DNA from: Octopus vulgaris
Taxonomy: Eukaryota
NCBI GenBank assembly: GCA_951406725.2
Contig: OX597814.1
Coordinates: 79,732,001-79,796,000, forward strand
Direction of reading: 5' to 3'
Length of the DNA: 64,000 nt
Under the pieces are notes generated by a model that ran no database searches, was not told the DNA's origin, and saw only the letters and a list, made by a program, of their open reading frames with translations. Positions 1-64,000 of the stretch are shown here, in pieces. A program made the translations under genes and the position numbers. Position 1 is the stretch's first letter. Every line of letters begins with the position of its first letter.

Positions 1-1073
1 CATGGAAGCCACGGATGGGAACCCGTATGAAGCTGATTATTTGTGCAATAATCTCATGCAAACACACACATATATATGTATACATGTGTATATGCATACA
101 TATAGACACAGAGACATACACACACACAAACAGACAAACATACACACACTTACACACTCAGTTATGAATTAGAAGCAACGCTAGCATTATAAACATTATC
201 GATCACACATACTTAATGTATGCTTGCATATATGTTTCTATGTATGTATGTATGTATGTATGTATGTATGTATGTATGTATGTATGTATGTATGTATGTA
301 TGTATCTATCTATCTATCTGTCTGTCTGTACATGTATGCATACATATAAAATTAAATTAAATTTAATTTTATTTAATTTATATTAAATTTTTTTATGTAT
401 TGGATTAAGTCTTTCTTTGTTTGATTTGCAAAATAGTGGTTTTGTCTCTAATTAATATTATATAATATTTGACTATAAAATTGGATTCAATCCTAAATCT
501 GATTTTTCCCTGTAAATTTGGATTTATTCCCTAATATTTATTATATATATATATATATATTGCTAGCAGGTGGAGCGTATCCCTGCCAACCTCTAGCAGA
601 CAACAGGATCGCGAGACTGACTCAGTTCCCGGCTGCTTGGTTCATCTTCAGTCGCGAGTACATGGCCCTGATTGAGCGGACCTCTTATTAAAGATCTTCT
701 AACCCTGACCATCACTTCTTAATAATATCTAGAAGTACCACATTTACCAAAGTGTTATATTTGATGTGGTGCTGGTTTTATTCGTAGTGGTTTGCATTAT
801 TGTTTGTGTTGTTATTTAGTTTCGGTTTAGTTCTGACAGGACCGAATTATGACCGAAAGTTGTCACTCCATCCTGTCTTTTACCTATGTGCAGGAAGCGT
901 AGGATCATATTTTCGAATATGTCTTTTTTAAGACGGTAGTGTATGATTTGCTAGAAATTCAGTTGTTATATCTACCACGTCGGGTGAGCACATAGGGAAT
1001 TTTCTCATAGGCTTGTATTTCGGAGTTGTCAAAATATATAAGTATAGGTATATTTTTTATATGTAAGGGTGAG

Positions 1074-1114
<41 letters not shown>

Positions 1115-1860
1115 AGAAAGAAAGAGTGAAAGAAAGGCAAGATAGAGAAAAAAAAAGAAAGAAAAAAGAATGAAGGAGAACGAGAGGAAGATAAACTTCA
1201 AACTAAGTTCTTTCGCTTATCAAATTACGATTAACTTAAATTATATTTACATTAAAAGATAGTGGAGAGAAATTTTGCTTTGAACAATAAGCTTCAACAG
1301 AAATCCTTCGATTTCATAAAAAATGATTGCGTTAAAATCAATTTGTTATTAATCATATGTAACTTAGATTGTTATAGTTACAGTCTTGTCAATCTTGGGT
1401 CTCATTTGTAGGTTTTTTCGTTTGTTTATGAATACTTTTTCTCTGTTTTATCAAAAAAGTAATTGCGTTTTACTCAACCAACCCGGCTGAAAAGCGGGTG
1501 GCTTAACCAATTTCCATCCATGTAGATATTGGTAGCACCTGCAGAAAGTATTTAAATCATTTTCAAGAATTCCATCCAAAATTTCTGCACACCTGATTCT
1601 AATTAAGGCTGTTACTTTCAAGGGAACGCATTCTACTTTCATATAGCAATTAACTTTAATAAATTTAATATATGTTTATTTGTTACTTTTTCATTCATTT
1701 ATATATTTCTTCTTTCTCTGGTAATGAATATTTCCATCTCAAAACTCTGAAGCAATAGTTCCAACGACATTTTGTTTTGTTGTTAAGCACTTACATGATT
1801 TTTAAAAAATTGCGAAAAACATGTCTATACTTTATGAGCAATCCACTATTCCAATATATA

Positions 1861-3111
1861 CAGGGGTTAGACAAAATAAAAGAAATACCTTAAAATTTCA
1901 AACAAATTTATTTTAAGGTTGGGTAGGACCACCTTTGGCAGTAATTACAGTTTGAATTCTACGAGGTATGGACTCGTACAAAGTTTGAATTGTTTCGAAA
2001 GAAATTTTTGTCCATTCTTCAGCTAAAACAGTCTCCAGTTCTTGTAGTGATGACGATGGAGGATATCGACTTCTTACTTGTATTTCTAAAATGCACCATA
2101 AATATTCAATAATATTGAGATCTGGGGACTGTGGTGGCCAGATAAAATGTTCAACTTCACTAGAATGTTCCTCGTGCCTTTCAGTAAAAATTTATCTTTA
2201 TTAATTGATGCTTTACCATCCTGAAAGATAGCGTTTCTCCTCCGGAAACAGTTCCGCAACCATAGGATGAATTCGATCAGATAAAATGTTTAGGTAGTCT
2301 TGACTATTAATTCTGCCATCAAGGGAAATCATTGGGCTGGCAGATTTTCAAGATATAACCCCCACCCCTCACCCAGATCATAACAGATCCTCCTCCATGT
2401 TTCACTGTTGGAAAAAAGCAGTCTGTATCAAATGCTGCTTTTAGTTGTCTCCACACATATACTAAGCCAGTGGTCGGAAATAAGTTAAAGAATAATTCGT
2501 CCAAGAAAGTAACTTTCTTACGCTGATCTAGGGACCAATTTTGTAGGTTTTTACTCCACTTTAAACGCTTTGCAACGTTTGTTTTTGAAAGTAGCCCTCC
2601 CATGTAATCTGGCTCTGCGCAACTCCCGGCGAACAGTTTTTGTGGAAACTGGGTTCTCGAGGTGTTCATTAAGCTCTGCAGTAATTTTGTGATCCTTTCT
2701 AACAATTCGCATAAGAGTTTGACGATCCCAATCGGAAAGTTTTGGTTTTCTTCCTGAGTTTTGTTTCGACGAGGAGGTTTTTCCCTCTTTCTCAAAGGTT
2801 GTCATTACTTTCAAGACAGAAATTCTTGATACACCAAATATTTTGGCTGTTTTTGTTATGCTAGCGCCTGTCATACAAGCACCAACAATTTGACCTATTT
2901 GAAAGTCCGATAGATCTGTCATTTTAATGAATTTTAATTACCTTTCTCTGATGATATTTAAAATGAAACTCCTATTTTAGCAAAACATATTAAGCAACAC
3001 TAATAATAAATAAAAAAACATAACAATAAACAAGTTTTTGACGGTTTTATAGATATTTCAAAATTATGATGCTATGATGCTAGGTGTTTCCATTATTTTG
3101 TCCAACCCCTG
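1861..3111 (-). mobile_element. Tc1-family (DD34E-type) DNA transposon, full length with TIRs, frameshifted
   Basis: TIRs CAGGGGTTAGACAAAATAAAAGAAATACCT (1861) and revcomp CAGGGGTTGGACAAAATAATGGAAACACCT (ending 3111); TA on both flanks; Tc1 transposase inside. Confidence 0.95.
1913..2922 (-). pseudogene. Tc1 transposase pseudogene
   Basis: HTH N-terminus MTDLSDFQIGQIVG..SGRKPKLS (ORF 2551-2922), frameshift to ..KHGGGSVMIW (ORF 2319-2795), then IFQD, WPPQSPDLNIIEYLW and AKGGPTQP* followed by AATAAA. Confidence 0.93.
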
Positions 3112-3687
3112 TACATATACGTGTAGGTGTATATGTATGTAGGCATGTATTTATGTATGTATGTTAAGTACGTACGTATCTGAGTGAGTTATATAATAGT
3201 CTTAAAATATGTACTAGGGCCTGTTTGTTCGACTAAAGCGTTCTAGATATATGTTCCAGCATGATCAAAGTCTAGTGAATGAAATAAGCAAAAGATACAA
3301 GGGAAAAATTGTTATATGCGTGTATATATGTTTCTTTGAGATTTTATTTTTCCTTTTTTAACCTTTGCGGAATTCAAGTCGATCACTAACAAAGTGGCAT
3401 GGCTCTTTTGTCTAAGCCAAGTCAACTCTTTGGGTTTGTGGTTACCTAAATTTCTTAATGTGTACGTGTAATGTGCATGTGTACGTGTTGTGCACATGTA
3501 TGTACGTGTAGTTAAACTTTTACTTATGAGAGTGTCACAATAAAACACAAGTGGTTACGTTAGTGTTTATGTGTGTGCGTGAATATGTATATTATATGCA
3601 TGTGTTTATGTGCATATATTCACCCCACAAAATATTTAATGGAAAATCTTTGAAATGTTTTGCAAATTTTTAGTTTGTATGCATGTG

Positions 3688-3736
<49 letters not shown>

Positions 3737-5048
3737 TATATTATAAAATTTCATGTGTAAGCGAAGTCTCTCCGTAAAACGATTTCTTTAACATATAAAC
3801 TATTATTTCATTTCAGTTTGCCATGATCGTGAAAAATATGATAATGAATGACTTGTTTAGATTTGTTATTACTAATAGAGGTTTCTTCCTATATTGTCAG
3901 TTGTTGAACACAGCCATTTGAGTGTTTAGTGTCTTGACTACAGTAAGGACACAATGAATTATTGATGACAATACACGAACTGCCGATCTCTCAGTTGGCT
4001 TTACAGTGCCCAGACGATAAATATGGCATCACAATAGTAATGTGACTAACATGAGACTTAAACTTTAGCGGTGGAGAGAGGGCGCATAAACGAAGCGAAA
4101 GTACTTCAACCGAATGTCGAAACATGTTACCAGTGCTCGAGAGACGTATCAAAACCACAGCTTCCAATCTCAACTTCTCACCTTACTTTTAAAACTGAGT
4201 CATTGTACGTAGCCAAAACGAAATAGTATTTATTCCAAGAATATCTATTGCTTTATTTCTGTTTTCCTTTTCTTTCTTAGTAACTCCTTTCCTTTTCCTT
4301 TCCTTCACTTTTGTTATCTTTTTATTTAATCTTCTTAGGATGGACAAAGCTGTCCACATTATAATGGCTAGGTAGTGAATGCCAAATTTAATCTCTGAAT
4401 TAACATCCAAGTTATTGATTAGATACATACTTTAAGCGTAGACTTAAAACTTCATCTAACTAATACAGAACATGTCAGCAGATGTCAGGCGAGTATCATT
4501 TAGAAAGTCATTGGGTTCGTTAGTTCAAGACTCGCGATTAGAGGTTGGCAAGTAAGAAATATATGAACAGATAAATTTTCGTATCCAGTGACAGATATTT
4601 CTCTGCACTTATTCGAAAAGTTAGCTTTAATTTTTATCTGATAAAATCTATTTAGATTAAAACAGCTGTATAAAATGTCAGTGTCTATTGTTTTGGGGAA
4701 TCGTAACTGAACTTTAATCTCTTTAAAATGTTTATGTTTTTGAATTTGTTGAGATAGCTGACACCACTTACTCAAAGTCGTCTTCTCAGGAGATGAAGGC
4801 ATAAGAAAGAAAAGCAGTATACCCCGTGTTTGCAGAGTGAAACTTGATTAGTATGAGATTAATAGTTGGTGAAAATTAACCGTCGTTATTGACACTTATA
4901 TATATTTTATGATATGACAGTGCTAATGTTTCGACACACGCCAGTCATTATGATAGCGTATTGTTTTCGGATAATCTATATCTAGGATTACAATATCCAA
5001 TGGGTTTCTCTTTCTTTCAATCTTTCTTTCTTTCTTTCTTTCTTTATT

Positions 5049-5104
<56 letters not shown>

Positions 5105-5316
5105 TCCTTTCTTTCCCCCTCCTCTCTCTATGTTGTTACTCGAAGTGTCTGAAAGAAACTCCAAATCCTCTTCAAATAACGCTGTCATCTAAAACAAGTT
5201 AGGTTTTATCACATAGTATGGTCTTTTATAAACAAATAGATATAGATATTGTAAATAGTATAAATGTAATTATATTATAGATATTGTATAATCTATATTT
5301 CATATGCATTTATATA

Positions 5317-5600
5317 TCTATATATATATATATAAAGATGAGAATGTGTGTCTGTCTGTCTGTGTGAATCGCTAAAACTTGAGAACTGCTCAACCAATTT
5401 CATTCAAATTTTACACATGCCTTATTCAGGGTCTAAAAAATTTTTAACTTCTTGCCTAGTGCGAGCCCACAGCAAAATCATATCTTCTCCACTATTTCAG
5501 TATTACGTGTCAAAAGTGAAACAATAACATCTCTCTATTGTAATATCAGATACTTTCACTTTAATAGTTTCACTTTAATACTGAAACTATTAAAGTGAAA
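5317..5600 (+). mobile_element. Non-autonomous Helitron-like element, 5' fragment
   Basis: TCTATATA..TAAAGATGAGAATGTGTGTCTGTCTGTCTG..CAACCAATTTCATTCAAATTTTACAC; same layout as the complete copy at 36244-36601. Confidence 0.55.
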
Positions 5601-5608
5601 AAAAAAAG

Positions 5609-5669
<61 letters not shown>

Positions 5670-5671
<2 letters not shown>

Positions 5672-5848
5672 TGAGAAAATAGAGAGGTAATTAATAAATT
5701 ATTAGAAATTAATTTAAAAATTGATAAATATCCCTTACAGCTGTTTTCAATTCAGACTCTCAGACTGAATTGAAACTGCTGTAAGGGATGTTTGTCAATT
5801 GTTTAATAATTTATAATTATTTATTAATTACCACTCTATTTTTCTCAT
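5670..5848. repeat. Foldback inverted repeat between (TA)n tracts, probably inverted PLE terminal-repeat ends
   Basis: ATGAGAAAATAGAGAGGTAATTAATAAAT..CCCTTACAGCTGTTTTCAATTCAG mirrored by CTGAATTGAAACTGCTGTAAGGG..ATTTATTAATTACCACTCTATTTTTCTCAT. Confidence 0.75.
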
Positions 5849-5868
5849 GTTATCATATATATATATAT

Positions 5869-6276
5869 AGTTCAGCAAAATTTAGATTCAAATTCTTTAT
5901 ATAGAACTTTGACATCTATTTCATCCCTATTTCTATAAATAGAAAATCTTTCTTGGCTCCTTTCATTTGATCATTCTTTCCAAACCTTCTAGCAGTTCAA
6001 AACAACTGAATATTCTGAATATTCTTCAGTCAGTTGATAAACTCTACTACCTTAATGTTCTTAAAATTTAAACCGACATTTTTGTCTATATATCTACCGT
6101 CTCTATAATGTTATCAATTGATATGAAAATTATGTATTAATGGAAAACCTCTATTAATGGCTGATGATTACTCAACATTTTAAAACTGTTGTAATACTTA
6201 CAACATTTAATAAGATGATGTAGCGTGAAACGATCGTACCAAATAACCGAAGTTATTATTGTTGCTTATTTTGATT
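5869..6276 (+). mobile_element. Penelope-like element 3' fragment with hammerhead motif
   Basis: Flanked by (TA)n; LMFLKFKPTF resembles a GIY-YIG C-terminus; hammerhead at 6158-6241. Confidence 0.6.
6158..6241 (+). ncRNA. Type-I hammerhead ribozyme motif with extended stem II
   Basis: TGG-CTGATGA(6161-6167)-long stem II with TGTTGTAA/TTACAACA hairpin-GAAA(6227-6230)-CGATCGTA|CCA; stem I UGG/CCA, palindromic stem III ACGAUCGU. Confidence 0.65.
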
Positions 6277-6293
6277 ATATATATATATATATA

Positions 6294-6494
6294 CCTCGTG
6301 TGTACCGTTGGCGATTTTTTTCCCTCTGTCTTCCCTTCTCTGGATCTTTCCTTCTCCTATGTTTCCGACGAAGAGCTCTGCTCGAAACGTTAAACCCTCC
6401 TTCTTTCCTTCTTTCCTGAGCGTCCAATAATACTATATTTGTTCCACGTCCTCTCGTTGTTGTGTTTTTTTGTGCTTTCTTGTTTGGATTAACT
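6294..6494 (+). mobile_element. PLE terminal-repeat copy (family P1) in (TA)n with minimal hammerhead
   Basis: GTTT-CCGACGA-AGAGCTCTGCTC-GAAACGTT|AAAC at 6361-6395; 3' end GGATTAAC+(TA)n shared with copies at ~15340-15540 and 53425-53642. Confidence 0.7.
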
Positions 6495-6604
6495 TTATAT
6501 ATATATATATATATATAATTTCATTTTTGGAATAATGGATTTTGAAGCCCATAAAACATATAGATATTGTATTGAAAATCTTTTGGGGTAGGATATTAGC
6601 TGGG

Positions 6605-6656
<52 letters not shown>

Positions 6657-6729
6657 ATGCATATACATATACTTACACACACACACATATATAATCAAAT
6701 ATATATGTATTTCTATCTATCTATCGATA

Positions 6730-6812
<83 letters not shown>

Positions 6813-7603
6813 ATGTGTGTGAATCTTGGCTGACATCGAGCTACACAACAACGACCGCAACAGTTAAAACTAGCTTTCTGTATTAACCACTGGTCATTTA
6901 GACATGTATCTATTATTGACCTATGTTCTTGTCTTTATTCGAACATGAGACCACTATTAAACGGGGTATAGACTTCTCGAGGACGGTATATTCAGCTAGA
7001 GATCTCTCGAGAACGGAAGGCCAAAAACACCAAAAGCAACTACATCGAAAGACATCAAGATTTACTGGAGACAAGTTATTGTGACAGCCGTACTTCTCAA
7101 GAAGGTCAACTCTGAGAGTCAACAGACCAGTAAGCTGATTATATAGATTCTTCAACTTCTTATTCGTTTTTATTTTATATTTTAGTTTTTTTTTTCATCA
7201 AGGGATGAGAAATACGTTTTTGAGAGAAAATCTTGAGATATTTCATACCATTCCAAGGTGCATTATCCGATTAAGGAAAGTAGGGAAGCTAAGACCAGGA
7301 ATCAATTCCAAATTATTAGCTCAGGTGATGTGGGGCTTATCTCGCTACAGAGGTGCCTGAAGCAACATAGAGTGGATTATCTCCATGCAGTCTGTTTGTC
7401 TGATTGCCTGTCTGTCTATTAATATATATTTTCCTCTCTTCTCTTTGCTCTACTCTCTGTCTCTCTCTTTTCATTTCTTTGTGGATGCAAATCCCTCTTC
7501 CTACGTGCCTACATTGCATGCACGCACACATACATACATGAATATATATTACTCACATATAATGATATGTATATGTCTGTGTGTATGTACGCGCGTCTGT
7601 GTT

Positions 7604-7656
<53 letters not shown>

Positions 7657-7878
7657 TGTATTTGTGTAGGTGCGCGTGCGTGTGTAACGCCTGGTTAATA
7701 AGCAGTAAGCTTCAAATAAGGTTAAGGACTCAGAACGTCAAGAAGTCGAGAATTAGTAGTTTTCGTTTAATTTCTTTGTTGATATGTATAGTATAGAAAT
7801 GGAAAATTATATACGGGAATTTTTTTAACATAATTTGTGGTTCCAATTTTAAGAAATTGCTATTGGAAAAAGCAAGTA

Positions 7879-8022
7879 ACGATGGTGATGATGGTGGTAG
7901 TTGTGGTGTTGGTGGTGGTGATGGTGCTGCTGCTGCTGATGATGATGATTATGATGATGATGATGATGATGACGATGATGATAATAATGATGATGATGAT
8001 GATAATAATAATAATAATAATG

Positions 8023-8085
<63 letters not shown>

Positions 8086-8125
8086 GTGATAATGATGATG
8101 ATGATGATGATGATGATGATAATAA
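7879..8125. repeat. Compound (GGT)/(GCT)/(GAT)/(AAT) trinucleotide microsatellite
   Basis: Direct inspection. Confidence 0.95.
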
Positions 8126-8149
8126 CAGCAACATATAATAGTTCTAATA

Positions 8150-9545
8150 CCACTTACGAGTAAACCTAACAGAAAATGGTAGACAACATTTTATATGGAT
8201 GGCTAAAAACTACGGAGGCACAATGGCCCAGTGGTTAGGGCAGCGGATTCGCGGTCAGAGGATCGCGGTTTCGATTCCCAGACTGGGAATCGAAACCGTG
8301 ATTGTGTGTGTCTGTTACGCAAAAACACCTAAAACTCCACGAGGCTCCGACAGGGGGGTGATGGCAACCCTTGTTGTACTCTTTCGCCCCAACTTTCTGT
8401 CACTCTTTCTTCCTGTTTCTAGAGTAACGCTGCGATGGACTGGCCTCCCGTCCAGCTAGGAGGGGGGGAGCACATACGTCAAAGAAACCGGGAAACCAGA
8501 CCCATGAGCCTGACTAGGCTTGAAAAGGGCGAAAAAAAAGTCTATGGCAAAGACAATCATGAACTTGAAGGCTTATTACGTACTGTGGAAGGCATTCAGT
8601 GATGACATCGAGATGGAATCTGGTCTTGATAAATATGTCAAGGCCACTTTCCAGAAAGGGAAATTGAAGACATCAACTTCAATCGTGTTAGATGTTAACA
8701 TTTATAAAAGAACTTGAGCAGGAATAAACTTACGAATGCCTCGGAATAAATGAAGGCTCTGGCATTCAGCATACAAGCATGAAAGAGAAGAATAGGTAAG
8801 AATTTTATAAGAGAGTTCGAGCAGTCCTGAAATCTAAGTTAAATGCACATTAGGTATTACCTGTAAATTCTCTAGCAGTTCTAGTTGTTATTTATAGTTT
8901 CGATGTGTTGAACAGGAATATCAGCGAAATAAAGAAAAATGAAAGGAAAATACGTAAGCTGCTGACTTTCAATAAGATGCACCACCCAAAGGCAGATGCA
9001 AATCATTTTTACCTTCCTAGAGCCCAAGGAGGTCGAGGCCTGATCCAATTTGAAATCTCTTACAGAAACCACCACAACTGGACTGGCCAAATCTCTTGAA
9101 AAATCTAACCTCTGGATGCTAAAACTCCTTGAAAAATCACAAGAGGCGTAAGAAGCTTCATTCTGTCATGAAAGAGAGTAAACTATTTGCTACTGAGGTC
9201 ATGCATAATAATCAGGTTGAACATCATGATGGAAGTGCGGCAACTCTTGTTGCAAAAAAGGTGAAATGAATGGCAAAGAAAAAGCGTACGAACACTTGGG
9301 AACAAAAGCCTCTTCAAGGCAAATAAGTGGCCTGTAGCAAACAAGCTGATGTAGACAAGAAGCACAACCATCACTGGACTGGGTACGGAACTTAGAACTA
9401 AAGGCAGAGAGCGAAGGCTCCATCTTAGCTGCTCGAGATCAGAGGTCACTCACCCGAAACTATCAAGTCAAAGTGATGAAAAAGAGAGTAGACCCAAAGT
9501 ACCTATACTGCAACGAAGAAATTGAAAAAGTGGACCACCTAATAC
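8150..9545 (+). mobile_element. R4/Dong-type non-LTR retrotransposon fragment (RT C-terminus to zinc-knuckle start), split by a SINE
   Basis: HFYMDG.KLY (YMDD remnant) at ~8185-8213, FSDDIEMESGLDK, NKMHHPKADANHFYLPRAQGGRGLIQFE, KAESEGSILAARDQ; stops and frameshifts; begins right after an (AAT)/(GAT) tract. Confidence 0.85.
8214..8539 (+). mobile_element. tRNA-derived SINE (family C)
   Basis: Box A TGGCCCAGTGG, box B GGTTTCGATTCC, body with CTGCGATGGACTGGCCTCCCGTCCAG, A-rich tail; inserted into the LINE RT. Confidence 0.85.
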
Positions 9546-10041
9546 ACACACACACACATATGTGTGGCGGGGTGGGGGGTCCGGAAGAGGGTATCTGTGC
9601 GTGTTCTACTTCGGATTTAGAAATTGTGCTTGTCACAAGAAAAGAATAACATATACGGATTGCCGTAGTACTAGGTGAACAATTTAGTTAACCGGGTTCT
9701 ATTTCCATCGAATGCTTAAAGAGGTTTACACCTGGATTTAATTGATCCATATTTTCCTTCAAACACACATATACACACACACACATGTATGTATGTATGT
9801 ATGTATGTATGTATGTATGTATGTATGTATGTATGTATGTATGTATGTATGTATGCATGCATGTATGTATGTATGTATGCATGTATGTATGTATGTATGC
9901 ATGTATGTATGTATGTATGTATGTATGCGTGTATGCATGTATGTATATATATATATATATATATATTTATTATATAGAAGGAGCTTCTACAGGACTAGAA
10001 CTGTTTCATTCAACTGGTTAACCCCGAATCAACCCGGGACC

Positions 10042-10082
<41 letters not shown>

Positions 10083-10820
10083 TGCGTTTCTGTGTGTTTG
10101 TATGTATGCGTATTATAAAATTTACTAAGTCAAAAGTATACATCACATACATTACAGTACAATACGTACACACGTGTATACAACACCAGTACTCACATAC
10201 ACAATATGCATAGCAACGAACGACAGTACCACACATAGATAAGAAATATGATGGGGGTGGGGCAAGCAGGTTTGATCGGGTGGTTAGGCTGTCTATATAG
10301 AGGACAATATTGTAAGTTCAAGTACAATACTGCCTCCCATCGCATTTTCCCTCTTTTATTTACTTATTTATTTATTTATTTATTTGTTTATACAATAGTG
10401 ACATGTTATCTGTAACCCATTGACTCCTAATTCTCCCCTCTCAACTAAACAGTGATCTTACTGAATTTGACACACTTAAAGGTATATTGGCCAAAGAGAT
10501 AAGATGATTAAAATAAAAATGACAACGACGACTACTACGGTGGCAACGGTGACAATAACAACAAGAACAACAACAACGACACCAATAACAATAACAACAA
10601 CAACAACAATGGCCCCCAACAGCAGCAACAATAGAAACTTAACAAAACAATGAAACATAACTAACCAAGGAAATAAATTTTTAATCTTGTAATACTGTAG
10701 TTTATAGCACACACAGATTCGCACGCGCACATACATACAATATATATACATATGTGTGTGCATATATACATGTATGTATATATGTATGTATATCCATCTA
10801 TATATGTATATAAATATATG

Positions 10821-10855
<35 letters not shown>

Positions 10856-11033
10856 ATGGATGAATGGAATGTACATATATATATAAATATATACATGCAT
10901 ATTTAATGCATCGTAGCAAATGGATTTTCGGGTCGACTAAAAGTTAAACTCGCTTCGTCAGTTTGTCTGTGTCTTCTGTTTTCTTTCTATCTTCTACTTG
11001 TGACACTCTTTGTCTAATTCTCATTCTCTCTCA

Positions 11034-11102
<69 letters not shown>

Positions 11103-11578
11103 ATGCCTAGGAATATACGCTTGACTACCTCTAAGATGAGATTAAACCAACAGCTAAAACCTCTTATAACAAGATTATAAGAGGATAAGATGTAAAAAAA
11201 AAAAAGGATTTCATACAAGGGCCCTCCCATGCTACTGGCTACAAAGAAATTCGAACACATTCATCAACAATTCACTGTCATACTGACTCACATTCTACAA
11301 CCATGTACACGCACACACAAACAATAGTTCATACATACATACATACATACATACATACATACATACATACATACATACATTACATGCATACATACATACA
11401 TACATACATACATACATACATACATACATGCATGCATGCATACATACATATATACGTACATACATACATACATACATACATACATAGTACTACATGGAAG
11501 AGGGCGCGTGGCGTTCAATCGTATAATGTATATATAAATATGCATATGTACATGTGTATATGTACATACTACAATCTC

Positions 11579-11654
<76 letters not shown>

Positions 11655-11984
11655 TATGTAGGCAGAGGACGCCACGAAACTTGTACAGCAAAAAAATGCA
11701 AAATACGAGTACATGGAATATGAACTATTTTTCTAACAACGAAAGAGACAAATGGAAAACAAGACAAACAGCATAAAGAACGACCGTTCATCATTTGTTG
11801 ACTGTTTTTCTACTCTCGTATTTCGAGCATTTAACAACAATATACGCTTTCGATAAAAAAAAGTTGCTCCCGCAATGCAGATTAAATAAAATTTAGGATT
11901 TTGGGGAGGTTCAAAATCGGTAACACAAACAGGACAGTGAAAACAAACAGGAAGGGCTGCTAAACCTAAACGAGATACATACAT

Positions 11985-12038
<54 letters not shown>

Positions 12039-12399
12039 AACATATATATGCGTGTATATATATATAAATATGTGTGTATAAATATATATATTTACATATA
12101 CATATATATATATATATATGCGTGTGCATTTCTTTGTGCACCATCCAAAAACGAATGGAATCTCTGGTCTTTGACATATGCAAATATGTCTAAATGTGTG
12201 AAATTTATTTCCTGGTGTGCTGCAGCGTAGCACATGTGAAAGTAAATTAAATTATTACGAATTAAAATCATCTTTAGCAATATGAACATTACCTTTCGGG
12301 TTGATCCGATAACATGATATTGACAAGTTACAACCATGGCGAAACATCGGTATCTACCAATCATGGAATCATTTCGAAGTGAGTTGAATCCTCTGGTCT

Positions 12400-12765
12400 G
12401 TGAGTTTCAAGTGTTTCGTTTAATACCCGGCGTTGTGTAGGAGCTATCCCAGACGCAAACCTGCGGCAAATTCGGCGTATAAACGAAATACATACACTGA
12501 AAGAAAGATAGATAGATTTCTGTCCAACAGCTTAAACCTGTGTACACTAAGAACACAATGTATTAAATCCGAACGAAACAGAGTTCATTTAACGAGACAC
12601 CCCTAATTACGTCACATGACGAGGTGCTTCTGCATAAAGGAGGCATCACAACTAGTTGCATAGTTTTCTACCCTCGAGGAGTGGATGCTGGATGTGTCTA
12701 AACGATCGTTGTGACTTATAAAGGTTCCCGTGTATTCCGTCTTTCGTCTCTATGCTTTGTTTTAT
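12400..12765 (+). mobile_element. Decayed PLE 3' end with degenerate hammerhead
   Basis: CTCGAGGA-GTGGATGCTGGATGTGTCT-AAACGATCGTT at 12673-12710 (palindromic ACGATCGT stem III); ends at (TATC)n. Confidence 0.4.
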
Positions 12766-12786
12766 ATCTATCTATCTATCTATCTT

Positions 12787-12869
<83 letters not shown>

Positions 12870-12874
12870 ATCTA

Positions 12875-12956
<82 letters not shown>

Positions 12957-12978
12957 ATATATATATATATATATATAC

Positions 12979-13017
<39 letters not shown>

Positions 13018-13217
13018 GGGCCTTTGCGCTCGCGCGCCTTGGCGCGCGCTGGGGGCTCGGTCGGCCCCTTTGGGCTTGCGTTGCACTGCTTGTGCGTTGT
13101 GTGCGTGAGCGCGCTTCGTGTGTGTGGGCTTGCTTCGGATGTGCGCTTGCGTATGTTTGCATACATACCCACACACTCGCATGCATCCCTACCCACATAC
13201 ATACACGCACACCTACT

Positions 13218-13248
<31 letters not shown>

Positions 13249-15533
13249 CCGCACACACACACACATACATACATACACACACATACCCACTTCAGACATA
13301 CACACACACAGACATACACCCATACACCCACACTCACACGCATACACACACACACATACACACGCACACGTACACATACACACACACACACACCCACATA
13401 CATACATTACACTTGTATACACACACACTTACATTCATACACACACACACCTACACAGCCATACCCTCACTCAGACACACACATCTACCTACACACACAC
13501 AAACACACACTGACACACACCCATACATACATACATCTACACACTCACGCCTACACACATACATACACACATACATAAACACACACACATACACATACAC
13601 ACACATACGCACACACGCATATACTTATACACATGCACACACACACACATACATACATACACCCATATACATACACACACACATACCTACATACTCCTAT
13701 ACGCACATACATACACACAGACATACACACATACACACTCACACAAACATACACACACACATACTTACACACACACTCACCTGCACGCGCACACACATGC
13801 ATGACAAACACTCATACACTCACACTCACATACGCACACACCAACATAAACACGCACACGCACACACACACCTACACTCCCACACACATACACACGCACC
13901 TACATACACACACGCACGCATACACACGCATACACACATACATTACACACGTACACACACACCTACATACACATGCATACACACACACACACAAACATGC
14001 ACGGACACACCCAGACATACATACATACACCTATATACACACGCCTACACACCTACATACACACACATATACACACGCCCACACAGCTACATACACACAC
14101 ATACATACACACATACACGGACACACCCATACATACTTACATACATACACCTATACACACACGCCTACACACCTACACACACACATGCACACACACACAC
14201 ATGTACGCACATACACACACATATACGCACACACATATATACCCACACACATGCACACACACACACATACGCACATACATGCACGCATGCACACGCGCAC
14301 ACCTACACGCATACACACACACACACGCACGTACACATACATACATACACACACGCATACATACACCCATACACATACATGCATCCTACACACACATACA
14401 TACACACTCACACATACATACACACACACGCACTCACTCACACACCTGTATGTTCGCGCACACACATGCACATACACACACTTCCCCACACCCACACGTA
14501 CATACATACACACTCATACACACATACACACACACACACACACACGGACATACATCTATGCACACACATATATACACACATACTCACATACATTCATCGG
14601 ACACACTGCCACCCAGACATACACACAGACACACTCACACATCCACACGCACACATACGTACGCGCACACTCGCAGGCTCGCGCACACACGCGTTTGCGC
14701 CGGTTCGCGCACGCATGCGCCCGCATGCACCTCGCCCTTGGACCCGACGAGACCTCCCGCCCGTTCCTGGGATGTCGCTTGTCGTTGGGTTTTCCCACGC
14801 CCGTCTCCGCGGGACCACTCTTCCATCTTCCCCTCCGCTGGAGTCCTTTTCCTAAACCCCCCCCCCCTTTTTTTCGTTACACACACGCGCACACATATAC
14901 ACACATTGCTTAAACATATACATCACTCTTACACACATTCAATCTACTCGCCACTAATACTACCACGACACTGGACACACACACACACTACTACTCAACA
15001 CACGCTGGCACGCTACATACGCCCCCACCCCTTCCCCTCCCTCCCTTCCTCCTTCCTCCCTTTTCTCACTACTGACCTTTGTCTGCTATGCTGCTGCTAT
15101 GCTGACCACCGTCTCGCCCTACCTCACACGCCTACACACAGACGCACACACTAACACATACATATATTTTTTGTTTTTTTACCTCGCCTCACACACACAC
15201 ATACACACACGCACACGCACACACTCACACATACACACACATCTGTTGCGTTACCTACCTTGTCTCCACTCTTTTGCCTTTAAAAACCCACTTTGCTCTT
15301 GTTATCGTAAACATCCGCCTTTCACCATGTGCTACTCCTAACACCAGCCGTTTTTTTCTCTATCTCCGTTGCCCTCTCCGGGATCTTTCTTTCCTCTCTC
15401 TTCCTTCTTTATGTTTCCGACGAAGAGCTCCGCTCGAAACGTCATACCTCCCTGCTTCCATTTCCTGAGCGCCTATTAATAATAATACTGTAATTGTTCC
15501 ATTGTTGTTGTTTTTTTGTTTCCCGTTTGGATT

Positions 15534-15538
<5 letters not shown>
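13018..15538 (+). mobile_element. Long PLE-derived element (family P1) in (TA)n: A-depleted 5' segment, ~1.5 kb degenerate (CA)/(CATA) tract, 3' terminal repeat with hammerhead
   Basis: (TA)n on both flanks; 3' ~200 bp homologous to 6294-6494; CCGACGA(15417-15423)-AGAGCTCCGCTC-GAAACGTC. Confidence 0.7.
13161..14670. repeat. Cryptic (CA)n/(CATA)n low-complexity tract
   Basis: About 1.5 kb almost entirely CA/TA/CG dinucleotides. Confidence 0.95.
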
Positions 15539-15605
<67 letters not shown>

Positions 15606-15685
15606 TGTAAGTTTTCTCATGTTGACACGACGTAAACAAGACCGTCAAGAGCAACAGCAACAAGAACAACAATAACGACAACAGC

Positions 15686-15722
<37 letters not shown>

Positions 15723-16226
15723 GCAGCAGCAGCAGCGGCAGCAGTTATAAAACAATACTTCTGCAGTGTCACGTTTGATAAATAAGATACAACTGTTTTA
15801 TTAGTTGGGACACAAAATGTATCTCAATGAATTTTCTATTCCGAGATTTTGCATCTATTTTGAGTCCTTTTACTTCACAAAATATAGATATAGAAATAAA
15901 GTCATAGCAATGCTTATTGAAACAGTAAAGAAATGAACTCAAAGAAAAGCATATCTAAATTTAGTGTTGGATGCGTGTGATGCTAAGAAATGTCTAACAA
16001 GTATAATTCTAAAGATAGCTAGGATGACAGAGAGACATAAATAGAGATTGATGGAGAGACGGTAGGGAAGTTTTGAAGATAATGTTAGGAAAACTGCTTT
16101 TGCGATGTAACATTACATATTCTTCCTTTCTTTCTTTCCTTCTGTCTTTCTTCCTTTCTTTCTTTCCTTCTTTCTTTCTTTCATTCTATCTATCTAGCTA
16201 TATGTACATATATGCTTACATGTGTG

Positions 16227-16326
16227 NNNNNNNNNNNNNNNNNNNNNNNNNNNNNNNNNNNNNNNNNNNNNNNNNNNNNNNNNNNNNNNNNNNNNNNNNN
16301 NNNNNNNNNNNNNNNNNNNNNNNNNN
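16227..16326. other. Assembly gap (100 N)
   Basis: Run of N. Confidence 1.
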
Positions 16327-16407
16327 CATTTGTGTACTTGGGTTGATCTAATCAACAGGCCCCCTCCCCCAAAATTTCGGGCATTGTGTCTAGAGTAGAT
16401 AAGAATA

Positions 16408-16472
<65 letters not shown>

Positions 16473-16498
16473 GCTGCAGTTGCATAGATTGTGGTATC

Positions 16499-16586
<88 letters not shown>

Positions 16587-16640
16587 CGTCGGTGTATACG
16601 TCTATTATTGTATGTTAGTGCATGTACTTGTTATTATATA

Positions 16641-16792
16641 TACTCTTTTCTACTCTAGACACAAGGCCTGAAATTTTAGAGGAGGGGGCCAGTCGATTAA
16701 ATCGACCCAAATGCGTAACTGGTACTTAGTTTATCGACCCTCGAAAGGATGAAAGGCAAAGTTGACCTCGGCGGAATTTGAACTCAGAACGT
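16641..16792 (-). mobile_element. tRNA-derived SINE family A, 5' truncated
   Basis: revcomp of TTCTGAGTTCAAATTCCGCCGAGGTCAACTTTGCCTTTCATCCTTTCGAGGGTCGATAAACTAAGTACCAG. Confidence 0.85.
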
Positions 16793-17670
16793 GTAACTAT
16801 ATATGTTGATATATCTGTCAATTTATACGTCAATTAATATACGTCGGTGTACTACCAGTACCCGTAGAAAATCCGCGGCCCATCTTGTGGTATAGTGTCA
16901 GCCATAAACATTTCAGGCCTCGGTAATAATAATCTATTGTTTCCTTCATAATCTTTTGATTAATTTCCTAGAAATCTTGTCCATTGTTTTCGGTCATGCT
17001 TTCGTCTATTTTCCCATTGTCGCTGGTACAAAATATTCTTGCCTATTATAATCGTCCATATTTTGCTTCATTTCTTCATTAACAATTCTCATCCTTATTA
17101 GATTCAGTTTCGTAGTTCGTCATATGACATCTCATTGCTCCATTTCTTGTCTGAATTTCATTCTTTCTTCCTGAGTTAACTTCTCTTCTCGTTCTTGATT
17201 CGCTTCATTTTATTCTTAATTCTTATTTCTTCTCTTCGCCTGTCTTTCAATCTTTTCCTGTATCTTCTACGTGCCTCTCTTGATTCAATTTTTGCTGTCG
17301 TGTTCTATAATCATTATCCGCCGTAACACACCTCACTCCGTTCCGGTAATAAAATAAATTCAAAAGCACTTGCTGTTATATTGTTGGTAACACCCGTATC
17401 CAGTAAAGTTGCACATCTTTTATGAAGAAAGCTAAGAACATGGTTATTAACATAGTAGTTCGATAAATTCCGTATCTACGTGCACACATACACAAGCACA
17501 GTAACAGCGTGCGCACACATGCACAGCCAACATTTGCTCACATGCACACACTCGCATACAGATAATTGCAATCTGTCTGTGAGGACCAAAAGCATTCGCA
17601 TTTGTGTGTATGTTCTCGTAGCATTCTTTTGAATGTCTCTGTCTGTCTGTCTCTTTTTCTTTCTTTCGCT

Positions 17671-17705
<35 letters not shown>

Positions 17706-18520
17706 CTTCCCTTCCTCTCTCTGGTGCTCGCGCACACACTTTTATCATGACCTTTCTGTAGTGTGACAGATATTTTACACAACAGAAATCTATCGCTAGC
17801 ACTTTAATGTAAAAGATAAATTCAACTTATTCCATAGAAGCAACTCTAGATTAAAATCCTTACCTATATAACATCATGTATGTAAATAGCTAAAATGAAG
17901 TCAGAAGCAGCAGTGGTTGGTTCATTCGGAAAAGATTCCTTTTCTAGAATATTAAAAACACAATATACTTAAGAGATAAGCGTGAAGCAACGGCGTAAGT
18001 GGCAGATGCACGTTTCACCGCTTTTTTGCAGTTTTGCAGTGCTATGCACTCGGGTTACTTCCGACATAAAATCATCCTAGCCAATCTGCAGTATATAGAA
18101 ACAGTGAACGAAGAAGTCATTTGCTTTGCAAAGAGTCCGCTAGGTTCAATAAAATTCAAATAATGCAACAGGAGCTGTTTAAGATTTAAATCGTTATCTA
18201 TGACTTAATGTATGTAAATCATTGACAAGTCAGAGGCTACAGTGGTCGTCTTAGAAAAGGTCCCTTTATAGATATGGGCGAATTCGTGTCTTAAGTAACC
18301 CGAATGCGTAGCAGTGACAAGCCGAAAAATTGCGAAATGCGCATGCCATTCTCGCGGACGCTCACGGGATGATACGGTATCCTCTATTTCTGAAGTATTT
18401 TGTGTTTTCAATATCCAACATCTATAAAGAAATATTTTTCGAGATGACCAGTGCAACCCCTGACTTTTTAACGATAAAGATACGCTAAATATGACATAGA
18501 TTTTAATCAAGAGCTATATC

Positions 18521-18668
18521 TATTTCTTTACTACCCACAAGGGGTTAAACACAGAGGGGACAAACAAGGACAGACATAGGTATTAAGTCGATTACATCGA
18601 CCCCAGTGCGTAACTGGTACTTAATTTATCGACCCCGAAAGGATGAAAGGCAAAGTCGACCTCGGCGG
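18521..18668 (-). mobile_element. SINE family A, 5' truncated, with 12-bp target-site duplication
   Basis: Family A core GCCTTTCATCCTTTCGGGGTCGATAAATTAAGTACCAG (revcomp); AAGAGCTATATC at 18509-18520 and 18669-18680. Confidence 0.9.
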
Positions 18669-18683
18669 AAGAGCTATATCAAT

Positions 18684-19071
18684 TCTCTTGTACTTGTTTC
18701 AGACATTTGACTGCGGCCATGCTGGAGCACCGCCTTTAGTCGAGCAAATCGACCCCGGGACTTATTCTCTGTAAGCCCAGTACTTATTCTATCGGTCTCT
18801 TTTGCCGAACCGCTAAGTGACGGGGACGTAAACACACCAGCATCAGTTGTCAAGCAATGCTAGGGGCACAAACACAGACACACAAGCACACACACACATA
18901 CATATATACGACGGGCTTCTTTCAGTTTCCGTCTACCAAATCCACTCATAAGGCATTGTTCGGCCCGGGGCTATAGCAGAAGACACTTGCCCAAGATGCC
19001 ACGCAGTGGGACTGAACCCGGAACCATGTGGTTGGTTAGCAAGCTACTTACCACACAGCCACTCCTGCGCC
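18684..19071 (-). mobile_element. tRNA-derived SINE family B, full length
   Basis: Head GGCGCAGGAGTGGCTGTGTGG..GGGTTCAGTCCC, internal (TA)/(TG) tract, tail GGCCGCAGTCAAATGTCTGAAACAAGT. Confidence 0.92.
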
Positions 19072-19819
19072 TTGTATAATTTGAATCCTAATTGTCTCCA
19101 CTGTTTCTATACACCTCAGAATAACCGAGATACTTTATGTGGGAAGTGACCAACAAACTGCGAAAACTCCAAGATTCATAACTGGTATTCTCGTGGTTGC
19201 TTCCTGGCTGATGTAGTTTCGTCTAACCTTGAAGTGTATAGTGTTTTTAGCACACTCCATCTGTAACACTGCCGCCCCTTGCTTCTCAACGACATACATA
19301 CTTTAAAGATGTTACATAGATAAAGATTATGATAGATCTGAGTTGTGAGTTTATTAATGCAATATACACACACATACACACACACACTCCACTGTGTATG
19401 TTTATTAATATCTATTTTACTTGGTGTATGTGATTGTGTGTATATCCATTAATATATGTTAATATATGCATTATTTGTTGTATTGGTGTATGCGTATGTA
19501 TGCGCGCGCATGTAATGGTGTTTGCCTTAATGTATTTTTCTTCTTCATTAGCCACAAGTCAACCGTGAACGAGCAGATCTATTATCAAAAATATTCCAGC
19601 TGTAGCCGTTCCGTCATTCTAGTTTCTAGGAGTACATTTACGAATGTGCCCTTCCCTTTTGTAGGACAGTCAGTTAGGGTTTGAAGGATAATTGGTAAAT
19701 TTCTGCAGCAGGTCGTGCAGCCATCTAGGGGTTTTCTTGGACGTTCGATGCATTTTAGGAATCCCTGATTAGTTTATTACATTCACGTGTATATACATAT
19801 AAATATATGTATGTATATG

Positions 19820-19901
<82 letters not shown>

Positions 19902-19984
19902 AATATGTATACAGATGCATATGTACATATGTCTGTACTAATGTACGTACATATATACATATATACATATATATATTTTTTATT

Positions 19985-20180
19985 GTTTTGCTTGCTTCAA
20001 ACATTTGACTGCGGCCACGCTGGAGCACCGCCTTGAATGACTTTAGTCGAACAAATCCACCCTAAGGCATTTCTTAAGCCTAGTACTTATTGTGTGTGCC
20101 GAAACGCTAAGTTACGGGGACGTAAACACACTAACACCGGTTGTCAAGCGGTGACGAGGGAACAAAGACAGACAGACAGA
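19985..20180 (-). mobile_element. SINE family B 3' half
   Basis: TTTGACTGCGGCCACGCTGGAGCACCGCC..GGGGACGTAAACACAC. Confidence 0.8.
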
Positions 20181-20239
20181 CGCATGTATATATATTAAGT
20201 CATGTTTTGACCTCTATTGCTATGCTTGCATCACCAGAC

Positions 20240-20311
<72 letters not shown>

Positions 20312-20375
20312 CAGAGATGTACTTGCAATGCAAGTGACCTGATCTGAAATCGTGTGCTGGAACGAAAACAATTGC

Positions 20376-20541
20376 ATTTAAGAAACACACAAAAGTCGTT
20401 AGATTCACTTCAACATTTAAATTTAATTTGTCAAAGAATTTTGTCAGTGAACAGGTCGCGGCCTCAAAGCGACGAAAATATTTTGACAAATTAAGTTTAA
20501 ATGTTGAAGCGAATCTAACGGTTTTTGTGTTTTCTTAAATG
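20376..20541. repeat. Foldback element (~70-bp inverted arms) between (TA)n tracts, PLE-end-like
   Basis: CATTTAAGAAACACACAAAAGTCGTTAGATTCACTTCAACATTTAAA.. mirrored by ..TTTAAATGTTGAAGCGAATCTAACGGTTTTTGTGTTTTCTTAAATG. Confidence 0.8.
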
Positions 20542-20569
20542 GCTTATAAACACCTTCCACACTGCAATT

Positions 20570-20629
<60 letters not shown>

Positions 20630-20699
20630 TATTTTATTTCAGTTCTTGTTAAGAAGGTTCAAACTGGTCACTAACAAAACCACAAGACGTTTTCAGTCA

Positions 20700-21670
20700 A
20701 GAGAATTTCCAGTGTTTGTAAATATGTGGTTGAGTTGGGGTTTTGATTGAGATGTCGATGCGCACAATCAAGATGGAGAATGTCATACAAATAATGTACG
20801 TATTATGTGTAATAATGTCAATAACTTTCATATGGATTGGCACACTGAATGCGATGCAAGCCTTTCCTTCAGAAATTGGATCAGCATCTTTGTGATTTGC
20901 CGGTGGAAGATTAAGTAGGAGAGATCTAAATTTGATTCAGGATCTGAAATTGTTGCTAACGAATAACAGATAAATCTAAAAAGGCCTAACTCTTTCTAAT
21001 TTTATGATTTTACTTGAAATGTTGCCAACAGAAATTAGAGTAATATTTCATAAAAACCGACAATTGGTTAATCAGCCAATCAGTCTTCGAATATATTTGC
21101 CGAAATTATTCAGATATTCGCTTAGGGATAATTATCATTTAAAAATTTAGTGTCATTCGACATCTTCGGTTGTCTGTAAGGCAAATAGTTGCTTTGAAAA
21201 TGCAGTTAGATTTGCACGTACAATTCACACTTATAAAACGTCCCATATATCCAAACTAACAGATTTTGTTCCAGGATACAACTGATGCTCAGAGATGCAT
21301 CATCACAGATGTTTTGGTGTGTTAAAGGGTTTCAGCTCTTTCAACATCACATCTCTTTGCTCCGTTGATCCGACCAGGCTTCATCAAGTCCCACATTGTA
21401 TCCCAGCAACAGCAACAACAGCAGCAACTGCAGCATATCACTGCTCTGCCCTCTTTATTCAAATTCACCTGGTGGCCTTCTTTGAGCCTTGGTGATGGAA
21501 TTTATGTCCCCCCCCCCCCCATTTGCTGTACAAATAACTCCAAGTTTAAATGAGAGCATTGCAGAATGATTACAGTAATAGTTAAAAACTATTTAACTGA
21601 AAAAAAACCCAGTGAAATGATGATGGTGAACTTTCTCTACGGTGAATTGATGACGGTGAACTTACCAGAC
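20700..21670 (-). mobile_element. Possible decayed Mutator-like (MULE) transposase remnant
   Basis: Minus-strand VWIYGTFYKC (DGTF-like) and CWQHF..RK..LGL (CxxH-like) fragments; 15-bp tandem GGTGAA repeats at 21612-21665. Confidence 0.35.
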
Positions 21671-21954
21671 ATGCTACACAATAAGCACCCCACAAACCTC
21701 GCCCCACAAAACCATTTCATTTGCCTCGCAACTTACCTGCTACCCCAGGTTTCTACACTGTTCTACCAGCTATATTTGGCAAGCTTCTTCTCATAAGGCT
21801 TCCAAGACAGAGTCCATTCCCAGAAATCATTAATTTCCCCTATATTTGGTAAACAACTTCTGCGTCACATTCTCCTGATCCTTTTAACAGCAGGACCTAG
21901 AATGAATGGTCAGCTGACCGAACAATCTGAAATCAGCTGCCGAAGACATTATTT

Positions 21955-22223
21955 CTATGTTCCGATCAAGGAAACAGCCTCCTCATGAAATTAACATGTA
22001 AGTGGGTGAGGACTCCACAAACATGTACCTTTAATAGTTCTAAGGGAGACTCAGTATGATACAGAGTGTGACAAGGCTGGCCCTTTCAAATAGAGGTATT
22101 ACACGTTTTTACCAGCTTAGTGGGCTGGAGCAATGTAAAATAAAGTGTCTTGCTCAAGGACACAACGCGTCGCCTGGAACTGAACTCACGACCTTACGAT
22201 CGTAAGCCGAATACACGCACCTT
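21955..22223 (-). mobile_element. tRNA-derived SINE family D
   Basis: revcomp GTGAGTTCAGTTCCAGGCGACGCGTTGTGTCCTTGAGCAAGACACTTTATTT; homologous to 37697-38010. Confidence 0.85.
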
Positions 22224-23070
22224 CACACGTTCTCTTGATTATTTTGTAGATAAACTAAAATCGTTATAGTTTTAGCGTTCACTTTTCTATGCTTGTATGG
22301 GTCAGACGTAGTTTATTTAGGCAGATTATCTACGGCCAGATCTGCTTCTTGTCGCAAAACCTCACCTATAAATAAGGATAAGATCGTTATTTAAAATACC
22401 GATCATATCAAGTGGCTAGCATGGGAATAAAAACCTCACAGGTAATAATTATTATTAAAATTATAATTAAGGGTATCTAAAAGATACCAACATGCTAGAT
22501 ATAGCAGTCAAAATTTGACTCTAAAACCACAACGAATATTCATTCAGTACCAAGAGAGAAGACAAAGAGACAAAATAAACTGTCATATATATATATATGA
22601 TAGACATAGATTGATAGATAGACGAAGAAAGCGACTGACAGACAGGCAGACTGACAGAGAAGCAGACAGACAGACAGACAGATAGATAGATATATAAACG
22701 ATTATGTATGTACATATACATTTTTGGGTATATAAAGGCGTGTGTATGTGCGTTGAGTGTATGCGTGGTGTGCGCGCGCGCGCGTGTGTGTGTGTGCACA
22801 TATGTGTGTATGGTTTGGCATTTGAGAATCCTCCAACAAAAACAGGTCAAAAGGCATGTTATGTACACGACAACCAGGTTTCTTTTAACTGTTTAATTCC
22901 CCATAGCACCATTTCTCTCCTGTAAAATGCATAACGTTACTCTATGTCAGACATTGATTGGCACATGTTATGCTCCGGTGATTATGGGAGATAACTATCA
23001 TTCAATGGTTTTAAATATTTGCCACATGTACATTTTTTATGGAGGCATGTACACATGTATATGATATGTG

Positions 23071-23108
<38 letters not shown>

Positions 23109-24306
23109 TATACATATATATATACATATATATATGTATATATATATATACATACGCATATATATGTATACGTATACATACACACACATATACATACATA
23201 TATATATATGTGTATGTACGTACATATGTTTTTGTATGTGTGTATCTATATATATATGTTTACACAGTTATTAACACTGTACGTAGATACATACACACCT
23301 ATTCACATATGAATATATACATATATATCTATATTTTTATTTCGGAAGGGTTATGTTACCAATACCAAATAGACGCAGTGGTTAAATTACAGCTCCTTAT
23401 TATTCATCAGTGGATTAGCTAGTTAACCAACGAACTTTCCGATTGTGTGATTAATGAATCAGTTGTGTTTGAGAAACTCCTTTCGTCACCATTCGCAATC
23501 TCGTCAATGACAAGTCCTCACTTCACTAATTCACGATTAACTAGAAGTGAAACAAAACCAGTGCCTATGTTTATCATTGGCATAATGATCTTCCCGAGAT
23601 ACAACAAAATGTATTTCAACATACGTGTACACATCAAAAATCTTGCAAATAAAATATGCAAGCGAAATATACACATATATATTTTTTTTATATATTTAAA
23701 ATGTATAACCATATTTACATATAAGCAAATTCAAACACAATTATAATTCCGTCTATCGCTTGTAATTTTCTCCTATTCAATCCGCGTAGTTGTTGTTGTT
23801 TGATCTTAGATCAGCCGTGATACAGCAGGCATTTGGTAAAAGTATTCCTCCTGTGAGCATCCAGCCTGTTTTTCTTATCTAACATATTTGAATTTTGGAC
23901 AAAGTTTATGTAACGTGTACTTCTACATTAATAACGCTACTGAATGATTTGAGAGGAAGCCGTCTGCTTACTTCTGTAACATCTAGCAACCAAATGTTTT
24001 ATTCTTGGTGCGTTATGTTTTGTTATTTGTGATTGTGTTTTGCCTTTTTGTTGAAAAAAGTTTTACGTAAAATAGAAAGCAGCTTTGTGTAAGAATCCGT
24101 AGTACTTTTAGCTACATCAAGACCTCTTCACTGACAAGGGGAGAAAAAATATAGACACAAACCGTTTAATAATGCTTGAGCTTATATGTATAGAAGTTTT
24201 AAACTTGAATAGACCTATTGTGTACAGCAGTTGAGATTTGTTTCGCTTTCCGAATTATGTAGTCTAGGTGAAGAAAATTAAGACGTAGGATAAGATAATG
24301 ATAGCG

Positions 24307-24376
<70 letters not shown>

Positions 24377-24529
24377 GTTTGGAGTAGAAGAAGGGAAGAT
24401 GATGCAGAAGAAGAAAAGAAATAGAATAAGAATTTATAAATAATAATTATAACAACAACAATAAAAGTAGTAACAATTATAATAATTTCTTAAATTTTTT
24501 GTTCGTTTTTTTATCATCCACCGAATACC

Positions 24530-24563
24530 CTCAATAATAATAATGGTAATAATAATAATAATA

Positions 24564-24627
<64 letters not shown>

Positions 24628-24695
24628 GAAGAAGAAGAAGAAGAAGAAGAAAAAGAAGATGAAGAAGAAGAGGAGGAGGAGGAGGAGGAGGGGAG
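24530..24695. repeat. (AAT)n-(GAA)n-(GAG)n compound microsatellite
   Basis: Direct inspection. Confidence 0.95.
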
Positions 24696-24910
24696 AGGTT
24701 TTGGCAGTGGTTGGTTGTGGTGGGAGGGGGACAGGGGGATTAATGGGAAGCATGGGCGTGGAAGTGGAGGCGTGTTGTGGCAAGGTGTGTGCTGTGAGGT
24801 GAATAGAGATGGGTGTGATGGAAGTATTAAAGCGCTTGATAGCGCATTGAATTAGTTTGAGAAGACTACAGAGAGCAAAAGAGCTTGCAACAAAAGTAGT
24901 TGCTGGCAAT

Positions 24911-25084
24911 GAAGAAGATGAGGAGGAGGAGGAAAGGAGAAAAGAAAGGAAAAGAAGAAGGAGGAGGAGGAGGAGGAGGAGAAGAAGAAGAAGAAGAAGA
25001 AGAAGAAGAAGAAGAAGAAGAAGAAGAAGAAGAAGAAGAAGAAGAAGAAGAAGAAGAAGAAGAAGAAGAAGAAGAGGAGGAGGG
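24911..25084. repeat. Polypurine (GGA)n/(GAA)n tract
   Basis: About 170 nt nearly pure purine; triplex-capable in principle. Confidence 0.95.
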
Positions 25085-25222
25085 AACGTCTTTATGGATT
25101 TTCCACACTTAGGTGAAATGCTTAGAGAAAGTGAAGAGCAACTTTCAGTCTTTTAGCACACGAAGCCTTTAAGAGTAAAAGTATAGCAACCTTGCTTCAG
25201 ACGAGCGACGACTGACACACAC

Positions 25223-25295
<73 letters not shown>

Positions 25296-25444
25296 CATAC
25301 ACATACACTCATACATACATACACGCACACAGACACACAAGCAAACATATATTTATGTATATATATGAAAATATATATGTATGTATATGCATATGTAATA
25401 TATATTTACATATGTATATGTAGGTGCACACACACACACACACA

Positions 25445-25485
<41 letters not shown>

Positions 25486-26394
25486 GTACATTTCATACAT
25501 AAAGATAATGATTGTGGAATCACATTACAAAGCGGGAAAAATAATACGTCGTCTGCTGGTTGTTGTATTTGTTAGCTCGGCGCATCTCAACAACTGTGAT
25601 AGATAACACTCAAACACAGACATACACACGCACGCACACACACACACACACACATACATGCACACAGACATGCGAACATGTGCATACACACACACACGCA
25701 CACACACACACAAACGTAGACAACTTTCGGTCTTTTAGTAGGTGAAGCCTTTAAGATTTGGAGAAACGCTTAAATTGTGATTAATACTGCTGTAAAATAG
25801 TTTAGGGTAGTAAGCAAAACTAGTAGAATAAATATACAAACAGAAGAATAATGAATTGCTAAGATATTCAGTGAAGGAGTCGCATTACAAAGTAAGAAAA
25901 AAAAATGTCTTTTATCGGTTAATGTTTGTTTGTCGGCACAGCTAACACAAGTGAGATATTAATTGGATGTTTAATACTGAATATTTATGCTACTTCCTGT
26001 GTATATATTAAAAGCGGGAAATGCACCAACTAAATAATAATAATATTTAATGAATAGCTAAGCATTAAAAAAAATACAAATATATTTGCCTGTTTCTTTC
26101 CGTTGGTGTTAATAATGCATGCAAAGAAACACTGGCGACTGTAATGTATGTACCTTTTGTGCCTAGCAAAACGGAATGAACAATGGTTGTTTAAATAAAT
26201 TATCTATTTCATTTCTGAGTCCACGTGTACTTATCGGTTGAATTATATTTTCGTCACATCCTTTTCGAGTTAGTTTAATCGATTGCATGGAGGAGTGCGA
26301 ATTGCAGGTCGGTAGATCGTTTCCTTTCAACCAGGCTAACTGTGCTAAGATCCAAGACATTTAAATAGCGAATAGGTCAGTAGCTTTTATCTTT

Positions 26395-26580
26395 TATACT
26401 TTTTCCTTGTTTCAGTCATTGGTCTGCGGTCATGTCGGAGCAACGCCTTAAGGATTTAGTCGAGCGAATCTATCACAGTACTTGCTTTTTGTCCAGTACT
26501 TATTTTCTTGGCTACTTTTGCCGAACTTCTAAGTTACAGGGACGTAAACAAACCAACATCGGTTTGTGAGGAACAAACAA
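26395..26580 (-). mobile_element. SINE family B 3' half, decayed
   Basis: CTTGTTTCAGTCATTGGTCTGCGGTCATG..GGGACGTAAACAAACC. Confidence 0.75.
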
Positions 26581-26984
26581 ACCACAAATATAAAAACACC
26601 GACGTACACATGTATATACATAAGTGTGTATACATACACACACACACATATCCAGATAGAGTGGTACGATCAAAAGCGATCTTGGTACGAGAAGTCTCTT
26701 AGCCGCAAGCATGTACCCATCTTGTATAGATAACACAAAGTAGATAATACATGATCAAAAAAGTCTACATTTAGTACTATATAAAATTCGAAGGTGATTC
26801 CGATAAGATGAAGGCCTTAATGCAATTCTAATGTTGGTGAAGATGACGAAAAATACAAGTACCCCAAAAAAAGAGAACTTAATATATATGTAGTAACTTA
26901 AATTTTATAACTTCTGGTCGGCTTTCCTTAGAAACATATGTGGTACGTATTTACATATTCCATTTCCTACATCCAATGATATAA

Positions 26985-27268
26985 AAAGGATTAAAACCCG
27001 CTTCAGTCATAAATGACAATGGGATTGCACCTAGAAAGTTCCCCTCCAAGGCATAAGGTTGTTTATGGAAGACCAGCAGTCACCCATGCATATCAGCCTC
27101 CTCTCTCCACGCCATTGATGTTATCCAAGGGAAAGGTAAAGGCCGCTTGGCACCAGTGACGTCACAACTCCTTTCTAGAGTTGCGTGAAATACAGCAACG
27201 TAAAATAAAGTGACTAGCTCAAGATTGTGAGCCCGATGTTTTAACCACTGAACCATACACGTTCACTT
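26985..27268 (-). mobile_element. tRNA-derived SINE (family D-related, different tail), internally deleted
   Basis: Head revcomp GTATGGTTCAGTGGTTAAAACATCGGGCTCACAATC; body TTTATTTTACGTTGCTG. Confidence 0.6.
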
Positions 27269-27281
27269 TCCAATGATATAC

Positions 27282-27328
<47 letters not shown>

Positions 27329-27399
27329 TATTTGTGTGTATACACACACACACGTTCACACACACACGTTCACACACACACACACATACACACACACCT

Positions 27400-27555
27400 A
27401 CGCCGGACTTCTCTATTTCTACCGGGCTCACTGACGAATCTTTGGTCAGCCTGAAGCTATAGTAGGAGACACATGTCCAACATACTGCACAAAGCAACTG
27501 AACCCGAGACCACGTATTTGGGAATCAAGGTTCTCAACTATGCAACCAAGCCTAG
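27400..27555 (-). mobile_element. SINE family B 5' half, decayed
   Basis: Similar to 18910-19071. Confidence 0.6.
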
Positions 27556-28884
27556 TACACATCACATTTTTAAGGCTTTGTATTAGAACCACTGAGTGTG
27601 TGTATGCGTATATATGCCTGCATGTATGTATGCATAAATTAGTAAGAATTGAGGGATACATTATTTTTTTTTATTTATCATAAACACTTACATGTATATA
27701 TGGCTTAATAACCTCTCCGCAAATTTTCAGACTGTGCATTCACGTATGAAGGTACTGTTCATTAATTCTGACTGACTGCCATTTCTTGTGTACATTTTAT
27801 TTCGTAATTCATCTCACATTGCCAGCCTGCTTAAAGTGTATTTAATTTCGGAATTCTCTTTCTCGTTTGCTTGTTATCAGCTCCTGAGAGAATATGCATC
27901 ACCGTTTCGGTGACAGGAAATAGAATTTGAATTCATGGCGCACTGAGCCAGAACAGATAGAGCAATGCATACGTTTGCCTTACTTCGTTTAACAAATATC
28001 AGACTATCGTCGAAAGTTCCAACAACAGAATGTTAAACTCTCTGCGTCAATAGATATCTGTAGGTTCCCTACTTGCCTTTGCTCTGGGCTTGTGATTTCC
28101 TCCTACTTTATTTAAATTTTTATTGTCGTATTAAAATTATTGATATATTTGCTACTCCCTACGTTTATGTACATTTATCCCGTCTTTATCTAAAGACGAT
28201 GAGGTGCCCGTCGCCTCTGGTCAAGTCCCGTACTGGAGGAAGACACCTTTCTGCTTCTTGATCGTTGTCGTTCCTTGTGCTTGTGGCATAGAAGATAAGG
28301 TGATTATTTTTGTTTCCGACGTGGGTTTAAATAACAATAACAACAATAAACAAACTAAGCTTTCGTCTCCAACAGACCATCAAACAAAAAAGAAAACCGA
28401 TTTAAAAAAAAAAAATATACCTTAAAAACAAAATAAGTAGGATAGACAGCAGAGCGAGAATGCTCCATTAATTTAGATGAAGAGTGCTCTAAAATTCCTA
28501 CATAGTTAATACTTAAACAAGCACTGACAAACGGTAAGGTTTATAAATTCTCGAGAAAATATTCGATAACGACATGAAGTACGACCATTATTTCCCTTCT
28601 CAGTGTCACAGGTCCACTGAGAATACATTTTACGCCAACAAAAATTGACTCAGTAACAACAAATTCAGAAGTTCAATGAAACAGCATCAACGGTGCCATT
28701 GAAAACATCTTTATAAAAGAAAAATATTATACAATTATACAGCAAATTCACGCAGCAATAATTCAGGGAACGTTCTTTCTACCTCATTACAGAACAGCCA
28801 ATATTCCAAATTACACTTAAACTAAAGCTTACAGATCCTTTCACATAATATATACATAGAAAAAATGTGCCTGCTATACAGATA

Positions 28885-29088
28885 ATGGTTTCAAATATTG
28901 GCACAATTTTGGTGGGGTGGACAAGTCGATTATATCAGTGTTCAACTGGTACTTACCAGTGTTTTGATGCCCTCGAAAGAAGGAAAAGCAAAGTCTACCC
29001 TGGTGGCGTTTGATCTCAAAACATAAGGACTAAATTCCGCTAAGCATTTTGTCCGGCGTGCTTACGATTCTACAAACTCTCTGCCTTA
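28885..29088 (-). mobile_element. SINE family A, decayed
   Basis: CTAAGCATTTTGTCCGGCGTGCTTACGATTC head and ACTGGTACTT core. Confidence 0.7.
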
Positions 29089-29230
29089 TCTACTAAGTAA
29101 ATATTGCAAATGACATCTAAAATGCAATAGGAAACAACATTATTTATATTAGAAATTCAGAGTTTCAAAAATAAAAATCCAGCAATAAGAAGCAAATTAA
29201 TTGAATAAACTCACAGGCACATATACATAT

Positions 29231-30070
29231 ATTACATGGAAAAATGTGAGAAAGAAAAATAATTCTCTTAAGATTATAAACCTGGAAAATTACAGGACAG
29301 GTTATTACACTTGGAAATGTTCAGGACAGCTATTACATCTGGTAAAGTACAGAACAAGAAACTTTTTACTTAAAATATTGCAACTAAGGATAAAATTTCA
29401 AATAAAATATTTAGATTTAGAAAATATTAGCTTTTATTAAAACTAAAAATTTTACTTGTATTCGTTATTACTTGTTAATTCTATTAAAAGTTAAAAATAA
29501 CTCTATTAAAAGATGTTTTGCACTTTAAAAAAGTTCATTTCTAATTATTAATTGATAATTAGAAATTTGAAAATAGGTTATAAAAAATAATAAGAATTAC
29601 ATAATTAGTACAATAAATAAATAGAATAATACAAAAATTAGTTATATATTACAGTAACATCTACCTATAACACCAAATTTACAGAGTTTGCTTGAGTTAT
29701 TGCCTAAGTTATTGGGAAGTCTTTACATTTTTAGTCTTAAACAATGCCTAATTTTTACATAATGAATTTGCCTACCATATATACTATTCTACTTTGCATA
29801 AAACTTTAGCTATATTGGTACTTCTGGCTCAACAAAATGAAGGTACCTCTTTTAATTATAATATTATTTTGCAAATAAAAATCGAATAAATTTTAATATT
29901 CAAATTTTATCCTTAGCTGCAATATTTTAAGTAAAAATCTTCTTGTTCTCTACTTTACTAGATGTAATAAATTTTTCTGAACTTTTCCAAGTGTAATAAC
30001 TTGTCCTGTAATTTTCAAGGTTTATAATCTTAAGAATATTGTTTCTCTTGCTTGCATTTTTCCATGTAAT
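29231..30070. mobile_element. AT-rich foldback/MITE with ~185-bp imperfect terminal inverted repeats
   Basis: 29231-29412 (ATTACATGGAAAAATG..CTAAGGATAAAATTT) is the imperfect reverse complement of 29887-30070. Confidence 0.8.
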
Positions 30071-30877
30071 CCATGATTTTTCCAGGCTATGCTATTATGC
30101 TTATTAATAATGTATTAAATGTGTCATTTAGCGGTGTCATTAATAACTTTTTCCTTACCTCAATGAGGCCGATGACATATATTAAAAGTCCTCTTATAGA
30201 ATTATATTCATAAAAAAGTATAGAACTCGATTATCGCCCTCAAATTTGAGAAACAAACACTCATAACTTTCTTCTTTTAAAACCCCGTTGCATGAGATTG
30301 ATATCATAAAATTCCTCGAATTGAGTTCTATAGTTTAAGCTTAATTAAAATAAAACAGCTAATTATACTTAATCCAATTTTTTGCCTTATATTTTTTAAT
30401 GATATTTTATCTCACAACATTTGTGATACAAATTTTTATACAAAACTATAAAATTCTTCATGCTTTCTTCTATCATTGAAGCTAAGATAAATATATTTTG
30501 CTTTAGAAATTAAAAAGTTATTTAGATCTAAACTTGATTGGAGGCATTACTTACTCTCCTATAACGTTGCTACAAATTTTGATATAAACTTATTTCTACT
30601 GGCTCAAATCTCAACTTTTTTATGCCAAAATGTAGCTAGGGATCAGTCGTCTTCAAAAATGTTAACAGTTTTCTATTTGGTTAAGAACTTAATCAGCGAC
30701 AAGCTCTGAAAGATAATGCATGTGAGTAAATTGCGGTCTTAAGAATATTATTCATCTACCACTGTAGTTGAATGATATGTGCGTATGTGGATATATTTGT
30801 GTATGTATGCGTATCTGTGCGCACTTATGTGTGTGTGTGTATGCGAATAATGCGCGTGCGAATAATGCGCGTGTGTG

Positions 30878-31128
30878 AAGGCGCGTGGCTTAGTGCTTAG
30901 GCGTGTTGAACTCATTATCGCTACATCTTGAGTTCCATTCCCGGATCGGGTGGCCTGTTGTGTTCATGGGCAAAACACTTCATTTCACGTTGCTCAGCTA
31001 TAAATGAGTAACCCTGCTTCGGATTAGCTACTGGATCACTGTAATGTTGGTCTAGCCAGCGGGGTGGGATCATTTGAATACTAAAACAATGTGAAGTCCA
31101 TTGTGACCAGCAATAGTCTGGTCGGTAC

Positions 31129-31130
<2 letters not shown>
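30878..31130 (+). mobile_element. tRNA-derived SINE family D
   Basis: GGCGCGTGGCTTAGTGCTTAGG box A, GAGTTCCATTCC box B, GGCAAAACACTTCATTTCACGTTGCTC. Confidence 0.8.
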
Positions 31131-31178
<48 letters not shown>

Positions 31179-31496
31179 TTATTAAGAGAAAACTTCACTA
31201 TTTGCAACATCTTAAAGAATTGTTTTAATCCAAAGTTCAAAATCATCTTGAAATCCTGATTCAATGCGAATTTAATTTTCCGTTTACAGCATCCACTGTG
31301 CTATTATTTTTAAGAATATTTCTTACAATAATCTGTATTATAAAGAAATAAGCTTCTTATGAGACGATATCTCTTGTTGGGATTATATGTTGGTCTTATC
31401 TCACTTAGGAAAGGCATAAATGACTCGAGTATTCTATTCTCTCAGTCTCTGTCTGTTTATCTGTCTGTCTGTCTCTGTTTGTCTGTCTGTCTGTCC

Positions 31497-31539
<43 letters not shown>

Positions 31540-32277
31540 CGATTTAGAAACATGAGAACTTTGTATGCAGCAGGTAGAAAATAAATGAAAACTATTTCTC
31601 TAAGAATATTGACAATGAAAGGGCATACTCGGATAGAAAGCCAGATAAAGAAATATTTCGAAATATTTTAGTCACGCCCTTCAATGTTGTTCGTATCCTG
31701 AGTTTAAATCTCTCAACAGAGCAACGATAATGTGTAACAAGTAACATACTTCGGACAAATTCATATAACTCCGGTCCTACGAAAATTTAGTCTCGTGTCA
31801 CGTCAGAAAACATCAATATTTCTCGTAAATGTAATATCTAACTTCTATCCATTTATGATAACATACGTTAATAAATTTCACAGATAGAAGAGAGAACTCT
31901 GTTTACAGAGAGAATATCTATGGTGAACAGACTGTTTTGTTGCTTTCAATATGAATAGCGGCCAGTTATAATGGTGATGAAGTTAGTAGTTATTGGAGTT
32001 AGTTGATGGAGGAATATCATTAAATATATACTTATGGTGAATAATCGACTGCAGGAACAGTTCTTCACCATTTTTACACTTTTCATACTTGCAGTAAAAA
32101 TCTCATAAACGGTAATATTTCGTTTTATATTCTCGTTTGTTTATATATCTTCCTACCTACCTACTTACTTACTTATATATTTTCTAGCTTTTCCATAACC
32201 GCTTGCTCTTGTACTACATACCTTTCTATCTATGTTTCCAACTATCAGCCACCGGGATGAAATCCAGAATATGAGCA

Positions 32278-32383
<106 letters not shown>

Positions 32384-32386
32384 CTA

Positions 32387-32430
<44 letters not shown>

Positions 32431-32989
32431 TGTCTACTTACCTGTCTACTACTTTCACTGTCTATTTACAATTTTCTTTTCTCTGTCTCTCTATCGCTGT
32501 CTGTCTCTTTCTTTCTTTCACTCTGTCTCTGTCTCTCTCTATTTCTCTCTCTCTCTCTCTAAATATATATATGTTGTCAATCTCTAACACTTAATAAATT
32601 TCTAACTCATCATTCCTCTTTTTCTTACTACTATGAAATTATTTTTAGTCTCATACACTCTCTTTCTCCCGCTCTCTGTGCGTGTGCCTATACGTGTATA
32701 TGTGTGCGTGTGCGCACGTCTGTGTGTATGTGTGTGCACTTGTGTGCGTCTCACATTTTTCTCTCAAAAAATATAGATGATTTATTATCAACCGCAGTAA
32801 ATGGATCTTCGTCGGTTTCAACGATAACTTTTACAGTTATTCAATCAACTGAGTAATTTACTCAGTAAATTATCGTGGTTAAGTGTATGAGTATTCCTAG
32901 TCCTTAGGGAAAATTAAGAAGGCGATCCTTTAATACAGTTCATCTGATGGATTACAACACTTACTGCCAACCAACATTCTTTTATGTAG

Positions 32990-33370
32990 ACCCACCTTCC
33001 TCTCCCTTACCTCAATTCACTCCTCCTTCATTCAACTTTGCTTAAAATCTACACAACATTCAGATCAGTAGCTTCTTCCTCTCTCATCTTCCCCTTTTCC
33101 GGATTCTACCTTTGTTCCCATTGCAAACCAATCCATTTTTCATCATCATCACCTCCAATATAGGATCCAACCACTGCACATTTCCTTCACCTGAACCACC
33201 ACAAGCATCAGCTATTTCCTTAAATGCAACATCTTGAATATCGAACAATCCAACCGCCGTTTAACTGACCAATTCAGGAAATGCTTCACGACAACCGGTT
33301 CAAAAACCAGTTTCGGTCTCTTGCTATTGCCGTTCTGTGGACCATAGCATGTTTCGCTTAGACATAAGAT
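32990..33370 (+). pseudogene. Decayed Penelope-like GIY-YIG endonuclease fragment
   Basis: SFT*TTTSISYFLKC..IEQSNRRLTDQFRK resembles the PLE motif FTCxSxxxxYxIxC..YIGQTxRxLxxRFxEH. Confidence 0.45.
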
Positions 33371-33617
33371 CTGCGAACAGCGGGCTTCATTTATTTTTCC
33401 ATTCATCTCTACATCTCTTTAGGTTGCAATAGTTTAAACGGAACATGAACAATATTAAACTCATCAGTCTGGGAGTACCTGCAAAGATCACGGGCTACAC
33501 CCTTTCCCCCAAACTCAGCAAGTATAAGAAAGGAAAACATGCAAAATATCATATGGCATTAAAACTCCCAGTCGTCTGAGAAACGTGACCGGAAATATGA
33601 ACCATAATGAACGAGTT

Positions 33618-33838
33618 AGGGCGGCGAGCTTGCTCAATCATTTGAGTGTTCGAAAAGTACTTCAATGTATCTCTTCCAGTTCTTTACGTTCCAGGTTCCA
33701 ATCACTCCAGGATCAACTTTACTTTTCATCCTCCCGTGGTCGTTGAAATAAAGTATCAATTATGTACTAGAAGCGATGCTGCCTAACTATTTTCCATACC
33801 TACAAAATTGCTGGCATTGCGCCTAAATCAGAAACCAT
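33618..33838 (+). mobile_element. SINE family A, decayed
   Basis: GGGCGGCGAGCTTGC head; GATCAACTTTACTTTTCATCC core. Confidence 0.7.
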
Positions 33839-34234
33839 TATAAAAAGAATTACTATTGAAAGAGTCAGCAAAAACTGCCACTTTTAATTTTGAGATTTTG
33901 AGATTTTATTTTTATGTAGAAGTCTCGTGAGCTCAGAATTACTAACACCGTAGTATGCATGAACGAGGAAATCACTGCATATCTACTCTACCTAATTTGG
34001 GTAAATATCAAATATCACTTAAATTACACCCTAGTATTTTGAAAGGGGAGTCCAACAAAAACAAAAGAAAATATAAAACGGATGATCACGGCTTGAATGC
34101 TTTCGATTGTAGGTACGCTCAATTAGAGCCGATTGAGAGTTAAACACCAGCAACTCACAACTATCATCCACTTAAAAAGTATCACTAAATCGCCAATACC
34201 ATTTTCACACGTTTCTGTCTTCGTCTGTGATAGT

Positions 34235-34415
34235 CTTCAAATTTTGGCACAAGGCCAGTAATTTTTGGGTAGAGGGTAAGTCGATTACATTGACCACGAA
34301 ACGATGAAAGGCAAAATCAACCTCGGCGGAATTTGAACACAGACCGTAAAAACGGACGAAAAGCCGATAAATACTTTGCTCGGCGTGCTAACGACTCTGC
34401 CATCTCCCCACCATC
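34235..34415 (-). mobile_element. SINE family A
   Basis: GATGAAAGGCAAAATCAACCTCGGCGGAATTTGAAC..CGGCGTGCTAACGACTCTGCC. Confidence 0.8.
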
Positions 34416-35114
34416 GCGTTTATGTATATATTAAATACATTCTTCTCGAATAAAATTTTTGTTCAAAACATAACTTAATGATTAAGTTGTAATATATTTT
34501 TTTATCAATCATAATAACTAAATATTTAATGAAATTTGCGAAACAAGAAACGTAGTTGCTATTATCCTTTATAAACTATGTAGTATTAAATATAGTTCCC
34601 ACTGGAGATGCTTTTATATATAAAAGAACAGATGTTCGATTGAATCAATAAAGTGTGCGTGGTAGAAGCATCTCAATTTATGAGATAATTATTCAGATTT
34701 TTCAGAAAGAAATAATAAAATAAAGATACCTTTTGTACATAAAAATACCAATAAATTTATAACTTTAAAATTAAAACTGCTCAAATGCTATAAATGTTTG
34801 GTATTTTGAAATATTCAATAAGCAGATTGCATTAATATGGAAGTACAAGTTTGTTTTAGTACTAACTATAATATCAACATGAACCTACCTTCGGTTTTTA
34901 AAAATAAATTACATGATTTAAATCATGTTGTATACCTCAGTATTCCTTACGGACGATAGGTGGAGCAGTCCTCATTCCCAAAAGATGGAGGCAGGTTTCT
35001 CAAGGAGTGGAGGACTGGAAAAATAGAAAGACAAATTACTGTTTAATAAAATAACGATAATTTATTTTCTTTAAACTTATCCAATACTGTGATGAAGAAA
35101 GAAAAATTATATTA

Positions 35115-35320
35115 TGTTGAGCTGGAAGACTCATTAGCACGACGGACAAAATGGTTTAGCAATTTCTCCCGACTCTCTACGTTGTAAATTTAAACCCCGT
35201 TGAGGACAACATTGCTTTTCCACCGTTCGGGTTCGATAACATATGTACCAGTCCTGGGGTAGATGTAATGGGGTTAACCCTCTCAAAATTGCTGGCTTTA
35301 CCCCAAAATTTGAAACTGTT
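35115..35320 (+). mobile_element. SINE family A, decayed
   Basis: GAGCTGGAAGACTCATTAGCACG..GCTTTTCCACCGTTCGGGTTCGATAAC. Confidence 0.65.
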
Positions 35321-35565
35321 GATAAAGAGGAGGAAGGTCAATAAATTTCAATAAATTTCAATAAATTATTTTTGAGATATGTAAGTTTGGGTGTGTTGCT
35401 ATTTTCCAATTAAAGAATCGCTGAAATAGTTTGTAATAATTAATATATTATGTAATTATATACATTTATAAAGTTCATAATTAATTTCGTCATTTCTACT
35501 TAAAATTATTTCGCCTCATCCCTCACCCTAAAGTTAAAACTGCTTGCAGCACTAATGATGCCATT

Positions 35566-35614
<49 letters not shown>

Positions 35615-35706
35615 TCAGCAATACTGCTACATCACTGCAAAGCCCCACCGTCTACAACTTCAACTCAGTCACATAGCTAAATATTTATGTATTTATTTAT
35701 CTATTT

Positions 35707-35823
35707 CCGTGACGGTAGTCTCCGATCGGTACCTGACGTCATGACACCACCTTCGGCATTGTTTGTTTTTGTTTTTGTTTTTATTTCGTTTAACCGGAAC
35801 TTACTAATCGATCGCTTATCTTT

Positions 35824-35867
<44 letters not shown>

Positions 35868-35950
35868 GGAGAAAAGCAGCAAAACTATATCTCACCCTTC
35901 TCACCCGACCCGTTATATAAACCTGCATTTCCTTCGCCTTACTCATCATC
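35707..35950 (+). promoter_or_regulatory. Candidate Pol II promoter/enhancer: CRE, ETS-like site, GAGA tract, TATA box
   Basis: TGACGTCA 35734-35741, half-CRE TGACG at 35710, ACCGGAAC 35793-35800, (GA)n 35826-35862, TATATAAA 35914-35921, TCA initiator-like at 35943-35945; locally CpG-rich. Confidence 0.35.
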
Positions 35951-36197
35951 TTCACCACCTAAACCCTCTGCCGACTAACCGCCACTACTACAGCTGCTGC
36001 TGTCGCCACCACCATGTTCAACATTAATACATGTCACCATCGCCATCACCAACCTTTATCGGTTCACCATTATAACTAACACAAGCGCATACATACATTC
36101 AGACAGACAGACAGACAGAAAGACTCACAGACATGCACACATATGTGTGCATGTATGTGCGTGTGTGGGTGTATATACAGACAAATACACACACATA

Positions 36198-36243
<46 letters not shown>

Positions 36244-36244
<1 letters not shown>

Positions 36245-36601
36245 TAGCAGTATCGCCCGGCGTTGCTCAGGTTTGTAAGGGAAATAACTATAAAGCATTT
36301 TTAGAGAGTTATAGTAAAAAAATGGAAAAAAATGATGGTAAATTTTTTTTGAGATTTAAAAAAAGGTGGAGTTTGTGGTTTGTGTTTCTGATTCTCGACC
36401 CCATGTCGAATTTATCGATTTTTTTTCAGAACTGGGGGAACTTTTCAAAATTTTCGCTGCGTTAGTTTTGAATTATGACATTGGGCTATGTGTGTGTCAA
36501 GTTTCATCAGAATCGGTTGAAAGCCGTGGTCAGGGTGAGGGTACAAGCAAACAGACACACAGAAACACGCACAGACAAACTGCCGTTTATATATAGAGAG
36601 A
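36244..36601 (-). mobile_element. Complete non-autonomous Helitron (Lep1-like layout)
   Basis: Minus strand 5' TC(TC)TATATATAAACGGCAGTTTGTCTGT..CAACCGATTCTGATGAAACTTGAC; 3' hairpin CCTGAGCAACGCCGGG then CTAG|T; A^T target, no TSD. Confidence 0.85.
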
Positions 36602-36610
36602 TATATATAT

Positions 36611-36694
<84 letters not shown>

Positions 36695-37125
36695 GTACAC
36701 ACTCGCAGCCACACATGCAGATATATATGTATATTTCAATCTATCTATCTATCTACCTCAATCTCTCTTTCCCTTCACCCTCTCACACACACACATACAC
36801 ACAATTTCCAGTACCACCGGCACCACCGGCACCACCAGCACCACTCAATTTCGTTTGTTTCTTTGTGGAAACAGCAATGAACAAAGCTGGTAGCGACATC
36901 GCAGCATAGTTTACTATTGAACCGTCACCACTACAAACATTAACAACACAAATAACCACACCGTCATACCGCAACACCAATAAGCCAAGCTAAAAATTGA
37001 GCCTCTACGTGGTGCTTACCTACTAGAAATAGCAGTCTTATCTCACTCAAATCACAACGTAACAACAGAAAAATTGGAGACGTCTAACAAAAAGAAGCGA
37101 GTTAAATAAGGTGCCTGTACGTGGT

Positions 37126-37295
37126 CAGTGGCGTAGCTAAACGTGTGTGCTGCCTGGGGCAGCCCTTGGGTTTGCCGCACCTTCTTGGGTTCTCAAGCTA
37201 TTACAGGCTTATACAGGAAACTTAAAACTACCGTCCTTGTGAAGGAGTCCGGGGTCAATCGTCCTTCCTCACCCTTATTCGCCGCTACGCTACTG
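37126..37295. mobile_element. hAT-type MITE
   Basis: TIRs CAGTGGCGTAGC / GCTACGCTACTG; 8-bp TSD TACGTGGT / TAGGTGGT (7/8). Confidence 0.8.
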
Positions 37296-37696
37296 TAGGT
37301 GGTATCTCGGTCTGTTAATAATAGCAGCTACGGCAATGAAGTTTTAAAGTTCCAGTACTAGGAGGGTTCAAAATAGCAGAGATGTTAGAACGTAGAAACA
37401 AATGATTTGCAGTATTTGTTACGGCTCGCTGCGCTGTGATTTCGAATCTCTCCGACGTTAACTTAACTTTTGGGGGACTATAAGCCAAAGAATCAGCTCA
37501 AGGCAGTGGTTTGCCATACTGTTAGAAAATCGAACCTTGTATTGTTTGTCCTTGTTTTCTGGCTTTTAGTGGGATTAGTTCGATGCCCAGTTTACCACCG
37601 CCGTGTGTTCCTTGGATACTTTTATGTGGTTTCACTCGAATGCATGCATTTATATCCAACGGTCTAAAGAAATGATTTGCTACATAATAATGTCCT

Positions 37697-38010
37697 GGAG
37701 CGTAGCTGATTAGTTCGGGTATTCGCCTCACGATCGTAGGGCTGTGAGTTCGATTCCCGGTAGGTCGTTGTGTCCCTGAGCAAGACACTTTCTTTCACAT
37801 TGCTCCACTCCACTCAGTTGGCAAAAATGAGCAGTACCTGTATTTCAAATTCTTGTCACACTCTGTATAAGGCTGACTCTCCTTGAGAACTACGTTAAGG
37901 GTTCACATGTCTGTGGGGTGCTCAGTCACATGCACGTTAATTTCACGAGCAGGCTGTTCCGTTGATTGAATCAACTGGAACCCTCATCGTTGTAAGCGAC
38001 GGAGTGCCAG
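37697..38010 (+). mobile_element. tRNA-derived SINE family D, full length
   Basis: GAGTTCGATTCCC box B, GTTGTGTCCCTGAGCAAGACACTT, tail CACGTTAATTTCACGAGCAGGCTGTTCC..GACGGAGTGCCAG. Confidence 0.85.
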
Positions 38011-38029
38011 TTAGAGTTATATGTAATAA

Positions 38030-38345
38030 TGTCCTGAGTTCCCTGTTCTTAGGGGAAAATTTGATGGTCACGGCTGGAATTCTTTTGATTATATGTCCGA
38101 TAGACCAGGACTGACTTAGGGCTAAACAACAATGACAACAATAATGCCCACTAATTCAACAACAGAGCCTTTATATAGTCATCGGCCAGTAAGAAATAGC
38201 AACCAAATCTCACTCAAATTACATCCTATAAAAGAGCATCTTGAGAAAATGTGTTCCTACGCTCTCTGTACGTAGGGAGAAGATGAGATGATCACAGCTG
38301 GAATGTTTCTGATCATAGAGCTGCCACATCAGAGCTAAACGACGA
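38030..38345 (-). repeat. Dispersed repeat family E, two adjacent copies; related copies near 690-1000, 23790-23990, 33960-34150, 36990-37070, 44100-44340, 55760-55960
   Basis: Recurring GATGGTCACGGCTGGAAT..TGATCATA..GGGCTAAACAAC and AGAAATAGCAACCAAATCTCACTCAAAT motifs. Confidence 0.6.
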
Positions 38346-40116
38346 CAAGGATTCTCACAGATGGTAAGTAGAGGAGAAGAAGATGTATACTGTAGGCTTA
38401 TGTGGAGGTGGTATATAACCTGCTAATTCGGAGGATCAACAGCAACAGTCGTTGTAGTAGTGGTGGATGGAATTGTGCGTGTGTAAGTAAATGGTCATAG
38501 CATATTGGTGAATAAGTCTTTACAAGTGAACCGAATAGCTTTCTTTTAAATGCAATGTTGTATAGCTGTACGTGTTACAGTATCAACATTCCAACCTGAG
38601 GTTCACTAAAATATTGTTAGACGTCAGCAACAGGATCTGGAAGAATAAATGTAGCATTTTGAATGCGGTTTTGCAAACAGTACAAACATGACAAAAATTT
38701 TAGCAGCATCAACTTTTGCTTGGGATTGAAAACACTTCCTATGAAGAATGATACAATTCATTTTACAAAAAAAAAACGTACCAAGGATGGAATTACAAAA
38801 CCTGCAAGTGAACTAATACAGAAAGAGGAAAAGGTGCAGTTCCTTCAGTTAAAATATATACTGAGAAAGAACGTCTGGTCATTCATGACCAATTACTTAA
38901 TGCATTCATGAATGTTTTAGAATGCCTGGCTTTTCACATTTAAATCTGACCATCACAAACTTAATTAAAGCAGACGTGTTACTAGGTTAAATGAAATAAT
39001 ATATGAGTAGACAATAATACTTAATTACTACAGTCAATACACTAAGTTAAATGAAATAATATATGCAGCAGCCTCTCTAGTTAGAAAGAACTGTTGGAAT
39101 TCTCTCAGGTTCAATCATATAACAATATCAAAATTCAAGGAATAATACAGGAAATAACCATAATAAAAATATAGAAAATAAGAGAAAGCATCAGCTCTTA
39201 ATCCTTAAGCTATAATAATAGTCAACGAAATGCTAAAGTTCAGTTGCGAAAAGACATGGAGCTATCGCGGATTCATCAAAATCAAAGATGCTTAATAGCA
39301 AATTTTGTAGTAGTAAGTTGCAGAAAGTGAACATTGCGAAAGCTGGTTAATGTCATGAAGTGCCCTGATCATTCTTAGGTTGTTCTTCAATTAGGAAATA
39401 GTTTTTTTTGTGATGGGGCTTGACAACAATATCTTGCCATTTAAACTTACTCTTTCTGAGTGAGAGGATTATATATCCTAAACTCCAAGACTTAGTGTAA
39501 AGTTACTTTGTCATTTTCTGAGATATTTTCTTGTGTATACATGTACCACTTCTATTGGTATTGGCATAACTTTCAGTATATTAAGGTCACAATTCTACCA
39601 CACCTGTAGCTGATTGTTTTTGCGTAAGTAAATCTGGGCAGCCAGAGACAATGCAGTTAATTGTTTCTTCCCAACTTTACACTCTAAATATTTAATGTAT
39701 TGCAATTACTTCATTCATTAAATACTTTAATTTTAAACTACAATCGACAATCTTTAAGTCTCGCCGGCGGGTCTGAACACTTCAGCTCGTGTTGCAATCT
39801 TTCTTTGTTTATTTCAACGTCATTCAGTTGTTTCAAACATTGGACACGCAGAAGCATTTTTCTCGATTCAACTTTTCAGGTTTTCCATTATTCTTTTTGT
39901 TGTTTTTCGCTTTCCCTTATAGACTCTCATTTCATCCTGTTTTATTTTGGTTTCATTCCTTGAAGATAGGAAAGAGTAATATTTCTTTTTGTTCGTAATT
40001 GGTAGCATGGTATACTAGTTTTTTTTCCTTATTCTGTATTTTTGTGTATTTGCAGTGGATGTTTGATCATTTTCTATTTGCTTAAGTTCTCTACCTCCAT
40101 GAATTGGAAGTAGATA

Positions 40117-41265
40117 TTTGGTTGGCCAAACAGTCCATTCGGTTTTTGTCGACACCAAACGTCAAGCACTCTAGTAAGTAGCTAACTTCAGTTTGTCATT
40201 TGAACATGCAGACTCGTTAGGTACTTGACACTTCAACGTAATTCAATGCGAACTTGCGACGAGATAGGTTGTATTTTGTGTGCTTAGGACCACCCAGAAA
40301 ATGGTGAACCAAGAAGAACATTATCAGTACCTCATGTCTTTTTATTTTTAGGAATGGAAGTAAGTGGCGGAAACATGCAGGAAAATATGTGCTTTCGGGG
40401 AGGATGCTGTTACGGAACATCTGTGCCAGAATTGGTCTACAAAATTTCGATAGGAAAAAATTTCGCTTCAAGCTGTACCTCGATCTGGCCGACTAAGATT
40501 AACATAGCTAAAATGAAAGAGTTAGTCGACACAAAGCCCAACTATACGATCAGAATGATTTCAGATATTCCCCAAATATCCAAATCGAGTGTTGAAAACC
40601 GTGTGCATCAATTTAAATCAGCAGTCTCGATGTTTTGGTCTCACATCAAGTGAGTGATGTTAACTTCCTCCAATGAATTTCCATCAGCGATTTGTTCCAG
40701 AATCGATCATTTTTGAAGAGAATTGTAACAGGGAACAAACAATGAACTGTCTATAACAATGTCAAGTGCAAGCAATCATGAGCGAAGTGCAGGGAGCCAC
40801 CACAAACAAACTCCAAAACGGAATTTCATGTGAAGATTTCAATTTGAACAAGACCATCAATTCGGATGCATAGTGTGACTAGCTGGACAAATTAAACGCA
40901 GCAATCTACCATAAGCGTCCAGGCATTGTCTTTCATCACGAGAATGCCAAACCGCACACATCTTTTCAGGCGTAACAGAAGTAACTGGCGCTTGTCTGGG
41001 AAGCTATGCCACACCCTTCATAATTTCTCTCTTCAAAATTCATTGAACTCTGAAAAACATGTGAAAATTCATCTGGAAGAGATTTTCGCCAGTAAAATCA
41101 AAGAAATTCATTGAGCAAGGAACAATGGACCTGCCAACAAGATGGTGGAAGAGGAGACTGAGACGAAACGGAAATTATATCAGTGATTGAAGAAGTCACT
41201 TTGTGTTTAACACTTGTGTCTTATTTTCACTGAAAAGAACCTAACAGAGTTTTTGATCAACCAGA
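40117..41265 (+). mobile_element. Mariner (DD34D-type) transposon, decayed with internal deletions
   Basis: Imperfect TIRs TTTGGTTGGCCAAACAG / revcomp TCTGGTTGATCAAAAAC; TA flanks; fragments MVNQEEH, PRSGR, FLKRIVTG..VYNN, VFHHENAKPH, WEAMPHP, SLQNSL. Confidence 0.85.
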
Positions 41266-41949
41266 TATAATCTCTGTGTATCAGATTTTAGGTAGTATAT
41301 TCCAGAACATTTTTTTTTGCCCGCGGTTCTACTCTTGAAAGTTACAGGGGTCTGAAGAGTAGTGAAACCTAATACGTCTTTTTATGCAGTTATCTTAGTC
41401 TTAAGTATTAATCTAATGTGTTTGTAATATGTGTCTATAATATTTCTTCCTAGTCTTCTTTCACTTGTGTCAGTTTTACTGTATTTACTTCATTGATTTC
41501 TAAGTACTTGTAAATTTGTGTTAGGTGGAAATTTTATATCTTAGTTTCTTTATCTGGCTTGGAATTAGTGTTAGTGTTCTCGATTAATTTTTCATTTTCA
41601 AGATTCCCTTGACGCATTCTTCAAATCCGAATTTTATATCGATTCTTCTAGTAAAGCCAACGAGCGGCTATAACAGAGTTTCTTGTTGTTTATTAACAAC
41701 AGATAACAACTTGCGTTCTTCTAAATACAACAGATAGTCGATTGTCCTCCCATAGCATTTGTATCCGAATCCAGTCTCTTTTAATGTGTTAGCTAACGGC
41801 ATTAATGAAGAGGGAAAAATTGAATGAAGAAAGTGAATCTCCTTGAAATATTCCCCTATTAATTCTTCCTCTTGTCTATAATGCAGAATTGTTTACCATT
41901 TATTCAGATCGTCTTTAATGTATTTGCTTATTATTATTATTGTTATCTA

Positions 41950-42137
41950 AGGCGGCGAGCTGGCAGAATTGTTACTGCGGCGAACAAAATGCTTCTGAGA
42001 TCAAATTCCGCCGAGATCAACTTTGCCTTTCATACTTTCGGAGTCGTTAAAAGAACTATCAATCGGACACTGGAGTGGATGTGATTGATTATCTCCCTTC
42101 GCCAAATTTTCAGGCTTTGACCCTATAGTAGAAAAGG
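41950..42137 (+). mobile_element. SINE family A nested in the R4 LINE
   Basis: GGCGGCGAGCTGGCAGAATTGTTA..GATCAACTTTGCCTTTCATACTTTCGGAGTCG. Confidence 0.85.
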
Positions 42138-43874
42138 TTCCCTGTCACTAAGTCCCATACTCACGGTTAAGATGGCACTATCAAAAATATTTTTAGTAGT
42201 CATTCCAGACCATAGTTAATTTTTCTTTCTCCTAATCTTCCATCATGATTTTTTGGGTCAGTAATTGACCTTTAAAACCAAATGTTTCTTTGCAGCATTC
42301 TTTCTGCTTTTCTGAAAAGTGGTTGGCTTACGCTTGTTTATCCTTGTATAATATTGCAGTTAAGGTTTTGGAAGCTGTATGAAGGTAAGTTAGGAGCCTG
42401 TAGCTTCTCTGTTTTTATTCATACGTATTAAATTTGTTTTCCCTTCATGTCAGGTGTTGTTTCTGATTCCATCAATAGCTTATTAAGAATCTTTCCCAAC
42501 GCTTATTATGTCCCTGTTAAATATTTTAACTAGAAATTTGGGATTCTATATCCTGGTGTCTGTCAGATATTTGTTTAAATTTTTTGTATCGTCTGGACTA
42601 TTTCTTATGTTGTTCTTACCTCCCATACATGGTAATCTGTTTATTGTTCTGCATTATTCCGTCTGCAGATATTCCTTCACTGTTCATACCAACAAAAAAC
42701 CATACAACGGCATTAATTTCTATTTTGCTGCATTAATTTCTATTCTACTATTATCTGTTTCTTGATAACATCGTTTGGACTTGGAGTTGACCAGTTTGGT
42801 TACGTAATCGAGTCATTCATTTCAGGTGCTCTTATATTTCTGTAGTATTTCTATCCCCTTTTGTCCAGATGCGTCATTTCACTACTGATTTCATTATAAA
42901 TTAAAATAACTTGCCTCTTATTTTATTTCTTTTTTGCATATTTGCTTTTCTATGATTTACATATTCTTATATACGTAGATCTGAGCAAGTGTCCACCCTT
43001 CTCTTGTAACCACTTTATGAATACAATGACTGTTAAATATGTTATTTTGTTTTACCTAGTGATATTAATTTTTCTGCCATCTTTGTTTTAATTGAACCTG
43101 TGATGGTCAGGTTTACATTTGGTATTTGTTGGTATTGAAAATATACTTTCTTAAAATAGCTTGTCTGTTGGATTTAAAATGTTACGTTTACATTCCGGTT
43201 ATTTTCCCTCCATATTTAATGCCAATATATTCTACGTTTCGTTTCAACTTGAGGACGGTATATAAGAAACGTGCAGTTGGTTCTTAAGGGCAAAGACGAG
43301 GCGAGGAAACCAACAGAGCTGCACACCTAACCTCAGGTTATTATCATAATACAGAAGTGTCATGTCCATAGATACTGTAACTAACCTCAACCCTTGTCTT
43401 TTTTTTACGATACAGTACGGGAAGATGGTACTCAACGCAGAGGCATGAAGCAACGGAAATGTGGTCAGGTGAGGTTTGACCACGGATCTCTAGGTCCTGA
43501 TGGCTGCCAAAGCTATTTATTGAGGGCGTGAAGATAGTGTCGACCAGACGGATGGAGGAGAACAGAAGGCTCGATTGATGTATATATATGACAGTAAAGT
43601 TTTACTGACGATAAACATAAAGCCTTGAATGAAAACACGAGAAATACTGTGATGACTGAGGAGATCAGTGACAAATTATATTAAACAGTAAATAATAGGC
43701 TATTAATGAAACTCATACCAAAACAGCCAAACGATTATTAACAGGGAAAATTTAGCTGCTTAAAGCATGCTGGAGATTCCTTGACTTGGTCCAAACTGAT
43801 GTTGCGCACGGACAATTGAATATTTGTGGCCAGTAAAAATAAGATTTTTCTGTTATCATTTTCGTCAATGATTC

Positions 43875-44075
43875 AGGGTGGTGGATTGACAAAACTTGGT
43901 TTACTGTATTTGTTCCGGATCTTTGCGCACTGAGTTCAAATACTCACCCAGGAAATCAATTTCACCTTCTGTTATTTCGGGATCGATGAACATGAATTAC
44001 CAGTTAAATATTAGGGTCGACGGCTTCGGAAAATCTCTCCCACTCAAATTGCTGACCTTGTGCCTAAATTAGAAG
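43875..44075 (+). mobile_element. SINE family A, decayed
   Basis: CTGAGTTCAAATAC..TTTCGGGATCGATG..CAAATTGCTGACCTTGTGCCTAAATTAGAA. Confidence 0.6.
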
Positions 44076-45240
44076 CAGCAATTATCATCAGTGTTATTGT
44101 TGTTATTGTCCCTATTCTTGTTGTTGCTATTCGGCACCATGTCAACCTTGGTTTTGCAAACCTAAGAATTAATATATTCAAGCTGTAACCATTTCACCAG
44201 TTTTTGAAGTATAATATATCTAGGGTTACGTCATCCTGGATATGTTTCCTTCTATTTGAAGAGGTTAAGGATGAGGGAGATTTGGTTGCTATTTCCATCA
44301 GTAGAGTGGCTACATAAACTATTTCCATCAGTACAGTGTCCACCTGTCTTTTGGTAATGATATTTGTATTGCTGGTGGTGGTTGTGGTGGACTTCGCCTT
44401 TAGCTATTGTTGTTGGTATTGTTGTTGTTATTATTGTTGATAGTAGTAGTAGTAGTGGGGCTTAGTTTTTTCGTGAGTGTGGGGAGGACCCAGAATATTC
44501 ATCGTCTGGTAGGAAGTTATTTATTCTTCTTTTTGTTATTTATTTTACCTTCCGTTGAGAGGTTTAAATCTTTCAGTGGTTACAATCTTGTATTGATTAA
44601 ATATTGACTAGACAGTAGACATTCGGCAGTATGCAAAGATTTAAATATGGCTTTCCGATGTGGTTATGCAATGATAAACGAAGGAAACAACTAGCTATGA
44701 AAGCTTAGCGATAACATTTATTTTTCTATGAGAAAGTCGATTATCCGAGTTGAATATTTTATTTTTATTTAATCCTTTTCGGTAATCTGTCGCCACTTCT
44801 ATTCAGAGTGCTGGCATCAATATAATCTATATGGTTATCAGTTTTATAATATTTCATTCTATTAAGATGGCGACCATAAATGCAAGCTGGAATGATATGA
44901 TATGTATATGTGAGGCGTGTATATTTTTATGTTTGTATGTGTATGTGTGTTTGTGTGGGTTGTCTGCATGAACATCTTTGTATGTATGTAGAAAGGCGGA
45001 CTAATTGTCGATATCCATACATTAAATTTAGCCAGTCTCAACAATTAGAAAATACGTCATCTGCAGTAGGGACAAAGGATGTGATAACTACAAGTAAGAA
45101 TAACATCAGCAATAATAACGTTTAAAACAATTTTGAACTGTACTGGGAATCGTATAGGCCCCAGTATTTTACTGGTACTTATTTAATCGGTTATGAAAAG
45201 ATTAATAATATAGATTGAAAATTGTAAAAACAAAATAATT

Positions 45241-47296
<2,056 letters not shown>

Positions 47297-47297
47297 T

Positions 47298-47462
47298 ACG
47301 ATGGGCTTCTTTCGGTTTCCGTTTACCAAATCTACTCACAAGGCTCTGTACGGCCCGACGCTATAGTAGAAGAAAGTTAACCAAGGGGCCACGCAGTGGG
47401 AGTGAACCCGGAATCATGTGGTTGGGAAGCAAGGTTCTTACCACACACCCATTCCTGCGCCT
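47298..47462 (-). mobile_element. SINE family B 5' half
   Basis: GGGCTTCTTTCGGTTTCCGTTTACCAAATC..CCACACACCCATTCCTGCGCC. Confidence 0.85.
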
Positions 47463-47659
47463 ATATATATACTCCACTCAAATCAACGCCTCTTCCTTTT
47501 TACTTTCTTTATATTCCTCTCCTTCATTACAGGAGTGGAAGAGAAATACATATAACAGGAGTGCTGGTATTTTGAGTGGAGGTTGAAATATAAAAATACA
47601 CAAATTGCTGATCCTCTCATTAGGAAATAGCCACAGATTTCTAAAGAAAAATTATAAAC

Positions 47660-48585
47660 CATTGAAAACACGACAGTATATTTGTGGTCATCATGTACCG
47701 TACGTCTCCAGCACATTGATGACACAACAACAAAAGTCTTCCTGATTAAGTGTGATTTCGCCAGCTCCTTACCACATTTGTCCAACCAGTTTTTTATATT
47801 GTCCATTCATTGCATTCTTTGCCTGATCCTTTACTATCCCTCTACTCTTCCCTCTATGATAATGTTTTCTAAACCTCTGCATCTTCGATTATGGCCGTAT
47901 TAGATGAGCTTTTGTTTTTCCACAATACTCAGGAGTTGTTTTTCACCTACTAGTTGTAACACCCACTAATTTATCCAACTATCCTTGTAAGATACTAGTA
48001 ACATTTCCCTATACACCCACATTTCAAAAGCATTGATTATATTCTCTTCAAATTTGTTCAGAATACATGCTTCGCAACCGCAAACGCCTATTGGCCACAT
48101 GAGTGCTCGTACTAGTCTTTTTATGTTTGTTTACTTAATTGGAACACTTTTGCTCCTCCATATGTTACTAAGCTTTTCCATAGACGTTCTTTCTATGGCT
48201 ACTCGTGTCCTAATTTCTTTCGTACGTGTGATTTTATCAGAGATTTGAGCTCTAAGATACTTCTACAATTCAACCTGTTCGAGCCCTCCACTATTAATTT
48301 GATGTAAACATTTACTTTTTTTCCCCTACTATAATGACTTTTGTTTTCTTATGGTTGAGATAAAGACCATGCGTATTTGATATTTTCTCGACTCTATCAT
48401 TCCTTTTAGTCCAGCTCCAGTCTTGGGGAGCAGAACAGTATCGTCTGCATACCTTAGATTAGAAATATGTAAGTCAAATATGATGCCATCTTCTTCCTGT
48501 ATTGCTTCTCGCATTATTCACTCAATATAGACTTTGAACAAGTATGGAGAAAGAATACAGCCCCGATGGACTCCTTTTCTATTTT
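47660..48585 (-). mobile_element. RTE-clade LINE 3' fragment (RT)
   Basis: GVHRGCILSPYLFKVYIE, ISNLRYADDTVLL, AFEMWVYR, IIEGRVEG..MDNIKNW. Confidence 0.88.
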
Positions 48586-48811
48586 TTAACTTTCTGCACT
48601 CTCATTACTTAGGACTTTTGTTGAATATAAAGCTGGAACTTATTTTATCGAATCATAATGAATAACAGGTGTAATTAATTATAGAAAAGTTAGTTCAGTG
48701 CTATACACTTGTTAAATCAGTGTTATATTACTTGCATATGTAATTAATAATTTATATATCCTTAAATCCTTAAAAATGTTTTAGCCCGACCAGAATCAGA
48801 TCATTCATTAA

Positions 48812-49043
48812 CCCTTTTCCTGTCAATATAATTTCCATAAGTTTGCCTTAAATGTCTGTGCTTGCTTTCAGACTTATAGTTGGCCCTTGTTTCATAAGTC
48901 TTAAGTAATTTAAAACTTTAAAGCCCCAAGTTCAGTAGGTGGCTGAAAGAAGGCTAAAAAAGATTAAGAATGTGTTTCATATATGATACATGGACACTAG
49001 GGAAATATGTGATACGTATATAATGCACAGGACAGACAAAGGT
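48812..49043. mobile_element. Possible piggyBac-type MITE
   Basis: TTAA|CCCTTTTCCTGTC ... GACAGACAAAGGT|TTAA (10/13 TIR match, TTAA on both sides). Confidence 0.45.
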
Positions 49044-49422
49044 TTAAGAAACATCACTCCTTGCCGTACGTTTTTCACTGAATAAACGATTTCACTTGAA
49101 TCGTCAACATATTTCATCCTGTTACTGTTCCATCATTTTTCTAATCTCCACTCCTTCAATTTCTATCTACTACTGTCAATTACATGCACATGCGTTTACC
49201 ATCACCCAAACAAAAACATAATATTTACATACATCTATACCACTCAAATTAGAGTCTCGCTCTTCTGTCTCACTTATCTCACTTTTATCTCATTTATATA
49301 CCTCTCTCTCTCCGTCCTACACAGGCCCTTCTTTCATATACTTTTCTTCTCTGTTCAAATACGGACTCACATTTTCTTTACACTGCAATAATCCACTCAA
49401 CTATAGTGATGCACACACACAG

Positions 49423-49454
<32 letters not shown>

Positions 49455-49458
49455 GTAT

Positions 49459-49605
49459 ATGGCTGTGTGGTAAATAGCTTCCTTGCCAACCATATGGTCC
49501 AGGGTTCAATCCCGCTGCATGGCATCTTCAGCAAGCTTCTACTACAGCTGATGAAAGCCTTCTGAGTAGATTTGGTAGACAGAAATTGAAAGAAGTCCGT
49601 CGTTT
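49459..49605 (+). mobile_element. SINE family B 5' half
   Basis: TGGCTGTGTGGTAAATAGCTT..GGGTTCAATCCC..TTTGGTAGACAGAAATTGAAAGAAG. Confidence 0.8.
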
Positions 49606-49624
49606 ATATATATACATATACATA

Positions 49625-50050
<426 letters not shown>

Positions 50051-50529
50051 TCAAAACAGTTTGACTCAAATTCGTAGGTAGTTTTGAATTTCATGTGTGA
50101 TGGTAGTTGTCAGCCATTTTGAATTTGAATTACAGAAATTGATTATTATTGCCGTTAGGTGGGCTGCGCTTGATTGAGGCAGGTCATGCGGTATTGTGGG
50201 TTTTTTTTTATTGGTATGTAGGTAACAGTTGGAAAATACCGTAGGGTGAACGAGAAATTGACCACGTGGAGGACAAGAAATAGACTACGTGGCGGATAGG
50301 AAACCGGTGAGGTTGTTGGTGGGGAATTATACGTGCATAGACGCGCTCATGTGGTTTTGCGTGCATGTATGTATTGATGGGAGAGTGCGCAACTGTACAT
50401 GGGTGCGCACGTGTATGTCTGCACACACACACACACATGTGGACGAATACGCATGCGATCACACGCACATACAGACACTCGCATGTGTGCGTATTTGTGT
50501 GTATATCTGTGCGTGTTCATCCAAGTGTA

Positions 50530-50592
<63 letters not shown>

Positions 50593-50764
50593 TCTCAGTA
50601 ATTAACAAAATTAAGTACTCGAGTCGATTCATTCTACTAAAATTTCTTCGAGGCACTGTCTCAATATGGCGGCAGTCTTATGACTGAAACAAGTAAAAGA
50701 TAAAAGGTAAGGATAAAAGCTATAAATACACACACACACAGACACACACACACGCACACGCGTA

Positions 50765-51020
50765 TAGGGCTATTATAGCCTCGCGTCACCCAAAGCCTTG
50801 TGAGTGGATTTGGTAGACAAAAGCTGTGTGTGTGTCTGTGTTTTGCTCCCGCCATCGCTTGACAATCGATGCTGGTGTGTTTATATCCCCGTTACTTAGC
50901 GGTTCGAGAAAAGGATGCGACGGAACAAGTCTTGGTGTTGATTTCTTCGGCTAAAACTCTTGAAGACAGTCTTCCAGCATGGCCGCACTCAAATACGTGA
51001 CACAAGTAAAAGTAAAAGAA
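50765..51020 (+). mobile_element. SINE family B 3' two-thirds
   Basis: GCCTTGTGAGTGGATTTGGTAGAC..GATGCTGGTGTGTTTATATCCCCG..CCAGCATGGCCGCACTCAAAT. Confidence 0.8.
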
Positions 51021-51182
51021 TATATATACTCCACACACACACAAACACACACACACATACATGTATAAATACACATGTGTGTGTGTATATGTATAACGAG
51101 TGTGAGAGAAAGTGGGAGAGGGAGAAATAAACAGATATACACGCATATATATATATGTATACATATATGTGCGTGTGTGTGT

Positions 51183-51240
<58 letters not shown>

Positions 51241-51692
51241 GTATATATACATATATGTATGTATACGTACGTACATATCGAATATTCACCTCTTCACCTT
51301 CTTCCTCCTTTTATTTCTACTTCTCCTATTTATATCTTTCCTCAAAACTATCAGAATTGCCAATGTGCAGGGAAACCATTCTCTGTCAGCTGAAAACTAC
51401 ATAATATAAAGAATTGGATGGATTCTTCAGTCAAAGATCGATATGGCTATCTCCATTCCTTTCAATGCGCTTCATAGATTCCCTTGCTTGAATTTGTGAA
51501 ATCGCCTTTTGAATTTTAATATATTTGAAATTTTTCTTTTTCAATTTTCATTCCGTATTATTACAGTTTTCTTAATCTCATTATATATTACAGTCATAGA
51601 CTTTATATTCGCTACAGTAATTTTAAAAAACCTTTTATGTTTTGGAGTATGTGTATATGTGAGATTGCGTGCACAAACACATACTACATACG

Positions 51693-51811
<119 letters not shown>

Positions 51812-52028
51812 GTGTATATATATACATATATGTATCTATATATATATGTGTGTGTGTGTGTCTGTGTCTGTGCGTGTGTATATTTATCTGTATGTCTGTG
51901 CGAAAAAATTGGTATATATATATATATATATATATGCATATATGTGAATGTGTGTATATGTACATGCATAAACACATAATACATGTGTGCTTGTGTATAT
52001 AGATGTACGCATATATATATATATATAT

Positions 52029-52069
<41 letters not shown>

Positions 52070-52130
52070 GGGGAATGACGGTGGGAGGAGATAGACACAC
52101 AGATAGGCAAAGAGACAGACAGACAGACAT

Positions 52131-52193
<63 letters not shown>

Positions 52194-52297
52194 TGTGTGT
52201 ATAAATATACGTTTACAATATCTTCACAATATCATAATGAGTACATATTTGCATGCATCTGTATGTGTATGTGTGCTTGTATGTATTTGCAAACCAT

Positions 52298-52389
<92 letters not shown>

Positions 52390-52568
52390 ACAAACACACA
52401 AAAGCAGACATATACATAAACACAATACATACATATATATGTGGGTGTGTGTGCGCGCGCGTGTGTGTGAGAGAGCAATATTTGCACCGATACATCAGAC
52501 GTATGCGTCTATATATCTATTCCTTTGTATCTTCTTGCCTCTCTCTACCTGTCTGTCTGCCTGTCTAT

Positions 52569-52601
<33 letters not shown>

Positions 52602-52654
52602 GATCTATCGATCTATCTATCAATCTATCCATCTATCTGTCTGTCTGTCTAACT

Positions 52655-52720
<66 letters not shown>

Positions 52721-52854
52721 ATATATATATATATGTATATGAATATGTACACACACATAAATCTCTCTGCCTCTCTCTCTCTCTCTCTCTCTCTTCATAT
52801 ATATATGCATATATGTATATATATATATAGAGAGAGAAGGAAAGATAGAGAGAC

Positions 52855-52961
<107 letters not shown>

Positions 52962-52962
52962 A

Positions 52963-52998
<36 letters not shown>

Positions 52999-53424
52999 GT
53001 AGATAGATGCCTCACTACATTACTGGAATTAATTAAAAGAGAATTGCCTCCACAATTCCCCTGGCCCTCACTAACGTTGTAGACGCTTTAAAATAAAGGT
53101 AAAAAGAAGAAAAACGAAAAGATTCATGTAATTTATTGAAGTCAACTTTTCTGATGCAAATGTGCAGTAACTAGATCACATAATGCATGATTTAAGTTAT
53201 CAATTCAAATAGCAGCCGGGGTAAAGGGATTCCGTTGTAAAGAAGTCTCATTTCTTGTCTCTAAAGAAAGAAGAATAACAATTTTAACCCAATAATACTG
53301 AAAACTTTTCCAATGTTTTAATACATTTATATGTTGATGATAGACAGAGATATGTCTTATACTTTTGGAGGGAATATATGTGTATATACTGCTGTAGGTT
53401 GCAAATATGATTTTCTATATATTC

Positions 53425-53637
53425 AAAATGCTACCACCTGCGGATCGTTGTCGATTTTTTCCTCCGTCTTCCTTTTCTTTTGGACTTTCCTCTGTCTCCT
53501 GTTTCTGAAGAAGAGCTTTGCTCAAAACATAAAACTATCTTTCTTTCCTTCCCAGAACGTTTGCTAATATCTTGCATGTACCAAGTCCACGCGTTGTTGT
53601 TTTTGTCTTGTTGAGTATTTTCTTCGTTTTGGGGGAT

Positions 53638-53642
<5 letters not shown>
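53425..53642 (+). mobile_element. PLE terminal-repeat copy (family P1), decayed hammerhead
   Basis: GTTT-CTGAAGA(53505-53511)-AGAGCTTTGCTC-AAAACATA|AAAC; ends GGATTAAC+(TA)n. Confidence 0.7.
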
Positions 53643-53728
<86 letters not shown>

Positions 53729-53792
53729 TGTGTATGTGTGTGTTGTGTATGTGTGTGTGTTGTGTATGTGTGTGTATGTGCATATTTATATA

Positions 53793-54240
53793 CAAGAAAA
53801 ACAATTGGTTTTTAAATCTCTGAGCGAGAAATAAATAGTTACAGTACTACAGAGTAAAGACTATTTGCCAACGTAAAATGGCAGTACCAATTAGGGCGGT
53901 GTTACTACCTTTCTTTAGCCCCAGGAAAACATCTTTACCAGCTGGTTATCGACGCACAACTGCGTCCTTATACCGTAAACAAAGGAGCTAATGTCCCCAC
54001 TCAGCCTTAAACGGTACCAGCGGACCAATGGTTTCCGAGTTATTTCCTTTCATCGGCACGGGATAACCTTGGCTAGAGATGACAGCACTAGGCCTTGCAC
54101 GAGGTATATATTTTTAAACTGACACACTTATCTCGTAAGGAGAAAAATAATTAGTTTTAAATCTCTGAGCGAGAAATAAGTAGTAACAATACTAGAGAGT
54201 AAAATCTATTTGCCAATGTAAAGTAGCAATCCTGATTAAG
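53793..54240 (-). mobile_element. About 1.3-copy tandem unit (345-bp period) with minus-strand hammerhead-like motif, PLE/retrozyme-like
   Basis: AAATCTCTGAGCGAGAAATAA at 53814 and 54159; revcomp 54020-54060 GTG-CCGATGA-AAGGAAATAACTCG-GAAACCATTGGTC|CGC. Confidence 0.55.
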
Positions 54241-54249
54241 ACTTAATAT

Positions 54250-55020
54250 GAAAGACACAAGACCAGTCTTTGGGTTTCCGTCATTCTCCTTCCTCTGGTA
54301 AGACCTCCGCTTGTCTTCAGACTTTTCATTAGCACCTGTTTGATCACCAGGCCTGGGGACAACCTTGCCCAGAAGCGGTTACTCCTTCTGACTACATGTA
54401 GTCCCTGGGTGAACTGTTAGTAGATATTGGTGGGAAGGGTGTCTTCAAATTTTGTCATCTTCTGCAGATAGAGGTGCAGTGACTTCGTGCACAAGTTACG
54501 GCTGGAGTCAGCTAAGCACGTAAGCATGGCTTGCAACGTATCCAGGTGGCGGGACCAATCTTCGACTCGTTCTGATCGTATGAATTACCTTACGATGTCC
54601 ATCCTCTCCATGTGTTGCAGCCACAGACGTGCAGTACGGCAGCTCAATCCCAACACATCTCAAGTTTCTATTGTAGATCCTGCAGGTACAAAGATGGTTC
54701 TACATCACTGACGTGATTTCACCAGAGTGGAGATCATCATAGAGGTTCCCTGTTGTCTCCAATTCCAGTGGTACACTGTCATTAGATAAAGACAACTTGA
54801 TCCCCAGCAGGCTACTTAAGAGAAGTGCACGAAGGACGGAATCTATAAGGAGATGACAGCGAATGGTACGAGCAACTGCGTTTCCAGTGAGTATATGGGT
54901 AATAGTGCTCCCATCGAAGATCACTTCCAAGATTTCTTGAAGACCTGTTCCTCTCATAAAGTGCCCAATGCTACCCAGAAAGCTCATTAGTGTGTGAAAT
55001 CACCTAAGTCTTAAAATAAT
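54250..55020 (-). pseudogene. Academ-type DNA transposase fragment
   Basis: LRL(G)DF(H)TLMSFLGSIGHFMRGTGLQEILE..GNAVARTIRCHLL; RTARLWLQHMERMD..RNLCTKSLHLYLQKM; RRSNRFWARLSPGLVIKQVLMKSLKTSGGLTRGR; stops and frameshifts. Superfamily assignment is from recalled motif similarity. Confidence 0.65.
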
Positions 55021-56129
55021 CCAAAAGTTCTCCCCTGAACTTATATTGTTCCACTCAAAAGATTTTGCGGGACTTTTAGTATATTATGAAGGGTAGCCTA
55101 CTGAACAAATCCCAACAGGTTTCGTATCTGTTGCTATTAGTGGTAGGTTCTTGGAAATATTAGCTAATTCGAATGAACTGTATGTACCTGTTGGTTAATA
55201 CTGGTGCAACGAGATCAATTTCAATTTTTTTTTCCGACGAGGCCGAGCAAATGACATGAGGTAAAAATACATCGACTAAATGAAGTATAACCTGTTAGGA
55301 TTTAATAATGTCTGATTAATGGAGGCTCACCTTAAAAATAAATGGATTTAAGCAGCAGCAACAACAATTACAACAACAATAACAACAGCAATAACAACAG
55401 GAACAATGTTAACAACGACTTGATAAAGATTTTACATTGTGCTCATGCAAGAAGACAATATTTTATCATGACATCATATATCGTTAATAAGGGACAAAAC
55501 AGGACTTCCGTCTTGGGTTGTTGTTTTTTTTAATAAATTTCTGTACGTATGCATGATCACAACATATATAAGTACAGAATTATAAGGATTTTGTTATTTT
55601 AGCCCTAGGTTATTTTAGACAAGTTATCTTTTAGATTTTTCTCAGAAATAGAAAAAAGTTGTTTTTATAAACATTAGAGTTTCTATATGAAATGGAGAAA
55701 TTGGTTGGTTACAATGATGCTTTTTCCAAAGACAAAAGGTACCAACAAAGTAACTTCTATGCGGCCGCACGATTTGCTAAGGAACAGCAGTAATCAAATC
55801 TCTTTATAACACAGTATTTTTCTTTTAGAAACGACATATTCGACGATGTAGTCAGGGATACACCATTCTTGGAGTCAAGACGGGATACTTATAAGTTTGC
55901 TCCATCAGCACTTGTATGCATGTTCAAAAGCAGGAACACCATCAGACTTAATACAACAATCATAGTTAATAGCAATCTCAAAACAAGAAAATAATTCCTT
56001 ACTCTACGAAGGTAGCCCTCCTTGAATCAACAATCATTTCGAAATATCGTATTTTATCTTATGAGGGTCATTTTGTCAATAAAAGACTGATTACATTTCT
56101 CTTCCTTTTATTATCAATGGTCACTCTAA

Positions 56130-56345
56130 AGTGGCGAGCTGGCCGAATCGTTTGCATCACCAGACAAACGCTTAGCGGCGTTTCTTCCGACTTTATTTTA
56201 TGAGCACAAAATCCGTCGAGGTTGATTTTTGCTTTTCATCCGTTCTGGATCGATGAAATAAGTACCAGTGGAGCACAGGAGGTCGATGTAATCAACCAGC
56301 GCCTTCCCCAAACTTTCAGATAATGTGCCTGTAGCAGAAAGGATC
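56130..56345 (+). mobile_element. SINE family A
   Basis: GTGGCGAGCTGGCCGAATCGTT..GCTTTTCATCCGTTCTGGATCGATGAAATAAGTACCAG. Confidence 0.8.
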
Positions 56346-57066
56346 ATTAACACTCAGCTTCTTTAACTAATTAACAATCATTGATCAGTCTATCAGCTGT
56401 TACATCAGGCCCCCTTCATTGCCATCTGTGATCTCATATTACACTATATTCACTTATATATTTTTATGCTTTGTTATTCGTTTTTTTTCTTTTTTTTCTA
56501 TCCTCCTGTTATGCTTATTTTATAGCAGAGCTATGAATCAATAACTTGACGAATTTTCAGATTTGAACTCTGTCCTACGAGTAATCGATTATACTCATGT
56601 ATTGTTTACAGCAGTCACTTCTATCGCTGCACGGCACCTATTTATTGATTCAAGAGGGAAGTGTTACCCCTGGCACGACAGCAACAGATATACTTAAGAC
56701 AAAAAAAATAACGAAGGTTCATTAGGGCGTGTAGATATAATAAAGAGAGAGAGAGAGAGAGAGAGAGGGGAAGAGGGCCAGCTAGTTATAAGTTAAATAT
56801 AGATGAAAAAAAACCAATGAATTAGACATAGAAAGGTGCAGAGGATGTATAAGGAGAGAGCATTATATCTTGTTTGGCTAGAATCTAAAAATAGAGATAA
56901 GATTGCATTGAAATTGTATCGCTTAATATTGTTTGTCTCTAATTCTGGCGAAGGTTGACGCTCGGCATTTTCTATTTCAGTTTCTTATCTTAAAACATCT
57001 CTCTATGTCTTTATTTTATCTCTTTCTCACACCCTTAATTTTTTGCCCTTCTGTCACTTGCTCTCT

Positions 57067-57111
<45 letters not shown>

Positions 57112-57136
57112 TACATATGTATATATATATATATAT

Positions 57137-57849
57137 ATTATATATAAGGGCTTAGTAAAATAAATTACTTTGCCACATACTGAACTCATTAGAAATAGCA
57201 GCTAAAGAAATTTCTTCAGCTATTTCTAATACTTAAAGAAGATCTCTCTCAGATAATTGATTAATAATTAATTAATTTTACCCTCAATTGTTGAAATTAT
57301 AATTCATCTCTCTCTGTTTAATACTGCGGTTTTCACCGATAATACATAGTGTTTGTCAATTTTAACCCACGCTGGTGGAAAGGGGAGAGCAGAAATTCTT
57401 CGCTTGCATATTTGAATTTGATAGCACTTTTAGTTCGAGCAGAATTCTAGAGGTGATAAGAAGCCGAAAGGGTATGCTCCCACTTTCAGTGTTCCCAAAT
57501 CCGATTCAAGGAATTCTGAGCTGACGAAAGAAATGTCGAATTGACTAATCTAGAAACGTACGTTCTCAAATAACCTTTGCACTTGATTTTTTAATGTTTT
57601 TTCCCCCATACCTTTGTGAGTTGGTTTAGGCAAACGCTATCTGAGAGAGATCTTCTTTAAGTATTAGAAATAGCTGAAGAAATTTCTTTAGCTGCTATTT
57701 CTAATGAGTTCAGTATGTGGCAAAGTAATTTATTTTACTAAGCCCTTATATATAATGTAATATTTTGAATTCGCCTAAAATGGTCCCTTTACATACTGAA
57801 TACTTGGTGAAATTGATTAATACTTAATTAATTTTACCCTCAATTGTTG

Positions 57850-57856
<7 letters not shown>
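57137..57856 (+). mobile_element. PLE terminal repeat with ~119-bp inverted 5' duplication, in (TA)n
   Basis: 57137-57255 = revcomp of 57638-57756; TAATTAATTTTACCCTCAATTGTTGAAATTATA duplicated at ~57269 and ~57825; hammerhead at 57517-57568. Confidence 0.8.
57517..57568 (+). ncRNA. Minimal type-I hammerhead ribozyme motif
   Basis: TGAG-CTGACGA-stem II (AGA..GTC/GAC..TCT)-GAAA-CGTACGTT|CTCA; stem I UGAG/CUCA, palindromic ACGUACGU stem III. Confidence 0.7.
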
Positions 57857-57922
<66 letters not shown>

Positions 57923-57984
57923 ATGTATGTATGTATGTATGTATATGTATATCCGTTTGTATATATATATAGGAATACATATTC

Positions 57985-58402
57985 TTTTATTCTTTTATCC
58001 TTTTACTTCTTTCAGACATTTGACTGTGGCCATGCTGGACCACCGTCTTTTAGTCGGAGAAATCGACCCTTGGACTTATTCTTTATAAGTCTGGTGCTTA
58101 TTCTATCGGACCAATTTTTGCCGAACCGCTACGTTACGGGGACGTAAACATAGCAACATGGTTGTCAAGCGATGGTGGTGGTGGTGGTTGGGGACAAGCA
58201 CAGGCGCAAAAATACACGCACAGACACAAACATATACATATATACGACGGACTTCTTTCAGTTTCCGTCTACCAAAACAGCTCACAAGATTTTGGTCGGC
58301 CCGAGGTTATAGTAGAAGATATTTACCCAAGCTGCCATGCAGCGGGGCTGAACCCGGAACCATGTGGTTGGGAATCAAGCTTCTTACCATGTAGCCACGC
58401 CC
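57985..58402 (-). mobile_element. SINE family B, full length
   Basis: Collinear with 18684-19071. Confidence 0.9.
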
Positions 58403-58448
58403 ATATACATAGGGTCAGTCGACCAAACCATTTATATATATATTTATA

Positions 58449-58514
<66 letters not shown>

Positions 58515-58672
58515 TATAAAGTTAAAAGAAGAAAAGAAAAGGGAGATAAGGAAATTAACAAATTAACTGAATTTATATATATATAGGGTAAAAATTTAAT
58601 GAGTGCGTGCGTTACATAAACAATATTTTGAAGATTAGGTAAAAAGACAACAAACGGAAAATATGACATACC

Positions 58673-58722
<50 letters not shown>

Positions 58723-58916
58723 CACACACACACACACACACATATCTATATATAATTTAATATGTATATAATTATATATATAATTTGGTCGACAGACAGT
58801 ACAAACGGAAAGTTGTCGGTTGGGGTCATAGGGAGTCCTGATGAATCCCATGATATTTCGTATAAGTATACTGCATGTAACTAAGCTATCGTTGTTATTA
58901 TTAAAGTGGGCATTTA

Positions 58917-59130
58917 AGGTGGCTTGCTGTCAGAATCGTTAAGCACGCCGACCAAAATGTTTAGCAGTATTTCGTCCCTCTTTATGCTCTTAGTTCAAAT
59001 TTCGCCTAGATTGACTTTATGTTTTATCCTTTCGGGGTCGATAAAATAAGTACCAGTTGAACACTGATATAGGTGTAATCACCATATCTCTCCCCGAAAT
59101 TGCTGGCCTAGTGCCAAAATTTGAAATCAT
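58917..59130 (+). mobile_element. SINE family A, full length
   Basis: CAGAATCGTTAAGCACGCCG..TTTATCCTTTCGGGGTCGATAAAATAAGTACCAG..GTGCCAAAATTTGAAA. Confidence 0.85.
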
Positions 59131-59149
59131 TTATAACGTGGCAATTTGT

Positions 59150-59560
59150 CCACTCACACATACGCGCGCGCGCTCCCATACATACGCACGCTCCCATAAA
59201 TGTACATACACACACATAATCTTCATACTTGTGCACACACTTACGCATGCGCTAGCCTCTAGCCCAAAAACACATATACCCATGCACACATTATCCTTAA
59301 ATACACACATACACTTGCTTGCGTACACACACTTTAGCCATGTCACTGTTAAATACCTTGCTACTCATGTCTCCAACCACTTCCTGCCTTTCTTCTGGAC
59401 AATTCATCAAGTGCAACCGTTAAGCTAGATACATTTTCTTTTTGTCTCCGTTTTTTTCCTCTCTCCATCTGTTTTCTTTTCTCATACCATTCTGTAGAAG
59501 AGCGTTGGATCTAAATGTTCAGAGCGCCAAACCTATACATCTTGTTTCTCGTTCCCTCAC
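59150..59560 (+). mobile_element. Old P1-related PLE end (CA-rich tract plus decayed terminal repeat)
   Basis: CA-rich tract, then pyrimidine tract and TTCTGTAGAAGAGCG, same order as 14880-15450. Confidence 0.4.
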
Positions 59561-60225
59561 CTAGAGAGAGAGAGAGAGAGAGAGAAAGAAAGAGAGAGAA
59601 AATTTGTTTTGAGGCTTGAAAAAGCACCTAAGTCTTAAATCGTATAGTCGTTTTTTAAATTTTGTAACAGATTTATTATCATACCAAACCGGTTTCGACA
59701 ATTTTTTGTTTATCAACGGTAAAAAAAAAAAATAAATGAATAGATAAATAAAGGGAGAAATTAAAGTTGCAAAGTCGGAAAAAACATGATTAAAAGATCA
59801 AATGTTCATATTATCTCCAATGAATTTTACAGACAGACAGTAAGACAAGTTCAACTGTTCGATGAATTTCATAACAGTTATGTGGGCGCAGCAATCTTTG
59901 CACCTGGTTTTCCAGCCACGCAATTTCGGGTTGAGTTTCCCACACCGTAGTACCTTGGGCAAATGTCATCTACTGTAGTTTTGTGAAAATTCTGAACAGT
60001 TCAAACTGCTTCTAAAAGGTTTCCAATTCGTGTGATTGCAAGACGCTTAGTGGATCTGTTTCAAACTCCCACCTAAAATGTCACTGCATTTGATCATCCA
60101 TTTGAAACAGCCAGTAGCATTTCTGAAAATATTTCTTGCATTCAAAGCCTAGTGTGGCTTCATTTAATACACTCATGCAATCCTGCATACGCTTACAGAC
60201 ATACACATTCATGTGCATAGTATAA

Positions 60226-60309
<84 letters not shown>

Positions 60310-61119
60310 GTATGTGTGTGTGTGTTTATATATATATAATGTGTGTGTGTGTGTTTATACATATAATGTGTATAATATATCTTTGTAACCTTTTTTGTGA
60401 ATAACTCTTTTGGGTTGAATAACTCTTTAGGGTTTTGTTCCAGTTTATTAGATTTCCTCTCTAAATCATTCGCCACGAGCTAGAGTCGTTCTGTTTAAAC
60501 AGTTTTGAATTTTCTAAATTAACCAAACGCGTTTCTCCTTACTGCATCAGCATATCTATTTAGTTGTCCTTGTTTGTATTTTGCATCTCAAAATTCACTT
60601 TACTTTCTAATGCTTAAGTCACGTTTTAGTATTCATAAATTTTGACTATTTGCAATGCATCGCATCATTTATAAGAAATCTGTTCATCGTTATTGTAGTC
60701 CGAACAGTTCTTTTGCATTCGGAAGTTCATTCTGCTATCTTTTTGTCAAAACATTTTAAAGTTCATAAATTCAGATGATTCGTCCGGCATCGCAAGAGTC
60801 ATAAGAAATATCGATGCTAATTTAGCGTGCAGTCTACCGCTGTATCTTTCTTCCTGAACTGGGTTAGGGTTAGTATTAGGAACATTTCGAAATTGTAGAT
60901 GACAAATTCAGAAGATCAAAACGTGTTTACACATGCCTACATAAGAAATGTTGCTCTTCATAAACTTCATGAGCGATTAATATAATTTTCCTGATATTTT
61001 GGCATTATATTTACTTCCTTATCTTCTAATTATCAACTTTTTCAGGTAACTAAATCAACAGTAAATCCGTCATTATAGACAGCCCTAGTACTCTGGAATA
61101 TTTATGTATGTATATCATC

Positions 61120-61411
61120 ATGGACTCTCCCGTCGTTAGACGACGTATGAGGGTCCGGCACTTTCTTGCCGAACAACCACACGAATGATTTGTTTATAGC
61201 GATGAAATGTTTGTTTACACATAAGCTCACTTCCTCCATCAAATTATATTACCTGTATAGGTGCACCGTGTGCCACATGTTAGATGGCGAAATGATAGCA
61301 GAGCAACATAAAATGAAGTGCTTTTCGCAAGAACACAACGCAACGCCAGGTCTGAGATTCGAACCCACGATCTCGCAATCGTGGGGGCACTACCCTAACC
61401 ACTAAGCCATA
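61120..61411 (-). mobile_element. tRNA-derived SINE (family D-related)
   Basis: revcomp ATGGCTTAGTGGTTAGGG..GGGTTCGAATCTC..GTTGTGTTCTTGCGAAAAGCACTTCATTT. Confidence 0.8.
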
Positions 61412-61445
61412 TATGTATACATACACACACATATACATATAATAT

Positions 61446-61491
<46 letters not shown>

Positions 61492-61521
61492 CATATGCAT
61501 ATATACATGCCGAGAGAAAGA

Positions 61522-61571
<50 letters not shown>

Positions 61572-61927
61572 CAGAGAAAGAGAAAGGAAGGCATAATTAT
61601 CATTAAATACATCAACCTGTTTATTTATGCCGATTCGAATGTGTGTACTATGTAAATATACATACACTATAGTGTGAATATAAATACAAAATTGTCTGAG
61701 TTTATATTCGATTATTTGCGCCTGAGTGTTTAACTGAGTACTTGTATACATGTATGTATATTCAAATTAAGCAGATTCGCAGATAAGTTGGTAAATTAGA
61801 TAGATTCATAGATAAATAAAATGGTTGTGCGTTTTATATTTAAACAGGTTACATATACAAATACGTATATGTTTGTGGATAAAATTTGAATTAAATATCG
61901 CTAGATAGAAATTATTAAATATTTTCA

Positions 61928-61982
<55 letters not shown>

Positions 61983-62177
61983 TAATGTACTGATATACAC
62001 GCGCAAATACAGCCATATGCATGCTTTTGTGTGTCGTCAAATAGGTGTTTGTGTGTGTGTGCATCTATCTTTCTATCCATCTATCTATTCTTCTACTTAT
62101 CTGTCTGTAAGTCTGTCTCTCCCTCTCTGTCTCTCTCTTTCTGCCACTCTTTATCTCTCTCTCTCTCTCTCTCTCTC

Positions 62178-62223
<46 letters not shown>

Positions 62224-62524
62224 CATATAAATAGATGCATACAAACATGTATACATACATACAAATGTACATTCATACATACATATGAATATAAAACCAT
62301 GTTTAAATCTATGTTTGTTTCTCTGAATTCTTCTGGGCTTTTTGAGTTTGTTCCATTTATTTACGTGCCGTAGCTCGGAATTTTCTACTGATTGTTATTT
62401 GTTGAGCACATCTCTGATTGCATGCTTGAATTCAGACGAATTAAGACGTGTGGCGTTCGACGCACATGTTGATATACATTTACATACATACATGTACATA
62501 TATATATATATATATACATACATT

Positions 62525-62589
<65 letters not shown>

Positions 62590-62988
62590 CTATAAATCAT
62601 GTGTATGCGTATGTTTGTGTATTTGTCTATAAAAGTTAGTATATTAATAACTATGTTTTGTGCATAGTTAATGATTTTCCCGGCATCAATTGAATATTTT
62701 AATTTTGAAATTATGGATATGTGAAGAGTGTACTAATGCAATTCTGGATATCTTTATAAATATTCATATTCGTTCTTATTCATACGCTAATACACATGTA
62801 CACACACAAACGCGCAATCATGCCTACCACGCACCTCACACTCACTCACGCATATATAAATATCCACACACACACACACATACACATGTATATGAGTATG
62901 TATATACATATTGATATATACGTGTGTGCGTGTCTGTAAATAGTTTATATATATTACATATATATATACTTATTAAATATATACGCTG

Positions 62989-63038
<50 letters not shown>

Positions 63039-63105
63039 TTATGTACACAAATGTATATATGAATATATCAATGGATATATATATATACATACATACATAT
63101 ATATG

Positions 63106-63150
<45 letters not shown>

Positions 63151-63935
63151 TTGCGTGTGTATGAGTGTAAATCATAGATAATTTACATATTATATATATG
63201 TGTGTGTAACAGTGTATATGTGTATGTATAAAGAGACAAGAAATGATGGGATGCGAACGCGGTTGTTATACTAATAAAGTACATTCTATGGAAATTAAAC
63301 AGAATTATTAGACCGAATATGAAGTCATGAATACTCGAATATGAAAACAGTACAAACATAGAAAATCATAAAAATAAACATGAAATGCATAACGAAATTA
63401 TGCTATGTGATTGCAAATAATATATCTTGGTTAAACTCAGATTTCTGCGGATATAACTTAATCAAAGATGGCGGCGATATTCACAATTTACTCTGCATCG
63501 TCACCTTTTTCTCTTTCTTTATTTATCAGTATGATCATTCATTTATTTGTATATTACTTGATTGACCTACTGAAGATATTTTATTTCTCTCTGCACGTTA
63601 CTGAAAGTGCAACAGAGCGCACACAAGAACAACATAATTTGGCCAATAAGATACTTAATTCAACAAGTGTGGTGAGTTTTCTTAAAGTAAAGTGAAATCT
63701 TTTACTACCGCCTTTAGTTTTTAATTCTATGAATGCTGAGTTCAAATTCCGTTGAGACTTGGTTTTGCACATAAAGTGATTGATTCTAAAGTATATTTTA
63801 GTAATTCTCTGGCAAACTATGACGATATGACGAGGCAGAGACAAATTTTTAACAGCATTTTTAACAAATAATTTATATTATAAGTTTACTGTCTTTCTGT
63901 ATATGTATATATGTATATAACTATCTTTTTATCTT

Positions 63936-64000
<65 letters not shown>

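Follow-up and report, generated by a model that had tools for sequence, protein, structure and literature searches.

The element at the locus

The window, the whole 64,000-nt stretch of octopus DNA that was analysed, contained a 5'-truncated copy of a young retroelement set between TA-rich microsatellites (Table 1). On comparison with 15 other loci, identity extended 212 nt rightward and 1 nt leftward of the left edge of an A-poor patch in all 15. Since identity stopped at this edge in every case, the edge is the 5' truncation junction in (TA)n. The truncation had removed the outer ~50 nt of arm 1 from the window copy.

Table 1. Features of the element and its flanks (positions in the window)
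Feature	Position	Strand	Basis
Left flank, (TATC)n/(TA)n/(TACA)n/(TA)n microsatellite; insertion target, outside the element	12763..13017	.	TRF; the match to 15 other copies ends 1 nt left of 13018
5'-truncated young Neptune-type Penelope-like element (assigned from motifs), 3' UTR only (last 2.5 of ~3.0 kb)	13018..15539	+	98-99% identity to other copies; longer copies with ORF
Arm 1 of inverted repeat (the reported patch)	13018..13161	+	Alignment to reverse complement of arm 2; predicted duplex of the window copy -167.9 kcal/mol
CA-rich low-complexity loop between arms, little predicted structure	13194..14640	+	TRF; whole-UTR fold
Arm 2, second G-rich, A-poor island	14645..14843 (about)	+	14648-14803 predicted to pair with arm 1 of the window; 451 genome copies
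Minimal hammerhead-like motif in 3' tail	15417..15443	+	Motif scan
Right flank, (TA)32 target microsatellite	15539..15602	.	TRF; 32/35 census copies with intact 3' end followed by (TA)n

The genome searched comprised 2.8 Gb in 227 contigs and was rich in microsatellites. The window copy had no ORF. Longer copies contained, upstream of the patch, a CA tract, a T run and then an ORF (949 aa in copy L045) that ended 498 nt before the patch. This ORF specified a reverse transcriptase (RT) with a YIDD motif, followed by a C-terminal GIY-YIG domain. The Pfam matches to RVT_1 and GIY-YIG were weak, below the curated cut-offs. Homologues of the ORF numbered 779, the best being 56% identical, and had RT and often GIY-YIG domains. 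In L045 a C-X4-C-xx-C linker preceded the GIY-YIG core and two Cys lay inside it; two His followed downstream of the core in the translation, as for the CCHH motif. According to the available text of PMC8557442, a CX2-5CxxC linker and CCHH define the Neptune endonuclease, the linker being found also in Nematis.

Copies L018, L020 and L021 had a second stretch of the 3' end, 0.75-2.3 kb long, upstream of the ORF, forming a pseudo-LTR (pLTR). The 5' ends were variable among copies, and the intact 3' ends were mostly followed by (TA)n. By these motifs and the (TA)n targeting, and not by RT phylogeny, the element is assigned as a Neptune-type Penelope-like element (PLE).

The ORF of L045 had an extreme strand bias, with 44% C versus 15% G, and a long proline-rich segment before the RT. 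In the tail too, T-to-C changes exceeded C-to-T changes, by 19 to 9, from older to younger subfamilies. Several copies had their 5' ends inside arm 1, at offsets of -11 to +15 (the window copy at 13018, L075, L084 and L002). Three of 13 truncations, in the census and the window together, fell within a 92-nt part of arm 1 where about one was expected. This clustering is a weak hint of a reverse-transcription pause or a junction preference. The upstream pLTRs (L018, L020 and L021) often contained arm 2 without arm 1; in read-through RNA, such an upstream arm 2 could pair with arm 1 and enclose the ORF in an alternative fold.

Beyond the element, a 100-N scaffold gap was present at 16228-16327, 700 nt downstream. 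Inverted copies of a short repeat flanked 16327-16721, and several SINE-like interspersed repeats, judged by eye, lay at 18540-19075 and 20000-20160.

The patch and its complement

The initial annotation had described positions 13018-13160 as an A-to-G hyper-substituted patch. A recount confirmed the 4 A and 44 T that it gave, the other letters being 38 C and 57 G; no 143-nt stretch of the whole window was poorer in A. The probability of four or fewer A was 2e-18 at the A frequency of the window, and 8e-10 if A and T were taken as equally likely. Chance is excluded as the source of the A-poverty.

The derivation proposed for the patch fared differently. Reverting G to A had been said to make it match the adjoining CA/TA tract. 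When each G of the patch was allowed to match A, the CA tract gave z=2.7 and the left TATC/TA tract z=3.2, neither above the maximum in 200 shuffles. Left unreverted, the patch reached z=8.6 when set against the reverse complement of the second island, 1.5 kb downstream. The TG runs of arm 1 are complementary to CA runs; they are not TA runs that were edited.

The first 45 nt had also been likened to the GIY-YIG C-terminus of a PLE. A profile of 107 homologue C-termini, scored with a free choice of A or G, found its best match in arm 1 elsewhere than in the claimed frame, at 12.2 bits, a score reached by 9 of 200 shuffles. The real GIY-YIG motif of the element scored 26.4 bits and lies ~500 nt upstream of the patch, in the longer copies. 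The patch is arm 1 of a degenerate inverted repeat of ~190 nt, and neither a one-off editing scar nor an artefact.

The predicted RNA rod

When the whole 3,049-nt UTR of copy L020 was folded, the two islands paired along ~190 nt and dominated the fold. The full arm 1 of this copy scored 130.5 against the reverse complement of arm 2, versus 64+-7 in 300 shuffles (maximum 101), in an alignment scoring that was blind to wobble direction. The predicted duplex of the L020 arms had an energy of -224 kcal/mol, versus -146+-7 in 100 shuffles.

In a majority-type copy, 146 pairs were predicted, namely 97 G-C, 28 A-U and 21 G-U (14%), with a longest helix of 12 bp; 146 of the 157 purines would be paired. 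These figures belong to a structure computed from the youngest subfamily. Mismatches between the aligned arms were 29 pyrimidine-pyrimidine versus 4 purine-purine. The predicted rod has pyrimidine-rich internal loops, and 1.45 kb of CA-rich single strand is looped out of it; in most older copies the loop was 1.1-1.5 kb long.

The strand bias of the element may shape the arms. The sense strand is C-rich and G-poor, and arm 1 would be G/U-rich and A-poor as the complement of a C/A-rich arm. Because the ORF strand has 44% C and 15% G, G would accumulate where there is pairing. Positions with A-U, G-U and A-C would then keep turning into G-C pairs.

Hyper-editing and assembly error as unlikely readings

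The initial annotation had read the patch as a hyper-edited retroelement RNA that was reverse-transcribed and integrated. The retroelement held up, being a PLE, and a double-stranded RNA region is indeed predicted there; a hyper-edited copy is not what the patch turned out to be. It is scarcely credible that the window copy itself came from hyper-edited RNA. Composition was the one point in its favour, and against it all of the 40 scored copies in a DNA search of the own genome (40 of 446 candidates, window included) were 100% identical over 173 nt, the window having the majority form of the family.

A 29-nt pattern that accepted A or G at every G was found at 189 places (control 0), and 100 of 100 among the matches listed were of the G-form. 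A search requiring A at three sites at which G is opposite U yielded 5 copies, each having a single A and otherwise the G-form. No cluster dominated by A-to-G was found in 78 copies, the highest proportions being 5/19 and 5/24, common to two related copies. No A-form source sequence was present among the matches listed or the subfamilies, at a search depth to ~15-20% divergence. Mismatches that would be almost exclusively A>G had been anticipated from a family alignment with A equated to G; the differences between subfamilies were mixed, with C/T leading. Family copies were as G-rich as the window copy, all subfamilies were A-poor, and no hyper-edited copy was seen. Equally G-rich copies and a mixed spectrum are outcomes that the initial annotation itself had named as refuting its reading. 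The patch lies in a predicted duplex with evolutionary support.

A single ancient hyper-editing event in a founder RNA, from which all subfamilies descend, is a very unlikely origin of the A-poor arms. In its favour, both arms were already A-poor in the oldest sampled subfamily, and in arm 1 G-U pairs outnumbered A-U pairs. Against this, the spectrum was mixed, including the 29 pyrimidine-pyrimidine mismatches, and G-U made up only 14% of the pairs. Such an excess of pyrimidine-pyrimidine mismatches cannot be made by A-to-G editing alone. The few copies found with the three-site pattern, each with a single A, also spoke against a founder event, and the reversion did not recover the claimed GIY-YIG motif.

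Polishing of the assembly with edited reads had been offered as the alternative, and we give an assembly or polishing artefact practically no credence. Homopolymer indels differed among copies, so the assembly does have errors. The patch, however, occurred in hundreds of copies on many contigs, with distinct junctions and in a coherent subfamily ladder. In addition, 14 of 14 sampled words were found in 20 of 24 listed runs (six studies), 18 of these runs belonging to five studies that are not the possible source; the types of the 24 runs (DNA or RNA) are guesses, and none of the listed runs with the words was recorded as RNA. Sequencing or base-calling error after (TA)n was considered and rejected, since the identical patch was found in other copies.

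Pairing along the subfamily ladder

Older subfamilies were retrieved with variant patterns, which gave 39, 122 and 138 overlapping matches. Sixty copies were fetched and 14 dropped (arms missing, partial or deleted); the other 46, together with 6 young copies, were grouped by eye into nine groups. Divergence from the majority of the own group in the arms ran from 3.0% in S5 down to 0.5% in S0a, the type of the window, and the 44 copies whose tails could be aligned gave a ladder-like tree. On an octopus scale in which a distance of 0.09 is about 25 million years (available text of PMC13282606), the age of S5 would be near 8 million years, a value inflated by assembly error. The S5 copies (L113-L122) had a longer, rearranged 3' tail, the last part of which resembled a sister family at window 6294-6496, and in some of them (L113, L115) internal deletions had fused ORF and UTR.

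All 52 grouped copies, in nine subfamilies, gave folds of -196 to -227 kcal/mol, with 8-12 A in their arm 1. The A-poverty is older than any subfamily found, and none of them was an ancestor old enough to show its origin.

Differences between S5 and S0a fell at 35 of 291 paired versus 28 of 93 unpaired positions (p=1.6e-4). Among 32 changed pairs, 20 were still paired through a one-sided change, 2 were compensatory and 10 were broken. Copies L089 and L115 differed by 72 substitutions. With these at their real places the fold was -223 kcal/mol, versus -160+-10 at random places; none of 150 random placements of the same base changes matched the real one, nor did any of 150 in the reverse direction. 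In the young copies, 7 of the 11 shared variants lay at unpaired sites, against an expected 25% (p=0.008). Exchanging arms between the oldest and the youngest copy cost 31 kcal/mol one way and was free the other way.

We interpret these comparisons to mean that a long-range RNA rod has probably been kept by selection on the RNA of the element, acting in cis on the transcript. Several points weigh against such selection. Only 2 pairs were fully compensatory, and many of the kept pairs were G-C/G-U swaps, which common C/T changes would produce in any case. The cost of the arm swap was one-directional, and a young family with 68% amino-acid identity had no G-rich arms in the 3 copies inspected. 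Arm-1 purines opposite U were more often G than A (12 versus 7 in the youngest, 13-18 versus 8 in the oldest). Together with a rise of A-to-G that is specific to the arms, this leaves some scope for editing.

A-to-G changes in the arms

Compatible with a selected rod is a slower process, which we hold to be possible on the unlikely side. ADAR edits at a low rate would be reverse-transcribed and found subfamilies, the arms losing adenosines site by site; the general T-to-C drift of the element would then turn G-U into G-C. In the comparisons below, the direction of A-to-G is the order of subfamily age, with groups made by eye and changes not assigned to branches of the tree.

Where both S4 groups have A, S0a had G at 5 of 38 sites in the arms versus 1 of 185 in the tail and ORF (p=0.0006). 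In the same comparison T-to-C was equal, at 8/96 in the arms versus 21/253 in the control. From the oldest group, S5, A-to-G changes were found at 8 of 46 arm sites versus 6 of 137 elsewhere (p=0.008). A side lineage of two copies differed from its sisters by A/G at 4/47 arm versus 1/106 tail sites (p=0.03). The count of A in arm 2 fell from ~34 to 25 down the ladder. Singleton A-to-G changes in 78 copies amounted to 7/2638 in the arms versus 11/12418 elsewhere, a ratio of 3 (p=0.027, one of six tests).

ADAR prefers A-C mismatches (PMC3091650, available text), and it avoids an upstream G (excerpts of PMC3091650 and PMC5625713). Hyper-editing in octopus is very high, as stated in the accessible part of PMC5625713. 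Four of the 8 A-to-G changes faced C, and the other four started from A-U pairs. Subfamily S0b has a new A-C mismatch, between arm-1 offset 79 and arm-2 offset 1691. No A-to-G change was preceded by a 5' G (0 of 7 versus 8 of 39), a difference that is not significant (p=0.33). The surviving A of the arms were rarely preceded by U or A (4/33 versus ~11 expected); this depletion was seen also, more weakly, in the tail and ORF controls. An enrichment of 5' G in the outer half of arm 2 (7/10, p=0.002) was dropped, as the split had been chosen after looking.

Other observations run against editing. At A-C positions the same changes are expected from selection for G-C pairs, four G-to-A differences ran the opposite way, and other types of change were also 1.2-2.4 times higher in the arms. 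In the young census (38 of 40 copies aligned), private A-to-G changes were 0 in 334 and 0 in 897 observations of arm A. In arm 2, the four A tested were kept in 100 of 100 among the matches listed (of 451). Contigs over 14630-15538, from 3 runs guessed to be RNA and 1 guessed to be DNA, had 18 variant places, none of them A-to-G, and the subfamily variants were visible in them; as such contigs drop rare variants, they carry no weight for or against editing.

The A-U cases lean slightly to editing, and the A-C cases are explained equally well by selection for G-C pairs. Per adenosine and copy, integrated edits would number no more than a few in a thousand. It is conceivable, with the balance tilted against it, that the element carries its own ADAR substrate and that edits were fixed subfamily by subfamily. 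Editing would then be a heritable directional mutator, and the A-poor arms would record host editing over millions of years on a retroelement lineage that is still live.

The hammerhead-like motif and related families

The motif in the 3' tail, a candidate ribozyme, differs at one core position from the hammerhead consensus. A search of Rfam gave no hammerhead match, only miRNA matches driven by microsatellites and below gathering scores. The local fold of the motif had only short stems. The outer part of arm 1 was considered as an A-to-G version of the hammerhead core, and this was rejected because the G residues in question pair with arm 2 and are conserved.

The 3' end of a sister PLE family was present at window 6294-6496, between (TA)n tracts, with 75% identity over 151 nt and the same hammerhead-like motif at window 6365. 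Its copies were ~200 nt long, and several shared a start point after TA-rich tracts. Of 40 listed copies 20 were retrieved, and in none of these was there an ORF within 5 kb. Contig depth over its motif was hundreds of times that of the main family. The sister family is possibly a very abundant, short, non-autonomous element.

A second young Neptune-type family (L028-L044) had 68% amino-acid identity to the main family and copies ~97-98% alike. In its 1-kb 3' UTR there were a CA-rich tract and a C/T tract, and its hammerhead-like tail was more divergent. No G-rich arms or rod were seen in the 3 of 17 copies that were inspected. On the evidence of these copies, the rod is no general need of Neptune elements.

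A possible role for the rod

The chances are about equal for and against the rod being a cis-acting element that helps retrotransposition or protects the RNA. By pairing, the rod would bring the stretch immediately after the stop codon close to the 3' tail and compact the UTR. The newly made RT-endonuclease, released at the stop codon, might then meet the 3' tail and hold its own template. Alternatively, the rod might shield the RNA. The internal pyrimidine loops and few adenosines would limit its recognition as perfect double-stranded RNA.

The RNA signals of PLEs are barely known beyond hammerheads, and the 190-bp rod is a concrete candidate cis-element. Our searches on PLEs and on heritable ADAR marks brought to light no published description of such a rod; most subscription journals and repeat databases lay outside them.

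Comparison with known systems

The element has much in common with Neptune-clade elements as given by Craig et al. 2021 (PMC8557442): a single ORF with RT followed by a C-terminal GIY-YIG domain and the CX2-5CxxC linker, pLTRs in partial tandem, 5' truncation and (TA)n targets. What sets it apart from the Neptune elements described there is a 3-kb 3' UTR of low complexity that contains a long-range inverted repeat. In the text available, inverted structures are reported as a truncated copy in inverted orientation next to the upstream pLTR; diverged arms within the UTR are not among them (PMC8557442). As in the known pLTR elements with minimal hammerheads, a hammerhead-like motif lies near the 3' end and is repeated in the pLTR. 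On the other hand, here a core position is off the consensus, the rod is outside the motif, and the element is autonomous.

In A-to-G hypermutated retroviral DNA, preferred ADAR targets are lost from the genome over time. A similar loss over time is described for mollusc herpesvirus genomes in the accessible part of PMC6651903. Unlike in the herpesvirus and retroviral cases, no clustered hypermutated copy was seen here, and any effect would be slow and confined to the duplex.

Inverted Alu pairs in 3' UTRs (excerpts of PMC3091650 and PMC4982230) likewise fold into a long duplex within one molecule, imperfect and a likely substrate of ADAR. The role of ADAR in how Alu subfamilies evolved is called undetermined in the available text of PMC4982230. 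The present ladder, in which particular sites are seen in an older and a younger state beside an internal control region, makes ADAR-driven subfamily evolution testable. Unlike in inverted Alu pairs, both arms here lie in one mobile element and travel via RNA, and edits could be inherited.
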